The notes: generated by a model not told the origin, from the sequence alone. 64,000 nt of DNA from an uncultured Clostridium sp. (GCA_937885015.1 CALAAS010000003.1:295-64294), one strand, 5' to 3'. Positions 1 to 64,000 are shown, counted from the first letter of the stretch. Made by a program: numbers and translations.

Positions 1-163
1 TAACTGTTGGGTACTATTTGCTGCAAATGCCATAGAATCACCTCGATATTTGATACTTCAATTATATCAAAGGTCAACGTTATTTCATATATTGTGTTAA
101 ATTTTCAAGGTACAAATTTATATCAAAGGTCACAGACCTTTTGACACCCTAATCCTATGCAAG

Positions 164-204
164 AAAAAAAGATGCTGCAAACGCAATTTCAGTTCTGCAG
201 CATC
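164..204 (-). terminator. Rho-independent terminator downstream of codY
   Basis: 9-bp stem GATGCTGCA/TGCAGCATC (171-179 pairs with 196-204) with a 16-nt loop. On the minus strand it is followed by T7 (164-170). Confidence 0.7.
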
Positions 205-245
205 TCCTTTTTGGAAATCCATCTCATATTCTTACTCGTACTCTC

Positions 246-1025
246 TCACTTCGCTTCGGCTTTTAACGCCTTCAGCTCATCAAAAACTACATCGTTCAGA
301 ACTTTAATATATGTTCCTTTCATTCCGGAAGAGCGGGACTCAATCACACCGGCGCTTTCAAATTTGCGCAGCGCATTGACAATAACAGACCGCGTAATGC
401 CCACCCGATCTGCAATTTTGCTGGCAACGAGAATCCCCTCATTTCCTTCCAGCTCATCAAAAATATGCGTGATCGCTTCCAGCTCCGAGAAAGACAGGGT
501 GCTGATTGCGGACTTCACAATCTGGATCTTTCTGGTCTCCTCTGCATTCTCCTCATTCACAGAACGCATCATCTCCAGTCCCACTACGGCCGTTCCGTAT
601 TCACTCAGAATAATGTCATCAATATCATACTGGGCATCTGATTTATAAATAAACAGAGTTCCCAGTCTCTCCCCTGAGATATCAATTGGCGTAATAATCG
701 CCTGATATTTCTTTACATTTTCTTCTGCAAATCCAAGGGTTGCAAGGTTTACATTCTCTTTTGTCGATAAAACACTCAAAAGGCGCTCGTTCAGCATGCG
801 ATCCACAAAACCGCCAACCTGATCTTCAATCAGCTCTTCGATCTCATCAATTTCTGGATGAATCGCAACGCCGAGCACTTTGCCCTTTTTACTGATTACC
901 AGAATATTCGACTCCAATATATCACTGAGCACTTCACAAATATCATTGAAAACAACCTTATGAGAATGGTTATTATGCAATAATTTGTTGATCTTCCGAG
1001 TCTTATCCAACAACTGAACGCTCAT
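246..1025 (-). CDS. codY: GTP-sensing pleiotropic transcriptional repressor CodY
   Basis: 259-aa ORF. C-terminal winged HTH ASKIADRVGITRSVIVNALRKFESAGVIESRS and an N-terminal GAF-like region typical of CodY. RBS AAAGGAGGAAACGG lies before the ATG. The topA-codY synteny matches Firmicutes. Confidence 0.95.
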   Translation of the reverse strand: MSVQLLDKTRKINKLLHNNHSHKVVFNDICEVLSDILESNILVISKKGKVLGVAIHPEIDEIEELIEDQVGGFVDRMLNERLLSVLSTKENVNLATLGFAEENVKKYQAIITPIDISGERLGTLFIYKSDAQYDIDDIILSEYGTAVVGLEMMRSVNEENAEETRKIQIVKSAISTLSFSELEAITHIFDELEGNEGILVASKIADRVGITRSVIVNALRKFESAGVIESRSSGMKGTYIKVLNDVVFDELKALKAEAK

Positions 1026-1082
1026 TCTACCGTTTCCTCCTTTGCTTTATCGTTATATTAGAATCCTATTCTAACTGTACAA

Positions 1083-1111
1083 ATTGTATCACGATTTACC
1101 GATAATAGCAA
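1083..1111 (-). promoter_or_regulatory. Candidate sigma-A promoter for codY
   Basis: On the minus strand: -35 TTGCTA (1106-1111), 17-nt spacer, extended -10 TGATACAAT (-10 hexamer 1083-1088). Confidence 0.5.
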
Positions 1112-1156
1112 GAGTTTTTCCGGATTTTTCATTTTTTTTAATAATTAACATCTTTC

Positions 1157-3226
1157 TTACTGAGTTTTAACAAATCCGCAAGATTCATTGGAACAGAGCA
1201 ACTTATTTCCTTTTTCAAGCATCAACTGGCCACACTTTGGACATTTCTCCGTGGACGGTTTCTGCCAGGTCATAAAATCACAGTCCGGGTTATTTTCACA
1301 CCCGTAATAGCGACGTCCTTTTTTTGATTTCCGGATAACGATTTCGCCTCCGCATTTGGGACATTTTACACCAATTTTTTCCAGGTATGGCTTCGTGTTC
1401 TTACAGTCCGGAAATCCGGGGCAGGCCAAAAATTTTCCGTGAGGGCCGTATTTAATTACCATATTTCGGCCGCATAACTCACAGATTTCATCCGTAACCT
1501 CATCTGCAATCTTGACGGCATCCAGCTTTTCTTCCGCCTCCTTTACCGCCTCAGACAGATCTGGATAAAAGTTTTCGATTACCGTCTTCCACGGAACGCT
1601 TCCGTCTCCGATCCTGTCTAAAAGGTATTCCATATTGGCCGTAAAGGTAAGATCCACGATGGATGGAAATGCCTGCTTCATCATGCCATTGACTACCTCA
1701 CCCAGTTCTGTCACGTAGAGATTTTTATTTTCTTTAGCCACATAACGCCGTGCAATAATCGTGGTAATAGTAGGGGCATAGGTGCTGGGACGCCCGATTC
1801 CCTGCTCTTCCAGAGCCTTTACCAGAGAGGCTTCCGTATAGTGAGCTGGCGGCTGGGTAAAATGCTGTCCCTCTTCCAGACTGTCCAGATTCAGCTGCAT
1901 TCCCTTTTCCAGCGTTTCTGTCAGAACACCGTCCTCCTCCTTCTCATCGGCCTGGGAATAGACTGACAAAAAACCGTCAAACCGGATTTTCGACGCAGAG
2001 AGGGTAAAAACATGGTCTCCTGCCGCCACTTTCACCGACGTGGTCTCATATACAGCCGGACGCATGCGGCTGGCTGTGAAACGACGCCAGATCAGCTGAT
2101 ACAGGCGGAATAAATCCCTGGACAGCTGTTCCTTTACAAGAACCGGAGTCAGGGTAATATCCGTGGGACGGATCGCCTCATGGGCGTCCTGAATTTTAGC
2201 ATCTGATTTTCCGGTAGTCGGCTGTGCAGACACATACTGCTCTCCAAACTGGCTGCCGATATAACTTCTGGCTGCTGTATCTGCCTCTGCTGCCACACGG
2301 GTCGAATCAGTACGCAAATACGTAATCAGACCGATGGTTCCACGCCCCTTGATGTCCACGCCTTCATAAAGCTGCTGGGCCAGGCGCATGGTTTTCTGAG
2401 TAGAAAAGTTCAGTGCCTTGGATGCCTCCTGCTGCAGGGTACTGGTTGTAAAGGGAATCGGCGCTTTTTTAATACGTTCCCCCAGTTTTACATCTGCAAC
2501 TTCATACGTACAGTTCTCCAGTCCCTTTAAAATCCCATCCAGTTCTTCCCGGCTGTGAATGGCCTGCTTTCCACTGCTGTCCCCGTAGTATTTTGCCGTC
2601 AGTTTTTTTCGGGATCCAGGAACCCGAAGCTTTGCCTCCAACGTCCAGTATTCCTCCGGAATAAAAGAATTGATCTCATCCTCTCTGTCGCAGATCATCC
2701 GCAGAGCTACCGACTGGACGCGTCCAGCAGACAATCCTCTCTTTACCTTGGCCCACAGAAGGGGGCTGATCAGGTAACCCACCATACGATCCAGCATTCG
2801 TCTGGCCTGCTGCGCATCCACCAGGTTTGTATCAATATCTCTCGGCTCTTTTAAAGATGCTTTTACCGCATTTTTCGTAATCTCATTAAAGCTGATACGA
2901 TACACCTTTTTATCCGGGTTTTCATCCAGCTTCAGAGCTTTCACAAGATGCCAGGAAATCGCCTCTCCCTCCCGGTCCGGGTCCGTTGCCAGATAAATCT
3001 TATCGGCCTTTTTCACTTCTTTTCGAAGGCGGGCCAGCACATCTCCTTTTCCACGGATGGTAATATATTTCGGCTCATAATCGTGTTCTACGTCAATTCC
3101 CAGGGTGCTCTTGGGAAGATCTCTGACGTGGCCGCCGGAGGCATCTACCTCGTAGTTGGCCCCGAGAAACTTTTTGATGGTTTTTACTTTGGCCGGCGAC
3201 TCTACAATTACCAGATTTTTTGACAT
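1157..3226 (-). CDS. topA: DNA topoisomerase I
   Basis: 689 aa. TOPRIM N-terminus MSKNLVIVESPAKVKTIKKFLG, active-site Tyr context ITYLRTDS, and three C-terminal Cys4 zinc-ribbon motifs (CELCG..CPGFPDC, CPKCGG..C..NPDC, CPKCGQ..C). Confidence 0.97.
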   Translation of the reverse strand: MSKNLVIVESPAKVKTIKKFLGANYEVDASGGHVRDLPKSTLGIDVEHDYEPKYITIRGKGDVLARLRKEVKKADKIYLATDPDREGEAISWHLVKALKLDENPDKKVYRISFNEITKNAVKASLKEPRDIDTNLVDAQQARRMLDRMVGYLISPLLWAKVKRGLSAGRVQSVALRMICDREDEINSFIPEEYWTLEAKLRVPGSRKKLTAKYYGDSSGKQAIHSREELDGILKGLENCTYEVADVKLGERIKKAPIPFTTSTLQQEASKALNFSTQKTMRLAQQLYEGVDIKGRGTIGLITYLRTDSTRVAAEADTAARSYIGSQFGEQYVSAQPTTGKSDAKIQDAHEAIRPTDITLTPVLVKEQLSRDLFRLYQLIWRRFTASRMRPAVYETTSVKVAAGDHVFTLSASKIRFDGFLSVYSQADEKEEDGVLTETLEKGMQLNLDSLEEGQHFTQPPAHYTEASLVKALEEQGIGRPSTYAPTITTIIARRYVAKENKNLYVTELGEVVNGMMKQAFPSIVDLTFTANMEYLLDRIGDGSVPWKTVIENFYPDLSEAVKEAEEKLDAVKIADEVTDEICELCGRNMVIKYGPHGKFLACPGFPDCKNTKPYLEKIGVKCPKCGGEIVIRKSKKGRRYYGCENNPDCDFMTWQKPSTEKCPKCGQLMLEKGNKLLCSNESCGFVKTQ

Positions 3227-3236
3227 GATATATCCT

Positions 3237-4409
3237 CTACTCTAACTTTCTCATGTAATATTGATTCATTGGCTGAACAATCCAGCCGTTCATTTCAAGA
3301 TTCAGCAGCGCGGCCATACAGTCCCCGGCGCTGACTCCCGTGGCACGTACGATTTCATCTACATGCCTGGGGTGTGAATCCAAGCAACTATACACCATTT
3401 TTTCCGTCTTTGCAAGTGCATTTCCCGATTTTCCACGATCTTTTATTAAGTTTTTACTTTTAATATGAAAAAACTCTAACAGTTCTTCCGGATCCATGAG
3501 AAGTCCGGCTCCCTGACGAATCAGACGGTTACAGCCGACACTAAGCGGATCGATCCGCCTTCCAGGTAGGGCCATCACTTCCTTTCCCTGTTCCAAAGCC
3601 AAATCGGCCGTAATCAGAGAACCGCTCCTTTTTCGTGCCTCTACCACCAAAACCAGATCGGAAAGTCCGCTTATAATCCGGTTGCGTACCGGAAAATGAA
3701 AGGAAAGCGGTGGCTCCCCCGGCCCATATTCCGACAGAATCCCTCCTTGTAGCTTTATCGCCTCATACACACCTTTCCCGGAAGGCGGATAGCATACATC
3801 CGCTCCGCAGCCCAGCACCGCAAAAGTATTTCCGCCTCCCTTAAGCGCTCCCCGGTGTCCCGCCAGATCTACCCCCAGCGCCATGCCGCTGACAATCTGT
3901 ATGCCATGCTCTGCCAGAAACCTTCCAAAATATTCCGCTTCCTGCCTCCCATATGCGGTACAGTTCCGGGCTCCCACGATAGAAACGGAAGGGATTCCGT
4001 CATCAGGAAGTTTTCCCAACACGAAAAGCCACATGGGTGGGTCGAAAAGATTTTTCAGCCTGGATGGATACGCTCCATCTCCAAAAAGAATCATGCGCAT
4101 CCCAATTTTTTTCATCTGTTCCAGTTCCTGAATCCGATTTTCCAGTTCGTTTTTTGCCGCCAGAAGGTTCTCTTTCTGACGCCCTGACAGGAATTCCAAC
4201 CGGTTAAAATCGTCTTTCTTCATATTATATATTGCTTCAAAGCTGTTTGTGTATGCATAAAGTTTTTTTGCGTTTACTGCCCCTATTCCTTCCACCCGGC
4301 TCAGCCAGTAGGCATACTCTCTTTCCCGGCTGTTTCCTGTGCAGCTTTCTCTTCTGTCATCTCTTCTGTTTTCCATTTTGCTCTCCTCCTTTTCCCCGGC
4401 GTACGGCAA
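3237..4409 (-). CDS. dprA: DNA-processing protein DprA (Smf)
   Basis: 390-aa ORF with motifs IVGARNCTAYG, SGMALGVDLAGHRGAL and VLGCGADVCYP. The real start is probably the internal Met at 4376 (MENRRDD), because the first 11 codons run into the intergenic repeat. Confidence 0.9.
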   Translation of the reverse strand: MPYAGEKEESKMENRRDDRRESCTGNSREREYAYWLSRVEGIGAVNAKKLYAYTNSFEAIYNMKKDDFNRLEFLSGRQKENLLAAKNELENRIQELEQMKKIGMRMILFGDGAYPSRLKNLFDPPMWLFVLGKLPDDGIPSVSIVGARNCTAYGRQEAEYFGRFLAEHGIQIVSGMALGVDLAGHRGALKGGGNTFAVLGCGADVCYPPSGKGVYEAIKLQGGILSEYGPGEPPLSFHFPVRNRIISGLSDLVLVVEARKRSGSLITADLALEQGKEVMALPGRRIDPLSVGCNRLIRQGAGLLMDPEELLEFFHIKSKNLIKDRGKSGNALAKTEKMVYSCLDSHPRHVDEIVRATGVSAGDCMAALLNLEMNGWIVQPMNQYYMRKLE

Positions 4410-4463
4410 TCTTCACGGAGCCTTTTTATGTCATAGGAGACAGCGTCCTATGGCATAAAAAAG
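4396..4463 (+). repeat. Diverged copy (A) of a structured intergenic repeat family
   Basis: CCGGCGTACGGCAATCTTCACGGAGCC followed by the hairpin CCTTTTTATGTCATAGGA-GACAGCG-TCCTATGGCATAAAAAAGG. About 75 percent identical by eye to the copies at 8144-8232 and 55428-55517. It overlaps the comM stop codon (4448). Confidence 0.6.
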
Positions 4464-6025
4464 GTTCCAATTTTTCCCCAGTATTTTTGCATGAATCCCC
4501 GCAGACCAATGGCTTCCGCCAGCTGCGTCCGCCCAATCTGCTTTTTTCCATCCAGGTCTGCCAGGGTTCTGGCTACTTTCAGCACCTTTCCATGGCCCCG
4601 AAGGCTGATCCCCTGACTTTTTTCTGCCTGCTCCAAAAAATTTGCATCAACAGGGGTAAGGCAGCAAAATCGTTCCAGATGGCAGCGCTTCATCTGGCTA
4701 TTGCAGCAAATCTCCTCTCCCGCAAACCGCTCCAGCTGACGTTCTCTGGCTTCTGCCACACGCGCCCGCATCACAGCGGAGGATTCTCCCCGCTTCCCTT
4801 CCCCAAGAATCGCCGGATTCTGTCTGGGAACCTCTACTCCGATATCAATCCGATCCAAAAACGGACCGGAAACGCGTCCCAGATACCGGGCAATCTGCTG
4901 CGGGGTGCACCGGCAGGCGGATTCCCCCTCCGAAAAAAGCTCGCCGCACTTACAGGGATTCATAGCCGCCACTACCAGAGCGTTGGCCGGAAAAGTCACA
5001 GAACCAGAAAGACGGGATACTGTAATTGTCCCCTCCTCCATCGGCTGGCGGAGAAGATCCAGTACCTCTGGCCGGAATTCCGCCAACTCATCGAGAAAAA
5101 GAATCCCTCTGCTGGCCAGAGAGATTTCCCCTGGTTTCGGATTTTTCCCCCCACCTGCCATGGCCCAGGGCGTAATGCTGTGATGTGGACTGCGAAAAGG
5201 CCGCCTTTTCAGGAGGGGCGCCTGGCTGTTCAAAAGACCGCAAATGCTGTAAACACCGGAAACCTCCATACTCTCTTCCAGGCTCAGGGGCGGAAGAATG
5301 GTCGCCAGACGCCGGGCCGCCATGGTTTTTCCAGTCCCTGCCGGACCGATAAAAAGGAGATTATGCCAGCCAGCCGCCGACGCCTCACAGGCCCGACGAA
5401 CCGTTGCCAAACCGATCAGTTCCTCGAAATCTTCTTCAAATTCCATCTTCTCCATTGAGAAAGTCTCCCTGGAAAAATGCGTCCCATGAATGGACTGCGG
5501 GGCCTGAAACAGACATCCCAATTCCCGCAAATCTGAAACACCCACTATTTCGATTCCTTCCACCACGGTTCCTTCTGCCACATTCTCCTTCGACAAAAAC
5601 ACTCGCTTCATCCCCGCTTTTTTTGCCGCATAAACTCGAGGTAAAATCCCGGACACACTTTTAATCCGCCCATCCAGTCCGAGCTCCCCAATAAATCCCC
5701 ATTGGTTGCGTATCTCTTCCTCCGGCATCTTCCTTCCTGTTCCCTGCTCCAGACAACACAGCACAGCTGCTGCAATGGCCAGATCACAGGCAGTCCCCTC
5801 TTTTCGTACTCCTGCCGGAGACAAGTTTACCGTAATTCGTCTGGGCGGTAAACGAAATCCGGCATTTTTAAGCGCCGTCCGGATTCTCTCCTGGGCCTCC
5901 CGGACCTCCTCTGACAACCGTCCAATCAAAATAAAGGATGGAAGGCCATCGCTGATATCGACCTCCACACTGATGGCATAGCCATCAACTCCATGTACAC
6001 CAAAACCGTTTGATTTGCAGAACAA
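4448..6025 (-). CDS. comM: YifB/ComM family Mg-chelatase-like ATPase
   Basis: 525 aa. Walker A GPAGTGKT, Walker B ILFLDELAEF, N-terminal ChlI/Lon-like domain and a C-terminal Mg-chelatase subunit-like region. Confidence 0.9.
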   Translation of the reverse strand: MFCKSNGFGVHGVDGYAISVEVDISDGLPSFILIGRLSEEVREAQERIRTALKNAGFRLPPRRITVNLSPAGVRKEGTACDLAIAAAVLCCLEQGTGRKMPEEEIRNQWGFIGELGLDGRIKSVSGILPRVYAAKKAGMKRVFLSKENVAEGTVVEGIEIVGVSDLRELGCLFQAPQSIHGTHFSRETFSMEKMEFEEDFEELIGLATVRRACEASAAGWHNLLFIGPAGTGKTMAARRLATILPPLSLEESMEVSGVYSICGLLNSQAPLLKRRPFRSPHHSITPWAMAGGGKNPKPGEISLASRGILFLDELAEFRPEVLDLLRQPMEEGTITVSRLSGSVTFPANALVVAAMNPCKCGELFSEGESACRCTPQQIARYLGRVSGPFLDRIDIGVEVPRQNPAILGEGKRGESSAVMRARVAEARERQLERFAGEEICCNSQMKRCHLERFCCLTPVDANFLEQAEKSQGISLRGHGKVLKVARTLADLDGKKQIGRTQLAEAIGLRGFMQKYWGKIGTFFMP

Positions 6026-6091
6026 CTTTTCTCCTCCTTTGTCTCACGGGTATGGCGGCCCCGCTTTCATGATAAAATAATTGGAATTGTA

Positions 6092-6186
6092 AGATGATTC
6101 AGATTGATAAAATAGTTTAGAATGATAGAATGACTAAAATGATAAAACAGTTCAGATTGACAGAATGATTCAGATTGATAGAGTGG
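6092..6186. repeat. Degenerate tandem array (about 3 units of about 35 bp) upstream of comM
   Basis: A perfect 16-bp direct repeat ATGATTCAGATTGATA at 6094-6109 and 6165-6180. A third diverged unit AGAATGACTAAAATGATAAAACAGTTC at 6127-6153. Five TGATA(A/G)A motifs at about 6070, 6105, 6123, 6140 and 6176. Confidence 0.6.
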
Positions 6187-6259
6187 TTTTACGTCACGTT
6201 TTAAAAAGATATTTCAGTGACATAAAACCGGATTTTCTCTGAAAGAAACGGGCCGGACT

Positions 6260-7234
6260 TTAGCGGGTACAGAGTTTCCTGGAGTGAATCCACTCTGCAA
6301 TATCCTCAAACACCTCTGCCCGGTTTTGCTCATTCAGCAGCTCATGGCGTGCGCCCGGATACAGCTTCATCGTCACATCCCGGCATCCCTGCTGTAAAAA
6401 AATACGGCAAACCTTCCGCACTCCGCGTCCGCGTCCCCCTACCGGATCTTCACTTCCGGACAGAAACAGAATCGGGAGAGCTTTCGGAATGTTCTGGAAG
6501 TCTTTCTTTCTGTTCAGCTGGATCATGACACGGAAAAAATCCTCGAACGCACCGTTTGTAAACAGAAACTGACAGTACGGATCTGCCTCATACTTCCGGT
6601 TTTCCTCTGTACATCGGGAAAGCCACTGATGCTCTGTGACACGCCTCTCAAACCGGCGGTTAAAATTCCCGAGAACCAGGCGGTGGAGTCCCGTGCTTCG
6701 CCCGGAGCGTCCTTCCAGCCGGACTGCAAGGCGAACCAGCGCCATCCCGGCATGCAGAACCAGCGTGGACTGGCATCCGGTCCCCATAAAAATCGCTCCA
6801 TCCAGCTCATGGCCAAAACGGGTCAGATAAATCCTGCCAAAAAAAGAACCCATGCTGTGTCCTAAAAGAATATGGGGGATTCCGGGATACCGGCGCTTCA
6901 GCACAACTGCGGCCCGGTGCAGATCTGCCAGCACACACTCTGCTCCTTGTTCCGCCGCAAACTCCCCCAGATGGCCAGGGCGCGCCGTCTTTCCATGACC
7001 TGGGTGGTCATGTCCGGCTACCGCAATCCCTATCCGGTTCATCGCCTCTGCAAAATCTCCATAGCGCCCGATGTGTTCGATCATACCGTGGGAAATCTGA
7101 ATGATCGCTCTGGGCGTTCCCTCCGGCTCCCAGAGAATCCCGTAAACCCGGCTTACCCCGTCCCAGGAGGGAAACCAGAACTCCCTTTCTCTGCTCAACG
7201 TGCACCTTCTTTCTCCGGATACCGGTAACGGCAT
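6260..7234 (-). CDS. Alpha/beta hydrolase (lysophospholipase / monoacylglycerol lipase-like)
   Basis: Oxyanion HG (ISHGMIEH), nucleophile elbow GHSMGS, acid SGSEDPV and His in GARHELLNE. There is no ATG near the conserved N-terminus. A TTG at 7198 overlaps the upstream stop (TTGA) and has AAGGTG 5 nt upstream, making it a plausible true start. Confidence 0.75.
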   Translation of the reverse strand: MPLPVSGERRCTLSREREFWFPSWDGVSRVYGILWEPEGTPRAIIQISHGMIEHIGRYGDFAEAMNRIGIAVAGHDHPGHGKTARPGHLGEFAAEQGAECVLADLHRAAVVLKRRYPGIPHILLGHSMGSFFGRIYLTRFGHELDGAIFMGTGCQSTLVLHAGMALVRLAVRLEGRSGRSTGLHRLVLGNFNRRFERRVTEHQWLSRCTEENRKYEADPYCQFLFTNGAFEDFFRVMIQLNRKKDFQNIPKALPILFLSGSEDPVGGRGRGVRKVCRIFLQQGCRDVTMKLYPGARHELLNEQNRAEVFEDIAEWIHSRKLCTR

Positions 7235-8034
7235 CGGAATGTACAGTCTTTACATAATTTTTTCCATCCCGGCAGCAGCGGCTCTCCTTTGACAGACTTC
7301 AAAAGTGCCGTTGCCCTCTCTTCCTGCTCTCTGGTTCCCTCCAGCACCAGGCTCACAGAACCCTCAGAACCTCCTACACCTCCGGAGCCGACATGCCAGC
7401 CGTGTACTCCGGTCAGAAGCTCCAGTGCTGCCAGTTCGTGAAGGATAATCCCGTTGTTTACCGTCACATATCCGCACCCGCGTCCGAAGGTAAAGGAATA
7501 TTCTTCAATCCCACGCATGTGACGGCTTGCCTCCGGCACGGAGGCTACCAGTTTCTCCAGTCCCGCCGGAATCAGAAAGGCAACTCCCTGCGCGCAGATT
7601 TTCGGCATCATTTTCATGATATTCCCGCCTGTCGGATGAGCCAGAAAAAAGCCGGCATTCCCCTGACTGTCAATGGCATTGGCCCCCTTCACATAGACAT
7701 CTCCAGCTCCCATCCTTCCTGTATAAGAATCCAGTTCTTCGTAATCTGTTCTGGAAAAATCCGGCTCCTCCACCATTCCCTTATGCAGAAATACCGAGCG
7801 GATCCTGTCATCGGGACTCTGACAGAGTACTCCATCCGTCACAACCCCACAGGGAAAATGGGAAATATCCATCGGCCGCTGCAGCAGTTCCTCCAGAAAG
7901 TATCCGGTGGTTGTTCCGCTGGAAACCAGAATATTCCCCTTCTCTCTCGCCCGCAGCACAAGCGGATGTGAGGCCGCCGCTTTCCCGATCAGGCGTTTTG
8001 ACTCCGCCGGTGTCAGCGATACCAGTATGCTCAT
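7195..8034 (-). CDS. Conserved-looking hypothetical protein (279 aa), family not recognised
   Basis: ATG preceded by GGAAAGGAAGGGAGACT. GNILVSSGTTTGY and VYVKGANAIDSQGNAG are reminiscent of NagB/RpiA/DeoR-C type folds. C-terminal Cys cluster CKDCTFRC. The stop overlaps the likely hydrolase start. Confidence 0.55.
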   Translation of the reverse strand: MSILVSLTPAESKRLIGKAAASHPLVLRAREKGNILVSSGTTTGYFLEELLQRPMDISHFPCGVVTDGVLCQSPDDRIRSVFLHKGMVEEPDFSRTDYEELDSYTGRMGAGDVYVKGANAIDSQGNAGFFLAHPTGGNIMKMMPKICAQGVAFLIPAGLEKLVASVPEASRHMRGIEEYSFTFGRGCGYVTVNNGIILHELAALELLTGVHGWHVGSGGVGGSEGSVSLVLEGTREQEERATALLKSVKGEPLLPGWKKLCKDCTFRCRYRYPEKEGAR

Positions 8035-8069
8035 AGTCTCCCTTCCTTTCCCGATCCGTATTTTTCTTC

Positions 8070-8098
8070 ATTATATACCAGCCTGTTTCAGATTACAA
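8070..8098 (-). promoter_or_regulatory. Candidate sigma-A promoter for the 7195-8034 gene pair
   Basis: Minus strand: -35 TTGTAA (8093-8098), 17-nt spacer, -10 TATAAT (8070-8075), about 35 nt upstream of the ATG at 8034. Confidence 0.5.
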
Positions 8099-8143
8099 GA
8101 ACAAGAAACTCGCTCGCGAGTTTCTCCGCCTGCGGCGGGTCGC

Positions 8144-8232
8144 TTCTGCGACAAAATTCCTTTTCGCCGCATGGCAATCCTCGCGGAGCGTTTTTTATTG
8201 TATAGGAAGTAATTTCCTATGCAATAAAAAAG
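8144..8232 (+). repeat. Copy B of the structured intergenic repeat family
   Basis: TTCTGCGACAAAATTCCTTTTCGCCGCATGGCAATCCTCGCGGAGCG followed by an 18-bp stem (8191-8208 pairs with 8214-8231, loop GTAAT). About 90 percent identical to 55428-55517. Confidence 0.8.
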
Positions 8233-8253
8233 AGGCCTGATTTTTCCTGTGAC

Positions 8254-8295
8254 GCAAAACAGGGCCCGGGAACGGAAAATCCGTCTCCCAGGCCC
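8254..8295 (-). terminator. Probable intrinsic terminator of the PFOR gene
   Basis: Stem 8262-8271 pairs with 8286-8295 (GGGCCTGGGA/TCCCGGGCCC on the minus strand). The single mismatch is a G-U wobble only in the minus-strand RNA. An inner ACGG/CCGT helix is present, and TGTTTTG follows. Confidence 0.5.
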
Positions 8296-8319
8296 CGCCT
8301 GTATTACGTTTCTGTTTTA

Positions 8320-11300
8320 TTAGTCGTTTCCGTACAGAGTTACCAGTTTGTTCAGATACTGATATCTCTCTTTTGCCTCTTCCTCATTTCTTGCAGCAAG
8401 GGCATTTGCTCTCTCCGGATTCTTGAGAGCCAGAGATGCGTAACGAACCTCGCCCTTTAAGAATGCCTGATAATCGCCGGTCGGAGCTTTGCTGTCCAGA
8501 ACGAACTTCTTCTCAGCTGCCGGATTGTACCGGAAGTTGTGCCAGTAACCGCACTCTACTGCCAGTTTTTCCTCAGTCTGAGCCTTGTCCATACCCTTCT
8601 TGATACCATGATTGATACACGGAGCGTATGCAATGATCAGGGACGGACCCGGATATGCCTCTGCCTCTGCGATTGCCTTCACTGTCTGTGCATAGTCAGC
8701 ACCCATGGAAATCTGTGCAACATACACATAACCGTAGCTCATGGCGATGGAAGCAAGATCTTTCTTCTTGGTATCCTTACCGCCTGCAGCGAACTGTGCT
8801 ACCGCACCGGTCGGGGTGGATTTGGAGGACTGGCCGCCGGTATTGGAATATACCTCTGTATCGTAAACCATGATGTTGATATCCTTACCGGATGCCAGTA
8901 CGTGGTCTACACCGCCAAAGCCGATATCGTATGCCCAGCCGTCTCCACCGAATACCCACTGGGATTTCTTGGCAAGGAAGTCTTTATTCTTAACAATCTC
9001 CTTGCAGTTCGGGCAGTCGATGCCATCGAGAGCCGCCACCAGCTTATCAGTTGCTGCGCCGTTTAACGCGCCGATTCCGAAGGTATCCAGCCACTCTTTG
9101 CAGGCTGCCTTTACCTCATCGCTGGCCTGATCTGCAGCCATAACAGCCTCAACCTTAGCCTTTAAGCCGTCACGGATTGCATTCTGAGCCAGAAGCATAC
9201 CATAGCCAAACTCTGCGTTATCCTCGAACAGGGAGTTATCCCATGCCGGTCCCTTACCAGCTTTGTTTACCGTGTAAGGTGTGGACGGTGAGGAGTTGCC
9301 CCAGATGGAAGAACATCCTGTTGCGTTGGAGATATACATACGGTCACCAAACAGCTGCGTAATCAGCTTTGCGTACGGAGTCTCGCCGCAGCCTGCGCAT
9401 GCGCCGGAGAACTCCAGCAGCGGCTGTTTGAACTGGCTGCCTTTAACCGTATTCTCTTTAAATTTATCGATCACATCCTGCTTGATCGGCAGTGTCTGAC
9501 CGTAGTCGAAGCCTTTCTGAGCCTCTACGTTCTTCTCCAGGCTTACCATGGTAAGAGCCTTCTCGCCCTTCTTGCCAGGACAAACATTTGCACAGGAACC
9601 GCATCCCGTACAGTCAAGTGCGGAGATGGTCATCGCAAACTTGTACTGCGGCATACCGGTCATGGGCAGAGTCTTCGTTCCCTCCGGTGCGCCTGCAGCC
9701 TCTTCCTCTGTCATGGCGATAGGACGGATAACGGCGTGCGGACATACGTAGGAACAGAAGTTACACTGGATACAGTTATCCGGATTCCATACCGGAACAT
9801 TTACTGCGATACCGCGTTTCTCATAAGCGGCAGATCCGGACGGAGTCGTACCGTCTACGTATTCCGTAAAAGCAGATACAGGCAGATTGTTTCCTTCCTG
9901 TGCATTTACAGCGGCCTGAACGGTGTTGACAAACTTCACAACATCTTCTCTTCCCTCGGTTGCCCGGGTCATGTCAAGGCCTTCATCCTCTGCCGTCTTC
10001 CAGCTGTCCGGAACCTGAATCTCTACCACGTTCTGAGCGCCGGCATCAATAGCAGCCCAGTTCTTCTTAACAACATCCTCGCCCTTGCGGCCGTAGGTTG
10101 CCTGAGCAGCCTTCTTCATCAGATCAATGGCTGTCTCTTCCGGAATGATGGCAGCCAGCTTGAAGAATGCGGACTGAAGAATCGTATTGATACGGGTCGG
10201 GCCCATACCGGTCTCGATACCAAGCTTCACACCGTCAATGGTGTAGAACTTAATAGCGTGGTCTGCGATAAATCTCTTTACCTGACCCGGTAAGTGCTGC
10301 TCCAGCTCTTCCTGGCTCCAGGGGCAGTTCAGCAGGAATGTACCGCCGTCAACCAGCTCCTGAACCATGTTGTACTTCCGGATATAGGCCGGGTTATGGC
10401 AGGCAACAAAGTTTGCCTTGTGAATCAGATAGGTGGACTTGATCGGCTTATGGCCGAAACGCAGGTGAGACATGGTCACACCGCCGGATTTTTTGGAGTC
10501 GTAATCAAAGTATGCCTGTGCATACATATCTGTGTTATCGCCGATAATCTTGATGGAGTTCTTGTTGGCTCCAACCGTACCGTCTGCGCCGAGACCCCAG
10601 AACTTACAGTTTACAGTTCCTTCCGGAGTCGTAACCAGCGGAGCGCCCAGCTCCAGAGACAGATTTGTAACATCGTCCACAATACCGATGGTAAACTGTT
10701 TCTTCTCTGTATTGTCATAAACGGCCACGATCTGTGCCGGTGTCGTATCCTTGGAACCAAGGCCGTAACGTCCCGTGAAGATCGGAGTCTGATCAAATTT
10801 CGTTCCCTTTAAGGCTGCAACTACATCCAGGTACAGCGGCTCGCCCAGAGCGCCCGGCTCTTTCGTACGATCCAATACGGAGATCTGCTTAACTGTATCC
10901 GGAATCGCATCTACCAGCGCGCTGGCTACGAACGGACGGTACAGACGTACCTTTACAACACCGACTTTTCTGCCCTGTGCTACCAGGTAGTCAATGGTCT
11001 CTTCGATGGTATCGTTGACAGAACCCATGGCAATGATTACGTGCTCTGCATCCGGAGCACCGTAGTAGTTGAACAGCTTGTAATCTGTACCGATCTTTTC
11101 ATTTACCTTGTCCATGTACTCCTGTACAATGGCCGGAAGAGCATCATAGTAGGGGTTGCATGCCTCTCTTACCTGGAAAAAGATATCCGGGTTCTGGGCA
11201 GAACCTCTCTGGCAGGGATGATTCGGGTTCAGGGCATTCTTTCTGAACGCATCGATGGCATCCATGTCGGCCATGTCCTTCAGATCCTCGTAATCCCAGG

Positions 11301-11853
11301 TCTCGATCTTCTGGATCTCATGGGAGGTACGGAATCCGTCAAAGAAGTTGATAATCGGAATCTTGCCCTTGATGGATGCCAGATGAGCAACCGGGGTCAG
11401 GTCCATAACTTCCTGTACGCTGGACTCGCAGAGCATCGCACAGCCGGTCTGGCGGCATGCATAAATATCAGAATGGTCTCCAAAGATGGATAACGCGTGG
11501 CTGGCCAGCGCACGAGCGGATACGTTGAATACGCCCGGAAGCTGCTCGCCTGCAATTTTATACAGGTTCGGGATCATCAGAAGAAGACCCTGAGAAGCTG
11601 TGTACGTAGTCGTCAGCGCACCGGCTGCCAGAGATCCGTGTACTGCACCGGCTGCACCTGCCTCCGACTGCATCTCCGTGATCTGAACCGTGTGGCCGAA
11701 AATGTTGGTTCTTCCGTCAGTTGCCCATTCGTCTGTGGCTTCCGCCATAGGAGAAGAAGGGGTAATCGGATAGATCGCCGCCACATCGGTGTATGCATAG
11801 GATGCATGTGCCGCTGCGTGGTTACCATCCATGGTTTTCATCTTTCTTGCCAT
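8320..11853 (-). CDS. nifJ: Pyruvate:ferredoxin (flavodoxin) oxidoreductase, single-chain
   Basis: 1177 aa. Two 4Fe-4S ferredoxin motifs (CIQCNFCSYVCP, CTGCGSCANVCP), TPP-binding GGDGWAYDIGFGG, and RBS AGGAGGAACATTCATT before the ATG. Confidence 0.97.
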   Translation of the reverse strand: MARKMKTMDGNHAAAHASYAYTDVAAIYPITPSSPMAEATDEWATDGRTNIFGHTVQITEMQSEAGAAGAVHGSLAAGALTTTYTASQGLLLMIPNLYKIAGEQLPGVFNVSARALASHALSIFGDHSDIYACRQTGCAMLCESSVQEVMDLTPVAHLASIKGKIPIINFFDGFRTSHEIQKIETWDYEDLKDMADMDAIDAFRKNALNPNHPCQRGSAQNPDIFFQVREACNPYYDALPAIVQEYMDKVNEKIGTDYKLFNYYGAPDAEHVIIAMGSVNDTIEETIDYLVAQGRKVGVVKVRLYRPFVASALVDAIPDTVKQISVLDRTKEPGALGEPLYLDVVAALKGTKFDQTPIFTGRYGLGSKDTTPAQIVAVYDNTEKKQFTIGIVDDVTNLSLELGAPLVTTPEGTVNCKFWGLGADGTVGANKNSIKIIGDNTDMYAQAYFDYDSKKSGGVTMSHLRFGHKPIKSTYLIHKANFVACHNPAYIRKYNMVQELVDGGTFLLNCPWSQEELEQHLPGQVKRFIADHAIKFYTIDGVKLGIETGMGPTRINTILQSAFFKLAAIIPEETAIDLMKKAAQATYGRKGEDVVKKNWAAIDAGAQNVVEIQVPDSWKTAEDEGLDMTRATEGREDVVKFVNTVQAAVNAQEGNNLPVSAFTEYVDGTTPSGSAAYEKRGIAVNVPVWNPDNCIQCNFCSYVCPHAVIRPIAMTEEEAAGAPEGTKTLPMTGMPQYKFAMTISALDCTGCGSCANVCPGKKGEKALTMVSLEKNVEAQKGFDYGQTLPIKQDVIDKFKENTVKGSQFKQPLLEFSGACAGCGETPYAKLITQLFGDRMYISNATGCSSIWGNSSPSTPYTVNKAGKGPAWDNSLFEDNAEFGYGMLLAQNAIRDGLKAKVEAVMAADQASDEVKAACKEWLDTFGIGALNGAATDKLVAALDGIDCPNCKEIVKNKDFLAKKSQWVFGGDGWAYDIGFGGVDHVLASGKDINIMVYDTEVYSNTGGQSSKSTPTGAVAQFAAGGKDTKKKDLASIAMSYGYVYVAQISMGADYAQTVKAIAEAEAYPGPSLIIAYAPCINHGIKKGMDKAQTEEKLAVECGYWHNFRYNPAAEKKFVLDSKAPTGDYQAFLKGEVRYASLALKNPERANALAARNEEEAKERYQYLNKLVTLYGND

Positions 11854-11921
11854 AATGAATGTTCCTCCTATTATAGTGAATGTATCAGTAACTTATCCCT
11901 TGCTGGAAATTACCTGATAAT

Positions 11922-11949
11922 ATTATAACAACTTTTTGTTAAAATGCAA
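11922..11949 (-). promoter_or_regulatory. Candidate sigma-A promoter for nifJ
   Basis: Minus strand: -35 TTGCAT (11944-11949), 16-nt spacer, -10 TATAAT (11922-11927), giving a 5-prime UTR of about 65 nt. Confidence 0.55.
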
Positions 11950-11979
11950 ACGAAATTGATTATCCAATGCGTACTATTT

Positions 11980-12019
11980 TCAAAACAATTCCCGGGATGC
12001 TTTCCGCATACCCGGGAAT
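11980..12019 (-). terminator. Rho-independent terminator of the VanW gene
   Basis: 9-bp stem ATTCCCGGG/CCCGGGAAT (11988-11996 pairs with 12011-12019), followed on the minus strand by TTGTTTTG. Confidence 0.65.
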
Positions 12020-12060
12020 CTCTTTCTTGTTTCAGTTGTTTTCCTCAGACAGCTTCTCGA

Positions 12061-14103
12061 TTATAGATCAGCCGGACCTCCGGGAACTACCGGATTGCCT
12101 GGCGAAATCTGTCCCTCCGCCGGGTTCACCGGCCCTGGCTGCTCCGGTGCCTCTGTGCCGGCCGCCTCTCCGCCTGGTGTGAATGCCCCTTCGCCTGACT
12201 GAGACGGGTCTGGAACTGCGCTTCCCGGCCCTGCCGTCTCCGCACCGCTTGCGCTCTCTGCCAGACTCTCAGCTGCTGACTCTCCGGCTGATTCTGATTC
12301 GCCTGCCGTTGTAACCACTACACCGGAAGTATTTCTCTTTATGATCGCCGCTTTCCCGCGATAACTGCTGTTATGGAAAAATTCGCGGCTGACCTCTTTG
12401 TCATTTTCATATGTAACGAGATCCGTGGTCCACCGGCTTCCCGGTGTGGCTGCCTTTGCCTCTACCTGCTGATCCGGCTGGAGCGTCTGATCTTCCTCAT
12501 AAACTGGAGCCGGCGGATCAATTTCGCTGGTCTTTTCCGACACCATGCGAATCTTCACACCGTCCTTCAAAATCGGAATCCCGTAAATGGAAATCGTCAG
12601 TTTTCGGTCAGAACTGCTAAAGCTGGCTTTTACAGCCACCGGATAATCCGAATTATTGACAAATTTAAAATCCGGTCCTCCGTAGCTGACTGCCGCATCT
12701 TCTCCAGGTGTCACATAAGATGGCTCATAACTGTGAGCATGGCGCTCCGTGCTCTTAAGTCCCGCAAATACAACGGCATTGTAGAGGGTGGAGGAAACCT
12801 GGCATACACCGCCACCTGGCTCCTGTACGATTTCTCCGTTTAAGTAGGCAGTAGCCGGTTTGTAACCCTTAGCCTCCGTTCTCTCTCCTGTTGTATTATT
12901 AAAAGAGAATTCCTGACCTGGATTGACAATCGTACCGTTTAACGCCTGCACGGCCAGACGGATATTTTCATTTCGGTTGCTGTTGGACGTAGTAGTCGTT
13001 GTGTAGGTACTGATGGTCTTATATTTTTCCCGCAGCTGATCTGCCGTCAAATCCGGGGATACCTCTTTGACCTCTGCCTCCAGCACGGCGTCATACTCCT
13101 CTTTCTGAACAGCAGCAACCATGGTGGCTGCCAGCGCATCCTGATCAATGACGCGTCCCGTTGTGCCGCTGGTAAATTCAAATTTTCCCGTTTCTTTATT
13201 ATATCCGGAGATACCGCCGTTCTTTGCCACCATGTTCCAGTTTCCCGCGATCAGAGCCGCCTCCGCCTTTGCTGCTTCCAAAAGATTATCTGTGGGAATG
13301 GAATAGGTTTCTCCAGGCTTCAGTTCACTGGCATAGAGTTCTTCCAAAAGCTGGTTTACATTGTCCTCCAGAAGATTTCCGACAGCCGCCTCTTTCTCCC
13401 CATACTTCACTTTCATGCTCCAGCCGTAGGCATCCAAAATCGCCTTCTTCGCCTCTTCCTGGGTCATCGCAGCAATGTCAACTCCGTTTACCATCACCTG
13501 TCCGGAAGCAGAAGATTCCAGACTGGAGGAAGCCTCTGTGCTGGCATCGGTACCGCCTCTGCGGCAGCTCTTTCCAATCAGTGCCGCGCATAGGATTACC
13601 ACCAGAACACCAATCACAATCAAAAGAATCTGAGTAATATCCAGATTTTTTCTTCTTTTATGGCGTCCACCACCGCGCTGGGAGGAATATCCACCGCGGA
13701 CGGAAGAACCACCGCGGCCAGAAGCACTGTTGTGACCGGAAACACCACTGTGGCCGGAGGTACCGCTGCGACTGGAAACACTGCTGCGGCCGGAAACACC
13801 ACTGTGGCCGGAGGCACCGTTTCGACTGGAAACGCTGCTGCGGCCGGAAGATGCAGCAGTCCGCCCGGAATAACGGGAGTCTGTACTCCGCCCGGATCCA
13901 CTGGAACCAACCCCGCTGCTTCTGCCCGAAGAGGTCCCCCTGGCCTCAGAACCTGTAGTTCTTCCGGATTCGCCGTATCCAGAGGTGGCACCGCGACCGG
14001 AAACCTTGTAACCGGAGATGGTACGTCCAGAATAGGGAACCCGTCCGGCTCCCCCGTATCCATTTCCCTCTCCGCGGGAGGGAGTTCTGTTGTAATCACT
14101 CAT
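12061..14103 (-). CDS. VanW-family cell-envelope protein with G5-like domain and low-complexity termini
   Basis: 680 aa. The N-terminal ~150 aa are Ser/Gly/Arg-rich, followed by one TM (ILLIVIGVLVVILCAALIG). VanW core GGGVCQVSSTLYNAVVFAGL..TERHAHS. A G5-like segment (PGSRWTTDLVTYENDKEV) and a Pro/Gly/Ala/Glu-rich tail. Confidence 0.8.
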   Translation of the reverse strand: MSDYNRTPSRGEGNGYGGAGRVPYSGRTISGYKVSGRGATSGYGESGRTTGSEARGTSSGRSSGVGSSGSGRSTDSRYSGRTAASSGRSSVSSRNGASGHSGVSGRSSVSSRSGTSGHSGVSGHNSASGRGGSSVRGGYSSQRGGGRHKRRKNLDITQILLIVIGVLVVILCAALIGKSCRRGGTDASTEASSSLESSASGQVMVNGVDIAAMTQEEAKKAILDAYGWSMKVKYGEKEAAVGNLLEDNVNQLLEELYASELKPGETYSIPTDNLLEAAKAEAALIAGNWNMVAKNGGISGYNKETGKFEFTSGTTGRVIDQDALAATMVAAVQKEEYDAVLEAEVKEVSPDLTADQLREKYKTISTYTTTTTSNSNRNENIRLAVQALNGTIVNPGQEFSFNNTTGERTEAKGYKPATAYLNGEIVQEPGGGVCQVSSTLYNAVVFAGLKSTERHAHSYEPSYVTPGEDAAVSYGGPDFKFVNNSDYPVAVKASFSSSDRKLTISIYGIPILKDGVKIRMVSEKTSEIDPPAPVYEEDQTLQPDQQVEAKAATPGSRWTTDLVTYENDKEVSREFFHNSSYRGKAAIIKRNTSGVVVTTAGESESAGESAAESLAESASGAETAGPGSAVPDPSQSGEGAFTPGGEAAGTEAPEQPGPVNPAEGQISPGNPVVPGGPADL
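13736..13850. repeat. 54-bp tandem repeat (about 2.1 copies) inside the VanW N-terminal region
   Basis: Units start at 13736, 13790 and (partial) 13844. They encode SGRSSVSSR(S/N)G(T/A)SGHSGV twice. Confidence 0.8.
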
Positions 14104-14310
14104 ACTATATCACCCATCTATATCATCACTCTAATAAAAACCGTTAAATCTCTGCTACAGTATAGCACAATTCCGGAAAAAAAAAATAACTAATTTCTTA
14201 AATTTAGAGCTCCTCCCCTCGAAGCTGCAAAATAAATTTCGCAAAAAGCCTCATCCTTTCTTGACTTTTCAGGAGCAGGAAGGTACCCTTCAAGAAAAGG
14301 AGGCGATACT

Positions 14311-15168
14311 ATGCCAAGCATTGACACTTTTATCGATTTACATGTTCACTCAACAGCTTCCGACGGCACTCTGACTCCGGCTGAAGTGACCGCCCTGGCA
14401 GAAAAGCAAAAACTTTCCGCCTATGCCCTCACCGATCACGATACAGTCTCCGGCATACGGGAAGCCCAACAGGCCGCCGGGCCAAACGGGCCGACAGTCA
14501 TCCCAGGTATTGAAATTTCCTGTCCCTGGGAAGGACTGGAAATTCACATCCTCGGCCTGTTTCTGGATCCGGAAAACCCGGCGCTTTTGGAGGCACTCGC
14601 TGCCCTTCGACAGGAGCGGGATAACCGAAATGAACAAATTCTCTCCCGCATGATACAGGATGGCATTTCTATTTGCCGGGAGGATCTGACGTTTGGCTCC
14701 CCGAATACCGTAATTACCCGCGCCCATTTTGCCCGTGCCATGATGCAGAAAGGTCTGGTTTCTTCCATGGAGCAGGCCTTTAACCGCTACCTTGGACGCG
14801 GAAAACCTTATTTCTTCCAGAAAAAAATGATGGAACCAAAAATGGCTATCCATCTGATCCGACAGGCCGGCGGATTCCCTGCCCTGGCCCACCCGGTGCA
14901 GTATAAGCTGGGATGGAAGAAGACAGAAGAACTGCTTTCAGTCCTAACCCAGATGGGACTCATGGGGGTGGAGGTTTATTATTCCTCCCACACCCAGAGC
15001 GACAGCCTCCGCCTCCGGGAAATCGGAAAACGTCTTGGCCTTCTCTCCACTGGAGGCTCTGATTTCCATGGCGCCAATAAACCGGATATTCAACTGGGTT
15101 TTGGTTATGGTGGCCTGCGCGTCTCCTCACTCTTACTGGAGGATATCCGAATCCGTCTGGGACGCTAA
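14311..15168 (+). CDS. PHP-domain phosphoesterase (TrpH/YciV-like)
   Basis: 285 aa. N-terminal IDLHVHSTASDGT motif, HILGLF, AHP and GGSDFHG metal-ligand motifs. RBS AAAGGAGGCGATACT before the ATG. Confidence 0.8.
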   Translation: MPSIDTFIDLHVHSTASDGTLTPAEVTALAEKQKLSAYALTDHDTVSGIREAQQAAGPNGPTVIPGIEISCPWEGLEIHILGLFLDPENPALLEALAALRQERDNRNEQILSRMIQDGISICREDLTFGSPNTVITRAHFARAMMQKGLVSSMEQAFNRYLGRGKPYFFQKKMMEPKMAIHLIRQAGGFPALAHPVQYKLGWKKTEELLSVLTQMGLMGVEVYYSSHTQSDSLRLREIGKRLGLLSTGGSDFHGANKPDIQLGFGYGGLRVSSLLLEDIRIRLGR

Positions 15169-17676
15169 TGCCCGAATACTCTCATATAATGCTTCCTCTG
15201 ACGCTTCTTTTGCCAGAACAGTCCGCATACCGGCTTTTCTGGCTTTTTCTTCTGTCCTGCTTCCAATACAGACTGCTATAAAATGGAAACGCGGCGCATC
15301 ACTGCTTTCTCCAAACCACCTCACAAATCCTTCCACCGTGGAAGCGCTGGTAAAGGTTACCGCGCTCAGCTGGCCGTCTTCTGCCAGCTGGCAGACCCGC
15401 TCTGAGAAAACAGAAGAAGGGGTATACTCTGTGTCGTAAAGAATTGCCTCCTTCCAACACACACCGTGGCGGGTCAGCGCCTCCGTGAGCTCTTTTGATC
15501 CCCGTCTTGCCCGCAGGATCAAAACTTTTTCTCCCGGCATAACCATATTTCCAAGTCCTTCACCCAATTCATTGCTGTAAAACCGTTCCGGCATATAGTC
15601 TGGATACAGTCCGCTTTTTTTCAGTCCCTCTGCCGTTCCAGAACCAATCACCGCAATCCGGATCCCTGCCAGTGAACGGATATCCCGATGGCCTTCTGCC
15701 ATCTTTTCCAGAAAAATACGGACTCCCGCCGGACTTGTAAATACCAGCCAGCCGTAAAACGAAAGACGATCCAGTTCTTTTTGAAGCCGCCTTCCCTCCC
15801 CGCTTTCCGGGGAAACGGGAGTGATCCGGACGGCAGGCAGCTCCAACACCTCTGCCCCCTCTGCCCGGAGCCTTGATGCCAGACGTTCCGACCTCTCTCT
15901 GGGGCGCGTAATCAAAATCCGCATTCCTGCCAGAGGACGTTTTTCTGCCCAGGAACAAACCGGCTCCAGACGGCATACATCTCCCACCAGCAGAATGGCC
16001 GGAGCCTGGATACCGGCTTTTCTTCCATCCTCCTCAAGACGCTCCAGAGTGGAAATCAGTTTTCTCTGATTCGCCAGAGTTCCGGACTCCAGAAATGCCG
16101 CCGGAGTCTCTGGATCCATTCCTGCCCGCAGAAGGCCGCTGCAGATTGTCCCAGCCTCCGCCACCCCCATCAGAAAACAAAGTGTGCCCCCCATCCGGAC
16201 CATGGCCTCATAATCAAAGCCCTCCGGCGTTCCATCCTGGCGATGGCCCGTTATAATATGAAAGGACGATGCCAGTCCCCGCTGGGTAATAGGAATACCG
16301 CAGTAGGCCGGTACTGCCACTGCAGAACTGACACCCGGAACAATCTCAAAAGGAATTTCATGTGCGTGAAGAACCTCTGCTTCTTCGCCTCCGCGCCCGA
16401 ACACAAGAGGATCTCCCCCCTTCAGGCGCACCACATTTCCGCCCCGGCGTCCCTCCTCCACCAGAATCCGGTTAATATCTTCCTGGCTCTTATAGTGAGA
16501 TCCGCTCCGCTTTCCCACGAAAATGGTTCTTGCCCCATCCGGAATCCAGCCCAGTACCGCATTGCCCAAAAGCGCATCATATACCACTGTATCCGCCTGG
16601 GCCAGAAGTTCTCTGGCCCGCAGTGTCATAAGTCCGGCATCTCCCGGCCCTGCTCCTACCAGATATACTTTTCCGGGTCGACGGATCGTCTTTCCGCCAC
16701 CGGAACTTAGATACACCGCCAGATCGCGGCCTATCTTTTCTGCCTTACCCGGATCCCCCTGCGCTGTCCCCACCCGACACGCTCCTGTTTTTTCGTCCCA
16801 GTAAAGACCGCGAATATGTAAAGTTTCTCCCTCACTCCATGAAATGGCAGCAGAAGGCGATGTACACCCCCCATTGACAGCAGACACAAAGCTGCGCTCC
16901 GCCATAGCCTGAACCTCGGCCCGCCTCTCAGAAAGATCCCGGACAAACTTCCATCCCGGATCCCGGCGTCCCTGTACAGCTAAAATCCCCTGCCCAGCCG
17001 CCGGAATCATCTCTTCCACAGAAAAAAAGCGGCTGATTCTGCTGGAAAGTCCCAGGCGTATCAACCCGGCTGCTGCCAAAATCAGGGCATCATACTCTCC
17101 AGAATCCAGCTTTCTAAGCCGTGTCTGCAGATTGCCCCGCACATTTTTAAATTGTGCAGTGGGAAACAGCAATTCCCCCTGCATCTTTCTCCGTCGGCTG
17201 GAGGTTCCAATCACCGGATCCGGTGGAAGCTCCGAAAGTCCGGCCCGCAGCACCAGCGCATCCCTGCAGTCCTCCCGCTCCAGATATGCCAGCACCGGAA
17301 GCTCCTCCCGGGTTTCCATAGGCATGTCTTTCAGAGAATGTACTGTCAAATCACACCGTCCCTCAAGCAGCGCGCGGTCCAACTCTTTCACAAATAGACC
17401 TTTTCCACCTGCCTGCTCCAGCGGCCTGTCCAAAATACGGTCTCCGGAAGTTTTCATGGTAAGCAGCCGGATATCTGCATCCGGCCTCCTGTTATGAAGC
17501 TGTTCTATGGCAATCTGTGCCTGGCAAACTGCCAGCTGGCTATCCCGGCTTGCCACCCGAATTTGGATGGCAGCCTGCCTTTCCTCTCCATGTGCACCTT
17601 TATTCTCCCGGGAATTTTCCTGTTTCTCCCGATTCCATTCCATTTTTTTATCCATCCCCTTTTGTCTCCTTCCCAT
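15133..17676 (-). CDS. Trifunctional fusion: hydroxymethylbilane synthase (HemC) + uroporphyrinogen-III C-methyltransferase (CobA/SUMT) + uroporphyrinogen-III synthase (HemD)
   Basis: HemC spans aa ~36-325 (IRVASRDSQLA, GGKGLFVKELD, TVHSLKDMP, cofactor Cys in NGGCTSP). SUMT spans aa ~335-575 (VYLVGAGPGDAGLMTLRA, RLKGGDPLVFGRGGEE). HemD spans aa ~583-847 (GMRILITRPRE...). The likely start is the Met at 17655, with GAAGGAGACAAAAGGGG upstream. Confidence 0.85.
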   Translation of the reverse strand: MGRRQKGMDKKMEWNREKQENSRENKGAHGEERQAAIQIRVASRDSQLAVCQAQIAIEQLHNRRPDADIRLLTMKTSGDRILDRPLEQAGGKGLFVKELDRALLEGRCDLTVHSLKDMPMETREELPVLAYLEREDCRDALVLRAGLSELPPDPVIGTSSRRRKMQGELLFPTAQFKNVRGNLQTRLRKLDSGEYDALILAAAGLIRLGLSSRISRFFSVEEMIPAAGQGILAVQGRRDPGWKFVRDLSERRAEVQAMAERSFVSAVNGGCTSPSAAISWSEGETLHIRGLYWDEKTGACRVGTAQGDPGKAEKIGRDLAVYLSSGGGKTIRRPGKVYLVGAGPGDAGLMTLRARELLAQADTVVYDALLGNAVLGWIPDGARTIFVGKRSGSHYKSQEDINRILVEEGRRGGNVVRLKGGDPLVFGRGGEEAEVLHAHEIPFEIVPGVSSAVAVPAYCGIPITQRGLASSFHIITGHRQDGTPEGFDYEAMVRMGGTLCFLMGVAEAGTICSGLLRAGMDPETPAAFLESGTLANQRKLISTLERLEEDGRKAGIQAPAILLVGDVCRLEPVCSWAEKRPLAGMRILITRPRERSERLASRLRAEGAEVLELPAVRITPVSPESGEGRRLQKELDRLSFYGWLVFTSPAGVRIFLEKMAEGHRDIRSLAGIRIAVIGSGTAEGLKKSGLYPDYMPERFYSNELGEGLGNMVMPGEKVLILRARRGSKELTEALTRHGVCWKEAILYDTEYTPSSVFSERVCQLAEDGQLSAVTFTSASTVEGFVRWFGESSDAPRFHFIAVCIGSRTEEKARKAGMRTVLAKEASEEALYESIRALASQTDSDILQ

Positions 17677-18154
17677 TCTGACCGGCTGATACCAGCGCCT
17701 GTCGGATCATCCTGGCCGTCTCCCGGGTCTTTCCCGGATTGTTGCCGCCGGAGATGAGTCCCGCTGTCATCTCGTCCTCTCTTATGATCGCAGGGAAATA
17801 AAAGTCCGACTTCGTCTTATCTCCCGCTGCATTTACAAAAGCGCCGAAACGCATGCCATCCTCCAATACCATCCGGTCCGCCTCCGGATCCCCGGTGGCA
17901 GCAAATACCAGAAAAAACGGCTGCTTTCCCTCCCTCCACAGCTCCTCTCTGATTTCCCGGTAGGAAACACACAACAGACGAATTCTTCCTTCCTTTGCCA
18001 TCTGCCGGATATTTGGCTGCGGATCCGATGCCACAACCGTGATATTGGCCCCAAAAGACTCCAGAACCCGGATGCGCCGTCCGCCCACCTCCCCGGCGCC
18101 AACCACTAGCACCGAACGCTCCTTCATTTCAAAAAAAAGTGGAAAAAATGCCAT
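17648..18154 (-). CDS. sirC: Precorrin-2 dehydrogenase / sirohydrochlorin ferrochelatase-like (CysG N-terminal domain, SirC-like)
   Basis: 168 aa. Rossmann motif VLVVGAGEVGGRRIRVL. Short relative to typical SirC. RBS GAGAGGAGTAGCCT before the ATG. Confidence 0.7.
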   Translation of the reverse strand: MAFFPLFFEMKERSVLVVGAGEVGGRRIRVLESFGANITVVASDPQPNIRQMAKEGRIRLLCVSYREIREELWREGKQPFFLVFAATGDPEADRMVLEDGMRFGAFVNAAGDKTKSDFYFPAIIREDEMTAGLISGGNNPGKTRETARMIRQALVSAGQNGKETKGDG

Positions 18155-18198
18155 AGGCTACTCCTCTCAATCTATTGCATCCTGTCATCATAAACTTC

Positions 18199-18228
18199 TT
18201 GCCAGACCCATTCTTTTTTTAGTATACT
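18199..18228 (+). promoter_or_regulatory. Candidate sigma-A promoter for the 18303 gene
   Basis: -35 TTGCCA (18199-18204), 18-nt spacer, -10 TATACT (18223-18228). Confidence 0.4.
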
Positions 18229-18302
18229 GTTCAGGAAAGGGAGGCAGCAGTCCCTGCGCCTCCTTCTGAATTCCAGAAAATACATGAAAGGAGAAAACAC
18301 AC

Positions 18303-18560
18303 ATGGACGAATTTTTCAGAGCCATTGAAGAAAAAATCAGGGAATCCGGATACCAGGAGACCGTCGATGGCGAAGCCATCTACAACACCATCTGTGACGA
18401 AATTGAGGAGAAGGAGGAAGGCACCTATCTGTTCCTTTCCAAACAGGACGACGGCTCTCTGTTTGAATATAAGGTAGATGTCATGGAAGAAAATTTCAAC
18501 CTCTCCTATCTTCATATCACTACAAAAAGCGGTTCCTTCCACATCGATTTTGATAAATAA
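18303..18560 (+). CDS. Small acidic hypothetical protein (85 aa)
   Basis: RBS GAAAGGAGAAAACACAC before the ATG. An imperfect hairpin CATCAGAAA-C-TTTCTGGTG plus CTTTTT follows the stop. No family recognised. Confidence 0.5.
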   Translation: MDEFFRAIEEKIRESGYQETVDGEAIYNTICDEIEEKEEGTYLFLSKQDDGSLFEYKVDVMEENFNLSYLHITTKSGSFHIDFDK

Positions 18561-18713
18561 TTGACAATGCCATCAGAAACTTTCTGGTGCTTTTTACTTG
18601 ATTTTCCCTCGGTTCCCGTTATTTTTTTGGAAAAACCGTTTCTTGCCGACCTTCTCCTTATCTGCTATAATTATTATTGTTAAAATATTAACCTTTAATA
18701 TTTCAGATAAGGA

Positions 18714-18959
18714 GTGTCTAACATGAAAATACAGAATATTACAAATGTTGATAAATTCTTCCAGGTCATCGAACAGTGTACCGGCACCGTAGAACTGGTT
18801 TCTCCGGAAGGCGACCGTATTAACCTGAAATCCAAGCTGTCCCAGTATCTATCCATGGCTACGATGTTTTCCAACGGCTATATCAAAGAACTGGAGCTGG
18901 TCGCCTACGACAAAGAGGATGTGGATCGTCTGATCAAATATATGTGCCAGGGAGAGTGA
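18714..18959 (+). CDS. Small hypothetical protein, possibly HPr-like fold
   Basis: The likely start is the ATG at 18723 (AAGGAG 8 nt upstream). Upstream promoter-like TTGCCG-17-TATAAT. The pattern NITNVDKFFQVIEQC..ELV....RINLKS resembles non-phosphorylatable HPr-like small proteins of Clostridia, from memory only. Confidence 0.45.
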   Translation: MSNMKIQNITNVDKFFQVIEQCTGTVELVSPEGDRINLKSKLSQYLSMATMFSNGYIKELELVAYDKEDVDRLIKYMCQGE

Positions 18960-18961
18960 TC

Positions 18962-20155
18962 TCACGGCGCATCGGATTTTGGATTTTTTTCTTCCGACTC
19001 CGGTGCGCCTGTTTTTTTTGCCCTATGGACACCTTTTTTTTCCAGTCTTCTACCCACATCTTCCCGAACCAGGGCATATACCACTGAACAGAGCGGGATA
19101 AAAATCAGCATTCCCACAATTCCCAGCATGCTCCCGCCCACAGACACCGCCACCAGCACCCAGATGGACGGAAGACCCACTGAATTTCCCACCACATGGG
19201 GATAGATGAGATTCCCCTCTATCTGCTGCAGAACAAAAAACAGAATCGTAAACCAGATCGCCTGAATGGGATTTACCATCAGCATCAAAAAAATCCCGAT
19301 AGCACAGCCGATAAACGCGCCGAAAATCGGAATCAGCGCTGTAAAGGCAATGAGCACCCCGATCAGCAGCGGGTAAGGCATTCTGAAAAATGCCAATGTT
19401 ACAAAAAACATGGTGCCCAGGATGACCGCCTCCGTGCACTGTCCTGTCAAAAACCTGGAAAATGTCTGCTCTGTCATACGCCCGACACGAAAAATCTCAC
19501 TGGCCGCCCTCTCCGGTAAATAGGCATAGCAAAAGCGTTTCAGCTGCCCCAACAGTTTTTCTTTCTGCAGAAGAATATACATGGCAAAGATAAAAGAAAT
19601 ACTGAAAGAGGTCAGACCGCTGGCAATGGACATGGCAGCAGTCAGCGTGGAAGACAGCACCGTTCCGGCTCCAGTCGTCACAAATCCCGCTACCCGCTCC
19701 AGCGTCTCTTTCCAGTCAATCTGCAGGCTGACCGAGTCCAGATATGCTGTAATCTCCGGATATGCCACAAATGTCTCCTCCCCCCAGGATCGGAGCTTTC
19801 CTAAAAACTGCGGGATCAGCTCTGCAAGGCTGAAAAATGTTTTTGTCAGCTGGGGAAGCACCAAAAAAACCACCACTCCCAGAATCAGAACCAGAAGGAG
19901 AATAGACAGCACCAAACTTACCGGCCGTCTCCAGGTTCCATCTTTTTTCCCTTTGGGCAGCGTTTCCTCAATCCTCCGCATGGGTACGTTCAAAATAAAG
20001 GCAATCGCCCCTCCCAGAAGAAAGGGGATAACCAGACGAAACATCCATCCCAGAAAAGCAGCCGCCTTCTCAAGGCGAAAGGCCAGGGCCAGCAAAAGAA
20101 TGGTGTATAAAATCAAAAGCATGATCCGCTTCATGGTTTCACGATTAAGCTCCAT
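18962..20155 (-). CDS. AI-2E (PerM/YhhT) family transporter
   Basis: 397 aa with about 8 predicted TM segments. The charged C-terminal tail and motif layout are typical of the AI-2E family. Confidence 0.8.
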   Translation of the reverse strand: MELNRETMKRIMLLILYTILLLALAFRLEKAAAFLGWMFRLVIPFLLGGAIAFILNVPMRRIEETLPKGKKDGTWRRPVSLVLSILLLVLILGVVVFLVLPQLTKTFFSLAELIPQFLGKLRSWGEETFVAYPEITAYLDSVSLQIDWKETLERVAGFVTTGAGTVLSSTLTAAMSIASGLTSFSISFIFAMYILLQKEKLLGQLKRFCYAYLPERAASEIFRVGRMTEQTFSRFLTGQCTEAVILGTMFFVTLAFFRMPYPLLIGVLIAFTALIPIFGAFIGCAIGIFLMLMVNPIQAIWFTILFFVLQQIEGNLIYPHVVGNSVGLPSIWVLVAVSVGGSMLGIVGMLIFIPLCSVVYALVREDVGRRLEKKGVHRAKKTGAPESEEKNPKSDAP

Positions 20156-21359
20156 ATCCGCCCTCCGCTTCTGGCTTTTTTATAATTTCAGCCTCATGAA
20201 ATGCCGTCTCAATCTCTTCCTTCCTGGCCTGAAAGGTTCCCTGCACCATACGGGCGTTTCCTCCCCCACGACCATTCAGGCGGCCGTTCAGCCATTTTCC
20301 TGTTTCCCGCACATCCAGCACACGACTTCCGACACAGTAGCTGTAACTGCCTTCACTGCCGGAGCATACCAGCACCACGCTTCCCTTCTGCTTTTCCAGC
20401 AGAAGATCTGCCAGCTGCCGCACCTGTACCGGACTCAGCTCCGGCTCAAAGACTGAAAGTCCCCCCTCCTGTTCCGGATATCCTTCTGCAATCAGATCCA
20501 TAAGGCGTCTTCGCAGGGTGCCGATCTCTCCGTCTTTCCTGGCATTTTCCTGCTTCAGCTGCCGGATGGCGGCCGCAATTCCATCGGTTTTAGCAGACAG
20601 AAGGACCGACATCTCCTGCATTTGTTCCGTTCTGGCCTCATAGTCAAAAAGAGCCTCCATACCACAGAGCATGGAAATCCGCACACCGCCTTTATAGCGG
20701 ATCATGGAAAGGAACTTGATGCAGCCGATCTCACCAGTGCGTGCCACATGCGTCCCACAGCAGGCACAGCAGTCCGCTCCCTGAATTTCCACGATGCGGA
20801 TCGGTCCGGTCAACTCCTTCTTAAAACGGTATTCCAGTGTTTTCAGTTCATCCTCGGAAGGATATGTAACCTGAACCGGCCGGTTTTCCCAGACAACCTG
20901 ATTTGCCTCCCGCTCAATTTCCATCAGCTGCTCCCAGGTAAGCTCGCCGCTCAGATCAATGGTCATCTCCGTCCGGCCCATGTGAAATCCCACATTGTGA
21001 TATCCGTACTGTCTGTGAATCAGTCCGGACACAATATGCTCTCCTGTGTGCTGCTGCATATTGGAAAACCTGTTTTTCCAGTCAAGGGTTCCCCGAACCC
21101 GCTCTCCCGGTGTCAGAGGTCCCTCTGCATAGTGACAGATCCCCGCTTCCGTCTCCTGTACATCCAGAATACGGATGCCGCCAAGCATACCGCCTTCTGG
21201 CGGCTGCCCGCCTCCCTCCGGATAAAAGGCAGTCCGGTCCAGATAAATCTCATATCCGTCCTTTCCTTTTCTGCAATCCGTTACCGTGGCCTCAAACTCC
21301 CGCAGATACGGGTCTCTATCGTATAATCGTTCCATATTCTCTCCTGTTCCCGGCCGCAT
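20145..21359 (-). CDS. alaX: Alanyl-tRNA editing protein AlaX-L (AlaRS second-additional-domain + DHHA1)
   Basis: Zinc motifs HTGEHIVSG and CCGTHV, and a C-terminal DHHA1-like GRGGGNARMVQG. The likely start is the Met at 21335 (AGGAGAGAAT before the ATG). Confidence 0.8.
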   Translation of the reverse strand: MRPGTGENMERLYDRDPYLREFEATVTDCRKGKDGYEIYLDRTAFYPEGGGQPPEGGMLGGIRILDVQETEAGICHYAEGPLTPGERVRGTLDWKNRFSNMQQHTGEHIVSGLIHRQYGYHNVGFHMGRTEMTIDLSGELTWEQLMEIEREANQVVWENRPVQVTYPSEDELKTLEYRFKKELTGPIRIVEIQGADCCACCGTHVARTGEIGCIKFLSMIRYKGGVRISMLCGMEALFDYEARTEQMQEMSVLLSAKTDGIAAAIRQLKQENARKDGEIGTLRRRLMDLIAEGYPEQEGGLSVFEPELSPVQVRQLADLLLEKQKGSVVLVCSGSEGSYSYCVGSRVLDVRETGKWLNGRLNGRGGGNARMVQGTFQARKEEIETAFHEAEIIKKPEAEGGYGA

Positions 21360-21505
21360 TTTCCTGCACAGCCGCTTGTATCCCTATTATACACAACTTT
21401 CCCCCGCATTCAATCAATCCCTGGAAAAATACTTAAAAATTCGGAAACTATGGCAAGCTGCCAGACATATGATGAAGTGTAAAGAAAAATCTCGGAGGAA
21501 AAACT

Positions 21506-21742
21506 ATGAGTGATTTAGCAGCAACAAACTGCGGATGTGGATGTGAGACCAGCGGGAGCGGCTGCGGCTGCAACATAATCTTCCTGATCCTCATCTTAAT
21601 GTGCTGCGGAGGCGGCAATTGCTTCGAACATAACTGTGGCTGCGGCGGAGGCGGCTTTGGCGGAAATTGTGACTGCCTGATCTGGATTCTCCTTCTGTGC
21701 TGCTGCTGCGGAAACGGAAACGGCGGAGGCTTCTGCTGCTGA
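21506..21742 (+). CDS. Cys/Gly-rich small membrane protein (78 aa), function unknown
   Basis: ATG preceded by GGAGGA with a 6-nt spacer. 18 Cys and 20 Gly in 78 residues. Two short hydrophobic stretches (IIFLILILM, LIWILLL), each flanked by CxC and CC/CCCC clusters. The region is low-complexity and open in several frames, so the coding call rests mainly on the RBS and the internal repeat structure. Confidence 0.55.
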   Translation: MSDLAATNCGCGCETSGSGCGCNIIFLILILMCCGGGNCFEHNCGCGGGGFGGNCDCLIWILLLCCCCGNGNGGGFCC

Positions 21743-21801
21743 TTTCCCATGGCACCAAAACAGGCGCGCCGCAGATGCAGTCCGCCTCCAGCGGAACAAT
21801 T

Positions 21802-22473
21802 TCATTCCCGCCTGATCTGATAAAGAAGGCCATTGCAGATGGCGGCAGCAACATTGCTGCCGCCCTTTCTCCCTCTGGCTACAATATAGGGAATATCCTG
21901 CAAAGACAGAATCAGTTCTTTGGATGCCTCCACATTCACAAAACCCACAGGAACTCCGATAATCAGCCGTGGCCGAAGTTTCCCATTCTGGATCAGTTCA
22001 TACAGCCGTACCAGCGCCGTAGGCGCATTTCCAACGGCAAAAATCACATCCCGGCCCAGCTGGCTGGCTTTATCCATACTGGCTGCAGCCCTGGTCATTC
22101 CTCTCTCTTTTGCAGCCTGAGCCACATCCTCATCTGCCATAAAGCAAAGTGCCTGGCCTCCCAGTGCCCCCAAAGCCTTCTTGTTAATCCCTGCCTTCCC
22201 CATATTGGTATCCGTCACAATATCCGTTCCTGCCCGCAGCGCCGAAAGTGCTGCCTCCACAGCTCCTGGAGAAAATACCAGATTATCCGCGTAATCAAAA
22301 TCAGCGGTGGTATGAATTACCCGCTTTATGATGGGGTCTTCCTCTTCCAGAAAATGCCGGTCTCCCAGTTCTTCTGTGATGATTTCAAAGCTGCGCGCCT
22401 CGATTTCTCCAGGCAGAACACGGCTTAAAACAATCTTTGTATCCTCCATATCCGTTCCCCTCTCCTCTTCCAT
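21802..22473 (-). CDS. cbiC: Cobalt-precorrin-8 methylmutase
   Basis: EIEARSFEIITEEL and HTTADFDY motifs. An alternative start at 22449 has a better RBS (GGAGAGGGGAACGGAT). The ATG at 22473 overlaps the cbiP stop (TAATG). Confidence 0.85.
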   Translation of the reverse strand: MEEERGTDMEDTKIVLSRVLPGEIEARSFEIITEELGDRHFLEEEDPIIKRVIHTTADFDYADNLVFSPGAVEAALSALRAGTDIVTDTNMGKAGINKKALGALGGQALCFMADEDVAQAAKERGMTRAAASMDKASQLGRDVIFAVGNAPTALVRLYELIQNGKLRPRLIIGVPVGFVNVEASKELILSLQDIPYIVARGRKGGSNVAAAICNGLLYQIRRE

Positions 22474-24059
22474 TATTTCAGCTCGCCGATTCCTTGTTTC
22501 AAAATATCATAAATGGCCTGCAGATCCAGATGCGCTCTCAGAATCTCTGCCAGACGGTCATACTGGTTTTCCCGGTACGCGCGGTACTCCAACGGCTTTC
22601 CGGCCATTCCCGAATCCAGTCCCTTTCTTTCAAGAAGAACTCCGGCCATTGCTCTGGCAATTCCCGGCCCGTCAAAAATTCCGTGTACATACGTGCCATA
22701 CAAATTTCCTCTGCAGAGTCCATCCCGCTTTTCTCCCAGAGCCCCCTGCTGAAACTCCTGGAGCTCAAGAAGGGAAATCCCGTCAGTTTCCCCCTGCTCC
22801 TCCCCCAGCAAAAAGTTTCCAGTCTGCCCCATATGAATTTCATAACCCTCGATTTCCATGCCAGAAAGGGCGGAAAAAATACCGGAAACCCGACTGAAGC
22901 ATCCCTTTACCCGCGTTCTTGTCTTTTCCTCCCGGAATCTGGTCTGCAGCAAAAACAGTCCCATTCCTGGCACAGTCCGGCCCGGCACACCTGCCTCTGT
23001 TCCTTCCTCATCCACCAGTTCCAGCCCCATCATCTGATAGCCGCCGCAGATTCCCCAGACTGGAATTCCTCTGGAGGCCAGCGAAAGAATGGCTGCCTCC
23101 AGGCCGCTCTGTCGCATCCATAGAAGATCATCCACTGTATTTTTCGTGCCTGGAAGAATGACAAGGTCTGGAGTTCCCAGCTGGGAAAGCCGGTCCACAT
23201 AGCGGACCGAAAGGCCTGGGGTCTGTTCCAGAACATGAAAATCTGTAAAATTGGAAAGTCTGGGAAAACGAACCACAACAATTTCCGCAGCCAGACTCCT
23301 TCCGGCATCCCCATCCTCCTTCCCGCCTTTCCTCTCCATGCGGCTGCTAAGACTATCCTCATCCTCCAGATCTACGTTCATATAGGGGACAACGCCCACC
23401 GTCGGAACTTTGCAGAGATCCGTCAGCATTTTCACACCCGGATCCAAAATTGACCTGTCCCCTCGAAATTTGTTGATGATCAGCCCCTTTACCATGGCCC
23501 GCTCCTCTGGCTCCAGAAGCATCAGCGTCCCATACAGCTGGGCAAATACGCCGCCCCGGTCAATGTCTCCGGCCAGAATTACCGGCGCTCCTGCCAGCCG
23601 TGCCATTCCCATATTCACTATATCATCCTGCTTCAAATTGATTTCCGCCGGACTCCCGGCTCCCTCAATTACCAGGATGTCGTATTCCGCATCCAGACGC
23701 CGGTACGATTCCATAATTTTCGGAATCAGTGACTGCTTTTTCTGAAAATATTCCCGGGCCGCCATCGTTCCCACAGGAATTCCCTGCACAATAACCTGGG
23801 ATCCTGTATCGCTGGAAGGCTTTAACAGAATGGGATTCATATCCACCGAAGGGCAAATTCCCGCCGCCTCGGCCTGCACCACCTGAGCCCGTCCCATTTC
23901 CAGTCCTTCCTCCGTAATATACGAATTAAGCGCCATATTCTGAGATTTAAATGGAGCCACCCGGAAACCATCCTGACTAAAAATCCGGCATAAACCAGCT
24001 GTCAGCAGGCTTTTCCCTGCATTGGACATGGTTCCCTGTATCATAATTGCTTTTGCCAT
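22473..24059 (-). CDS. cbiP: Cobyric acid synthase
   Basis: 528 aa. N-terminal P-loop [13 protein letters not shown] and a C-terminal glutamine amidotransferase with nucleophile context [11 protein letters not shown]. Confidence 0.92.
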
Positions 24060-24062
24060 TTC

Positions 24063-25190
24063 CTACTCCCACCTCTCTTGCTGGAGGGCCAGCACCTTTA
24101 AAAGTTCTCTGTTTTCCGCACGGCTCCGGACGGAAGTCCGGTAATACCGTCCATCCAGTCCTGGAAAATTCCCGCAGCTGCGAAGCAGGATTCCCTGCCT
24201 TTTCCCCCACTCTTTCCAGTCCACTGTGTCATCCTCTCCTCGAAACAACAGATAATTTGCAGCCGACGGATATACCCGAAAACCCAGATCTTCCAGTCCT
24301 TTTTGCAGAAAACCGCGCTCATCCTCCACTGCCCGAACCGTCTTCTCCAAAAACTCCCTCTGTCCAAAGGCTGCCGCTCCGGCTGCCTGGGCCGGCGCTG
24401 ACACGCTCCAGGGTTGACGGATCTCCTCCATTTTTTCCCGGAAGCCTCCGTCTGTCGTAATCAAAAAACCAAGACGCAGTCCGGCCATGGAGTATATTTT
24501 CGTCAATGCGTTGAGAAGGAGCACATGAGAAAACGTTTCCGGCCGACTGGAAAGAAGGGAGGCCGCCGAATATCGGTTCCGTTCCTTCAAAAACCAGTTA
24601 AAGCACTCATCCACCAGAAGGCGGATTCCCAGTCTGCCGCAGATTTCCGCCAGCTCCTCCACAAAGGTTGCAGGCACGGCCTGTCCTGTTGGATTATTAG
24701 GATTTCCAAAAATCAGAAGTTCTGGCCTTTCTCTTTCCAGGGTTTCCCACAGGCGGTCCCTTGCCTGTTCCAGAGAAAATTCCTCCTCTTCCTTTAAGTA
24801 GACAGACGTCACCTCACATCCCACAGACCTGAGTGCCTGCCCATATTCCGAAAATCCAGGGGCCAGCAGCACCGCTTTTTCAGGGCGAAGCGCCAGAACC
24901 GCATCATAAAGAAGATCCGAAGCCCCATTTCCAAACAAAAAATGCTCCGCAAAAAAAGGCGTCCCATCGAATTGATAAAACCCGGAAGCCGCCTCCCGAA
25001 GTTTCCGGCAGTACGGATCTGGATACATTTCCCAGAAAGATTCTGAATCATGCACCGCCTGGCGCACTGCCTTTGGCATTCCCAAAAAATTCGTATTGAC
25101 AGAAAAATCCAGCCGGATTTCCGGCTGGCCAAATCGATCGCCTCCGTGCTGATACTTCACCCGATCCCTCCCATTCTGCTGCAGATCCAC
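24063..25190 (-). CDS. cobD: L-threonine-O-3-phosphate decarboxylase (class I/II aminotransferase fold)
   Basis: 375 aa. PLP-lysine context LTKIYSMAGLRLGF and NPNNPTG. Its position between cbiB and cbiP is typical. Confidence 0.8.
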   Translation of the reverse strand: MDLQQNGRDRVKYQHGGDRFGQPEIRLDFSVNTNFLGMPKAVRQAVHDSESFWEMYPDPYCRKLREAASGFYQFDGTPFFAEHFLFGNGASDLLYDAVLALRPEKAVLLAPGFSEYGQALRSVGCEVTSVYLKEEEEFSLEQARDRLWETLERERPELLIFGNPNNPTGQAVPATFVEELAEICGRLGIRLLVDECFNWFLKERNRYSAASLLSSRPETFSHVLLLNALTKIYSMAGLRLGFLITTDGGFREKMEEIRQPWSVSAPAQAAGAAAFGQREFLEKTVRAVEDERGFLQKGLEDLGFRVYPSAANYLLFRGEDDTVDWKEWGKRQGILLRSCGNFPGLDGRYYRTSVRSRAENRELLKVLALQQERWE

Positions 25191-25284
25191 TGATTCTTTC
25201 CTGTTTTCTTTGCTGCAGCTTCTTTCATACTCCTATAAGGTTTCTTGCTTTCCCTGGGCGCATACCTGTTTTGTCATATCTTCC

Positions 25285-26310
25285 CTACAACAGAAACCCG
25301 CGAACAGCAAACGCCAGAACAAACGCCGCCAAAGCCGCGCCATACATCAGCCATCCAGCCCGCAGGATATCTTCCGGCTGCACTGGCCGGTCATCATCGC
25401 CGATAAAAGGTTTTTTTACCAATGTTCCAAAATACCAGGCATCTCCCGCCAGGCGGATTCCCAGCGCACCGGCACAGGCAGCCTCTGTCTGTGCCGAATT
25501 GGGACTTTTATGATTTCTCCGGTCTCTTCGCCAGATCCGATATGCCCCGGCTCCGTCGAAACCGGGAAGGGCCCAGGAAATCCCCACCAGAAGGAGCGCA
25601 GATATTCTGGCCGGAATAAAATTGACCAGGTCATCCAGACGGGCGGCAGCCCGGCCAAAATACAGGTACGTCTCATTTTTATATCCCACCATGGAATCCA
25701 TGGTATTTACTGCCTTGTAAAGCCAGCCAAACACCGGCCCTCCAAGAGCCAGATAAAACAGAGGTGCTACAATTCCGTCTGAAGTATTTTCTGCCACCGT
25801 CTCCACAGCAGCCCTGGCAACTCCGTCTGCATCCAGACATTCTGTATCCCGGCCCACGATCATGGAAACCCGTTTTCGCGCTTCCTTGAGATTTCCCTCA
25901 CGAAGCGGGACGTAAACTCGCCGACTCTCCCGCCCCAGAGATCGGGTGGCCAGAAGATAATAGACCATAAGAGCCTGCACCGCTGCCTCCCAGACGGGCC
26001 CGGCAAGGGATGCCGCATACAGAATCCCGCCCGCCGAGGCACCCGTTACAGCCAGCACAGACAACACCAGTCCGCCTCCGGCTTTCAACTCCCCTTTTTC
26101 CGTTTTCGGAAACCAGCCGCGCCACAGGGATTCCAGGCGGGAAATCAATGTCCCGATGGCGCAGACAGGATGCCAGCGTCCCTGGGGATCCCCAAGAAGA
26201 AGATCCAAGAAAAAACCGGCTGCCATAGCTGCCAGCTGCAGCCGGATATCAAATTCCCCCATTAACCCTTTCTCTCCTTCTATCCTTTGATCTGCATGGC
26301 AATTCCACAT
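25285..26310 (-). CDS. cbiB: Adenosylcobinamide-phosphate synthase
   Basis: Polytopic membrane protein of the CbiB/CobD family (LLGDP..WHPV near the N-terminus). The likely start is the Met at 26262, with GAAGGAGAG upstream. Confidence 0.85.
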   Translation of the reverse strand: MWNCHADQRIEGEKGLMGEFDIRLQLAAMAAGFFLDLLLGDPQGRWHPVCAIGTLISRLESLWRGWFPKTEKGELKAGGGLVLSVLAVTGASAGGILYAASLAGPVWEAAVQALMVYYLLATRSLGRESRRVYVPLREGNLKEARKRVSMIVGRDTECLDADGVARAAVETVAENTSDGIVAPLFYLALGGPVFGWLYKAVNTMDSMVGYKNETYLYFGRAAARLDDLVNFIPARISALLLVGISWALPGFDGAGAYRIWRRDRRNHKSPNSAQTEAACAGALGIRLAGDAWYFGTLVKKPFIGDDDRPVQPEDILRAGWLMYGAALAAFVLAFAVRGFLL

Positions 26311-26678
26311 AAGACACGGTACACCTGTCCGCTTTCAGCTGCAATATTCTGACAGATCCGGCCGTGAATCTCCCTGTATTCACGCTGAAAAGCCTCCATC
26401 GGCACAATCCCGCATCCGATCTCATCCGTCACAATCACAACAGCTTTATTTTCCGCCATAAGCCGTTTTGCAAAGCTCTCTGCATCCACTCCCGCCTTCA
26501 TAAGGCGCCATACCAACTCTTCCAGATGAAGAATGACAGGCGCAAAAAGCGCCTTTTCCGGCGCATCATTCCGTCCATCCATCCAGTCAGAAGGAAGCTT
26601 TTCCTCTGGTTCCAGATTCAGAAAGCGTTTTACAAAGGCCGTTTTTCCCTGATTTTTTCCTCCCGTTACCAGTATCAC
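26280..26678 (-). CDS. Short CobU-like paralog (132 aa)
   Basis: GTG start with GGAGGG 7 nt upstream. P-loop ILVTGGKNQGKT. The C-terminus VVIVTDEIGCGIVPMEAFQREYREIHGRICQNIAAESGQVYRVLCGIAMQIKG aligns by eye to the CobU C-terminus. The central segment that carries the guanylyl-His in Salmonella CobU is absent. Confidence 0.6.
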   Translation of the reverse strand: MILVTGGKNQGKTAFVKRFLNLEPEEKLPSDWMDGRNDAPEKALFAPVILHLEELVWRLMKAGVDAESFAKRLMAENKAVVIVTDEIGCGIVPMEAFQREYREIHGRICQNIAAESGQVYRVLCGIAMQIKG

Positions 26679-26770
26679 TGGAATCCCTCCACCCGTTTGG
26701 ATGAACAGGTCAGAACCGCCACATGGGGTTCTGTCTCACCGGTAATCTGAATGTTCTTCTGTTTCTTCAT
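26675..26770 (-). CDS. 31-codon upstream ORF (MKKQKNIQITGETEPHVAVLTCSSKRVEGFQ)
   Basis: ATG at 26770 preceded by GGAAAGGAGAGGAAG. Its stop TGA overlaps the GTG start of the short CobU paralog (GTGA). Below the ORF-track length cut-off, with no family recognised. Confidence 0.2.
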   Translation of the reverse strand: MKKQKNIQITGETEPHVAVLTCSSKRVEGFQ

Positions 26771-26835
26771 CTTCCTCTCCTTTCCTATTTCTGCCTTACT
26801 GCCGGATATGCCATTCTCTTCTCCGCATGAACCGT

Positions 26836-27651
26836 TTACCTTAAAAGCATTCCAAACAGTGCCAGAATAATCACGGCATTCCGCTCGCAGCTCTGCAGAA
26901 AATGTCCGGCCAAATCACCGTTAATTCCTCCAAATTCCCTCATAGACATCCGGTAGTAGCAGCCAAAGGTAACCAGACAGGAAAAAATGACCGCCAGGCC
27001 GCAAATCCCTCCCACATACCAGAGAACTGCCATGCAGGCAACTGCCGTTACCATCAACAGAGCAGCAACGGTTTCTTTCGCCGCGGCCTTGGAAAATCCC
27101 GCTGCCAGACCATCTTTTCTGGCCTTTGGAAAGCAAACCACTGAAAAGCCGCTGAGGGCACGCTCCAATACCAATATTCCCGGAAGCAGCAGAAGCTCCT
27201 GTTTTCCCAGCTGAGACACGGCCCCCGCATATAAGAGCAGGTAAACACCGCAGCCGATGACGGCAAAAGCCCCCGCTCTCGGATCTTTTAAAATTTCCAG
27301 TTTTTTCTCCCGGTCTCCGCAGGAACTCCGGGCATCTGTCACATCCAGATATCCATCCAAATGGATCCCACCCGTAATCAAAAGCGGGATTGCCGTCAGA
27401 CCGCAGGCCCGAAAAAACTCCCCGGCCTCCAGCCAGCTGCAGAGCCATATAAAAAAAATATCCGCTGCCCCCACTGCCAGTCCGATAACCGGAAAAAAAC
27501 AGAGCGCATACCTCATACGCCTGTCGGTCCAGGAAATGGTGGGAACCGGGATTCTGGAATACATGGAAATGGCAATCAGAAAGCTTCCGGCCAGATCCCG
27601 AATCCTGTTCATCTCTTTTCTCATCCCCTCTCCAAACGGCATTCTCCGCAC
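26836..27651 (-). CDS. cobS: Adenosylcobinamide-GDP ribazoletransferase (cobalamin synthase)
   Basis: Polytopic membrane protein with the N-terminal SRIPVP motif. The likely start is the ATG at 27624, which overlaps the cobU stop as ATGA and has GGAG 5 nt upstream. Confidence 0.85.
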   Translation of the reverse strand: MRRMPFGEGMRKEMNRIRDLAGSFLIAISMYSRIPVPTISWTDRRMRYALCFFPVIGLAVGAADIFFIWLCSWLEAGEFFRACGLTAIPLLITGGIHLDGYLDVTDARSSCGDREKKLEILKDPRAGAFAVIGCGVYLLLYAGAVSQLGKQELLLLPGILVLERALSGFSVVCFPKARKDGLAAGFSKAAAKETVAALLMVTAVACMAVLWYVGGICGLAVIFSCLVTFGCYYRMSMREFGGINGDLAGHFLQSCERNAVIILALFGMLLR

Positions 27652-28283
27652 CAGAAAACCGGAATGCCATACACGATTTCTGCAATCACGTCCGCCCTGA
27701 CTGCCAGTTCCTGGTTGACGGCTCCAAGAAGCGCCAGATACCGCTCCGACTCCGGATCATAGGTAATCCCGTCGGAAAATATCTCATTAGTTACTATGAT
27801 AAGATTCCGGCACTGATTTTGCAAGTGATTTATCCCTGCCAGAATCCTCTCCTTCGCCCCCTTCTCCTGCTCATAAAACTCGTTGACCACCAGGTTGGAC
27901 ATACATTCCAGCAAAATAACGTGGGAGCACTCCCCCCGGCAGGACCCGGGAAGAACCAGACCATCCAAATCCGTCTCCCGCTCTACCGTCTGAAATCCCT
28001 TGTCTCTTCTCATGTTCCGATGGCGCTCCACACGCCGTTTCCCCTCTTCATCCCAGACACGCATGGTCGCCAGATAGATACACATGCTTTTCCGATCACT
28101 CCCGAAAACATCCGTCTCTTTTTCCGCCTCCCGGCAGAGCTTTTCCGCCAAGTCCTCTGCCCAGGCGGACTTTCCGCTTCCGCTGCCTCCCGTTATCAGA
28201 TATACCATAGTCCCATTTTTCTCCCTTCCGTCTGCCTGTTTTTCAGGTAAGCGGCTGATAGGCTTCGATCGCCATCCCCTCAA
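27621..28283 (-). CDS. cobU: Adenosylcobinamide kinase / adenosylcobinamide-phosphate guanylyltransferase
   Basis: The likely start is at 28208 (MVYLITGGSGSGKS P-loop directly at the N-terminus). YLATMRVWDEEGKRRVERH segment and LIIVTNEI motif. Confidence 0.75.
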   Translation of the reverse strand: MRGWRSKPISRLPEKQADGREKNGTMVYLITGGSGSGKSAWAEDLAEKLCREAEKETDVFGSDRKSMCIYLATMRVWDEEGKRRVERHRNMRRDKGFQTVERETDLDGLVLPGSCRGECSHVILLECMSNLVVNEFYEQEKGAKERILAGINHLQNQCRNLIIVTNEIFSDGITYDPESERYLALLGAVNQELAVRADVIAEIVYGIPVFWCGECRLERG

Positions 28284-29415
28284 AGGTAACCATGCGGCTG
28301 TATACTGCCTTTGCCATATCCAGAAGCGGAAAAAGCGTCAGCGCACCAGTACCTTCTCCCAGGCAAAGGCCCGCCTGCACCGCCGGTTTCAGACCCAGAA
28401 GCTCCAGAAGGAGATTGGCAGCCGGTTCTGCCGATACGTGGGACGCCAAAAGGAAATCCGGAACCCTTTCGTCCACAGCCATGGCCGCTGCCGCTGCTGC
28501 CGCAGAAATCAGGCCGTCCAGCACCACAGGAATGCGAAACACTGCTGCTCCGAGACAGGCTCCGGCCATGGCTGCCAGTTCAAAGCCGCCCACTTTTGAG
28601 AGCACATCCAGACCATCTTCCGGATCCGGCCGATGTCCTGCAATCCCCTCCCGGATTACCTGAATCTTTCTGGCGAGGCCCTCCGAGGAAAGTCCTGCCC
28701 CCCGCCCCGTTACCAGAGCCGGGTCTTCCCTCAGGAATACGGCAGCCACCGCGCTGCTGGTGGTGGTATTTCCGATTCCCATCTCTCCCACAGCCAGGAT
28801 CTGATATCCTCTCTCCTTCAAAACCCGAACAGCCTCCATGCCAGTCAGGACAGACACCAGTGTTTCCCGCCGCGTCATGGCTGGCCTCTTTAGGAAATCA
28901 GCCGTTCCATGGGCAACTTTCCGCTCCAAAAGCGGATGACAGGTTCCCTGTTTCGGAAGCGGGCAGGCAATCCCCACATCCACCGGAAACACCTGGACCC
29001 CGGCACATTCCGCCATCAGGCTGGAACAGCTTTTTCCCCGGGTAATCCCGGATGTTACGGAGGCTGTAACCTCCTGACCAGTCTGGGTTACCCCTTCTGC
29101 CACAATCCCATTGTCTCCGCAGAAGACCACCAGAGCCCGACGCTCTATGGATACCGCCTCACATCCCTGAATTCCGGCAATCCGTGCCAGATTCTCTTCC
29201 AGAACTCCCAGGCTTCCAAGGGGCTTGGCCACCCGGCTCCAGTGAAGCTGCGCCGCCTCCCGGCTCTTTCTGCTGATCGGCTTAATCCGGCTGAGTCTCT
29301 CCTGAAGAATAGTCTCCAGTCTTTCCTGAGAAAACCCCCGAAAATCTTCACAACCCTCCAGGCTCTCTCCTGCCATGGCTTTCCCCTCCCTCTGTAACCA
29401 GTAAAAGTGCTGCAA
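28243..29415 (-). CDS. cobT: Nicotinate-nucleotide--dimethylbenzimidazole phosphoribosyltransferase
   Basis: Signature VGEMGIGNTTTSSA. The likely start is the Met at 29376 (GAGGGAGGGGAAAGCC before the ATG). Confidence 0.9.
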   Translation of the reverse strand: MQHFYWLQREGKAMAGESLEGCEDFRGFSQERLETILQERLSRIKPISRKSREAAQLHWSRVAKPLGSLGVLEENLARIAGIQGCEAVSIERRALVVFCGDNGIVAEGVTQTGQEVTASVTSGITRGKSCSSLMAECAGVQVFPVDVGIACPLPKQGTCHPLLERKVAHGTADFLKRPAMTRRETLVSVLTGMEAVRVLKERGYQILAVGEMGIGNTTTSSAVAAVFLREDPALVTGRGAGLSSEGLARKIQVIREGIAGHRPDPEDGLDVLSKVGGFELAAMAGACLGAAVFRIPVVLDGLISAAAAAAAMAVDERVPDFLLASHVSAEPAANLLLELLGLKPAVQAGLCLGEGTGALTLFPLLDMAKAVYSRMVTFEGMAIEAYQPLT

Positions 29416-29450
29416 ACCTCAAAGTTATCTGATTTTGCAGCACTTTTTCT
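29401..29450. terminator. Terminator-like hairpin between the efflux operon and cobT
   Basis: 10-bp stem GTGCTGCAAA/TTTGCAGCAC (29407-29416 pairs with 29434-29443). It is flanked by TTTTAC on the minus-strand reading and TTTTTCT on the plus-strand reading. Only about 30 nt separate it from the cobT start. Confidence 0.55.
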
Positions 29451-29498
29451 ACAATTTTACACGTTATAGCAACTCCTCTAACCTGTTGCAGTTTATTT

Positions 29499-29527
29499 AT
29501 TATACACCGGATTCCACATCTTGAAAA
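29499..29527 (-). promoter_or_regulatory. Candidate promoter upstream of the cobT leader hairpin
   Basis: Minus strand: -35 TTTTCA (29522-29527), 17-nt spacer, -10 TATAAT (29499-29504) preceded by TG. Confidence 0.35.
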
Positions 29528-29549
29528 GCAGTTTTTCGACGAGTCTGTA

Positions 29550-30737
29550 TCATACTCCCTGCATCGCCCAGTGATATTCCTCGTAGGCCTCGCACAGTGC
29601 GATTTCCGCCGCCTCCTTCTGGGCCTCTTTCTGGGCATAAACGGCCTCTCCGGCCAGAAAGTCTCCCTGGCTGACTGCGCCGGAGTCCCTCTGTATTTTC
29701 AATGCTTCATAATCCTTCCTGGCCGCCTCCCAGGCAGCCACTGCCCCGTCCCGTTCCAGCATAAGCGCCTGGAGTTCCTGAAACAGGCTGTCCATGGCAA
29801 CGCTTGCACTTCCCCTGGCCTCATCAATCTTCTGGCTCCTGAGCTTTCGCTCTGCATCTCCCGAAGCCGTGGAACGGCGCAGTGATTTTACATTGGAATC
29901 TGCAATCACCGCCTTTTCCCGATCCTCCTCAAGATTCAGAGCCTCCAGCTGCCCTGCCGTAATAATCGGCATTTCGCCAACCTCGATCTCCGTCCCTCCT
30001 TTTCCCAGGAAAACAGCCAGCTTCCGTCTGGCCGCATCTGCCTGATCCCGCATGGACTGGGCGGATATCCCGGCAGAAGCCGCCGTCTTCTCCGCCTGAA
30101 GAGCCTCCAGCTCCGTACAGAGGCCAGCTGCCTTCTCGCTCTGCCTTTTCTGAAAAGCTGCCTTACTGGCCTCCGCGTTTTTTTCTGCAGCAACAGCCTG
30201 TGCCTCCAGCTGCCTGCAGGTTCCAAAGAGAACCTGAGCAGCTTTTACCTGAGTCCAGACTGCCTGGTCTCTGGATCGCTGGCTGGAAACGGAATTCAGC
30301 GATTCCATCGCTTTCCGATATTGCCTGGCGGAGGAAGAAAGTACCTTGGCATTCTGTTCATATTGAGCGATCACCGATTCCTCCGCCCCCGCCTCTTCCA
30401 GTTCATCCACCCGGTGGTTCATATCGCTGATCCCGCTGACCATGGTATCGTAGGCCTCCTGGTAAATTGCCAGGCTGGTCTCATACCCGTTCTGATCCGT
30501 AACGGCATCGGCGTTTCCCTGACGCACCAGTTCCTCCAGTTCTTCGTACTGAATAACGGCGTCCTCCAGATTCCCCTCTGCCAGAGTCGGAACAGAAAAA
30601 GCCATGCACATTCCGAGACTGATGGATGCAGCGCGCGCCATAAAACGCCATTTCCAGCTCCTGTTCTGAGTTCCGCTTTGCACCTTTTCCATCTCCTTTT
30701 CTTTAAAACTCTTTTTACGAAGCCGATGCCAGTCCAT
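29550..30737 (-). CDS. TolC/OEP-family-like coiled-coil exported protein (second of two)
   Basis: Signal-peptide-like MARAASISLGMCMAFSVPTLAEG after alternative starts at 30692 or 30641. Long Ala/Gln/Glu-rich helical repeats. Ends ...CEAYEEYHWAMQGV, as OEP repeats do. The start codon is uncertain. Confidence 0.55.
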   Translation of the reverse strand: MDWHRLRKKSFKEKEMEKVQSGTQNRSWKWRFMARAASISLGMCMAFSVPTLAEGNLEDAVIQYEELEELVRQGNADAVTDQNGYETSLAIYQEAYDTMVSGISDMNHRVDELEEAGAEESVIAQYEQNAKVLSSSARQYRKAMESLNSVSSQRSRDQAVWTQVKAAQVLFGTCRQLEAQAVAAEKNAEASKAAFQKRQSEKAAGLCTELEALQAEKTAASAGISAQSMRDQADAARRKLAVFLGKGGTEIEVGEMPIITAGQLEALNLEEDREKAVIADSNVKSLRRSTASGDAERKLRSQKIDEARGSASVAMDSLFQELQALMLERDGAVAAWEAARKDYEALKIQRDSGAVSQGDFLAGEAVYAQKEAQKEAAEIALCEAYEEYHWAMQGV

Positions 30738-31881
30738 TTACGGCCCACTGGTAATTCAGCTGGGCTTCCAGAAGTCCCATGGACGCCGTTTCCATCTGTG
30801 CTCCGGCTTCCGTCAGGGAATATGTCTCATTGGAAGCTTCCATCCGGCTGACAAGGCCTGCCGCCAGCTTTAGATCCATCGTCTCCTTCGTCTTTTTCTC
30901 CAGTTCCAGCGCTCTCCTGGCCTGATCATACTGAGTTTCTGCTAAAACCAGTGACTGCCAGGCTGACTGGACGCTGGACTTTACCGTCTCCCTTCCTGCT
31001 TCCAGAGATGTCTGATACTGTTCTTTCAGCGTACTCTCCATGGCATTATGCGCCTTCCGTTTCAGGATCCTGAGATCATAATTCTGCTCCAGAGCCTTTT
31101 CCATATCTGCTTCCAAACTGACGGATGCACTCATATTTTCCTGCGGCTCTGGCAGCTGCCCAATCTCCGTCTCATCGCCATAATTCCATCCCAGACTCAT
31201 ACATAACGTCTCTCGCGTCGATTCGATGGAATCTTTTGCCTCCTCCACTGCAGCCTGCGCATTCAGAAGCGTTTCCTTTGCATTTAGGACATCGCTCTCT
31301 GTTGCACTGCCCGCAGAGGCTTTGATAAGGATCGCCTCGTAATCCGCCTGCGCGCTCTGTACGCTGTTTTCACTGGTTTCCAGCGTCTTCACAGCCTTCC
31401 AGTAAGAGATCATCTGTTTCTGGGCCGTCTGTACCAGGCTTTTTTCTGTTTTCGTGTATCCCCAGAGGATCACATCACTGTCGGAAACATTTTCGTCTCC
31501 TTTTTCACGCATCTGTCTGGCAGAAGCCTCGCTGCTCTGGGCCGCGGCCAGCCGGCTCCCGTAATTGGCGTCATCCGTATCCGGATATTCAATGCTGGCT
31601 TCAATCTCATCGGCCGCATCGTAGTATTCCTGCGCAATCTCATCGCTGTCTTTTCCCCGGTAATCCTGGTACGCCAGCCGGTTTTCCGTTACGGTGCTGT
31701 TGTATTCCGAAATCAGATCTGCGATTTCGTCAAATTCCAGTTTATTGTCCTGAAGTGCTGCCCATTTTTCTTCTGAATAGGCAAAGGGCGGACTGGCAGC
31801 CAGCGCCCATTCCGGCAACAGCAAAGACAGAGAAAGAGCCATCGAAAATGCAGCCGGAATTTTTCTGTTTATGTATTTCAT
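30715..31881 (-). CDS. TolC/OEP-family-like exported protein (first of two)
   Basis: Signal peptide MKYINRKIPAAFSMALSLSLLLPEWALAA. OEP-type motifs LEADMEKALEQNYDLRILKRK, SATESDVLNAKETLLNAQ and C-terminal LEAQLNYQWAVNGL. Confidence 0.6.
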   Translation of the reverse strand: MKYINRKIPAAFSMALSLSLLLPEWALAASPPFAYSEEKWAALQDNKLEFDEIADLISEYNSTVTENRLAYQDYRGKDSDEIAQEYYDAADEIEASIEYPDTDDANYGSRLAAAQSSEASARQMREKGDENVSDSDVILWGYTKTEKSLVQTAQKQMISYWKAVKTLETSENSVQSAQADYEAILIKASAGSATESDVLNAKETLLNAQAAVEEAKDSIESTRETLCMSLGWNYGDETEIGQLPEPQENMSASVSLEADMEKALEQNYDLRILKRKAHNAMESTLKEQYQTSLEAGRETVKSSVQSAWQSLVLAETQYDQARRALELEKKTKETMDLKLAAGLVSRMEASNETYSLTEAGAQMETASMGLLEAQLNYQWAVNGLASAS

Positions 31882-31907
31882 ATCCGCTTTTCCTTCCTTT
31901 CCCCGGA

Positions 31908-34733
31908 TCAGTCGATATCCGGAATCGGATCCTGTTTCCGGCGGCTCAGCAGAGCATAGTAAACCGGAACCATAAAAAGTGCCACGAAGATCCCGACTGT
32001 CAGGCCTCCGATATCTACGATCGCCAGTCCCTGTGTCGTGGAACCGCTGCTTCCGATGGCCAGCGCCATGGGGATCATGGACAGGATCGTGGTAAGGCTC
32101 GTCATCAGGATCGGTCGGATTCTTGTCGCCCCCGCCTCGATCAGCGCTTTCCTCAGTCCCATTTCCATCCGGTACTGATTTACCGTATCCACGTACAGGA
32201 TTCCGTTGTTGACAACCGTTCCCACAAGAATCAGGAATCCGAGCAGCGATGTCATACTGATGCTTACGCCCGTCATCTTCAGAAGTCCGAAGGAACCCAC
32301 CAGGCTGAAGGGAATTGTCGTCATAACCATGACGGAAAACTTGACTGACTCAAACTGGGCCGCCATGACAACGAATACGAGAAACGTGGCTGTGGCGATC
32401 GCCCCGTACAGAGAACTGAACTCTTCCTGCATCATCCTGTCCCGGCTATTCTGGCCAATAGTAATCGTTCCGGTCAGGTTAGGGGAAATAACCTCGTTAT
32501 TTATAACCTCCTGCACCGCATCTCCCGTATAATCAGCGGATATGGTAATTTCAAAGGAACCGTCTGTTTTGGAAATGGAGGATGGACTGTCTTCAAATAC
32601 CACCTCTGCCACATCGGTCAGGGGTACCTTCGTTCCGTCCGATGATGTCAGCAGGATATCGCTGATCTGATCCACCGTTTCATACTGCCCCTCCGGATAT
32701 TCCACGTTCACAGAAATATCCTCGCCGTCTATTTTTAATGTCGTTGCTTCTACACCGCTTACCATCTGATTCAGGGTATTTCCGATTTCAGAAGCCGTCA
32801 GGCCGTATGTCTTCGCCATGACCGGATCCACTTTCAGTGTGACGATCGGCGCATTGTTTTCAATGCTGGAGTGGACGTTGATCACATCGCTCCGCGCCGT
32901 CATTTCCTTTACGATCCGGTCGCTGACCTCCTTCAGTTCATCGTACTGGGATCCATGGAGGATCACTTCGTACCCGCGCTGCCGTCCCATAAAGCTCATG
33001 GATGCCGACGCCTCCACATCAATGGTACAGTTCTCGATCCCATCCATTTCACTCTGCCACAGATCTGCCACATCCTCCGTATCCATGGTCCGGTCTTCCT
33101 TCAGATAAGCCGTGATGGTTCCGCTTTCCTGGTTATACCGCAGTACATAGGAATCCACCTGGTCGCTGGCTGCCACAATGGCCTCTGCCTCATTTAAGGC
33201 CCCCTCTATCTTTTCCTGGCGGAGTCCCGGTCTGGTTTCAATGGAAACACTCACGGTACCCGTGTCATCCGCCGTCATAAGTTCCGTCTGCATATTCCCG
33301 GCCAGGATCAGCGTTGCCGCCAGGATCAGGACGGAAACGCCCATGACCATTGCCTTGCGGTCCAGAAGGCGCTCCATGATCTCCCGGTACATATTCTGAA
33401 GTTTTTCCACCGGGCGCCCCATCAGGGCCCTTCTGGCCTCTGTTGGCTTGTAAAACAGATAGCACAGCGGCACGATCGTCATGGCCGAAAGAAGGGAGGC
33501 CGACATACAGAATACCACGGTATAACCCAGGGGTTTAAACATCTGCCCTGTCATTCCGTCGAGAAAAGCCAGGGGAATAAATACAACACACGTCGTGATC
33601 GTCGATCCAATGATAGAATTGATAACCACGCCCGTTCCGTGGAGCGCCGCCGAAAAATATCCCAGCGCCCCTTTATCTTCCTGGGCCGCTGTCGCCCGAA
33701 AGCAGCTTTCCAGCACTACAATGGAATTATCCACCATCATGCCCACGCCAAGCACCAGCGCACTCATGGTAATAACATTCAGAGAAAACCCGGCCATGGT
33801 CAGGACGATCAGAGAAAGAAGGATGGAGACGGGAATTGAGCTTCCCACGATCAAAGACGCCTTATAATCTCCGAAAAACAGGAAAATAATAAACATGGAA
33901 ATCACAACGGCCATGACCATGGTTTCCGCCACATCGTACAGCGAATCCAGAATAGTTTCCGACGTGTCATTGGCCACCTCGATGGTCAGGTCAGAATCAT
34001 CGGCCATCAGTTCCTCTACGGTCTTGCGGACTGCCTTTGAAACCTCCATGTCTGTGGCATCCTGCTGCTTCTGAATGGAAACGGTAATGGTCTCCTGGCC
34101 GCTGTAACGGGAAATACCGCCCCGGTCCTCTTCTGCCTCATAAATATCTGCCACATCAGAGAGGGATATAATCTGCCCGGCCGGAATCCGGATTGGAATA
34201 TCTTTAAGTTCCTCCACCTCCTTCGTCTTCAGAGAGGTCGTAACCGAAAGCTCCAGATTTCCCGCCACCGCTTCTCCGGACGGGGAAGAGAGGTTTGCCT
34301 GGCTGATGGCATTCGACACATCGCTCATGGTAAGTCCATAGAGATCCATTTTTTCAGACTGCAGTTCAATCTTTACGTATTTGGAGGAACCGCCCATGGT
34401 CTCAATATTGGCGATGGTGCTGATCCTCTCCAGCTCCGGGACGATCTGCTGATCCACGTAGTCGTAAAGGTTATCCTGGCTGCTGTGGCTGATGGAAAGC
34501 ATCATTCCGGCTCCGGAATTCATATTCATTGCCATGACGCTAGGTTCCACATCTTCCGGCAGACTCCGCTCGATCCCGTCCAGCTTCTGTTTCAGCGCAT
34601 CGTATGCCTCATCCATATCCGGCATCTGCTCAAGTTTCGCGGAAAACACGGAAGAAATCCCGAATACGAGCAGGGTCAGAAGAGCCATAACCGTGGTGAC
34701 CGGGTGTTTCAGAACGTATTTTGTAACTCCCAT
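31908..34733 (-). CDS. RND (AcrB/HAE family) efflux permease, apparently lacking part of the first periplasmic subdomain
   Basis: 941 aa with 12-TM RND architecture and two large loops. TM1 (VMALLTLLVFGISSVF), then LEQMPDMD joins directly to EAYDALKQKLDGIERSLPEDV. In AcrB-type pumps about 57 residues separate the equivalent motifs. Confidence 0.88.
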   Translation of the reverse strand: MGVTKYVLKHPVTTVMALLTLLVFGISSVFSAKLEQMPDMDEAYDALKQKLDGIERSLPEDVEPSVMAMNMNSGAGMMLSISHSSQDNLYDYVDQQIVPELERISTIANIETMGGSSKYVKIELQSEKMDLYGLTMSDVSNAISQANLSSPSGEAVAGNLELSVTTSLKTKEVEELKDIPIRIPAGQIISLSDVADIYEAEEDRGGISRYSGQETITVSIQKQQDATDMEVSKAVRKTVEELMADDSDLTIEVANDTSETILDSLYDVAETMVMAVVISMFIIFLFFGDYKASLIVGSSIPVSILLSLIVLTMAGFSLNVITMSALVLGVGMMVDNSIVVLESCFRATAAQEDKGALGYFSAALHGTGVVINSIIGSTITTCVVFIPLAFLDGMTGQMFKPLGYTVVFCMSASLLSAMTIVPLCYLFYKPTEARRALMGRPVEKLQNMYREIMERLLDRKAMVMGVSVLILAATLILAGNMQTELMTADDTGTVSVSIETRPGLRQEKIEGALNEAEAIVAASDQVDSYVLRYNQESGTITAYLKEDRTMDTEDVADLWQSEMDGIENCTIDVEASASMSFMGRQRGYEVILHGSQYDELKEVSDRIVKEMTARSDVINVHSSIENNAPIVTLKVDPVMAKTYGLTASEIGNTLNQMVSGVEATTLKIDGEDISVNVEYPEGQYETVDQISDILLTSSDGTKVPLTDVAEVVFEDSPSSISKTDGSFEITISADYTGDAVQEVINNEVISPNLTGTITIGQNSRDRMMQEEFSSLYGAIATATFLVFVVMAAQFESVKFSVMVMTTIPFSLVGSFGLLKMTGVSISMTSLLGFLILVGTVVNNGILYVDTVNQYRMEMGLRKALIEAGATRIRPILMTSLTTILSMIPMALAIGSSGSTTQGLAIVDIGGLTVGIFVALFMVPVYYALLSRRKQDPIPDID

Positions 34734-34735
34734 AT

Positions 34736-35908
34736 TTAAACTCCCCCGTTCTCTTTTATCTCCGGGTTTTCCCCGTCAACCGCGCTGTCCTGTCCCTGAA
34801 GGCGTACGGTGGATCCTTCATATAATTGGGAACTCCAGGTGCTGATTACCAGCTCGTCCCCCGAAAGTCCCGATTTAATCTCTGCCAGCTGGGAATCATA
34901 CAGGCCTACCTCCACCTCTTTTTTATGAACCGTTCCGTTTTCATAGACATAAACCTGGCCAACGCCCCCGTCATAGTAAACCGCATCAACCGGCACCGTC
35001 ATGACCTGATCTGCCTTTTCTGATACAACGGTTATTCTGACGGAAGTTCCCGCCGAAAGGGCATCCGCCTCGGGAAGCTCCGCCTTTACCTTAAACAGAC
35101 CGTTTCCTTCTTCGGCTATGGCGCTGACATCTGTGATCGTTCCGTCATAGGAGGAACCATTTTTTTCTATAATCACGCCATCCCCCTGGTTCAGATTTTG
35201 GATCACCCGCTCTGTCACATAAAAAGAAACCCGCTTTTCTCCCTCTCCGGAAATGACGCAGATCGTATCCTGCTGGTTCACGTGATCGTACACATCCAGG
35301 TCAAAGGTTTCTACTTTTCCGGAAATGGGGGATGTAATGGAGCTGTATTCGACCTGTTTGTTATAATTCAGCTTCGCAGATTCATAGTTCAGCTTCGCCG
35401 TTTTCTCCGCATTCTGGTACTGCTCCCATTCCTGATCGGAAATTGCACCGGCCTCGTAAAGAAGCTGCATTCTGGATCGGGTCCCAGAGGCCTCCGAAAG
35501 GGAAATGGCCGCAGAATCCATCGTATTTTTAGCGCTTTCCACCTGCTCCGTATCAATGGTGCAGAGCAGCTGGCCCGCTTCCACCATCTGGCCGGCACTG
35601 ACGCCAACCTTTGTCACATCGCCGGAGGCCTTCGCATACACGTACACCACATCTGATGCCTCCACCGTCCCGGAAGTGCTGGTGGTTCGTTCAATGCTTC
35701 CTGTCTTGGGGTTCTCTGCATTTACTGTCGCCATATTATCTGCCTGCCCGGCCATCTGCGGCCCTCCCGGCCCTCCAGCCTTTCTTCCTCCGCCGCCCAG
35801 GCGAACGGCAATCAGAACCAGAAAAACTGCACATGTCAGGCCAATCACAGCCGTTCTTTTTTTATGGCGCAGAGCCGATTCTTTCAGTAAACGCATCTTT
35901 TCTCTCAT
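34736..35908 (-). CDS. Efflux RND periplasmic adaptor (membrane fusion protein, HlyD-like)
   Basis: N-terminal TM anchor (AVIGLTCAVFLVLIAV), a lipoyl-like hairpin (GTVEASDVVYVYAKASGDVTKVGVSAGQMVEAGQLL), a coiled-coil segment and a beta-barrel C-terminus. Confidence 0.85.
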   Translation of the reverse strand: MREKMRLLKESALRHKKRTAVIGLTCAVFLVLIAVRLGGGGRKAGGPGGPQMAGQADNMATVNAENPKTGSIERTTSTSGTVEASDVVYVYAKASGDVTKVGVSAGQMVEAGQLLCTIDTEQVESAKNTMDSAAISLSEASGTRSRMQLLYEAGAISDQEWEQYQNAEKTAKLNYESAKLNYNKQVEYSSITSPISGKVETFDLDVYDHVNQQDTICVISGEGEKRVSFYVTERVIQNLNQGDGVIIEKNGSSYDGTITDVSAIAEEGNGLFKVKAELPEADALSAGTSVRITVVSEKADQVMTVPVDAVYYDGGVGQVYVYENGTVHKKEVEVGLYDSQLAEIKSGLSGDELVISTWSSQLYEGSTVRLQGQDSAVDGENPEIKENGGV

Positions 35909-36144
35909 ATTTTCTTCATTCCTCTCTCCACAGGATACTGGTTTTTAAAGTTTTTCAAGTTCAAGCACTACTATACCACCCCTTTTTAAATGGAATTTCA
36001 ACCGAATATAAACTGGACTTAAACGAACCGTGAAATTTTTGTGATTCCCTGTCCCACTTCTTTTCTTTTTTCCGGAAAATGTTTACAATAGATATAACGA
36101 TATAATAAATATGAAACAACCACTCAAAAAAGGCGGATACTTTC

Positions 36145-36822
36145 ATGTTTCATGTTCTTGTGGTAGAGGATGATGCCAAGCTGCGCTCTCTCTTTTGCAC
36201 CGTTCTGACCAACAGCGGCTATCTTGCGATTCCTGCAGGCAGCGGCGAACAGGCTCTCTCTCTTCTTGACTCGGAATACGTAGATCTGATTATTTCGGAT
36301 ATTATGATGCCGGGAATGGACGGATATGCGCTGATCCGGCATCTGCGGAGCAGCGGCTATTCCATGCCCATTCTGATCATTACGGCAAAAGAACGGTTTG
36401 AAGATAAACAGAAAGGATTTCAGGCAGGCACCGATGATTACATGGTAAAACCCATTGATGTAAATGAAATGATCCTTCGGGTCGGCGCGCTTTTAAAGCG
36501 GGCCAGGATCGCCACCGAACGGCGCATCGTCTGCGGCTCTACCGTTCTGGATTACGATGCCCTGACAGCCTCCGTGAACGGACAGGAAACGCTGCTGCCC
36601 CAGAAGGAATTTTACCTTCTCTACAAGCTGCTTTCCTACCCCAATAAGATTTTCACGAGACAGCAGCTGATGGATGAGATCTGGGGCATTGATTCCACCA
36701 CCGATGAGCGCACAGTGGATGTACATATCAACCGGCTTAGGGAACGGTTCCGGACCTGTGAGGATTTCCATATCCTGACCGTCCGCGGCCTGGGTTATAA
36801 AGCAGTGAGGACAGAGCCATGA
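36145..36822 (+). CDS. OmpR/PhoB-family response regulator
   Basis: Receiver motifs VLVVEDD, DLIISDIMMPGMDG and ILIITAK. Winged-helix output domain with TVDVHINRLRERF. Confidence 0.92.
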   Translation: MFHVLVVEDDAKLRSLFCTVLTNSGYLAIPAGSGEQALSLLDSEYVDLIISDIMMPGMDGYALIRHLRSSGYSMPILIITAKERFEDKQKGFQAGTDDYMVKPIDVNEMILRVGALLKRARIATERRIVCGSTVLDYDALTASVNGQETLLPQKEFYLLYKLLSYPNKIFTRQQLMDEIWGIDSTTDERTVDVHINRLRERFRTCEDFHILTVRGLGYKAVRTEP

Positions 36823-37877
36823 GAAAAAAATTCTTTAAACTTCCTCTGTACTGGCTGTATTTTCTCGTTCTGATTTTTCTGACCCTGTCCATTATGCCTG
36901 TCATGGCCGGATATGTCGTCAGCCTGCTGGCCAACGGGAAATCGGGGCGGGAGGCAGCGCTTCGCTTTAACCCTCTTTTCCCCAGTATTGTTTTTCTCCT
37001 CAGCAGCTTTATTTTGAGCCTGTTTATCTCTCTGGCCCTCTGGTTCAAAATCCTGATCCCATTAAGCGCCATCCAGCAGGCTGCCCGGCAGGTTGCCGCC
37101 GGAGATTTCTCTGTCTGCCTTTCCAAAACACCGGCGCTTCGGGAAATCCAGGAGCTGAACGATAACTTTAACCGCATGGTTCAGAAACTGAACAGCATTG
37201 AATCTCTGCGAAATGATTTCGTTACCACCATTTCCCACGAATTCAAAACGCCGCTGGCTGCCATCGAAGGGTATGCCACACTGCTGCAGGCGCCGGGACT
37301 TTCCGAGTCTGACCGAAAGGAATACGCCCGCATCATCATAGACAGCACCCGCCAGCTCACAACCATGGCAGGGAATATTCTTCCGCTTTCCCGGCTGGAA
37401 CAGCAGGAAATCGTGACAAATCAATCTTCTTTTCGGTTGGATGAGCAGATCCGCCAGACCATTCTTCTTCTGGAACCTCTCTGGGAAAAGAAAGAGCTGG
37501 AACTGGATATCGAACTGGAACCGGTACAATATTTCGGAAATGCAGAAATGATGTTTCAGGTCTGGACAAACCTGATCCAGAATGCCATCAAATTCACACC
37601 GGATCAGGGACTTTTGTCCATCGGCCTGCAAATTTCAGAAGCGGCTGTCACCGTTTATGTAAAAGACAGCGGCATCGGGATGAATGAAACCACCCGGAAA
37701 CGAATTTTTGAAAAATTTTACAGCGGTTCCCAGGATCAGAACCAGAAAGGGAACGGCCTGGGACTCTCCATTGCCAAACGGATCGTGGATTTGAGCCGAG
37801 GCTCCATCCAGGTGGAGAGCTTTCCGGGAAAGGGAAGCTGCTTTACGGTCACGCTTCCCAGGTCCAGTCCTTCGTAA
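36819..37877 (+). CDS. Intramembrane-sensing type histidine kinase
   Basis: The start overlaps the RR stop (ATGA). Two TM helices are separated by a loop of only about 14 aa (ANGKSGREAALRFNP). HAMP domain, H-box TISHEFKTPLAAIEGY, N-box QNAIKFT, G1 DSGIGM and G2 GNGLGLSIA. Confidence 0.9.
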   Translation: MRKKFFKLPLYWLYFLVLIFLTLSIMPVMAGYVVSLLANGKSGREAALRFNPLFPSIVFLLSSFILSLFISLALWFKILIPLSAIQQAARQVAAGDFSVCLSKTPALREIQELNDNFNRMVQKLNSIESLRNDFVTTISHEFKTPLAAIEGYATLLQAPGLSESDRKEYARIIIDSTRQLTTMAGNILPLSRLEQQEIVTNQSSFRLDEQIRQTILLLEPLWEKKELELDIELEPVQYFGNAEMMFQVWTNLIQNAIKFTPDQGLLSIGLQISEAAVTVYVKDSGIGMNETTRKRIFEKFYSGSQDQNQKGNGLGLSIAKRIVDLSRGSIQVESFPGKGSCFTVTLPRSSPS

Positions 37878-38868
37878 AATGGCCGCTCTCCACAATGGCT
37901 TTCACGGCCTCCTGGTATTCCGAGATCCGCTGAGCTTTCTTCACTTTTTTCAGTTCCCGGTCACAACCGGGAAAATGACATCCAAAATAGTGCCAGAGTT
38001 CCTTCATTTTAAACAGGACATTTTTATCGCCGGACATGATTTCCTCATATCCCTCCAGCAAAAGGCCATGAAATTCCATAAAACGCGAAAGCTCCGCATC
38101 GCCGCAGGCAGCGCCAAAGCCTGCGGCGGCCACATTGCCTGATTTCCTGTCTTCTTCTCCCTGCAGTTCTTCAAACATCCAGGGAGACGCCACCGCCCCG
38201 CGTCCGGCCATGATCGCCTTAACTCCGGTTTCCCGGCAGATCTCCCGAACTCTTTGGACTGAAAACAGATCGCCATTGTAGCAGACTGGCGCCCGGCTTT
38301 TTTCCATCCCTAGGCGAAAGGACTCCATCCGCACCGGCCCCCGGTAATAGTCTTCCCGCACTCGTGGATGGATGGTCAGTTCTTTGATTGGATACTGGTT
38401 GAATATATGCAACAGCTCCGGAAATTCCTCTGGAGAAGAAAGTCCCACTCTTGTTTTCACAGAAATGCTCCCCCCACTCTGATCCGCCTGCATTCCCTCA
38501 AACACTTCTTCCAGAAAACGCCTGAGCTTTTCCCGATCTCCCAGAAAGCCAGCTCCTTTTCCCTTGGCCGTTACCGTTCCCGACGGACAACCCAGATTCA
38601 GATTGATCTCCTCATACCCAAGACTCCAAAGCTCCTTGGCCGCCCAGAGAAAATCCTCTGACCGGCTAGTCAGCACCTGCGGCACAAAGGGAATTTTTCC
38701 ATTGTGCGCCGGAAGGACATCCTGCTTCTCTCGGGGACTGAACACATGGCTGGCGCCCGGAGCCACAAATGGGCCAAAATACCGGTCCACTCCTCCATAT
38801 ACTGCATGGTGGGCCCGCCGGAACACATACCCGGTAATCCCCTCCATGGGTGCAAAATATGCCTTCAT
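37849..38868 (-). CDS. Dus-family (tRNA-dihydrouridine synthase-like) FMN oxidoreductase
   Basis: YFAPMEGITGYVFR, INLNLGCPSG (catalytic Cys context), SVKTRVG and LTIHPRVRE motifs. The ATG overlaps the cbiT stop (ATGA), with GGAGGAGAAGA upstream. Confidence 0.75.
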   Translation of the reverse strand: MKAYFAPMEGITGYVFRRAHHAVYGGVDRYFGPFVAPGASHVFSPREKQDVLPAHNGKIPFVPQVLTSRSEDFLWAAKELWSLGYEEINLNLGCPSGTVTAKGKGAGFLGDREKLRRFLEEVFEGMQADQSGGSISVKTRVGLSSPEEFPELLHIFNQYPIKELTIHPRVREDYYRGPVRMESFRLGMEKSRAPVCYNGDLFSVQRVREICRETGVKAIMAGRGAVASPWMFEELQGEEDRKSGNVAAAGFGAACGDAELSRFMEFHGLLLEGYEEIMSGDKNVLFKMKELWHYFGCHFPGCDRELKKVKKAQRISEYQEAVKAIVESGHFTKDWTWEA

Positions 38869-39443
38869 TCTTCTCCTCCGAATGCGATAATATAAACGGG
38901 ATTCTGGCCCTTCATCAAATGGCTGTTTCCTGCCTTTTCCGCCCGGGACACCTGCACAGAAACCACCTCTGCCTCCGTTTCTCTTTTCTTCAGGATCCGC
39001 AGAACCTCTGTCAGGGACTCCAGGGCAATCACATTGATTACCACCCGGATGGACGGGTTCCGAAGCCAGAGGCTTTCAAGAATCTCCTCCATTCTCCCGG
39101 AGGAACCCCCGATAAAGGCGTGGGTCGGAACGGCATTTTTCTCATTCAGCTCCAAGGCCCTCTGAAAACTGCCCGGGGCCATCCCCTTCACCACCGAAAT
39201 CCGACGGGTTCCGGCCTTTTTCCGATTTTCCTCAATCAGCCTGACCGCCTCCCCGCGATGTTCAAAGGCTACTACCTCAAGGCCTGAATAGAGAAGTGCT
39301 GCCTCCACACTGACGGAACCCGTCCCGGCTCCCACATCCCAGAGCACTGCACTGTCGGAAAGCTCCAGCTTAGAAATGGACACCGCCCGCACCTCACTTT
39401 TCGTCATGGGAACTGCCCCGCGAATAAACCATTCGTCCCTCAT
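38865..39443 (-). CDS. cbiT: Cobalt-precorrin-6B C15-methyltransferase (decarboxylating)
   Basis: 192 aa. FIRGAVPMTKSEVRAVSISKL and SAM motif VLWDVGAGTGSVSVEAA. Confidence 0.85.
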   Translation of the reverse strand: MRDEWFIRGAVPMTKSEVRAVSISKLELSDSAVLWDVGAGTGSVSVEAALLYSGLEVVAFEHRGEAVRLIEENRKKAGTRRISVVKGMAPGSFQRALELNEKNAVPTHAFIGGSSGRMEEILESLWLRNPSIRVVINVIALESLTEVLRILKKRETEAEVVSVQVSRAEKAGNSHLMKGQNPVYIIAFGGEE

Positions 39444-39490
39444 CCTCTGTCCTCCTTACACGCCTTTCCTGTCATTCTCTGGATTCACTT

Positions 39491-40927
39491 TCATCCCTCT
39501 TTCCTCCCGCTCTGCCATTCCCGGCACCTGGAAAGCCACTCCATTATAAATTCCGGGCAGGATTCGTAATACAGATGCGGAAAACCGCCCAGCTGCCCCT
39601 CTGATGCGTGCATACAGGGCCAGGTCCGGTCTCCCGTCGGCTTTCTGGCCGTCCAGTTTTCCCCCGGATCCTGGCTTTCCCAGTAATGAAATTCATGTCC
39701 ATGAAGCTCCATCCCATCCGGTGTCAGTAAACGCACATAACCAAATCGGCGCAGACGATCGGTTCGGAAAGCATCAAAGGGGTATACCCCCGCCATCGGA
39801 TAAGATTTTCCATCGTTTCCCTCCAGAAAGCGGTGCAGATACAGAAAACCGCCGCATTCTGCCAGGAATGGCATTCCCTGTCTGGCCGCAGACAGAACGC
39901 TTTCCCGCATGGTTTCATTGGCTGCCAGCTCCTCCCCAAAGTTCTCCGGATAGCCGCCTCCAAACAGCAGGCCAGAAATCCCCTCCGGCAGCCTCTGATC
40001 CCTCAGGGGACTGAAAAAGACCAGCCTGGCCCCCATCCGCTCCAGAAGCTCCAGATTTTCCTGATAATAAAAGCAAAAGGCCGTATCCCGGGCCACGCCG
40101 ATGGAGACTTCCTGTCCTGCCAGCTTCTTTTTTCCCTTTTTTTCTGTTTTCTCGATCTCAGGTTTCTGTCTCTCCGACTCCGGAAATTCTCCGGCACCGG
40201 ATGCCAGAGTCAGAAGGCCAGAAAGATCCACCGTCTTTTCCAAAATATTTGCCAATCCTTCCACCTTACTGCGAAGGGACGCGATCTCCTCCGGCAATAA
40301 AAGTCCCAGATGGCGGCTTTCCAGATGGTATTCCTCCGACTCCGGCAGATATCCCAGCACCGGAAGGCCAGTGGCTTCGGTAACCGCCGCAGCCAGGCGC
40401 TCAAAATACATGGGAGAAACCCGGTTTAAAAAGAGGCCGCCAATCCAGCTTTCTTTTTGAAAATGGAGAAATCCAGCCGCAGCCGCGGCCGCAGACAGAG
40501 ACATTCCCTTACAGTCCAGCACCAGAAGCACCGGTGTCTTCGTAATAGATGCGATCTCCCAGCTGCTGGCCGAGAGGGAGGTTCCTCCCAGACCATCGTA
40601 ATACCCCATAACACCTTCCAGCACCGCAATCTTTGCAGCTTCACAGGAAATGGCACGCAGAAGCATATCCCGCACCCCTACTGGCGATAGAAAAAAGGAG
40701 TCCAGATTTCGCCCGGGCACTCCCTGCACATACCGGTGAAACATCGGGTCAATATAATCCGGGCCGCATTTACAGGCAACCGGCTTAAGACCCTTCCGCT
40801 TCAAAAGCTCCAGCAGGCCACATGTAATCAACGTTTTTCCGCTTCCGCTCCCTGGCGCTGCCACCATAAACCGGGGCACCGTTTCCGTCTCTCCCTGTCT
40901 TTTTTCTTCCTGCCACATCTTTCTCAT
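39491..40927 (-). CDS. cbiA: Cobyrinate a,c-diamide synthase
   Basis: P-loop VAAPGSGSGKTLITCGL and a C-terminal glutamine amidotransferase with AECGGFLYL. Confidence 0.9.
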   Translation of the reverse strand: MRKMWQEEKRQGETETVPRFMVAAPGSGSGKTLITCGLLELLKRKGLKPVACKCGPDYIDPMFHRYVQGVPGRNLDSFFLSPVGVRDMLLRAISCEAAKIAVLEGVMGYYDGLGGTSLSASSWEIASITKTPVLLVLDCKGMSLSAAAAAAGFLHFQKESWIGGLFLNRVSPMYFERLAAAVTEATGLPVLGYLPESEEYHLESRHLGLLLPEEIASLRSKVEGLANILEKTVDLSGLLTLASGAGEFPESERQKPEIEKTEKKGKKKLAGQEVSIGVARDTAFCFYYQENLELLERMGARLVFFSPLRDQRLPEGISGLLFGGGYPENFGEELAANETMRESVLSAARQGMPFLAECGGFLYLHRFLEGNDGKSYPMAGVYPFDAFRTDRLRRFGYVRLLTPDGMELHGHEFHYWESQDPGENWTARKPTGDRTWPCMHASEGQLGGFPHLYYESCPEFIMEWLSRCREWQSGRKEG

Positions 40928-40949
40928 CCGTCCTTCTCCCTCATTCGCA

Positions 40950-42416
40950 CTATCCTTTTACAACCAGCAAAAGGCCAAGTTCCGCAAACGTCTCTCCTGC
41001 CAGCTCCTCTGCTGTTCCAGAAACAATCCTCTCATCCGGATAAGAAAGGCGTTCACCTACATGAATCTCTGTTTTTCCATAGCCTGCCTCGCAGAGGGCC
41101 CGGCAGAAATGCCCGGCCCCATTTTTTCCTCCTAAGAGAACAAATACCCTGGACTGCTCCGCCTCCATAACTGTCTTCACTTCCAGCGCTCTTCCATGGC
41201 AGGAACAGAATCCCGCATCCCCCCAACTGACTCCCAGGCGCGATGCCAGGTAGCTGACACAGGATATGCCCGGAAACAGAGAAAACGCCATCCCGCGCTC
41301 CTTCAGAATCCGCGCTGCCTCGGACGCCCCGCTGAAAAATCCCGTATCGCCGGAAAATACCACCGAAATATGCTGCCATTCCGGATGCTGATTCACCTCA
41401 TCCAGAATTTCCCCGGTTCGGTACCGCTCTATCCAGACGGGAGATTTTCCCATTTCAAACAAAGGGCGGATCGCCTCCAGCATCCTGGGTGCGCCAAATA
41501 CCACATCGCTCTGCATTAAAGCTTTTTTTGCCTCGCAGGTCAGCTGATCCAGATTTCCCATCCCAATCCCGATCAGGAAAAACTGCTGTTCACAGCGTTC
41601 ATAAACTCTGTCCGGCACAACCGGGAATGCCTCCGGCCTCTGCTCCATAAACTCCTCCAGGATCCCGCAGATTTCCTGAAACGTCTTTCCGCTTTCCCTG
41701 GGACGTCTGATAACCAGGACCGGAACGCGGCAGGCCCTGGCTGCCTGTATTTTTTCAAAAAAGCCGCCGGCCCGCCCGGAATCTTTTGTGACCATCCACT
41801 GAATCCCCAGCTCCTCCAGCAAAAGCCGGTTCATGGCCTCCGTGCTGGGGCCCTGCATGGCAATCACATGACTTCCCCGCAGTCCCAATGCCTCACAGTC
41901 CGCCAGCGCCTTTGAAGACGGAAGAACCCGGACATAAACCCGCTCTGAAAAATTCTCTATCCTCTGAAATGCCCAAAGGCCATGACTTCCGGTGGTAATA
42001 AACACACGGCCGCTGCGAAACTTAAGATAGGCAGCTGCCTCCTCCACCGAAGAAACTTCCACGATTCCTCCGGGATACAGATGCTCCAGATCCTCTTCCC
42101 CGCCTCCCTCTTCCCGAAGACACCGCTCCAGACGAATTCCTGTCGCCTCACATGCCCGGAAGATTTCCCCGGAAACCCTCCGGGCATGGGGATGAGTCGC
42201 GTCCACGGCCAGGCCTATCCTGTGCTGGCGTATAAAGTCTGCCATTTCTGCTGCCGTCATAGTCCCCTGATGAACCCGAATCCAGGGACTTTCTGGCAAA
42301 AGCTCTTTCCCATAATCTGACGCCACGCTGACCCAGACAGGGTGGTTCTTCCTGGCACACCACTGAGCCAAAAGGCGTCCCTCTGTCGTTCCTCCAAAAA
42401 TCAGAATTCTACACAT
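40950..42416 (-). CDS. Fusion of cobalt-precorrin-6A reductase (CbiJ) and cobalt-precorrin-7 C5-methyltransferase (CbiE)
   Basis: The N-terminal ~250 aa are CbiJ-like (ILIFGGTTEGR, DATHPHA). The C-terminal ~210 aa are a CbiE-like tetrapyrrole methylase (FFLIGIGMGN, VVFSGDTGFFSGA). Confidence 0.8.
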   Translation of the reverse strand: MCRILIFGGTTEGRLLAQWCARKNHPVWVSVASDYGKELLPESPWIRVHQGTMTAAEMADFIRQHRIGLAVDATHPHARRVSGEIFRACEATGIRLERCLREEGGGEEDLEHLYPGGIVEVSSVEEAAAYLKFRSGRVFITTGSHGLWAFQRIENFSERVYVRVLPSSKALADCEALGLRGSHVIAMQGPSTEAMNRLLLEELGIQWMVTKDSGRAGGFFEKIQAARACRVPVLVIRRPRESGKTFQEICGILEEFMEQRPEAFPVVPDRVYERCEQQFFLIGIGMGNLDQLTCEAKKALMQSDVVFGAPRMLEAIRPLFEMGKSPVWIERYRTGEILDEVNQHPEWQHISVVFSGDTGFFSGASEAARILKERGMAFSLFPGISCVSYLASRLGVSWGDAGFCSCHGRALEVKTVMEAEQSRVFVLLGGKNGAGHFCRALCEAGYGKTEIHVGERLSYPDERIVSGTAEELAGETFAELGLLLVVKG

Positions 42417-43146
42417 TCTTATATCCTCTGGGTGTTACCATCCGCCCATTCAGGCAGACCGTCTGCCGGTTCCCGATAAATACCGTTGTAAACATATCCG
42501 CCTTTGCCGCCAGAAGCGTTTGAAGGGTCAGAACCTCCACGGACTCTCCCTCACGGCCGATCTGTCTTACCAACCCGCAGACTGTACTCCCTTCCCTGTA
42601 TTCCAGAAGAATGCGGCAGGCCCGCTCCAAATAGTCACTCCGCTTTCTGCTGGCCGGATTATAAAGACAGATAATAAAATCCGCCTTTGCCGCCGCCCGG
42701 AGCCGCTCTTCAATCACATCCATCGGAGTCAGCAAATCACTCAGGCTGATCACAGCAAAATCATGGCCAAGAGGCGCTCCCAGAAGCGCTCCGCCTCCCA
42801 GGGCCGCCGTCACACCGGGAATGATTTCCACCCGAACCTGCGGATATTCCCTGGCCATCATCAGCACCAGACCAGCCATCCCATAAACGCCGCTGTCTCC
42901 ACTGCAGATCATCGCCGTTTTCTTCCCGGAGGCCGCCGCGTCAAGGGCCATCTGGCACCGTTCCTTTTCCTGGCGCATCGGGGTCGTCAGAAATGATGCC
43001 TCTGGATAATCCCGGCGAACCAAGTCTACATAGGCCGTATATCCCACAATGACCTGACAATTCTTAAGAACCCGATCCGCCTGGATCGTCATCTGTTCCC
43101 GGCCCCCCGGCCCGATTCCAATTACATACAGTATGTTTTCTTCCAT
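42409..43146 (-). CDS. cbiH: Cobalt-factor III / precorrin-3B C17-methyltransferase
   Basis: LYVIGIGPGG, ICSGDSGVYGMAG and the family-typical length (245 aa). Confidence 0.88.
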   Translation of the reverse strand: MEENILYVIGIGPGGREQMTIQADRVLKNCQVIVGYTAYVDLVRRDYPEASFLTTPMRQEKERCQMALDAAASGKKTAMICSGDSGVYGMAGLVLMMAREYPQVRVEIIPGVTAALGGGALLGAPLGHDFAVISLSDLLTPMDVIEERLRAAAKADFIICLYNPASRKRSDYLERACRILLEYREGSTVCGLVRQIGREGESVEVLTLQTLLAAKADMFTTVFIGNRQTVCLNGRMVTPRGYKNV

Positions 43147-44348
43147 CGAATCCTCCCGATCTGTCTTAAATCCGGGACTGCCACTGCAGCAGTCGCCCCC
43201 TCATAAACAGTTTTTCCCGTCAGTTGTATCACCGGATCTCCAAAACGCGCCGCCCCCAGAGCGGCAGCACGCTGGCAGACATTTCCAACCCCCAGTGTCC
43301 GGCGCACGAAATCCGACTCTGAAAATTCTCCTTCTGCCTGTTCCAGCTCTCCGGGCGTATAGGCAAGAAATGTAAGATTCCACTCCCTGGCCAATGCACA
43401 AAGCGCCGGTTCATCTGCCTTTCGATCCACCGTAGCCAGTACCGTCAGGGAACGCCGGTCCATCCCAGCCTCTTCCAGAGCCAGCAGAGCTGCCTGGCGT
43501 ACCGTCTCCAGAGAAGCGCCAAGGCGGCAGCCCATTCCCAGAGCTGCTCCGCCTGGAAAAAGACGCAGCACTGCCTTTTTCTCAGAAACACCTCCTCCTG
43601 GTGCTTTCTCCGAAATATCGGTACGTGATTCGTCCTCCGGCCAGCCTTCTTTTTTCCAGGTAATACAGATATTGTGACGCTGCCAGATTCCGGGCGTCAG
43701 TTCCTCCGGGGCCGGTCCATCCACCGGAATCTCACTGAAAAATCCTATTTTTTCTTTCCGGAGAACGGCTGCCGAAATGGATTTTGCTTCTCTCATATCC
43801 CCGATTATCAACCCGTTTTCCGCTGCAAAAACGTCCACAGCAAACGCCCCATGTAAATCCGTTGCCGTAGTTATGACAGGAACGGCATTCAAAATCCCGG
43901 CCACGCACAGAGCCAGCCGGTTGGCTCCTCCCAGATGACCGGACAAAACCGGAATTGCAAATCTTCCCAGCTCGTCCACGCACACCACCGCCGGATCGGA
44001 GGTCTTATCTCGAATCCAAGGAGCAATCATCCGGACTGCAATTCCCACTGCCCCCACAAAAATCAGATTATTCCGGCGCTCAAATTGCTCCTTTACCAGA
44101 GTTCCAACTGTCATCTGCGGCCTTTCTCTCTGAATCTCTTCTCCCTGCCTGTCCTGGGAGGCAAAATCAAAGCACGCCGCCTCTTCTCCCATTTTCCCCT
44201 CAAGGCCCCGGGCCAGCCTTTCCGCCGTCTCCCGCCCCTGGCCCGTAAAGCTAATCAGTACTGTCATGGGCTCTTCCCTTCCGGAACTCCGTCGTAAAAT
44301 CCGGCGCATAGAGGCATGATCTGTCATAATGACTGGCCGCAACTGCAT
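43122..44348 (-). CDS. cbiG: Cobalt-precorrin-5A hydrolase
   Basis: CbiG N-, middle and C-domain layout (FVGAVGIAVRMIAP, GMGCR...). The likely start is the Met at 44267 (MTVLISFTGQG), overlapping the cbiF end. Confidence 0.75.
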   Translation of the reverse strand: MQLRPVIMTDHASMRRILRRSSGREEPMTVLISFTGQGRETAERLARGLEGKMGEEAACFDFASQDRQGEEIQRERPQMTVGTLVKEQFERRNNLIFVGAVGIAVRMIAPWIRDKTSDPAVVCVDELGRFAIPVLSGHLGGANRLALCVAGILNAVPVITTATDLHGAFAVDVFAAENGLIIGDMREAKSISAAVLRKEKIGFFSEIPVDGPAPEELTPGIWQRHNICITWKKEGWPEDESRTDISEKAPGGGVSEKKAVLRLFPGGAALGMGCRLGASLETVRQAALLALEEAGMDRRSLTVLATVDRKADEPALCALAREWNLTFLAYTPGELEQAEGEFSESDFVRRTLGVGNVCQRAAALGAARFGDPVIQLTGKTVYEGATAAVAVPDLRQIGRIRWKKTYCM

Positions 44349-45024
44349 TTCCCACCAGAATCAGCGCTGTTTTCCGTATTTCCTCCCGACAGGCTGCCTC
44401 CCAAAGCGTCCCTACGGTGCAGAAAACCTGTTTTTCATCCGGCCAGGTAGCCTTATAGACAATGGCTGCCGGTGTGTCCGCCGAATATCCTCCTGCCATC
44501 AGCTCCCGGCTCAGCTCCTTTGTCATTCCAGCGCTCAGAAAAATGACCATCGTTGCCCCATGGGCGGCAAAGCTGGCAATCGACTCCCGTTCCGGCACCG
44601 ACGTCCGGCCGGCCATCCGCGTGATAATCACGCTCTGGGATACGCCTGGAAGTGTATACTCCATTCCCAGGGAAGCCGCAGCCCCGCAAAAGGAGCTGAC
44701 CCCCGGACACACTTCATAGGAAATCCCCTCTTCTGTCAGAAGATCCATCTGCTCCCGGATTGCCCCATAGATACAGGGGTCTCCCGTGTGAAGGCGCACT
44801 GTCATCCTTCCCAGCTTCTCCGCCTCCCTGATCCGGTCCATGACCTCCTCCAGCGTCATACGGGCGCTGTCATAGACCAGGCACCCTTCCTTTCTGTACC
44901 GCAAAAGCTCCGGATTTACCAGGGACCCCGCATAAATAATCTGATCTGCCTTCTGTAACAATCCCGCTCCGCGCACGGTAATCAAATCCGGTGCTCCTGC
45001 TCCTGCTCCAACAAAATAAACCAT
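44251..45024 (-). CDS. cbiF: Cobalt-precorrin-4 C11-methyltransferase
   Basis: VYFVGAGAGAPDLITVRG and RLHTGDPCIYGA motifs; 257 aa. Confidence 0.9.
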   Translation of the reverse strand: MVYFVGAGAGAPDLITVRGAGLLQKADQIIYAGSLVNPELLRYRKEGCLVYDSARMTLEEVMDRIREAEKLGRMTVRLHTGDPCIYGAIREQMDLLTEEGISYEVCPGVSSFCGAAASLGMEYTLPGVSQSVIITRMAGRTSVPERESIASFAAHGATMVIFLSAGMTKELSRELMAGGYSADTPAAIVYKATWPDEKQVFCTVGTLWEAACREEIRKTALILVGNAVAASHYDRSCLYAPDFTTEFRKGRAHDSTD

Positions 45025-45037
45025 CTATGTACCTCTT

Positions 45038-46240
45038 CTACCCTCTGTCTGTATCCTTTTTCATTCCCTGTGCCGGAATTTTGATGCCTCTTTCCTGTCT
45101 CAGCTCCCGAACATAATCCATAGCCCCTTCCGTCTGAGCCAAGAGTCCATGGACCGAAGAAAACAACAAAATTTCAGTCTGAACCCGACTGATTTCCTCC
45201 AGTGTCTCCCTGACCTGCTCTGCAGCCTGGCCCATCACCGGAGCGAGCATGCCCTCCCGCAGAAGAAACTCCACCGCCTCTTCCGTCGTATTCATTGACC
45301 GCAGAGCTGCGGATTTCCGAAATCCGGCCTTTCTGGCACATTGCTCCAAAATTTCCATTCTCCGGTCTCCGAAACGCGAATGGGTATTGAGAACACCTCC
45401 GGCCACCTTTACCAGCTTTCCCACATGCCCCGCCAGAAGCACTCTGGAAATCCCTTCTTCCTCCAGCATCCGAAATGTCTCGCCTATGTAGTTACTGCAT
45501 TTTACAAAAGCATCCATGGAAAGTCCCATCTCTTCCCGTAAAAAACGCTCTCCGTAATTTCCCGGCGCCACTGCCAGAAGCTTCTGGCCCTGGGCAGCCC
45601 GCACCCGGATATCCAGGCGTATCGTTGCCAGCAGCGCATCTTCACTCATGGGATTTACAACACCGCTGGTTCCCAGGACAGAAAGACCGCCCACGATCCC
45701 CAGATTGGGGTTGAACGTCCGGACTGCCAGCCGTTCTCCCTCCGGTATAGAGACAACCAGCCAAAGCGGTCTGCCAGCCTGCCCGGCCTGATTTCTGGCT
45801 CTCTGGGCCTCCGCAAAAATCATGGCCCTGGGAACGGGATTGATAGCCGGATATCCTACGGGGCAGGAAAGTCCTGCCTTCGTCACGGTTCCGACCCCCA
45901 TTCCCCCTGTCAGATATAACCCCGGATACTCCGGTGATTCATAAAACCGGTATTTCTGCTCCGGCGCCTTCCCCGCATAAACCAACGCCCCCACCTCTGT
46001 ACCATTGGTCACATCCGGGTCATCGCCTGCGTCTTTCTCCACAAAACAGGCCGCCATCCCTTCCGTTTTCTCCGTCCTCTTCAGTTCAAACTGCGCATCC
46101 TGACCGGAAGGTGTCCGGATCCAGACATTCTCTGGACATTTTCCCGTTAAACACAGCAAAACGGCGGCCCGGACACAGGCCGCCGCACACGTTCCCGTCG
46201 TAAATCCGCTCCTTGGCTTCCTCGCTTCCTCCACCGCCAC
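45038..46240 (-). CDS. cbiD: Cobalt-precorrin-5B (C1)-methyltransferase
   Basis: N-terminal RSGFTTGTCAAA signature. GTG start(s) at 46240 or 46234, downstream of AAGGAGG. Confidence 0.88.
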   Translation of the reverse strand: MAVEEARKPRSGFTTGTCAAACVRAAVLLCLTGKCPENVWIRTPSGQDAQFELKRTEKTEGMAACFVEKDAGDDPDVTNGTEVGALVYAGKAPEQKYRFYESPEYPGLYLTGGMGVGTVTKAGLSCPVGYPAINPVPRAMIFAEAQRARNQAGQAGRPLWLVVSIPEGERLAVRTFNPNLGIVGGLSVLGTSGVVNPMSEDALLATIRLDIRVRAAQGQKLLAVAPGNYGERFLREEMGLSMDAFVKCSNYIGETFRMLEEEGISRVLLAGHVGKLVKVAGGVLNTHSRFGDRRMEILEQCARKAGFRKSAALRSMNTTEEAVEFLLREGMLAPVMGQAAEQVRETLEEISRVQTEILLFSSVHGLLAQTEGAMDYVRELRQERGIKIPAQGMKKDTDRG

Positions 46241-46257
46241 ATCCTCCTTATTGCTCC

Positions 46258-46286
46258 ATTATATGGGATTTAATTATTTTTTTCAA
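46258..46286 (-). promoter_or_regulatory. Near-consensus sigma-A promoter directly upstream of cbiD
   Basis: Minus strand: -35 TTGAAA (46281-46286, overlapping the SASP stop codon), 17-nt spacer, -10 TATAAT (46258-46263). The RBS AAGGAGG begins about 9 nt after the -10. Confidence 0.55.
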
Positions 46287-46537
46287 TCATTTTCAATCCC
46301 GGCTTTTTCTTCCGCAGCTTCCTGTTCCATCCGTTTCATTTCTCTTTTTTTTCGGGTAATCAACCCACCGATGCGGCCGCTTTCTTTAGCGGTAAGACTT
46401 CTCCATCCGCTTTCCAGAACCTTGTCCGCCAGTCCAAGCTCCGATGCAATTTCAAATTTCATTGCCTCCTCCGGCGTCAGATTGGACGGATCCAATGACA
46501 CTCCCCGTTTGTTTGATTTTTTCATAAAAAGGCACAC
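46283..46537 (-). CDS. Alpha/beta-type small acid-soluble spore protein
   Basis: TPEEAMKFEIASELGL and GRIGGLITRK match the two conserved SASP blocks. The likely start is the ATG at 46525 (GGAAAGGAGTG upstream). Confidence 0.75.
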   Translation of the reverse strand: MCLFMKKSNKRGVSLDPSNLTPEEAMKFEIASELGLADKVLESGWRSLTAKESGRIGGLITRKKREMKRMEQEAAEEKAGIEND

Positions 46538-46572
46538 TCCTTTCCGCTGCCCTGCGGCAGTTCCTGTACTCA

Positions 46573-46601
46573 GAGTATGCCCGTTCTCTTTTTATTTATG
46601 C
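46573..46601 (-). promoter_or_regulatory. Forespore sigma-G/F-like promoter candidate for the SASP gene
   Basis: Minus strand: GCATA (46597-46601), 17-nt spacer, CATACTC (46573-46579). The Bacillus sigma-G consensus is GHATR-17/18-CATXHTA. Confidence 0.4.
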
Positions 46602-47600
46602 TTCTGTTGAAAAATTTACGATAATCTTCCCCGCCTCACATTCCAGTTCCATGTATTTCTGACTCCCACTGCTCTGAGCCGATCCATGATGGCCGGACCA
46701 AACCTCGCCATCCACCAGAATTTCTCCGGAATGATTCTCTGCCGCAATCCGGTAATCGTCCCTGGCTCCATCCAGCACCAGGATCACATTTCCCCTCTCT
46801 GCTTCTGCCTCCAGGCCTCTGTTAATCCGCCCGTTTGCCACAATTTTTCCGGCACTGGCTCCCATTGAGGCTGTCTCTGCCTCAAAATATTCAATAGAAA
46901 TTGTACCAGTTTCCGCCTCTGCCTCTAGGTATTCCGCCTGCAAACTGCCGGCCTCCAGCTCTCCATTTCCAGTCTCCAGCTCCAGCTCCCGCAGGACCGC
47001 TGCGGATGGAATCTGCACAACCATCTGCAGCCTGTTTCCATTCGTCCCGTTCCCTTTCTTGCAGGAAAGAGTAATCTCCGCCTCCCCTGCCTCTTCCTCG
47101 ATATTTACCCAGAGTTCCGGGGCATCCGACACATATATGGCAATCTCCTGACCGTCATCCTCTCTCTCTTCCACCCGGACATTGCCCCACTGGGCCGACA
47201 CCTTCAGCCGGGTAATCCCATCCAGGGTATCAAAAAGCTCCATCTTCTCCACCGATGCCCCGGTTCCATTCCCGGCTCCGGCGCCACTTCCAACCCCGGC
47301 TCTGTTTCCGGCTCCGGCACCATTTCCCATCCCAGCTTCACTGTCCACCGATTGATTTTCCAGATCTTTGCAGGAATTCGGATCCTGAACGCGCTCCCTT
47401 TTCATAAGTCCTCCCAGATGTCGGTGAAAATCATATTCCAGCCGCTCATCCAGCTCATCAAGATTGCTCAGCTGCTCCAGACTGTGAAATCCTCCGGAAA
47501 CCCCGCCTGCAGCTGCCGCCACTGCCGAAATTCCGATTCCTCCCAGCACCAGAGCCGCACCGCCAATTAAAGTTCCCTTTACCCACCGCTTCATACGCAT
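46596..47600 (-). CDS. DUF4097-like beta-strand repeat protein (LiaG-like putative adhesin), membrane anchored
   Basis: N-terminal TM (GTLIGGAALVLGGIGISAVAAAA), a Gly/Ala/Asn low-complexity linker (GAGAGNRAGVGSGAGAGNG) and a repetitive beta-rich C-terminus. Third gene of a PadR-DUF1700-DUF4097 arrangement. Confidence 0.6.
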   Translation of the reverse strand: MRMKRWVKGTLIGGAALVLGGIGISAVAAAAGGVSGGFHSLEQLSNLDELDERLEYDFHRHLGGLMKRERVQDPNSCKDLENQSVDSEAGMGNGAGAGNRAGVGSGAGAGNGTGASVEKMELFDTLDGITRLKVSAQWGNVRVEEREDDGQEIAIYVSDAPELWVNIEEEAGEAEITLSCKKGNGTNGNRLQMVVQIPSAAVLRELELETGNGELEAGSLQAEYLEAEAETGTISIEYFEAETASMGASAGKIVANGRINRGLEAEAERGNVILVLDGARDDYRIAAENHSGEILVDGEVWSGHHGSAQSSGSQKYMELECEAGKIIVNFSTEA

Positions 47601-47621
47601 CCTCCTCTGCTATCATATCTT

Positions 47622-48479
47622 TTATCCAATCTGCTGTGCCAGCCGATCGCCGACACGCTTAACCAACTGCACTGCCCATCGGCAGATCCAGGGAAGAAAT
47701 TTTCCATAAAACAGGAAACAGCAATGGAACAGAAGCAGACCGCCTCCCACAGACGCCATTCCCAATCCCACAAACATAAGTCCAACCCAGAAGCTGCCAA
47801 ACATCTGGCCAAATCCCAAAAACACCAGGCTGATTCCGCCGATAAATGCCGCCACCGTCAACAGTCCCAGAACCAAAAGCATGGCCAGAAGCGTCAGAAC
47901 AACTCCAAATGCGCTTCCAATGGCTCCGAATGCCAGAGACAGGAGCAGAGGGGCCAAAATCAGCAGTCCGAATCCAACCAATACGTAGATCCAGGTAGGT
48001 TTTTTCTCCTTGCCGCCGGCCTTTTTTGCTGTCTCCTCGCTTCTTTTCGCCGCCCGGTTTCCCCATGGAGCTGAATGCCTCCGAGAAGATCCTGCCGTTG
48101 TCCACCCTTCCTCCTTCCCGGAAGGGCCTGACTGCCTCCAGCCTGATTCTCCCACCGCAGGAGGACAGGAGGCTGCTCCAAAACGATCGTCGGTATAGCC
48201 GCGATCCGTAAATTCACCGCCCTGCTCCATGCCGCCCATCAGATCTACCCGGATCATGGAAGCAATCCTCTCCGGACTTCCGAATTCCTGCAGCACATCC
48301 TCCTCGCGTTCCGGTCCGGCCTCTTCCAGATAATCCCGGTAATAATCAATGGCATCTCTCTTATCCTCCTCTGAAATATCCTGAAGAAGATATTCCAGCT
48401 GGCTTAAAAATTCATCTTTTTTCATCATCTTCATCCCTCCCCAAGAATTTCCGAAATCCGGCTGGAATATACGCTCCAC
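47622..48479 (-). CDS. DUF1700-like membrane protein (HAAS-type anti-repressor candidate)
   Basis: N-terminus MKKDEFLSQLEYLLQDISEEDKRDAIDYYRDYLEEAG, typical of DUF1700, with C-terminal multi-TM segments. The likely start is at 48428 or 48425, just after the padR stop. Confidence 0.6.
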   Translation of the reverse strand: MERIFQPDFGNSWGGMKMMKKDEFLSQLEYLLQDISEEDKRDAIDYYRDYLEEAGPEREEDVLQEFGSPERIASMIRVDLMGGMEQGGEFTDRGYTDDRFGAASCPPAVGESGWRQSGPSGKEEGWTTAGSSRRHSAPWGNRAAKRSEETAKKAGGKEKKPTWIYVLVGFGLLILAPLLLSLAFGAIGSAFGVVLTLLAMLLVLGLLTVAAFIGGISLVFLGFGQMFGSFWVGLMFVGLGMASVGGGLLLFHCCFLFYGKFLPWICRWAVQLVKRVGDRLAQQIG

Positions 48480-48781
48480 TCGCCTCTGTAGAGATTCAGC
48501 TGCGCCCGACCCGACTCTGTAATCTTATAATACCTTCGGTTCCGGCCGTCAATCGCCCGGTCGTACGTATCCAGACATGCCTCTTTCTGGAGGCGGCGGA
48601 GCACCGGATACAGGGTTGACTCCGATATGTCAATCGCCTGCCTGACATCCTGGGTAATTTTATAGCCATAGGTCCCCTCTGCCGCTTTCGAGACCACTGC
48701 CAGCACCACAGCGTCCAGAAGCGCTGCTCCCGTATTAAAAACCATACTGCCACTCCTTTCCTGAGCATGATACCAGTTCAT
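48431..48781 (-). CDS. PadR-family transcriptional regulator
   Basis: YGYKITQDV....STLYPVLRRLQKEACL......GRNRRYYKITESGR winged-helix signature. The likely start is the Met at 48745 (GGAAAGGAGTGGCAGT before the ATG). Confidence 0.85.
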   Translation of the reverse strand: MNWYHAQERSGSMVFNTGAALLDAVVLAVVSKAAEGTYGYKITQDVRQAIDISESTLYPVLRRLQKEACLDTYDRAIDGRNRRYYKITESGRAQLNLYRGEWSVYSSRISEILGEG

Positions 48782-48882
48782 TCAGTTCTTCTGAAAATAT
48801 AACGAACCTGTATCCTTTTTCCCTTCAACAATATTATACAAAGTATCAATATTATTGTATTTTATATATTGTTTTCTTCTTG

Positions 48883-48903
48883 ATATTATATATTATATAA
48901 TAT
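48883..48903. promoter_or_regulatory. Perfect 10-1-10 AT palindrome, candidate PadR operator
   Basis: ATATTATATA-T-TATATAATAT at 48883-48903, immediately downstream of the predicted -10 of the padR promoter. Confidence 0.4.
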
Positions 48904-48912
48904 TGTATTTGT

Positions 48913-48941
48913 ATTATAATCAGTCCAGGGGGTCTTGTCAA
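48913..48941 (-). promoter_or_regulatory. Consensus sigma-A promoter of the padR operon
   Basis: Minus strand: -35 TTGACA (48936-48941), 17-nt spacer, -10 TATAAT (48913-48918). Confidence 0.65.
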
Positions 48942-48994
48942 GTTTTTTATGTCAAAGGCAGAGAAGAGTCCGATATGCTTCTTTCCTGTAACAG

Positions 48995-49044
48995 AAAAAG
49001 ACAGATAGCCTCTGTGATCATTCACAAAAGCTATCCGTCTTTTT
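48995..49044 (-). terminator. Rho-independent terminator of rpsA
   Basis: Stem GACGGATAGC/GCTATCTGTC on the minus strand, where the single mismatch is a G-U wobble only in the minus-strand RNA. It is followed by TTTTTCTG. Confidence 0.7.
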
Positions 49045-49070
49045 AAAGGGCAATGCCCGTTATAATTTTA

Positions 49071-50201
49071 TTAGTCTTCCTGAGCTGCTACAGCCTCAAT
49101 GTCCACATCTGCAATGTCAGCGTCTGCAGCCGGAGCCTGATTCTCAAGTGCCTTCATGCTAAGGCTGATCTTGCGGTCATCCTCGTTGAAGTCAACTACC
49201 TTTGCAGCGATGATCTGACCTACGCTCAGTACATCGGAGGGTTTGTCAACATGCTCTCTGGAGATCTGAGATACATGCAGGAGCGCATCAACGCCCGGCT
49301 CCAGCTCTACGAATGCGCCGAAGTCTGTCATACGTGCTACTCTTCCCTCTACCACGTTGCCTACCGCATACTTCTCAGCTGCGTTTGCCCACGGATTGGT
49401 CTCCGGGAACTTCAGGCTCAGAGCAATCTTCTCGCCGTTGATATCCTTAATCAGCGCTGTAACCTGATCGCCAACCTTGAATACCTTCTTCGGATTCTCA
49501 ACTCTGCCCCAAGACATCTCAGAGATATGGAGAAGTCCGTCTGCTCCGCCCAGATCAATGAATGCGCCAAAATCTGTCACATTCTTTACAACACCCTCAA
49601 CCGTCTGGCCAACTGCAATTCTCTCAAATAATTCCTTCTGCATCTCAGCCTTCTTCTCAAGCAGAATCTGCTTGCGGTCGCCGATGATGCGGCTTCTTCT
49701 TCCGCCCGGATTGAACTCGGTCACTACAAACTCAATCTCCTGGCCGGCATATTTCGATAAATCCCTGTCATACGTATCAGAAACCATGCTGGCAGGAATA
49801 AACACGCGGGTTCCCTCAACTTCAACAACAAGACCTTTTTCCATAACCTGAGTTACTTTTTCCGTCAGGACTTCATGGTTCTCAAAAGCTTCTTTCAGAC
49901 GTTTTAACCCCTTGTCGGCAGCCAGTCTCTTGTAAGATAAGGATGCCATTCCCTCTCCGTCGTTAACCTTCAGAACCTTTGCCTCCAGCTCGTCGCCGAC
50001 CTGAACTTTCGTTCTCAAATCCACGCCCGGCTCGTTGGTAAATTCGCTTCTTGTGATGATGCCTTCGGATTTGCTTCCAGCGATGCTGAGAATAATCTCG
50101 TCTTCTTTCACACCGATAACCTGACCGGTAACAGCCTCTCCTGTACGTAATCTTTTGAATGATGATTCTTCAAACATTTGTTCAAAACTTAATTCTGACA
50201 T
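49071..50201 (-). CDS. rpsA: 30S ribosomal protein S1 (four S1 domains)
   Basis: 376 aa with four repeats of the S1 OB-fold pattern (G..V.G.V......G.F.....G..GL.H.SE). RBS GAGGAGG 9 nt upstream of the ATG, inside the ispH 3-prime end. Confidence 0.9.
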   Translation of the reverse strand: MSELSFEQMFEESSFKRLRTGEAVTGQVIGVKEDEIILSIAGSKSEGIITRSEFTNEPGVDLRTKVQVGDELEAKVLKVNDGEGMASLSYKRLAADKGLKRLKEAFENHEVLTEKVTQVMEKGLVVEVEGTRVFIPASMVSDTYDRDLSKYAGQEIEFVVTEFNPGGRRSRIIGDRKQILLEKKAEMQKELFERIAVGQTVEGVVKNVTDFGAFIDLGGADGLLHISEMSWGRVENPKKVFKVGDQVTALIKDINGEKIALSLKFPETNPWANAAEKYAVGNVVEGRVARMTDFGAFVELEPGVDALLHVSQISREHVDKPSDVLSVGQIIAAKVVDFNEDDRKISLSMKALENQAPAADADIADVDIEAVAAQED

Positions 50202-51033
50202 TAGTATGAACCTCCTCGATAATTTGATTCGGGGTTGATGCCCCGGCTGTAATACCTACGCTGCGCACAGTACCTGCCTTATCAGGTTTGAAATCGTCCA
50301 GTGTCTGGATATAGTAAGTATCCTTACATTCCTTTCGGCAAATCTCATACAACTTTTGAGTGTTAGAACTGTTCCTTCCTCCAATAACAATCATAACATC
50401 AACCTGCGAAGCTATCTGCCTTGCTTCCACCTGTCTCTCCTGTGTTGCATTGCAAATCGTATTTAAAACAAGTATATCATAATACGTTTTTGAAATTTTT
50501 TCAACTATATCTTGAAATTTATTGTAGTTAAATGTCGTCTGCGCCACGATGCATAGCTTTTCATCCGCCGGAAGCTTCCATTTTTCCAGTTCACCGGCAG
50601 ATTCAATCACTATAGTCTTCTCATTTCCCCATCCTTTTATTCCTTCCACCTCCGGATGGCTTTCGTTCCCCACGATCACAACCCGTCTTCCCGACTCGGA
50701 CTGCTCCCTGGCAATTTTATGAATTTTCTTTACAAACGGACAGGTGGCATCCACAAGTTCGACCCCCCGCTCCTTTAGAATTTCATAAATATTCCGCCCT
50801 ACCCCGTGGGAACGGATAATCACAACTCCTTCTGTCAAAGCCTCCAGTTCTTTGACAGACTCAATGACCTGTACCCCTTTCTCCTCCAGGTCCCGCACCA
50901 CTTCCTCATTGTGGATAATGGGACCAAAGGTATAAATCGGCTTTTTCCCTGTTTCAATCTGCTCATAAACCCGTTCCACCGCCCGCTTTACGCCAAAACA
51001 AAAACCGGCTGTCTTTGCAACCACTACCTCCAT
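50182..51033 (-). CDS. ispH: 4-hydroxy-3-methylbut-2-enyl diphosphate reductase
   Basis: 283 aa. GFCFGVKRAV, HNEEVV, DATCPFV and SSNT motifs, including the three Fe-S cysteines. Confidence 0.92.
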   Translation of the reverse strand: MEVVVAKTAGFCFGVKRAVERVYEQIETGKKPIYTFGPIIHNEEVVRDLEEKGVQVIESVKELEALTEGVVIIRSHGVGRNIYEILKERGVELVDATCPFVKKIHKIAREQSESGRRVVIVGNESHPEVEGIKGWGNEKTIVIESAGELEKWKLPADEKLCIVAQTTFNYNKFQDIVEKISKTYYDILVLNTICNATQERQVEARQIASQVDVMIVIGGRNSSNTQKLYEICRKECKDTYYIQTLDDFKPDKAGTVRSVGITAGASTPNQIIEEVHTNVRIKF

Positions 51034-51058
51034 CTTCCTCTTCCCCTTTTGTACTTTC

Positions 51059-52015
51059 TTATTGCTGCGACGGAATTCTGACGCCGGCCAAGCGAAGAAA
51101 CTCCCGCATGGCGGCCGTCATATACCGCCCTTTTTTCATGACAAAGCTGACGGTTCTCTGAGCCAGAGGATCATCCAGCTTATAATAAATCAGCCGCCCG
51201 TCATCTGGAAGATATTTTATCATATCTGCCCGCACAAACAAAGCCCCAATCCCATTGCAGGCAATATTCATGGAAGTCATAATCTGATCCAGTTCCATCA
51301 CAATCCGCATGGAAAAGCCGCGATTCCGGCACATGGCAATACTCCGATTATAAATATCATTTCCCGGTTTCAGCGTAATAAACGGCGTATCTTTAAAACT
51401 TCCCAGCGGCACCGGCTCCACGCTTGTCTTCAGATATTTTTCCGAGACAATATCCTGATGGGTTAAACGGTATGGCTGAAATCGCCGGTTGATGGGAAAA
51501 GAAGCCGGAACAGCCAGAATGATGTTTTCGTTTTTATAGAAAATACGCTGTACCAGAGGTTCCGCCTCTGTCACAGCTGTCTCAATAACCAGATCCAGCG
51601 TTCCCTCAAAAAGTCCCTCCTTCAGCTCCTTGATATTGCCCTCCACCAGATCAATGGCGATATTCGGATATTTACTGCGAAACTTTCCGATAATGTCCGG
51701 AAAAACAAAAGAACAGAAAAAGGAGGAACCTCCCAGAGAAAGAGACCCCTGCTTCATCTCCCCCAGATCCTCGAAATACTCCCTCCTATTTTTCTGAATC
51801 TGCAGCATCTGCTCAATGGAGCGAATGTAATAATCCCCCTCTTTCGTGACGGTCAGGGGAATGGTACTCCGGTCAAAAATCGGAGTACCGATTTCCTTCT
51901 CCGCCTTTTTGACCATATTGCTGAGCGCAGGCTGGCTGATAAATAATTTCTTGGCCGCCTTTGAAAAGCTTTTCTCCTGGTACACTGCATATACGTATTT
52001 CATTTCACTGATCAA
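51059..52015 (-). CDS. LysR-family transcriptional regulator
   Basis: N-terminal HTH VYQEKSFSKAAKKLFISQPALSNMVKKAEKEIG plus a substrate-binding domain; 318 aa. Confidence 0.9.
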   Translation of the reverse strand: MISEMKYVYAVYQEKSFSKAAKKLFISQPALSNMVKKAEKEIGTPIFDRSTIPLTVTKEGDYYIRSIEQMLQIQKNRREYFEDLGEMKQGSLSLGGSSFFCSFVFPDIIGKFRSKYPNIAIDLVEGNIKELKEGLFEGTLDLVIETAVTEAEPLVQRIFYKNENIILAVPASFPINRRFQPYRLTHQDIVSEKYLKTSVEPVPLGSFKDTPFITLKPGNDIYNRSIAMCRNRGFSMRIVMELDQIMTSMNIACNGIGALFVRADMIKYLPDDGRLIYYKLDDPLAQRTVSFVMKKGRYMTAAMREFLRLAGVRIPSQQ

Positions 52016-52029
52016 GCCGATTCCCTCCA

Positions 52030-52091
52030 GTCATATCTTCTGTCATATCCCCTATATTAGCATATTGTCATATTTCCTATATTAACATATT
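52030..52091. promoter_or_regulatory. Direct-repeat cluster upstream of the LysR gene (candidate operator sites)
   Basis: CCTATATTAGCATATT (52051-52066) and CCTATATTAACATATT (52076-52091) match at 15 of 16 positions. GTCATAT(C/T) occurs three times (52030, 52042, 52067). Confidence 0.3.
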
Positions 52092-52097
52092 ATCTGC

Positions 52098-52144
52098 AAA
52101 AAAAGAACGGGATGCTGTTCATTCCACTCATTTCACAGCATCCC
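52098..52144 (-). terminator. Rho-independent terminator of the TRAP permease gene
   Basis: 10-bp stem GGGATGCTGT/ACAGCATCCC (52109-52118 pairs with 52135-52144), followed on the minus strand by GTTCTTTTTTT. Confidence 0.7.
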
Positions 52145-52189
52145 GCACAGCTTCTGACAGGCGAACTATCATTTTTATGTCTAACCGGC

Positions 52190-54190
52190 TTACGCTGCCA
52201 GAGCGCTTTTCGCCCGTTTTTTCTGTAATATATAAATGATCAGGAAAAGACCAATTCCAATGATATCCGTCACGGTTCCGGCATCCACCAGCAAAAGTCC
52301 GCTGGCCACCAGCACAAACCGCTCCCAAATTTTACAATGTGTACACAGATATCCGGTAAATCCTGTTGCAAGGCCCATCATACCGATCAATGCCGTGATA
52401 ATCGCCTTAATTACCACAAGTACAAAGATTCCAAGTGCCATTCCGTCTGGCCTTACCAGAACAAGAACCGGATTCATAACAAACATGTATGGCACCAGAT
52501 AGGCCGCAATTCCAAGCCTGGTAGCATTGAAACCTGTTTTCATTGGGTCTGACCCTGCAATTCCGGATCCGGCAAAAGCAGCCAGGGCAACTGGAGGTGT
52601 GATATCCGCCACAATACCGAAATAAAATACAAACAGATGTGCCGCAATTTTCGGAACACCAAGCGCAATCAAAGCAGGAGCTGAAATCGTTGCCTGAATA
52701 ATGTAATTGGCCGTTGTCGGAACGCCCATACCCAGTACGATCGAGCAGAGCATGGTAAAAATCATAGTCAGATAGAGACTTCCCCCTGCAAGAGCTACAA
52801 TTCCGTTGGCCATCTTAAGGCCTAATCCTGTCATGGTCACAACGCCGACAATAATACCGGCACACCCACAGGTAACAGCCACTGCAATGGCACTTCTGGC
52901 ACTGTTTTCCAGGCCTTCAATAAACATTTTTAAGAACTGAACCACATCAAACCGATGCGTTTCACGCACAATCTCAATGATCCATACAACCAGACAAGCC
53001 GCAATACCCCAGATCGCTGCGGTCATGGCTGACCGCCCCTGGACCAGAAGAACCACAATAACAACGATTGGAAGAACCATGTACCAGCCGCGCTTCAGCA
53101 ATTCTTTTACCACCGGTCTCTGCTCCTTGGGAATTCCGAGCAGTCCGTTTTTTAATGCTTCGAAATGAACGTTTGTAAAAATACCAGTAAAATACAGCAG
53201 CGCGGGAATACAGGCTGCCAGTGCAATCGTCCCATAGGGCAGACCGGTATACTCTGTCATGATAAATGCAGCAGCTCCCATAATCGGCGGCATGATCTGT
53301 CCGCCTGTGGAAGCAGTTGCCTCTACAGCACCCGCAAATTCAGGCTTATATCCCGTTTTTTTCATAAGCGGGATCGTAATGGAACCGGTGGAAACCGTAT
53401 TGGCAACAGAGCTTCCGCTCACCGTCCCCTGAAGAGCGCTGGCGATCACTGCGGCCTTTGCCGGTCCGCCTACGGAACCGCCGCAGGCTCCCATGGCCAG
53501 TCCCGTCATCCAGTCTCCAACACCGCTGGCCTTCAAAAATGTTGCAAAGACCAAAAACAGGAATATGAATGTCGATGAAACATATATCGGCGATCCCAGA
53601 ATACCCTCAGTTCCAAGGAATTCTGTACATACAATCCTCTTCAGGGAAAATTTTGCATGGAACAGGAACAGATCCTTCGGAAAATAATGCCCGAACAGCG
53701 CATATAAAAGAAATACAACGCCTATTCCCACCACTACCATACCGGCTACACGCCGCGCCGCTTCCAGAAGAAGCAGGATTGCCATAATGCTGACTGCCTG
53801 GTCCAGGACTGTGTAAAGGCCTGCCCGAAGAAGCAGCTCATCATAAAAAATCACATGATAGGCACCACAGAAAATACATGCAATTGCCAAAACATAATCA
53901 TACCATGGTATGGATTTACCGCCCTTTCCTCTGGCAGGATATAAAAGATAAACCAGACACATGGCGGCAGCCAGATGCGGCGCTCTCTGGAGTGTAGACG
54001 GGAATGCCCCAAACAGACCCGTATAAATCTGAACGCCGGACCACAATACACAAATCAGGAAAACCAGCTTCGCAGGCCAGCCGTCCAGACGCCGATATGC
54101 AGATTCCTTATCGTATTTCGCCATTAAATCATCTGCATTGATCTCTGGAGAAGCTGCCGCTGCCTGCTCCCTCTTGTCTTCTTTTCCCAT
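52190..54190 (-). CDS. TRAP transporter fused (4TM/12TM) permease, TAXI-type
   Basis: 666-aa polytopic protein of DctQM-fusion type, immediately downstream of a TAXI solute receptor gene. Confidence 0.85.
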   Translation of the reverse strand: MGKEDKREQAAAASPEINADDLMAKYDKESAYRRLDGWPAKLVFLICVLWSGVQIYTGLFGAFPSTLQRAPHLAAAMCLVYLLYPARGKGGKSIPWYDYVLAIACIFCGAYHVIFYDELLLRAGLYTVLDQAVSIMAILLLLEAARRVAGMVVVGIGVVFLLYALFGHYFPKDLFLFHAKFSLKRIVCTEFLGTEGILGSPIYVSSTFIFLFLVFATFLKASGVGDWMTGLAMGACGGSVGGPAKAAVIASALQGTVSGSSVANTVSTGSITIPLMKKTGYKPEFAGAVEATASTGGQIMPPIMGAAAFIMTEYTGLPYGTIALAACIPALLYFTGIFTNVHFEALKNGLLGIPKEQRPVVKELLKRGWYMVLPIVVIVVLLVQGRSAMTAAIWGIAACLVVWIIEIVRETHRFDVVQFLKMFIEGLENSARSAIAVAVTCGCAGIIVGVVTMTGLGLKMANGIVALAGGSLYLTMIFTMLCSIVLGMGVPTTANYIIQATISAPALIALGVPKIAAHLFVFYFGIVADITPPVALAAFAGSGIAGSDPMKTGFNATRLGIAAYLVPYMFVMNPVLVLVRPDGMALGIFVLVVIKAIITALIGMMGLATGFTGYLCTHCKIWERFVLVASGLLLVDAGTVTDIIGIGLFLIIYILQKKRAKSALAA

Positions 54191-54214
54191 AGAAAATGTC
54201 CCCTTTTCCTGTTA

Positions 54215-55252
54215 TCAGCCGTTATCCGGAACTTCCATTCCAAGTTCTTTGTAATATTTCGCAGCGCCTGGATGGATTGGTGTGGTAATACCTTCCAGAC
54301 AGGTTTCTACATTGATTTCTTTACCGGTTTCATGCGCTGCAGCAATCTCTTCTCCACTGGTATAGAATGCCTTGGTAATCTGGTATACGGTCTCTTCATC
54401 CAGATCCGCTGAACAGTAAAGAGCTGCCTTACAGGTTACTGTCTCACAGTCTTTCTCCTGTTTCGGATACGTTCCTGCCGGAATAACCTTTCTGGTAAAA
54501 TAAGACGGAAGCTGCTCCAGAATCTCATCGCTGATATTGATGTATTTCAGATCCATGGAGGTGGTCATCTCAACAATGGCCGAAGCGGGCACTGCCAGTG
54601 TGTTGCACGCCGCATCAATATGGCCGTCCTGCATCTTGGTCGCCGCATCGCCAAAGCTGTCGCTCTGCCGCTCAATATCCTTGTTGATATCTACGCCAGC
54701 GGCTTCAAAAATCTGCTCTGTCAATACTACCGTTCCAGAGCCTGCCGGCCCAACGGCAATTTTCAGACCCTTCAGATCTTCTACCGTTTCCGCATCCGTG
54801 CTGGCCGCATTGGCAACAATCTGATATACTTCGTTGTACACAACGCCAATGGCCTTCACATTCGTCAGAGGGACTGAAAATGCTCCTGTTCCCTCCTGAG
54901 CAGCAGCCGCCACGTTATTCATGGCAATTCCCAGATCCATTTCTCCGGCCTGAATCAGATTCAGGTTCTCCACCGAAGCACCTGTAGACTGGGCAGTAAT
55001 GTTGATTTTCTGGTCTGACAGTTTATTGTTGATGGCATTTGCCATGGCGCCGCCCAGTGCAAAATAGGTTCCGCCCGTGGATCCCGTTCCCATTACCAGA
55101 TCCTGTGCCGCTCCTGCCGATGCCCCATCGTCCGCTGCAGCCTCAGCCTTGCTTCCCTCTTCCCCGGAAGCCGGTTTTGATCCGGAACCGCAGCCAGCCA
55201 TCAGGCCCATCGCCAAAATTGCTGCCAGTGACAGAGAAATCATTTTTTTCAT
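54215..55252 (-). CDS. TAXI-family TRAP transporter solute-binding lipoprotein
   Basis: Lipobox LMAGCGSG and TAXI signature MGTGSTGGTYFALGGAMAN. RBS AAAGGAGGGAATTGT before the ATG. Confidence 0.8.
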   Translation of the reverse strand: MKKMISLSLAAILAMGLMAGCGSGSKPASGEEGSKAEAAADDGASAGAAQDLVMGTGSTGGTYFALGGAMANAINNKLSDQKINITAQSTGASVENLNLIQAGEMDLGIAMNNVAAAAQEGTGAFSVPLTNVKAIGVVYNEVYQIVANAASTDAETVEDLKGLKIAVGPAGSGTVVLTEQIFEAAGVDINKDIERQSDSFGDAATKMQDGHIDAACNTLAVPASAIVEMTTSMDLKYINISDEILEQLPSYFTRKVIPAGTYPKQEKDCETVTCKAALYCSADLDEETVYQITKAFYTSGEEIAAAHETGKEINVETCLEGITTPIHPGAAKYYKELGMEVPDNG

Positions 55253-55427
55253 ACAATTCCCTCCTTTGAAGTAGTTTGGGTTAATAGTGTATAAATTGTT
55301 TCTATTTCCTCTTTATTTTTGTATATTTTAACATTAAATCCCCCTGTTTTTAAACAGATATTATTAGATACAAATATCTTATAACAATATCATTATACTT
55401 TGCAGACCATTTTCATAGGGCACATTT

Positions 55428-55517
55428 TTCTGCAACAAAATTCCTCTCCGCCGCATGGCGATCCTCGCGGAGCGTTTTTCATTGCATAGGAAGTAATTTC
55501 CTATGCAATGAAAAACG
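55428..55517 (+). repeat. Copy C of the structured intergenic repeat family (best-preserved copy)
   Basis: TTCTGCAACAAAATTCCTCTCCGCCGCATGGCGATCCTCGCGGAG followed by a perfect 20-bp stem (55473-55492 pairs with 55498-55517, loop GTAAT). Confidence 0.8.
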
Positions 55518-55550
55518 GGGTGCCGCGGTGCAAGCACCAGCGACACCCCG
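55511..55550 (-). terminator. Intrinsic terminator of the M29-like gene
   Basis: Minus strand: CGGGGTG ... CACCCCG (55544-55550 pairs with 55516-55522) with an inner GGTGC/GCACC helix, followed by TTTTT (55511-55515). That U-tract is also the outer edge of repeat copy C. Confidence 0.6.
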
Positions 55551-55589
55551 ACAAAAGGGCATCATTATACAGAATTGTCAGGTTCAACG

Positions 55590-55643
55590 AAAATCATTTT
55601 TCACCGCAAAATCATTCATCACCGCAAAATCATTCATCACCGA
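55590..55643. repeat. 18-bp tandem triplication spanning the stop codon of the M29-like gene
   Basis: The units are 55590-55607, 55608-55625 and 55626-55643 (AAAATCATT(C/T)(A/T)TCACCG(C/A)). The third unit encodes the last residues GDE plus the stop. Confidence 0.8.
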
Positions 55644-56646
55644 GGCAAACCATCTTACCGTCTTTTACGATTACAACCTCATTCTCTGTTCCTTCATCAA
55701 ATACAACGGTGGGATTGTACTGTACCATATCAATATGCACAGTAGAACGCGCCGGCTGGCCATAATAGAAACCGTTACCCATGGCAATATGGCAGGTTCC
55801 TCTCGCTTTCTTCTCTTCCTCAAAATCGCCGTTGAACATACATGCCGGGTTCAAACCAATGCCGATCTCCGCAATGTTGTCACTGTCTTTTACTTCTGCG
55901 ATCTGACGGCGGATTTCCTTACAGATTTTAGCATCGCCCCCCACTACCTCTGCGATGCGTCCATTTTCAATTCGAAGCTCGATTGGAGTGGTCGGACAGC
56001 CATAATAGCAGATCGGCCCATCAATCACCAGCTTGCCGTGTGTTGTATCCACAACCGGTCCCAGAGAAACCTCGCCGTCAGACCATGCCATGGCATCGCC
56101 CGGATTCCTTGCGATACCGCACTCAATGATCGGTTCCATCTGGTTCATCTCCATATAGAGATCCGTTCCAGCCGGCGTGGTAATATGAGCCATCTTATGA
56201 CCTCTCCAGATTGCCTGCAGCTTCTCGCCGTCTGCGTAAACCGCTTCATAATCTGCCAGAGCGCCACCGCGGGTAAAGTTATCAATGTTGCGCAGACAGA
56301 TGGAAACCTCACGCAGTTTCTTCTGATTGATCAGTTCTTTTAAGTGGTTATTGTAAATTGCCGCACCGGATGCCGTCGTCATACCGACAAATACATCACA
56401 GGCATCCATTCCCAGTTCCAATGATTTCGGGAAAATCGTTGCCTTATCTTTTCCGCGCAGCGGCATCATATATACACCGTATTCAGCGCCGCACTTTAAA
56501 GCCGCCGCCGCCATGGCATTGGCCATACGCATATCTGTTTCCGGGTCAATAACGATCAGAACTTCCTCTCCCGGCTTCACGGCCATCAGGTTGCCAAGGA
56601 TATAATCTGCACGCTCCATACATTCAATGATTCTATTGTCTTCCAT
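55630..56646 (-). CDS. M29/AmpS-like (COG2309-type) metalloenzyme, aminopeptidase-like
   Basis: 338 aa. The layout and C-terminal metal-site-like motifs (IAEIGIGLNP, GTCHIAMGN, TVHIDMV) resemble aminopeptidase T and NicX-type enzymes. The specific activity cannot be assigned. Confidence 0.55.
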   Translation of the reverse strand: MEDNRIIECMERADYILGNLMAVKPGEEVLIVIDPETDMRMANAMAAAALKCGAEYGVYMMPLRGKDKATIFPKSLELGMDACDVFVGMTTASGAAIYNNHLKELINQKKLREVSICLRNIDNFTRGGALADYEAVYADGEKLQAIWRGHKMAHITTPAGTDLYMEMNQMEPIIECGIARNPGDAMAWSDGEVSLGPVVDTTHGKLVIDGPICYYGCPTTPIELRIENGRIAEVVGGDAKICKEIRRQIAEVKDSDNIAEIGIGLNPACMFNGDFEEEKKARGTCHIAMGNGFYYGQPARSTVHIDMVQYNPTVVFDEGTENEVVIVKDGKMVCLGDE

Positions 56647-56795
56647 TTTTAAATCCTCCCTGCCAATTCACTTTATTGATTTGAGTTCTTTTTTTCGTCC
56701 TCATGAGGTTGCTTATATACTATCTCTTTTTTTTCTGCTTATATAGTTATATAACACGATTTCAATAGCTTATAATTTTTTTATTATATCTTCTC

Positions 56796-57722
56796 TTACC
56801 ACCCTGCGGGCAACATGCCCATTGCACTGAAAATCGCATAAAAAATCGTACTTCCATACAGGATGATAATCAATGCTTCCATCGGTTTACTTGCCATCCA
56901 GCCGCAAGTCCAAACTGGCTCAATATCTCCTGTTTTCCTGGCGTTATTTACCATAAAAACGGGAAGAATTGCCATAATCGCCGCACAGAATGTTCCAGAA
57001 AAATAAATCGCATCAACAAATCCAACAAATCCGCCCATTACTAAAACCAAAGGAATTGCATATACAATAATCATAATGGGAAGTCGGTGACGGATGTCTG
57101 AATCCGATTCAAACTTAAAAAAGTCCACGATGCTGGAAATAAGAGTCTGTGAAATCGGACAAAACGATGTAAACATTGCAATTAGCGCAAATATATTCGC
57201 CGTAAATAACGCCCAGCTTCCTAGAGCACGTCCCCACGCAATCGTTGCAACCTCTGTGATCTCATCTGCCGGGTTAATCGCAAAACATCCAAGCGGAACC
57301 AAAATCAAAAGAGCTGCCGTGATAATCTGTCCAACCAGCATGGAAGGGGCCAGTTTTTTGGGATCATGGCACAGGCCGCGGGCCAGATCCGGAACCAGGT
57401 ACTGCCCTATATAACTAAATGCGGCAATATTAAATACAGGAAGTGCATAACTCCAATTAGAAATAAATAACCGACTTAAATCTGCGTCTTTACTAATCAG
57501 AGAGGCGCCGCAAAGGATAATCAGCATAATCGTCATGGCAATCGAAAGATATTCTCCTGCCATGCCAACCGCCTTTAACCCGAACCATACAACCAGGATA
57601 CCAGGAATTAAAAACATCAGAGTTCCTGCCCAACTTGGGACACCCAAAAGCGTATTGATTATATTTCCGCTTCCGCTGAAATACGCAATAAAAAAGCTGT
57701 TACACAGAATCGAAAAATCCAT
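56796..57722 (-). CDS. HAAAP-family (Mtr/TnaB/TyrP-like) amino-acid permease, apparently N-terminally truncated
   Basis: 308 aa. It aligns by eye to E. coli Mtr from about residue 85 onward (FFIAYFSGSGNII versus YAYISASGSIL; KPMEALIIILYG versus KPMIALILVFG). The first two TM helices with the GAGM motif are missing. Only 94 nt separate it from the cmk stop. Confidence 0.55.
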   Translation of the reverse strand: MDFSILCNSFFIAYFSGSGNIINTLLGVPSWAGTLMFLIPGILVVWFGLKAVGMAGEYLSIAMTIMLIILCGASLISKDADLSRLFISNWSYALPVFNIAAFSYIGQYLVPDLARGLCHDPKKLAPSMLVGQIITAALLILVPLGCFAINPADEITEVATIAWGRALGSWALFTANIFALIAMFTSFCPISQTLISSIVDFFKFESDSDIRHRLPIMIIVYAIPLVLVMGGFVGFVDAIYFSGTFCAAIMAILPVFMVNNARKTGDIEPVWTCGWMASKPMEALIIILYGSTIFYAIFSAMGMLPAGW

Positions 57723-57816
57723 GTAACAGCTTGCTTCTCTGATTATTCTTTTTTCATCAAAATCCCATATAAACTGACTAACTGCGCAAAATAACTATGC
57801 TCTGCCCCAATGCCTC

Positions 57817-58503
57817 TCAGCACCCGCAGCATCCTTTGCTCCCTGCATCCTCCACCATGCTTTCCAGCTCATCGAGAACCTCCTGAAGAGTCATTTTGGA
57901 GGTATCCAATAGCACGGCGTCATCCGCCTGCCTAAGCGGCGACAATTCCCGGTGCATATCCCGGTAATCCCGGTCTATAATTTCCTTTTCGATCTCCTCC
58001 AGCGTGCAGGGAACCTGTTTCTCCTGGAGTTCCCGGTATCGTCGCTTTGCACGCACGCGGCTGTCGGCAGTCAGGTACACTTTCAGAGCCGCATCCGGAA
58101 GAACCGCTGTTCCAATATCGCGGCCATCCATTACCACATCCCGGCGGGCCGCCAGTCTTCGCTGCAGCTCCACCAGCTTCTTCCGGACTGCTCCGTACAA
58201 AGATGTGGCAGAAGCCATTTTTCCCACCTCTTCTGTACGAATAAGTCCCGATACATTCTCTCCATTCAGCAGAATCTGCTGTGCTCCGTTCTGATACTCC
58301 AGAGAAATTTCCACACTGTCGCAGGCTGCCTCAATGGCAGCCTGATCGCTGCTTTCAATTCCCTCCCGCAGGAAGTAGAGGGCCATAGCCCGGTACATGG
58401 CTCCCGTATCCACGTAGATATAGCCAAAATTCTCCGCCAGCTTTCTGGCAACCGTACTTTTCCCGGCTCCCGCAGGCCCGTCTATTGCAATATTGATCGG
58501 CAT
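57817..58503 (-). CDS. cmk: Cytidylate kinase
   Basis: P-loop IAIDGPAGAGKST, YVDTGAMYR and VMDGRDIGT motifs. Confidence 0.93.
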   Translation of the reverse strand: MPINIAIDGPAGAGKSTVARKLAENFGYIYVDTGAMYRAMALYFLREGIESSDQAAIEAACDSVEISLEYQNGAQQILLNGENVSGLIRTEEVGKMASATSLYGAVRKKLVELQRRLAARRDVVMDGRDIGTAVLPDAALKVYLTADSRVRAKRRYRELQEKQVPCTLEEIEKEIIDRDYRDMHRELSPLRQADDAVLLDTSKMTLQEVLDELESMVEDAGSKGCCGC

Positions 58504-58551
58504 AATTTATTTTCCCCTTTTCTTCTATGTAATAATGGACTCTGCAGCCGT

Positions 58552-59829
58552 TTAGACTGCCTCCCAGGCTGCGCTTCGCCCGGCCAGAACGCCGGTTGAC
58601 CAGGCAATCTGCAGATTAAAACCACCGGTTACTGCGTCCAGATCCAGCACCTCACCGGCAAAATAAAGACCTTTTACCTTTTTTGACTCCATGGTAGATG
58701 GATTTACTTCTTTTACATGTACGCCGCCCTGGGTAATAATCGCCTCATTGAATCCCCGAAGGCCGGTCAGCGTCAGAGTAAACCGCTTCGTCAGCTCCAC
58801 CAGTTTTCTCCGCTCTTTTTTGGTGATCTCGTTGACCTGCTTTTCCGGAGAAATACCGCTCCTTTCCACCATGACAGGAATCAGCTTCGCCGGAAACAGA
58901 TGTCCCAGCGCATTTTTAAACTGTCGATTTTTTGCCCCGTCGAAATCCCGGAGGATCCGGTCATCCAGCTGTTCATCGGAAAGAGCCGGTTTTAAATCAA
59001 TGGTCAAGGTCAGTGACCTCTTCTTCAAACGCTTTGCCGCATAGCTGCTGGCACTTAAAAGCACCGGCCCTGACACGCCAAAATGGGTAAACAGCATCTC
59101 TCCAAATTCCCGGTAAACTTCTTTCTCTCCATCCCACACCGTCGCCTCCACATTTTTCAGCGCCAGTCCCTGAAGTTCCTTTCCCACTGGTTCCGCTGTC
59201 TCGAAGGGAACCAGCGCCGGCAATGTCTCATTCACCGTATGGCCGGCCTCGCGGGCGAATCGGTATCCGTCTCCCGTGGATCCAGTAGTTGGATAGGAAA
59301 GTCCTCCCGTAGCTACAATCACACAATCCGCCGCAATTTCTTTTCTCCCATTTTCCAGAATTACACCTTTTAAAACTCCATCCTCCATCCAGAGCTCCCG
59401 AACCCCGTCCCGCAGGCAAACTTCTACCCCCAGTTCCCGCATCTTTTTCGACAGGGCAGCCGTTACATCAGACGCATGATCGGAAACCGGAAACACCCGT
59501 CCTCCCCGCTCCGTCTTCAGAGGGCAGCCGCAGGATTCCAGAAACTCCATCATGTCTGTATTGGTAAACCCATAAAACGCACTGTAAAGAAATCTGGAAT
59601 TGGTTACCACACTCTCAAAAAGACGATCCATATCGCAGTGATTCGTCACATTGCAGCGGCCTTTTCCCGTAATATATATTTTCTTTCCCAGCTTTTCATT
59701 TTTCTCATACAGCGTTACCTGACTGCCGCTCTGAGCGGCGGCAATGGAGGCAGCCATTCCGGCAGCGCCGCCCCCAACAATTATTATTTTCTTCATACAG
59801 CACCTGTTTCTTTCGATATTCATTCCCAA
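58552..59829 (-). CDS. HI0933/BaiN-like NAD(P)/FAD-dependent oxidoreductase
   Basis: The likely start is at 59796 (MKKIIIVGGGAAGMAASIAA dinucleotide fold). C-terminal GLYFAGEVLDLDAVTGGFNLQ, typical of the family. Confidence 0.8.
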   Translation of the reverse strand: MGMNIERNRCCMKKIIIVGGGAAGMAASIAAAQSGSQVTLYEKNEKLGKKIYITGKGRCNVTNHCDMDRLFESVVTNSRFLYSAFYGFTNTDMMEFLESCGCPLKTERGGRVFPVSDHASDVTAALSKKMRELGVEVCLRDGVRELWMEDGVLKGVILENGRKEIAADCVIVATGGLSYPTTGSTGDGYRFAREAGHTVNETLPALVPFETAEPVGKELQGLALKNVEATVWDGEKEVYREFGEMLFTHFGVSGPVLLSASSYAAKRLKKRSLTLTIDLKPALSDEQLDDRILRDFDGAKNRQFKNALGHLFPAKLIPVMVERSGISPEKQVNEITKKERRKLVELTKRFTLTLTGLRGFNEAIITQGGVHVKEVNPSTMESKKVKGLYFAGEVLDLDAVTGGFNLQIAWSTGVLAGRSAAWEAV

Positions 59830-59840
59830 ACAGGATACCT

Positions 59841-61355
59841 CTATTCCCGCTCTTTTTCAACCTCTTTTATCTTTTTCTCCAACGCATACACCACACTTTC
59901 CAGAACCTTTACTCTGGCATAGTATTTCGAGTTCCCCTCCACAATAATCCATGGGGCATAGGTGGTAGAGGTCCGGACCAGCATCTCATTTACTGCCATC
60001 TCATAAGCGTCCCATTTTTCCCGGTTGCGCCAATCCTCCTCCGTAATTTTCCACCGTTTGGCCGGGTCCTCCATGCGCTCCTGAAAACGCCTCTCCTGCT
60101 CATCCTTATCAATATGGAGCCAGAATTTCAGCACCACAGCACCAAAATTCGCCATATGGGCCTCCATCTCATTCATTTCCTGATAGGCTCTTCGCCAATC
60201 CTCCTCCCGACAGAAACCCTCAATCCGTTCTACCATTACCCGACCGTACCAGGTACGGTCAAATATGGCAATATGGCCTGCCTTTGGCATCTGATTCCAG
60301 AAACGCCACAGATAATGGTGCATCTTCTCCACATCGCTTGGAGCCGCTGTCGGAACCACTTTGTATCCCCGCGGATCCAGATGGCTTGTCAAACGGCGAA
60401 TCGCCCCGCCTTTTCCTGCAGCATCCCAGCCTTCAAATCCAATCACCACAGGAATTCGCAGCCGATAAATTTCACTGTGAAGAAATTCCAGCCGCTTCTG
60501 CAGAGCATCCAACCGTTCCTTATACTCCTCGCGTGCCAGGCTTTTGGACAGATCAACGCCAGATAAAACGCCGTTTTTAAAGCGATCCTCCGGAAAAACG
60601 GTTTTCTCTGTGCTCCTGTCCCCTTTCTCTGAAAGTTCACGGCAGCTCAGCTCATACTGAAGCCGGTCCGCCACCGTTGCCAGAATTTTCATGGAAGCAT
60701 ACCGCCGGTCCGTCGCTTCAATAATGGTCCAAGGCGCATACCCCGTATCGGTCCTCTGCAGCATTTCCTCATTCATCCGCAGAAATTTGTCATACTCTTT
60801 ATTGCGTTTCCAATCCTGACGGCTTACCCGCCAGGCGGTCTCCGGGTTTTCCTCCAGGCGCCGGAATCGTTTCTTCTGCTCTTCCTTTGAAATATACAGA
60901 AACAGCTTGATGATTACTGCCCCCGAATCCGAGAGCTGTTTTTCGAAAGAAAGGATATCATTCAAAGCACCTGTCAGCTCCCGCCGTTTCGTGCGTCCGT
61001 CGAACCGGTCCACCGTAACCTTATCGTACCAGCTCTTATCAAACAGCATCATCCGCCCTTCTGCCGGTGTCTTTGTCCAGTAACGCCAGAGGAACGGCCG
61101 CATCCGTTCTTCCTCCCCGGTCTCCCGACTGGCATACACATCAAAGCCCCTCGGATCCAGAGGCTGAATCAGCCGGTTCATCTGCACACCCCGCCCTGCA
61201 GCCCCCAGGCCTTCAAATACGATCAGCACAGGGATTTTTTTCGCCTGACAGGCTCTCTGAAGCTCTCCCAGCTGTACATCCAGCCGGCTGCTGACCTCCT
61301 GGTACGTCTTTTTATCCACCGTTTTTTCCAGATCCACTTTTTCCAGCATACGCAT
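59841..61355 (-). CDS. Two-domain PPK2-family polyphosphate:nucleotide phosphotransferase (PAP-like)
   Basis: 504 aa with two PPK2 modules. The N-terminal module has a degenerate Walker A (FEGLGAAGRGV). The C-terminal module has a canonical one (FEGWDAAGKGG). Confidence 0.85.
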   Translation of the reverse strand: MRMLEKVDLEKTVDKKTYQEVSSRLDVQLGELQRACQAKKIPVLIVFEGLGAAGRGVQMNRLIQPLDPRGFDVYASRETGEEERMRPFLWRYWTKTPAEGRMMLFDKSWYDKVTVDRFDGRTKRRELTGALNDILSFEKQLSDSGAVIIKLFLYISKEEQKKRFRRLEENPETAWRVSRQDWKRNKEYDKFLRMNEEMLQRTDTGYAPWTIIEATDRRYASMKILATVADRLQYELSCRELSEKGDRSTEKTVFPEDRFKNGVLSGVDLSKSLAREEYKERLDALQKRLEFLHSEIYRLRIPVVIGFEGWDAAGKGGAIRRLTSHLDPRGYKVVPTAAPSDVEKMHHYLWRFWNQMPKAGHIAIFDRTWYGRVMVERIEGFCREEDWRRAYQEMNEMEAHMANFGAVVLKFWLHIDKDEQERRFQERMEDPAKRWKITEEDWRNREKWDAYEMAVNEMLVRTSTTYAPWIIVEGNSKYYARVKVLESVVYALEKKIKEVEKERE

Positions 61356-61360
61356 CCTCC

Positions 61361-61753
61361 TTATTTTGCCGGTCCGACTCCTCCTGTCATCGCCTCATGC
61401 TCCTTTTTCAGTTCCCGGTACAGCGTTACCGAGTCCCACATCTGGTTCGTCGGAGTCAAAATAGCTTTATAATCAATCCGACCTACTCCTTTTTTCCGAA
61501 GCGCCTGAATAAATGCATCCACCTTTCCAGAGGTAAAACCGGCCATCACCGCCATTTCGTCCTCAAAATCCCCTGGATTCTCCACAGCAGATACCGGAAA
61601 ATCCTTCACCCCAGCCAAAGTTCCCACCGGCAGTCCATATTCTTCCTTCCCCACAGTCCGAATCCGAACTCCCAGGGGAAGCAGCGCCATCCTTACCTTT
61701 AACAGTCTGTCCCGATCTGCCGTAAAATTATAAAGTAATACCGTTTCCTTCAT
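61361..61753 (-). CDS. Small conserved protein, probably DUF3783-like
   Basis: 130 aa. N-terminus MKETVLLYNF... and C-terminus ..LTPTNQMWDSVTLYRELKKEH match my recollection of DUF3783 proteins. Not verified. Confidence 0.4.
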   Translation of the reverse strand: MKETVLLYNFTADRDRLLKVRMALLPLGVRIRTVGKEEYGLPVGTLAGVKDFPVSAVENPGDFEDEMAVMAGFTSGKVDAFIQALRKKGVGRIDYKAILTPTNQMWDSVTLYRELKKEHEAMTGGVGPAK

Positions 61754-61863
61754 CTGTTCTCTCCATCCTTAATAAGCAGCCATATATCACTAGCTTTTCC
61801 TCTTTTTCAAATCTATAAACCGGATTCTCTGCAATTTTCTTCCTGCTTTATCGAAATCACAAG

Positions 61864-62409
61864 TTACAATTTCTTTTCCAGCAGCACCAGATTTACCCCG
61901 GGAATCCCATTAAATTCGCAGGGAATCACTCCCGCCTCCTGATACCCCAGCTTTTTGTACATCAACCTGGCAGCCTGATTCTTCTCATTGGTATCCATCC
62001 GGAGAAAAGAACAACCCTGTTCCAGAGCATATCGCTCATAGTATTCCAAAAACTGTCTTCCAAATCCCCTCTTTCCCCGATCCGGATCCACTGTCAGCGT
62101 ATGAAGAACCATAACCTCCTCGCCCCTGACCTGAAATTGCCAGCTGCCATCCCGGTATGCCTCCACCTGATTCTGATTGATAATAGCCGAGGCCACCACC
62201 AATCCGTCTTCTTCCATAACAAAAAGATCCTGACGCTTCAGTGCATCCACAGCGGTTCGCTCCACCGGGTAAACTCCCGGAAGCCAGCCAATCTGCATCC
62301 TTCCATCCTGCTCCCAGGCATGAATCTTTTCATAAATTTTTACAACACCGGAAATATCCGTCTCCCTGGCCTTTCGAATGACCGTCACTTTCTTTTCCTT
62401 CTCTTCCAT
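61864..62409 (-). CDS. GNAT-family N-acetyltransferase
   Basis: 181 aa. Acetyl-CoA binding motif RGKRGFGRQFLEYYERYA and a C-terminal LGYQE tail. Confidence 0.8.
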   Translation of the reverse strand: MEEKEKKVTVIRKARETDISGVVKIYEKIHAWEQDGRMQIGWLPGVYPVERTAVDALKRQDLFVMEEDGLVVASAIINQNQVEAYRDGSWQFQVRGEEVMVLHTLTVDPDRGKRGFGRQFLEYYERYALEQGCSFLRMDTNEKNQAARLMYKKLGYQEAGVIPCEFNGIPGVNLVLLEKKL

Positions 62410-62477
62410 GTATCGAACACCCTCCCATAATCAGCAAGACGCCGGTTCCCAGATTTCATAGGGCGCATTTTCCTGTG

Positions 62478-62527
62478 AAATAAAAAGGAAAAGGACTCTG
62501 AAACCGGTCTGTCTTGTTTCAGAGTCC
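62478..62527 (-). terminator. Rho-independent terminator of the 62577-62861 gene
   Basis: 12-bp stem GGACTCTGAAAC/GTTTCAGAGTCC (62493-62504 pairs with 62516-62527), followed on the minus strand by TTTTCCTTTTTATTT. Confidence 0.7.
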
Positions 62528-62576
62528 CTCATCTCCTTCTGTTCCATGGTTCTCCAGTCTGTCTCATCGTTCCTTC

Positions 62577-62861
62577 TCAGATTCCCAACAATACACGGAA
62601 TCTGTTCTCAGCCTCCTTCTCATCTGCGCCATCAAAATAAAATATCACACTCCGCTTCTGGAGCTGCATCCCCTGCTGTAACTCATTATAGTCCTTTACA
62701 TTAAACTTCAGATGGCCTCCAAAAATAAAAATGTCGCATCCGAACCTGTTTGCCGCCTGAATAACAGCCGAGATTGGAAGGGATGCACGGCGCTGATTTC
62801 CCGACATATCGTAACGTCTTGCCGTCATAAACATACCCCCTCGCGAAATAAAACAAGTCAC
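62577..62861 (-). CDS. Small hypothetical protein, possibly degenerate HPr-like
   Basis: 94-aa ORF whose real start may be an internal Met. The pattern VIQAANRFGCDIFIF....FNVKDYNEL weakly resembles HPr-like small proteins. Low confidence. Confidence 0.3.
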   Translation of the reverse strand: MTCFISRGGMFMTARRYDMSGNQRRASLPISAVIQAANRFGCDIFIFGGHLKFNVKDYNELQQGMQLQKRSVIFYFDGADEKEAENRFRVLLGI

Positions 62862-63003
62862 TCAGCAGTAATATTTGTTAAATTTATCATAGCACATTTT
62901 AAAGTTCTGTCAATCTTTTTATTTTTATTTTATTTTTGCTTTACTTTTTTACTTAACCTTTCTGTCAGATGCATTCCAGACTCCATTTGCGCATACCTAT
63001 ATC

Positions 63004-63531
63004 ATGGAAAACTCACATATACCGGAGGTTTTTATGAATTCCTATTCATCCATAAGCGGTATCATCACTCAAATCCAGCCTGGCGCTGAGCAGATAAACG
63101 ACAGCGCATCCTATGGCTGTACCCTTTTTTTTACCATACGTTCCCGGCAGCAGGAGGAGGTTATTTTTACAGTTACCGGCGACACCTACGTGGTAGACAA
63201 TTTCCCCTTTAATCCGGGAGATTCCATTACCATCTTTTATGACACCAGTGCGCCGGTCCCGCTGGTTTATCCGCCGCGCTACCGGGCTATCGTGGCCGCC
63301 CTGGGAAATTACTACCAGTACTATCTGGGAGAATTCCATAACAATCTCGTCAGCAAGGATGGAACCCTTCAGCTTTCCGACTCTATCCCGCTCCCCATGC
63401 TTCTTCCCAATGGGCAGCCTTACAGCGGCGCTCTGACCGGAAAGCCGGTGCTGGTGGAATATACCTCTTCCACCAAAAGCATCCCGGCCCAGGTCGTACC
63501 CAACCGGCTATTTGTTTTCTGCTACACCTGA
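63004..63531 (+). CDS. Hypothetical protein
   Basis: The likely start is the ATG at 63034 (GGAGG 6 nt upstream), giving 165 aa. No family recognised. The hairpin at 63569-63586 follows it. Confidence 0.5.
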   Translation: MENSHIPEVFMNSYSSISGIITQIQPGAEQINDSASYGCTLFFTIRSRQQEEVIFTVTGDTYVVDNFPFNPGDSITIFYDTSAPVPLVYPPRYRAIVAALGNYYQYYLGEFHNNLVSKDGTLQLSDSIPLPMLLPNGQPYSGALTGKPVLVEYTSSTKSIPAQVVPNRLFVFCYT

Positions 63532-63562
63532 TCAACCCATCTTAATTGTATGATCAAAGCAC

Positions 63563-63590
63563 TAAAAAGGGGCAGTTTCCTGCCCCCTTG
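63563..63590. terminator. Bidirectional terminator-like hairpin between convergent genes
   Basis: GGGGCAG-TTTC-CTGCCCC (63569-63586), flanked by A5 on the left, which reads as T5 after the hairpin on the minus strand. Confidence 0.5.
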
Positions 63591-63650
63591 TCCGTATCCA
63601 TATAATATAATACTGCCTGTAACCAAGGAATCCTTCCAGCATCTCTGTTC

Positions 63651-64000
63651 TTAATGCAGAACACCCTGAGCATCTGCCACCATGCCATTGGGAACCACAC
63701 AGTTAGTCCAGAGAGCTCCACTGGCCGGATCCAGGAAATACCACTGATTATTGATCAGTTGGTAGCTGGACTTTCTGGCGCCTCTCGTTCCATCCGAAAC
63801 AGGATTCAAGTAGTACCAGTAACCATTGATAAACTGCCAGTCTGTCTTCATAGCCCCCTTCGTTCCGTCGGAAACGGGATTCAGATAGAACCAGTTATTA
63901 TCGGTATAAATCCATCCTGTTGCCATATAGCCGTTGGCGTGGAACCAGAACCAGTTATTGTCGATAAATCTCCACTGATTTGCCAAACGCACACCGTTCT
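63651..64000 (-). CDS. Cell-wall-binding repeat (CW_binding_1 / choline-binding-like) protein, C-terminal part only
   Basis: Repeats GWIYTDNNWFYLNPVSDGTKGAM, DWQFINGYWYYLNPVSDGTRGAR and SYQLINNQWYFLDPASGAL. The reading frame stays open to the window edge, so the N-terminus lies outside the window. Confidence 0.7.
   Translation of the reverse strand, partial: NGVRLANQWRFIDNNWFWFHANGYMATGWIYTDNNWFYLNPVSDGTKGAMKTDWQFINGYWYYLNPVSDGTRGARKSSYQLINNQWYFLDPASGALWTNCVVPNGMVADAQGVLH

Follow-up and report, generated by a model that had tools for sequence, protein, structure and literature searches.

An RND efflux module with two TolC-like proteins, predicted to lack a beta-barrel, in the cobalamin gene cluster of a gut Clostridium

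Analysis of a 64,000-nucleotide stretch of the genome of an uncultured Clostridium sp. (here called the window) indicated that a block of six genes probably represents a conserved envelope-efflux module of the Lachnospiraceae, in which a two-component system (TCS) is divergent from an operon for an adaptor, an RND permease and two barrel-less TolC-like proteins, with putative docking of these proteins, putative regulation by the TCS and a presumably impaired copy of the pump. The six ORFs given in a preliminary description of this DNA were all found (Table 1), as were cobalamin (B12) genes on either flank. The response regulator (RR) and histidine kinase genes lie divergent from the operon, which is ordered MFP, RND, OEP2, OEP1. 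The interval from cbiA to the kinase gene also contains a Dus-like gene and an ORF of 192 aa, the latter without a Pfam match. Past the OEP1 gene a promoter-like sequence, TTTTCA-17-TATAAT, was seen on the minus strand (29527 to 29499), such matches not being enriched over shuffled sequences.

Table 1. Features of the efflux module, with positions counted from the first nucleotide of the window.
Feature	Position	Strand	Basis
Terminator-like hairpin	29400-29450	-	Inverted repeat, 17-nt arms, 94% complementary; efflux operon end/cobT
OEP1	29550-30737	-	395-aa ORF; homology to OEP2 and AlphaFold model
OEP2	30715-31881	-	388 aa; PF02321, 49.4 bits (cut-off 22)
RND permease, AcrB-type	31908-34733	-	941 aa; PF00873, 586 bits
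RND deletion junction	34612-34619	-	One remaining copy of 8-nt direct repeat GATATGGA, codons D39-M40-D41
MFP (membrane-fusion/periplasmic adaptor)	34736-35908	-	390 aa; TIGR01730, 179.7 bits (cut-off 94.9)
Putative pump-operon promoter	35970-36024	-	Conserved block in aligned orthologous intergenic regions
OmpR/PhoB-family response regulator	36145-36822	+	225 aa; PF00072 Response_reg and PF00486 Trans_reg_C
Histidine kinase	36819-37877	+	352 aa; TM1, ~15-aa loop, TM2, HAMP, HisKA, HATPase_c

The TolC-like nature of OEP1 and OEP2, proposed in the preliminary description, was borne out. Membership of the OEP family by HMM holds for OEP2, which exceeds the PF02321 cut-off with two stretches matching profile positions 98-187 only and has more than 180 homologues, which records from Clostridium and Lachnospiraceae label "TolC family protein". 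It does not hold for OEP1, which HMMs alone do not call an OEP because it has no Pfam match and reaches only 18 bits (E 8e-4) with TIGR01845; its assignment comes from homology to OEP2 (tblastn E 6.6e-13, blastp E 1.4e-15) and from its model. OEP1 has a signal peptide and no lipobox, and an alternative start at 30683, also used by gene callers, would give a protein of 377 aa. The signal peptide of OEP2 ends at ALA/AS and is followed by the invariant N-terminal motif ASPPFAYSEEKW..L.DNKLE. Both proteins are acidic. It should also be noted that OEP1 is the fast-evolving second subunit and OEP2 the conserved one.

AF2 models, built as single-chain monomers, were all helical for both OEP1 (pLDDT 89.5) and OEP2 (pLDDT 86.9, pTM 0.79), and the best 44 Foldseek matches of each were all OMF structures with a probability of 1.0, the TM-scores for OEP2 being mostly 0.4-0.6. 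The long H3 and H7, the tip turns and the equatorial region of the TolC-family fold are present in both models. In OEP1 the long helices span residues 119-172 and 263-320 with tip turns at 173-177 and 321-325 (numbering of the 364-aa query), and in OEP2 the turn at 190-194 falls at the OMF periplasmic tips in a profile alignment, with its tip signature matched to the tips of VceC and SilC. A barrel segment, the presence of which had been raised in the preliminary description, was found in neither model. The four beta-strands per protomer required for a 12-stranded outer-membrane barrel were rejected for both proteins, as neither model contains a beta-strand of at least 3 residues and neither protein has a hydrophobic segment past its signal peptide or a membrane anchor. 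TolC's barrel hairpins are replaced by turns of 2-5 residues: the H2/H3 and H6/H7 junctions measure 2 and 5 residues in OEP1, and 4 and 3 residues in OEP2 (131-134 and 280-282, strand-free), with high local pLDDT in each case. The models thus show OEP1 and OEP2 with the predicted alpha-helical tunnel fold of TolC and without its outer-membrane barrel strands. Since they lack a beta-barrel, they are predicted not to be outer-membrane channels, which would remove most of the paradox of their occurrence in a monoderm.

The host had been described as an apparently monoderm Firmicute, and this was supported by its gene content. Neither Omp85/BamA, LpxC nor SLH was found in the host genome (97.55% complete), and Omp85 was absent from all 22 genomes of the genus. 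As named relatives the host has Clostridium fessum, C. symbiosum and Otoolea, which belong to the Lachnospiraceae. On this gene content and these relatives, the host is identified as a single-membrane gut Clostridium of the Lachnospiraceae. Residence in the outer membrane of a host with BAM/Omp85, which belongs to the definition of the TolC family, was therefore rejected for this genome and the 22 genomes of the genus. A cryptic diderm in which the TolC-like proteins act as genuine outer-membrane channels would account for OEP-family genes within an RND operon of tripartite type, but this explanation is hardly credible given the missing envelope genes, the strand-free models and relatives that are ordinary Lachnospiraceae.

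An S-layer was proposed to replace the outer membrane in such hosts by Stubenrauch 2022 (PLoS Biol), in which TolC homologues accompanied by adaptor and pump genes were reported from BAM-less single-membrane Firmicutes and a hydrophilic barrel was drawn within the S-layer (PMC8809574). The proposal concerned C. difficile, in which shedding of the TolC-like protein accompanies that of S-layer proteins (PMC8809574), and an association with a surface layer is conceivable in principle for soluble acidic secreted proteins such as those predicted here. However, neither SLH nor CWB2 anchor domains were found in the present genome, and the models of OEP1 and OEP2 contain neither a barrel nor another layer-embedding domain, so that residence in a proteinaceous S-layer is considered unlikely for this organism.

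The preliminary description had regarded an outer-membrane-channel homologue as out of place in a monoderm. The homology stands; the proteins are predicted to be barrel-less, and TolC-like proteins in monoderm Firmicutes are already published and widespread (PMC8809574, PMC11170357). Their distribution across the phylum, when checked, also proved common and not odd, with OEP-family genes in 181 of the 302 BamA-less genomes sampled. Pfam OEP matches in the host genome are confined to the latter half of the OEP repeat, and the same was true of 143 of the 150 matches listed for a sample of the class, full-profile matches coming from Omp85-positive genomes. The system is thus of a type that is already known, common and mechanistically unsolved, to which the present locus adds one member.

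The presence of two tandem paralogues had been regarded as odder still. Comparison of 80 related loci did not uphold this: the order adaptor, RND and two TolC-like genes is nearly invariant, an OEP1-type gene adjoins an OEP2-type gene in nearly all of them, and the pair is the rule for this TolC-like gene family. A second locus of the host, on contig C44, is a further case of such pairing. What is new here is that the two genes of the pair differ in nearly every one of these loci. Such conservation of a pair of unlike subunits suggests that some hetero-assembly may occur.

The adaptor exceeds the TIGR01730 cut-off and has an N-terminal TM anchor and an alpha-hairpin carrying at its tip the RLS motif (R146-x3-L150-x6-S157), which was kept in 10 of 10 sequences comprising orthologues and the paralogue. 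The definition of this motif and its role in OMF binding are described elsewhere (PMC4446572). It is suspected that secreted OEP1 and OEP2 would dock tip-to-tip on an adaptor hexamer, a model that rests on this motif and on the helical tip turns kept in both TolC-like models. The docked subunits could then form a membrane-free helical exit duct, by which the pump would reach into or across the cell wall.

The two TM helices of the kinase are separated by ~15 residues, in agreement with the short extracytoplasmic loop of about 14 residues reported from the first inspection. Across ten aligned sequences the loop is roughly 10-20 aa and varies in sequence and length, with P27, G31 and P55 invariant; as it is short and poorly conserved, binding of an extracellular ligand is probably not its function. 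In having fewer than 400 aa, two TM helices and a link of less than 25 residues, the kinase resembles the intramembrane-sensing types BceS, LiaS and SaeS. Assignment to either of the first two, as made in the preliminary description, was not sustained. In Mascher's classification, BceS-like kinases combine two TM helices and a very short connecting loop with genetic coupling to a BceAB-type ABC transporter and have no other signalling domain in the cytoplasm, whereas the present kinase has a HAMP domain, and an ABC transporter was found in the module of none of about 90 loci. LiaS-like kinases have HAMP and a HisKA_3 dimerisation domain with a NarL-type regulator as partner, whereas HisKA (PF00512) and an OmpR-type RR were found here. 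This layout resembles the SaeS, VanS and AdeS types, AdeS and BaeS being among the NCBIfam matches of the kinase, and the divergent placement of a TCS and an RND operon is usual, as in AdeRS, BaeSR and CusRS.

It had been suggested that the kinase monitors transporter activity in the manner of BceS, with the pump itself as the sensor. Besides the two TM helices and the short, variable loop, such a role would fit the linkage of the TCS to the pump in most loci. It is nevertheless improbable in view of the domain layout and the missing ABC partner, and several loci have no TCS; the C44 locus of the host encodes a full-length paralogous pump with a TetR-like regulator. Regulation of the operon by the RR is suggested by the putative promoter, in which three contiguous 11-bp direct repeats, GTTTAAGTCCA / GTTTATATTCG / GTTGAAATTCC (36024 to 35992), carry an AAC triplet every 11 bp and are followed downstream by an extended -10, TGGTATAGT (35978 to 35970). 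In a scan for consensus promoters over this DNA the matches were not enriched over shuffled sequences. The repeats, read by eye, may be an activator site of OmpR/PhoB type, and it is possible that the phosphorylated RR, which is 77-87% identical across the genus, activates the operon through them at the -35 position.

The RND protein lacks, in frame, 60 residues of the PN1 beta-alpha-beta core, and its PF00873 match begins at profile position 97 with positions 1-96 largely unmatched. The missing segment is present in 11 of 11 orthologues (~1000 aa) and in the C44 paralogue (1016 aa). DNA alignment with two related genomes (G003 and G012) showed both copies of the 8-nt repeat bracketing 180 nt that are absent from the window. 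The deletion occurs in every assembly of the species that was found; 37 blocks of the collection list an identical 941-aa RND, and the 23 contigs read with this protein come from several independent metagenomes. Judging from the position of the deletion, with 60 residues of PN1 gone, this copy of the pump is probably impaired or inactive.

The position of the module within the B12 cluster had been read as an insertion. This holds in that the position is not ancestral: in two relatives (G019 and G009) cbiA directly adjoins cobT and the module lies at another site, a site that is empty in the host genome. It does not hold for a foreign origin, as identities of the module across species track those of CobT. 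As judged from gene order and these identities, the module has been inherited vertically within the genus and was moved into the cobalamin cluster in one subclade. A mobile element or genomic island was rejected. As had been noted before, no integrase or transposase domain was found in the six module genes or the scanned flanking genes, nor direct repeats at the block junctions, and the GC content in and around the block (0.49-0.56) lies within the range of the whole window (0.43-0.56).

A possible explanation, which we regard as somewhat doubtful, is that the module is a decaying relic, no longer needed after its move, with a dead pump and with intact TolC-like genes that serve the C44 pump or await lesions of their own. 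In addition to the RND deletion, some strains of this species (L035, L036) carry a frameshift in the RR gene. Relative to the corresponding promoters of related genomes, that of the TCS contains an insertion of 7 nt and its -10 is degenerate, and G003, the closest species, retains only a 151-aa fragment of the adaptor and has lost the -10 of the operon. Against this, the remaining 941 RND codons are stop-free, five of the module's six genes have their full length, and three genomes of the same subclade (G018, G012 and G013) keep complete modules. Differences in OEP1 between strains are mostly synonymous (12 versus 7 non-synonymous) and, as the other module genes are intact ORFs, this suggests that the module is not simply dead. 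We favour a conserved module in which the copy with the deleted RND allele would be impaired or inactive and the full-length C44 pump would remain the working system.

Among known systems, the closest published set is that of Stubenrauch 2022, which comprised 12 examples with Phyre2 homology models and noted an "omission" in the barrel domain of the C. difficile protein as well as two TolC-like genes in an L. gingivalis operon (PMC8809574). The present analysis differs in that AF2 predicts no barrel strands in either subunit, in that the two-subunit arrangement is the rule over 80 loci, and in a genome without SLH and CWB2 anchors. In C. difficile 630, CD630_24050-24080 encode MarR, MFP, RND and TolC-like proteins (PMC11170357 and a thesis cited there). 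By description, this is likewise a monoderm Clostridium with an RND pump, a shorter adaptor and a partner of TolC fold, but the module is MarR-regulated with one TolC-like gene described, whereas the present one has a TCS and two. With AcrAB-TolC, MexAB-OprM and AdeRS-AdeABC the module shares the RND family, the RLS hairpin tip of the adaptor and a TolC alpha-tunnel with conserved tip turns, and with adeRS-adeABC also the divergent two-component regulator. Unlike these Gram-negative pumps, it has no outer membrane and no beta-barrel, and carries the PN1 deletion in the present species; and while the Gram-negative channel is a homotrimer of one subunit, the present module encodes two different TolC-like subunits.

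All six open reading frames of the efflux module were recovered where the preliminary description had placed them, with cobalamin genes on one strand flanking the module on both sides (see Table). The second TolC-like protein, OEP1, was recognized as a diverged paralogue of the first, OEP2 (tblastn E 6.6e-13; blastp E 1.4e-15), and its homologues were far more numerous by exhaustive phmmer search (322 proteins) than by a word-based search (8 proteins). A structure search of the PDB returned outer-membrane factors (OMFs) as all of the best 44 matches for OEP1 and OEP2 alike (TolC, OprM, CmeC, CusC, VceC, MtrE and others), after which the E-value leapt from about 1e-3 to above 0.1. The TolC-like identity proposed for both proteins was thus upheld, for OEP2 by its Pfam match, for OEP1 by paralogy and for both by these OMF-only structural matches.

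Features of the efflux module, its intergenic regions and its flanks (window coordinates)
Feature	Position	Strand	Evidence or content
Upstream flank			cbiD, two methylases, cbiG, cbiJ-methylase fusion, cbiA, 192-aa ORF, Dus-like gene
Kinase	36819-37877	+	HAMP, HisKA, HATPase_c
OmpR-type response regulator	36145-36822	+	domain profiles
Regulator-kinase promoter region	36080-36125		7-nt insertion
Three contiguous 11-bp direct repeats	36024->35992	pump strand	conserved intergenic block
Extended -10 TGGTATAGT	35978->35970	pump strand	follows the repeats
RND adaptor	34736-35908	-	TIGR01730, 180 bits (cut-off 94.9)
RND permease, AcrB-type	31908-34733	-	PF00873, 586 bits
Direct repeat GATATGGA, 8 nt	34612-34619		bounds the RND deletion
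OEP2	30715-31881	-	Pfam OEP, 49 bits (cut-off 22)
OEP1, second TolC-like gene	29550-30737	-	no Pfam match; NCBIfam match of 18 bits only
Downstream flank			cobT, cobU, cobS, cbiB, aminotransferase, cobQ, cbiC

The AlphaFold2 models of OEP2 (pLDDT 86.9) and OEP1 (pLDDT 89.5), each with a pTM of 0.79, were all-helical throughout. The OEP2 turns at residues 190–194 and 341–345 were considered as the sites of the missing barrel and rejected, as profile alignment identified them as periplasmic tips, with the turn AGSAT (190–194) aligning with the tip turns of VceC and SilC. Following the TolC topology of 1EK9, the long OEP2 helices 135–189 and 283–340 were taken to be H3 and H7, with the barrel hairpins S1–S2 and S4–S5 presumably to be expected at the H2/H3 and H6/H7 junctions. 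These junctions span only 4 and 3 residues in the OEP2 model and 2 and 5 residues in that of OEP1, and because of this both proteins are predicted to have retained the tunnel domain and lost the membrane barrel. The mature length of approximately 360 residues, against 428 for TolC, agrees with such a loss. All four TolC-like proteins of the window's genome (G000) are acidic, with the signal peptide as their sole hydrophobic stretch, and the Pfam OEP matches of this genome are confined to the second half of the repeat (H3, tip and H4). The same restriction was seen in 143 of the 150 matches listed from 121 genomes of the class.

The host is a bacterium with one membrane, as had been claimed for it. 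A profile search of the G000 assembly (2.62 Mb, 97.55% complete) detected no Omp85/BamA, LpxC or SLH domain, and none of the 22 genomes of the genus encodes Omp85. The same module occurs in other gut Lachnospiraceae, namely Clostridium fessum, [C.] symbiosum, C. transplantifaecale and Otoolea muris, along with species of Enterocloster, Lacrimispora, Ventrimonas and Hungatella. It should also be noted that the SASP gene called earlier in the window stands against the lack of a match in G000 (97.6% complete) to the Spo0A C-terminal domain (PF08769), a sporulation marker; this domain may fall within the unassembled part of the genome.

To place the pair of TolC-like genes in a wider context, 80 loci from named genomes were surveyed, with gene order being judged where the contig was long enough. 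The order of adaptor, RND permease, OEP2-type gene and divergent second TolC-like gene was found almost always, accompanied in most loci by the divergent regulator-kinase pair, which is replaced in one subtype by a TetR-like regulator. Paired but different TolC-like subunits are the rule of the family. G000 itself carries a paralogous operon on another contig (C44, 27652–35021) consisting of a TetR-like regulator, an adaptor, a full-length RND permease of 1016 aa and two TolC-like genes. One of these, C44-OEPb, forms a clear conserved type with OEP2 (E 1.6e-50), while the partners of both are fast-evolving. A division into two orthologous OEP types was therefore rejected, the only clear type being OEP2 with C44-OEPb. 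Four records titled as Prevotella sp., Paludibacteraceae or Selenomonadales (L040, L057, L072 and L077) hold the Lachnospiraceae module with 44–62% identity to OEP2, and their taxon titles are probably wrong.

At the level of the phylum, OEP matches were present in 276 of 401 genomes of at least 90% completeness and Omp85 in 99. OEP matches occurred in 95 of the 99 Omp85-positive genomes versus 181 of the 302 Omp85-negative genomes, such that about 60% of the sampled BamA-less genomes have TolC-type genes. Strong full-profile OEP matches belonged to Omp85-positive genomes, with the exception of two fragmented bins.

The adaptor is membrane-anchored, and its helical hairpin bears R146-x3-L150-x6-S157 at the tip, a motif kept in all ten sequences examined, orthologues and paralogue taken together. 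This corresponds by sequence to the RLS motif, R119/L123/S130 in MexA, mutation of which abolishes adaptor-OMF binding (PMC4446572). In OEP1 as in OEP2, each of the two repeats retains the tip signature G-x-x-(T/S). Given that the motifs are retained on both sides, tip-to-tip docking of the adaptor with the TolC-like proteins would be the most economical reading, and the presence of two distinct TolC-like subunits per pump would imply some form of hetero-assembly. Tentatively, and with expectation leaning somewhat against it, OEP1 and OEP2 could sit atop the adaptor hexamer as a hetero-oligomer or as two trimers set end to end, forming a membrane-free alpha-helical 'chimney'. Through it, substrates leaving the RND pump would cross the peptidoglycan of the single-membrane cell.

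The RND permease of the window is 60 residues shorter than those of all 11 orthologues and of the paralogue, with the sequence ...LEQMPDM running directly into DEAYD.... The missing residues form the beta-alpha-beta core of the porter subdomain PN1 and correspond to an in-frame deletion of 180 nt bounded by the direct repeat. The collection lists the identical protein of 941 aa in 37 blocks, and the 23 contigs with it that were read derive from several independent metagenomes. As it recurs in this way, the deletion is real and widespread in the window species. Other lesions were also found: the regulator is split by a 1-nt indel into pieces of 152 and 76 aa in two of these assemblies (L035 and L036, 913–1589 in each), and in the closest species, G003, the adaptor is cut to a C-terminal fragment of 151 aa (L020, 10236–10691) and the pump operon no longer has its conserved −10. 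The pump of the window is probably impaired, the module can be read as beginning to erode in this subclade, and the C44 paralogue is probably the system that works. Among five assemblies compared, the stretch of about 7 kb from the kinase gene through OEP2 contained zero to three differences. OEP1 and cobT differ by approximately 1–5% in L032 and L035, the OEP1 changes being mostly synonymous (12 vs 7). Such a pattern points to either a local sweep or a boundary of recombination close to where OEP2 meets OEP1 (~29550–31900).

The kinase has two transmembrane helices joined by a loop of about 10–20 residues, variable in length and sequence, with well-conserved HAMP and catalytic parts. Its earlier assignment as an intramembrane-sensing kinase of the BceS/LiaS-like type stands as regards the broad class, on the short loop and architecture; within that class it is SaeS/VanS/AdeS-like, and neither BceS-like nor LiaS-like. 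The direct repeats and extended −10 between the divergent operons have, by eye, the classic layout of a putative PhoB/OmpR-type activator site at −35. This promoter reading is based on conservation across species and not on the consensus promoter and terminator scan, in which matches were not enriched over shuffled sequences. The promoter region of the regulator and kinase, with its insertion, is without the TGTGGTATAAT-like extended −10 of the relatives.

Matches to OEP2 at orthologue level (at least 45% identity) were found in 17 of 21 congeners, the remaining four having matches at paralogue level only. Of the relatives fetched, ten have the complete six-gene order; the adaptor of G003 is truncated and the contig of G004 stops after OEP2. 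The RND identities (65–84%) rank as do those of CobT (54–63%), and the module has been vertically inherited within the genus. In six congeners (G015, G019, G009, G001, G006 and G020) it lies between homologues of two neighbouring genes of G000 contig C12, and in G017 such neighbours are beside it on one side only. In G000 these two genes, at ~64.9 kb and ~65.7 kb (about 64931–65668), have no module between them, making this the apparent empty ancestral site. In G000, G003 and G018 the module is flanked by the cbiA side at one end and by cobT at the other, and in G012 and G013 it adjoins cobT only; cbiA directly adjoins cobT in G019 and G009 (gaps of ~30 and ~100 nt). Because its position differs between species and the C12 site is empty in G000, the block is taken to have moved to a new genomic site in one subclade, where it split the B12 cluster. 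Horizontal acquisition was rejected in view of the genus-wide module, the CobT-like identity pattern and the empty ancestral site. The suggestion of an insertion therefore held in that the block is not ancestral between the B12 genes, the event being the relocation of a vertical module and not a horizontal gain. No integrase (in the module and the scanned flanking genes), junction repeats or compositional anomaly were found. The relocation looks like a neutral rearrangement: no functional link between module and cobalamin was found, and an Rfam scan of the whole window (1–64000) returned no family at gathering score, hence no cobalamin riboswitch in or beside the B12 cluster.

An OMF homologue in a monoderm, the central oddity of the module, has already been published, as TolC-like pump genes in such hosts are described by Stubenrauch et al. 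(2022; PMC8809574) and in a report of an RND operon of C. difficile that includes a TolC orthologue (PMC11170357). A large 2021 review of tripartite pumps makes no mention of monoderm OMF homologues. The former study found TolC-like proteins 'surprisingly widespread' among monoderm Firmicutes, their genes often sharing operons with other pump components in hosts without BAM, and recorded one operon with two TolC-like genes, as well as an 'omission' in the barrel domain of a Phyre2 model of a C. difficile TolC-like protein (PMC8809574). Its proposal of the S-layer as the housing of the TolC-like protein finds no support in G000, since neither SLH nor CWB2 anchor domains were detected there by profile search; other kinds of S-layer remain compatible. 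What is added here is the history of relocation, together with the predicted absence of the barrel in both subunits, the conserved pair and the kept docking motif. Ever since the first cases in monoderm Firmicutes it has been asked how TolC homologues can function in cells that have no outer membrane, and the question is sharpened by the tunnel-only proteins, their pairing, the docking motif and the frequency of such genes in BamA-less genomes. A wall-spanning exit duct would be a testable model for abundant human gut Clostridia, with a bearing on bile-acid and drug tolerance, and C. fessum and C. symbiosum would be better experimental subjects than the window species because the pump gene of the latter is damaged. 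If the proposed chimney were true, it would represent a four-component envelope-spanning architecture, widespread in Clostridia and unlike the tripartite pumps of Gram-negative bacteria.
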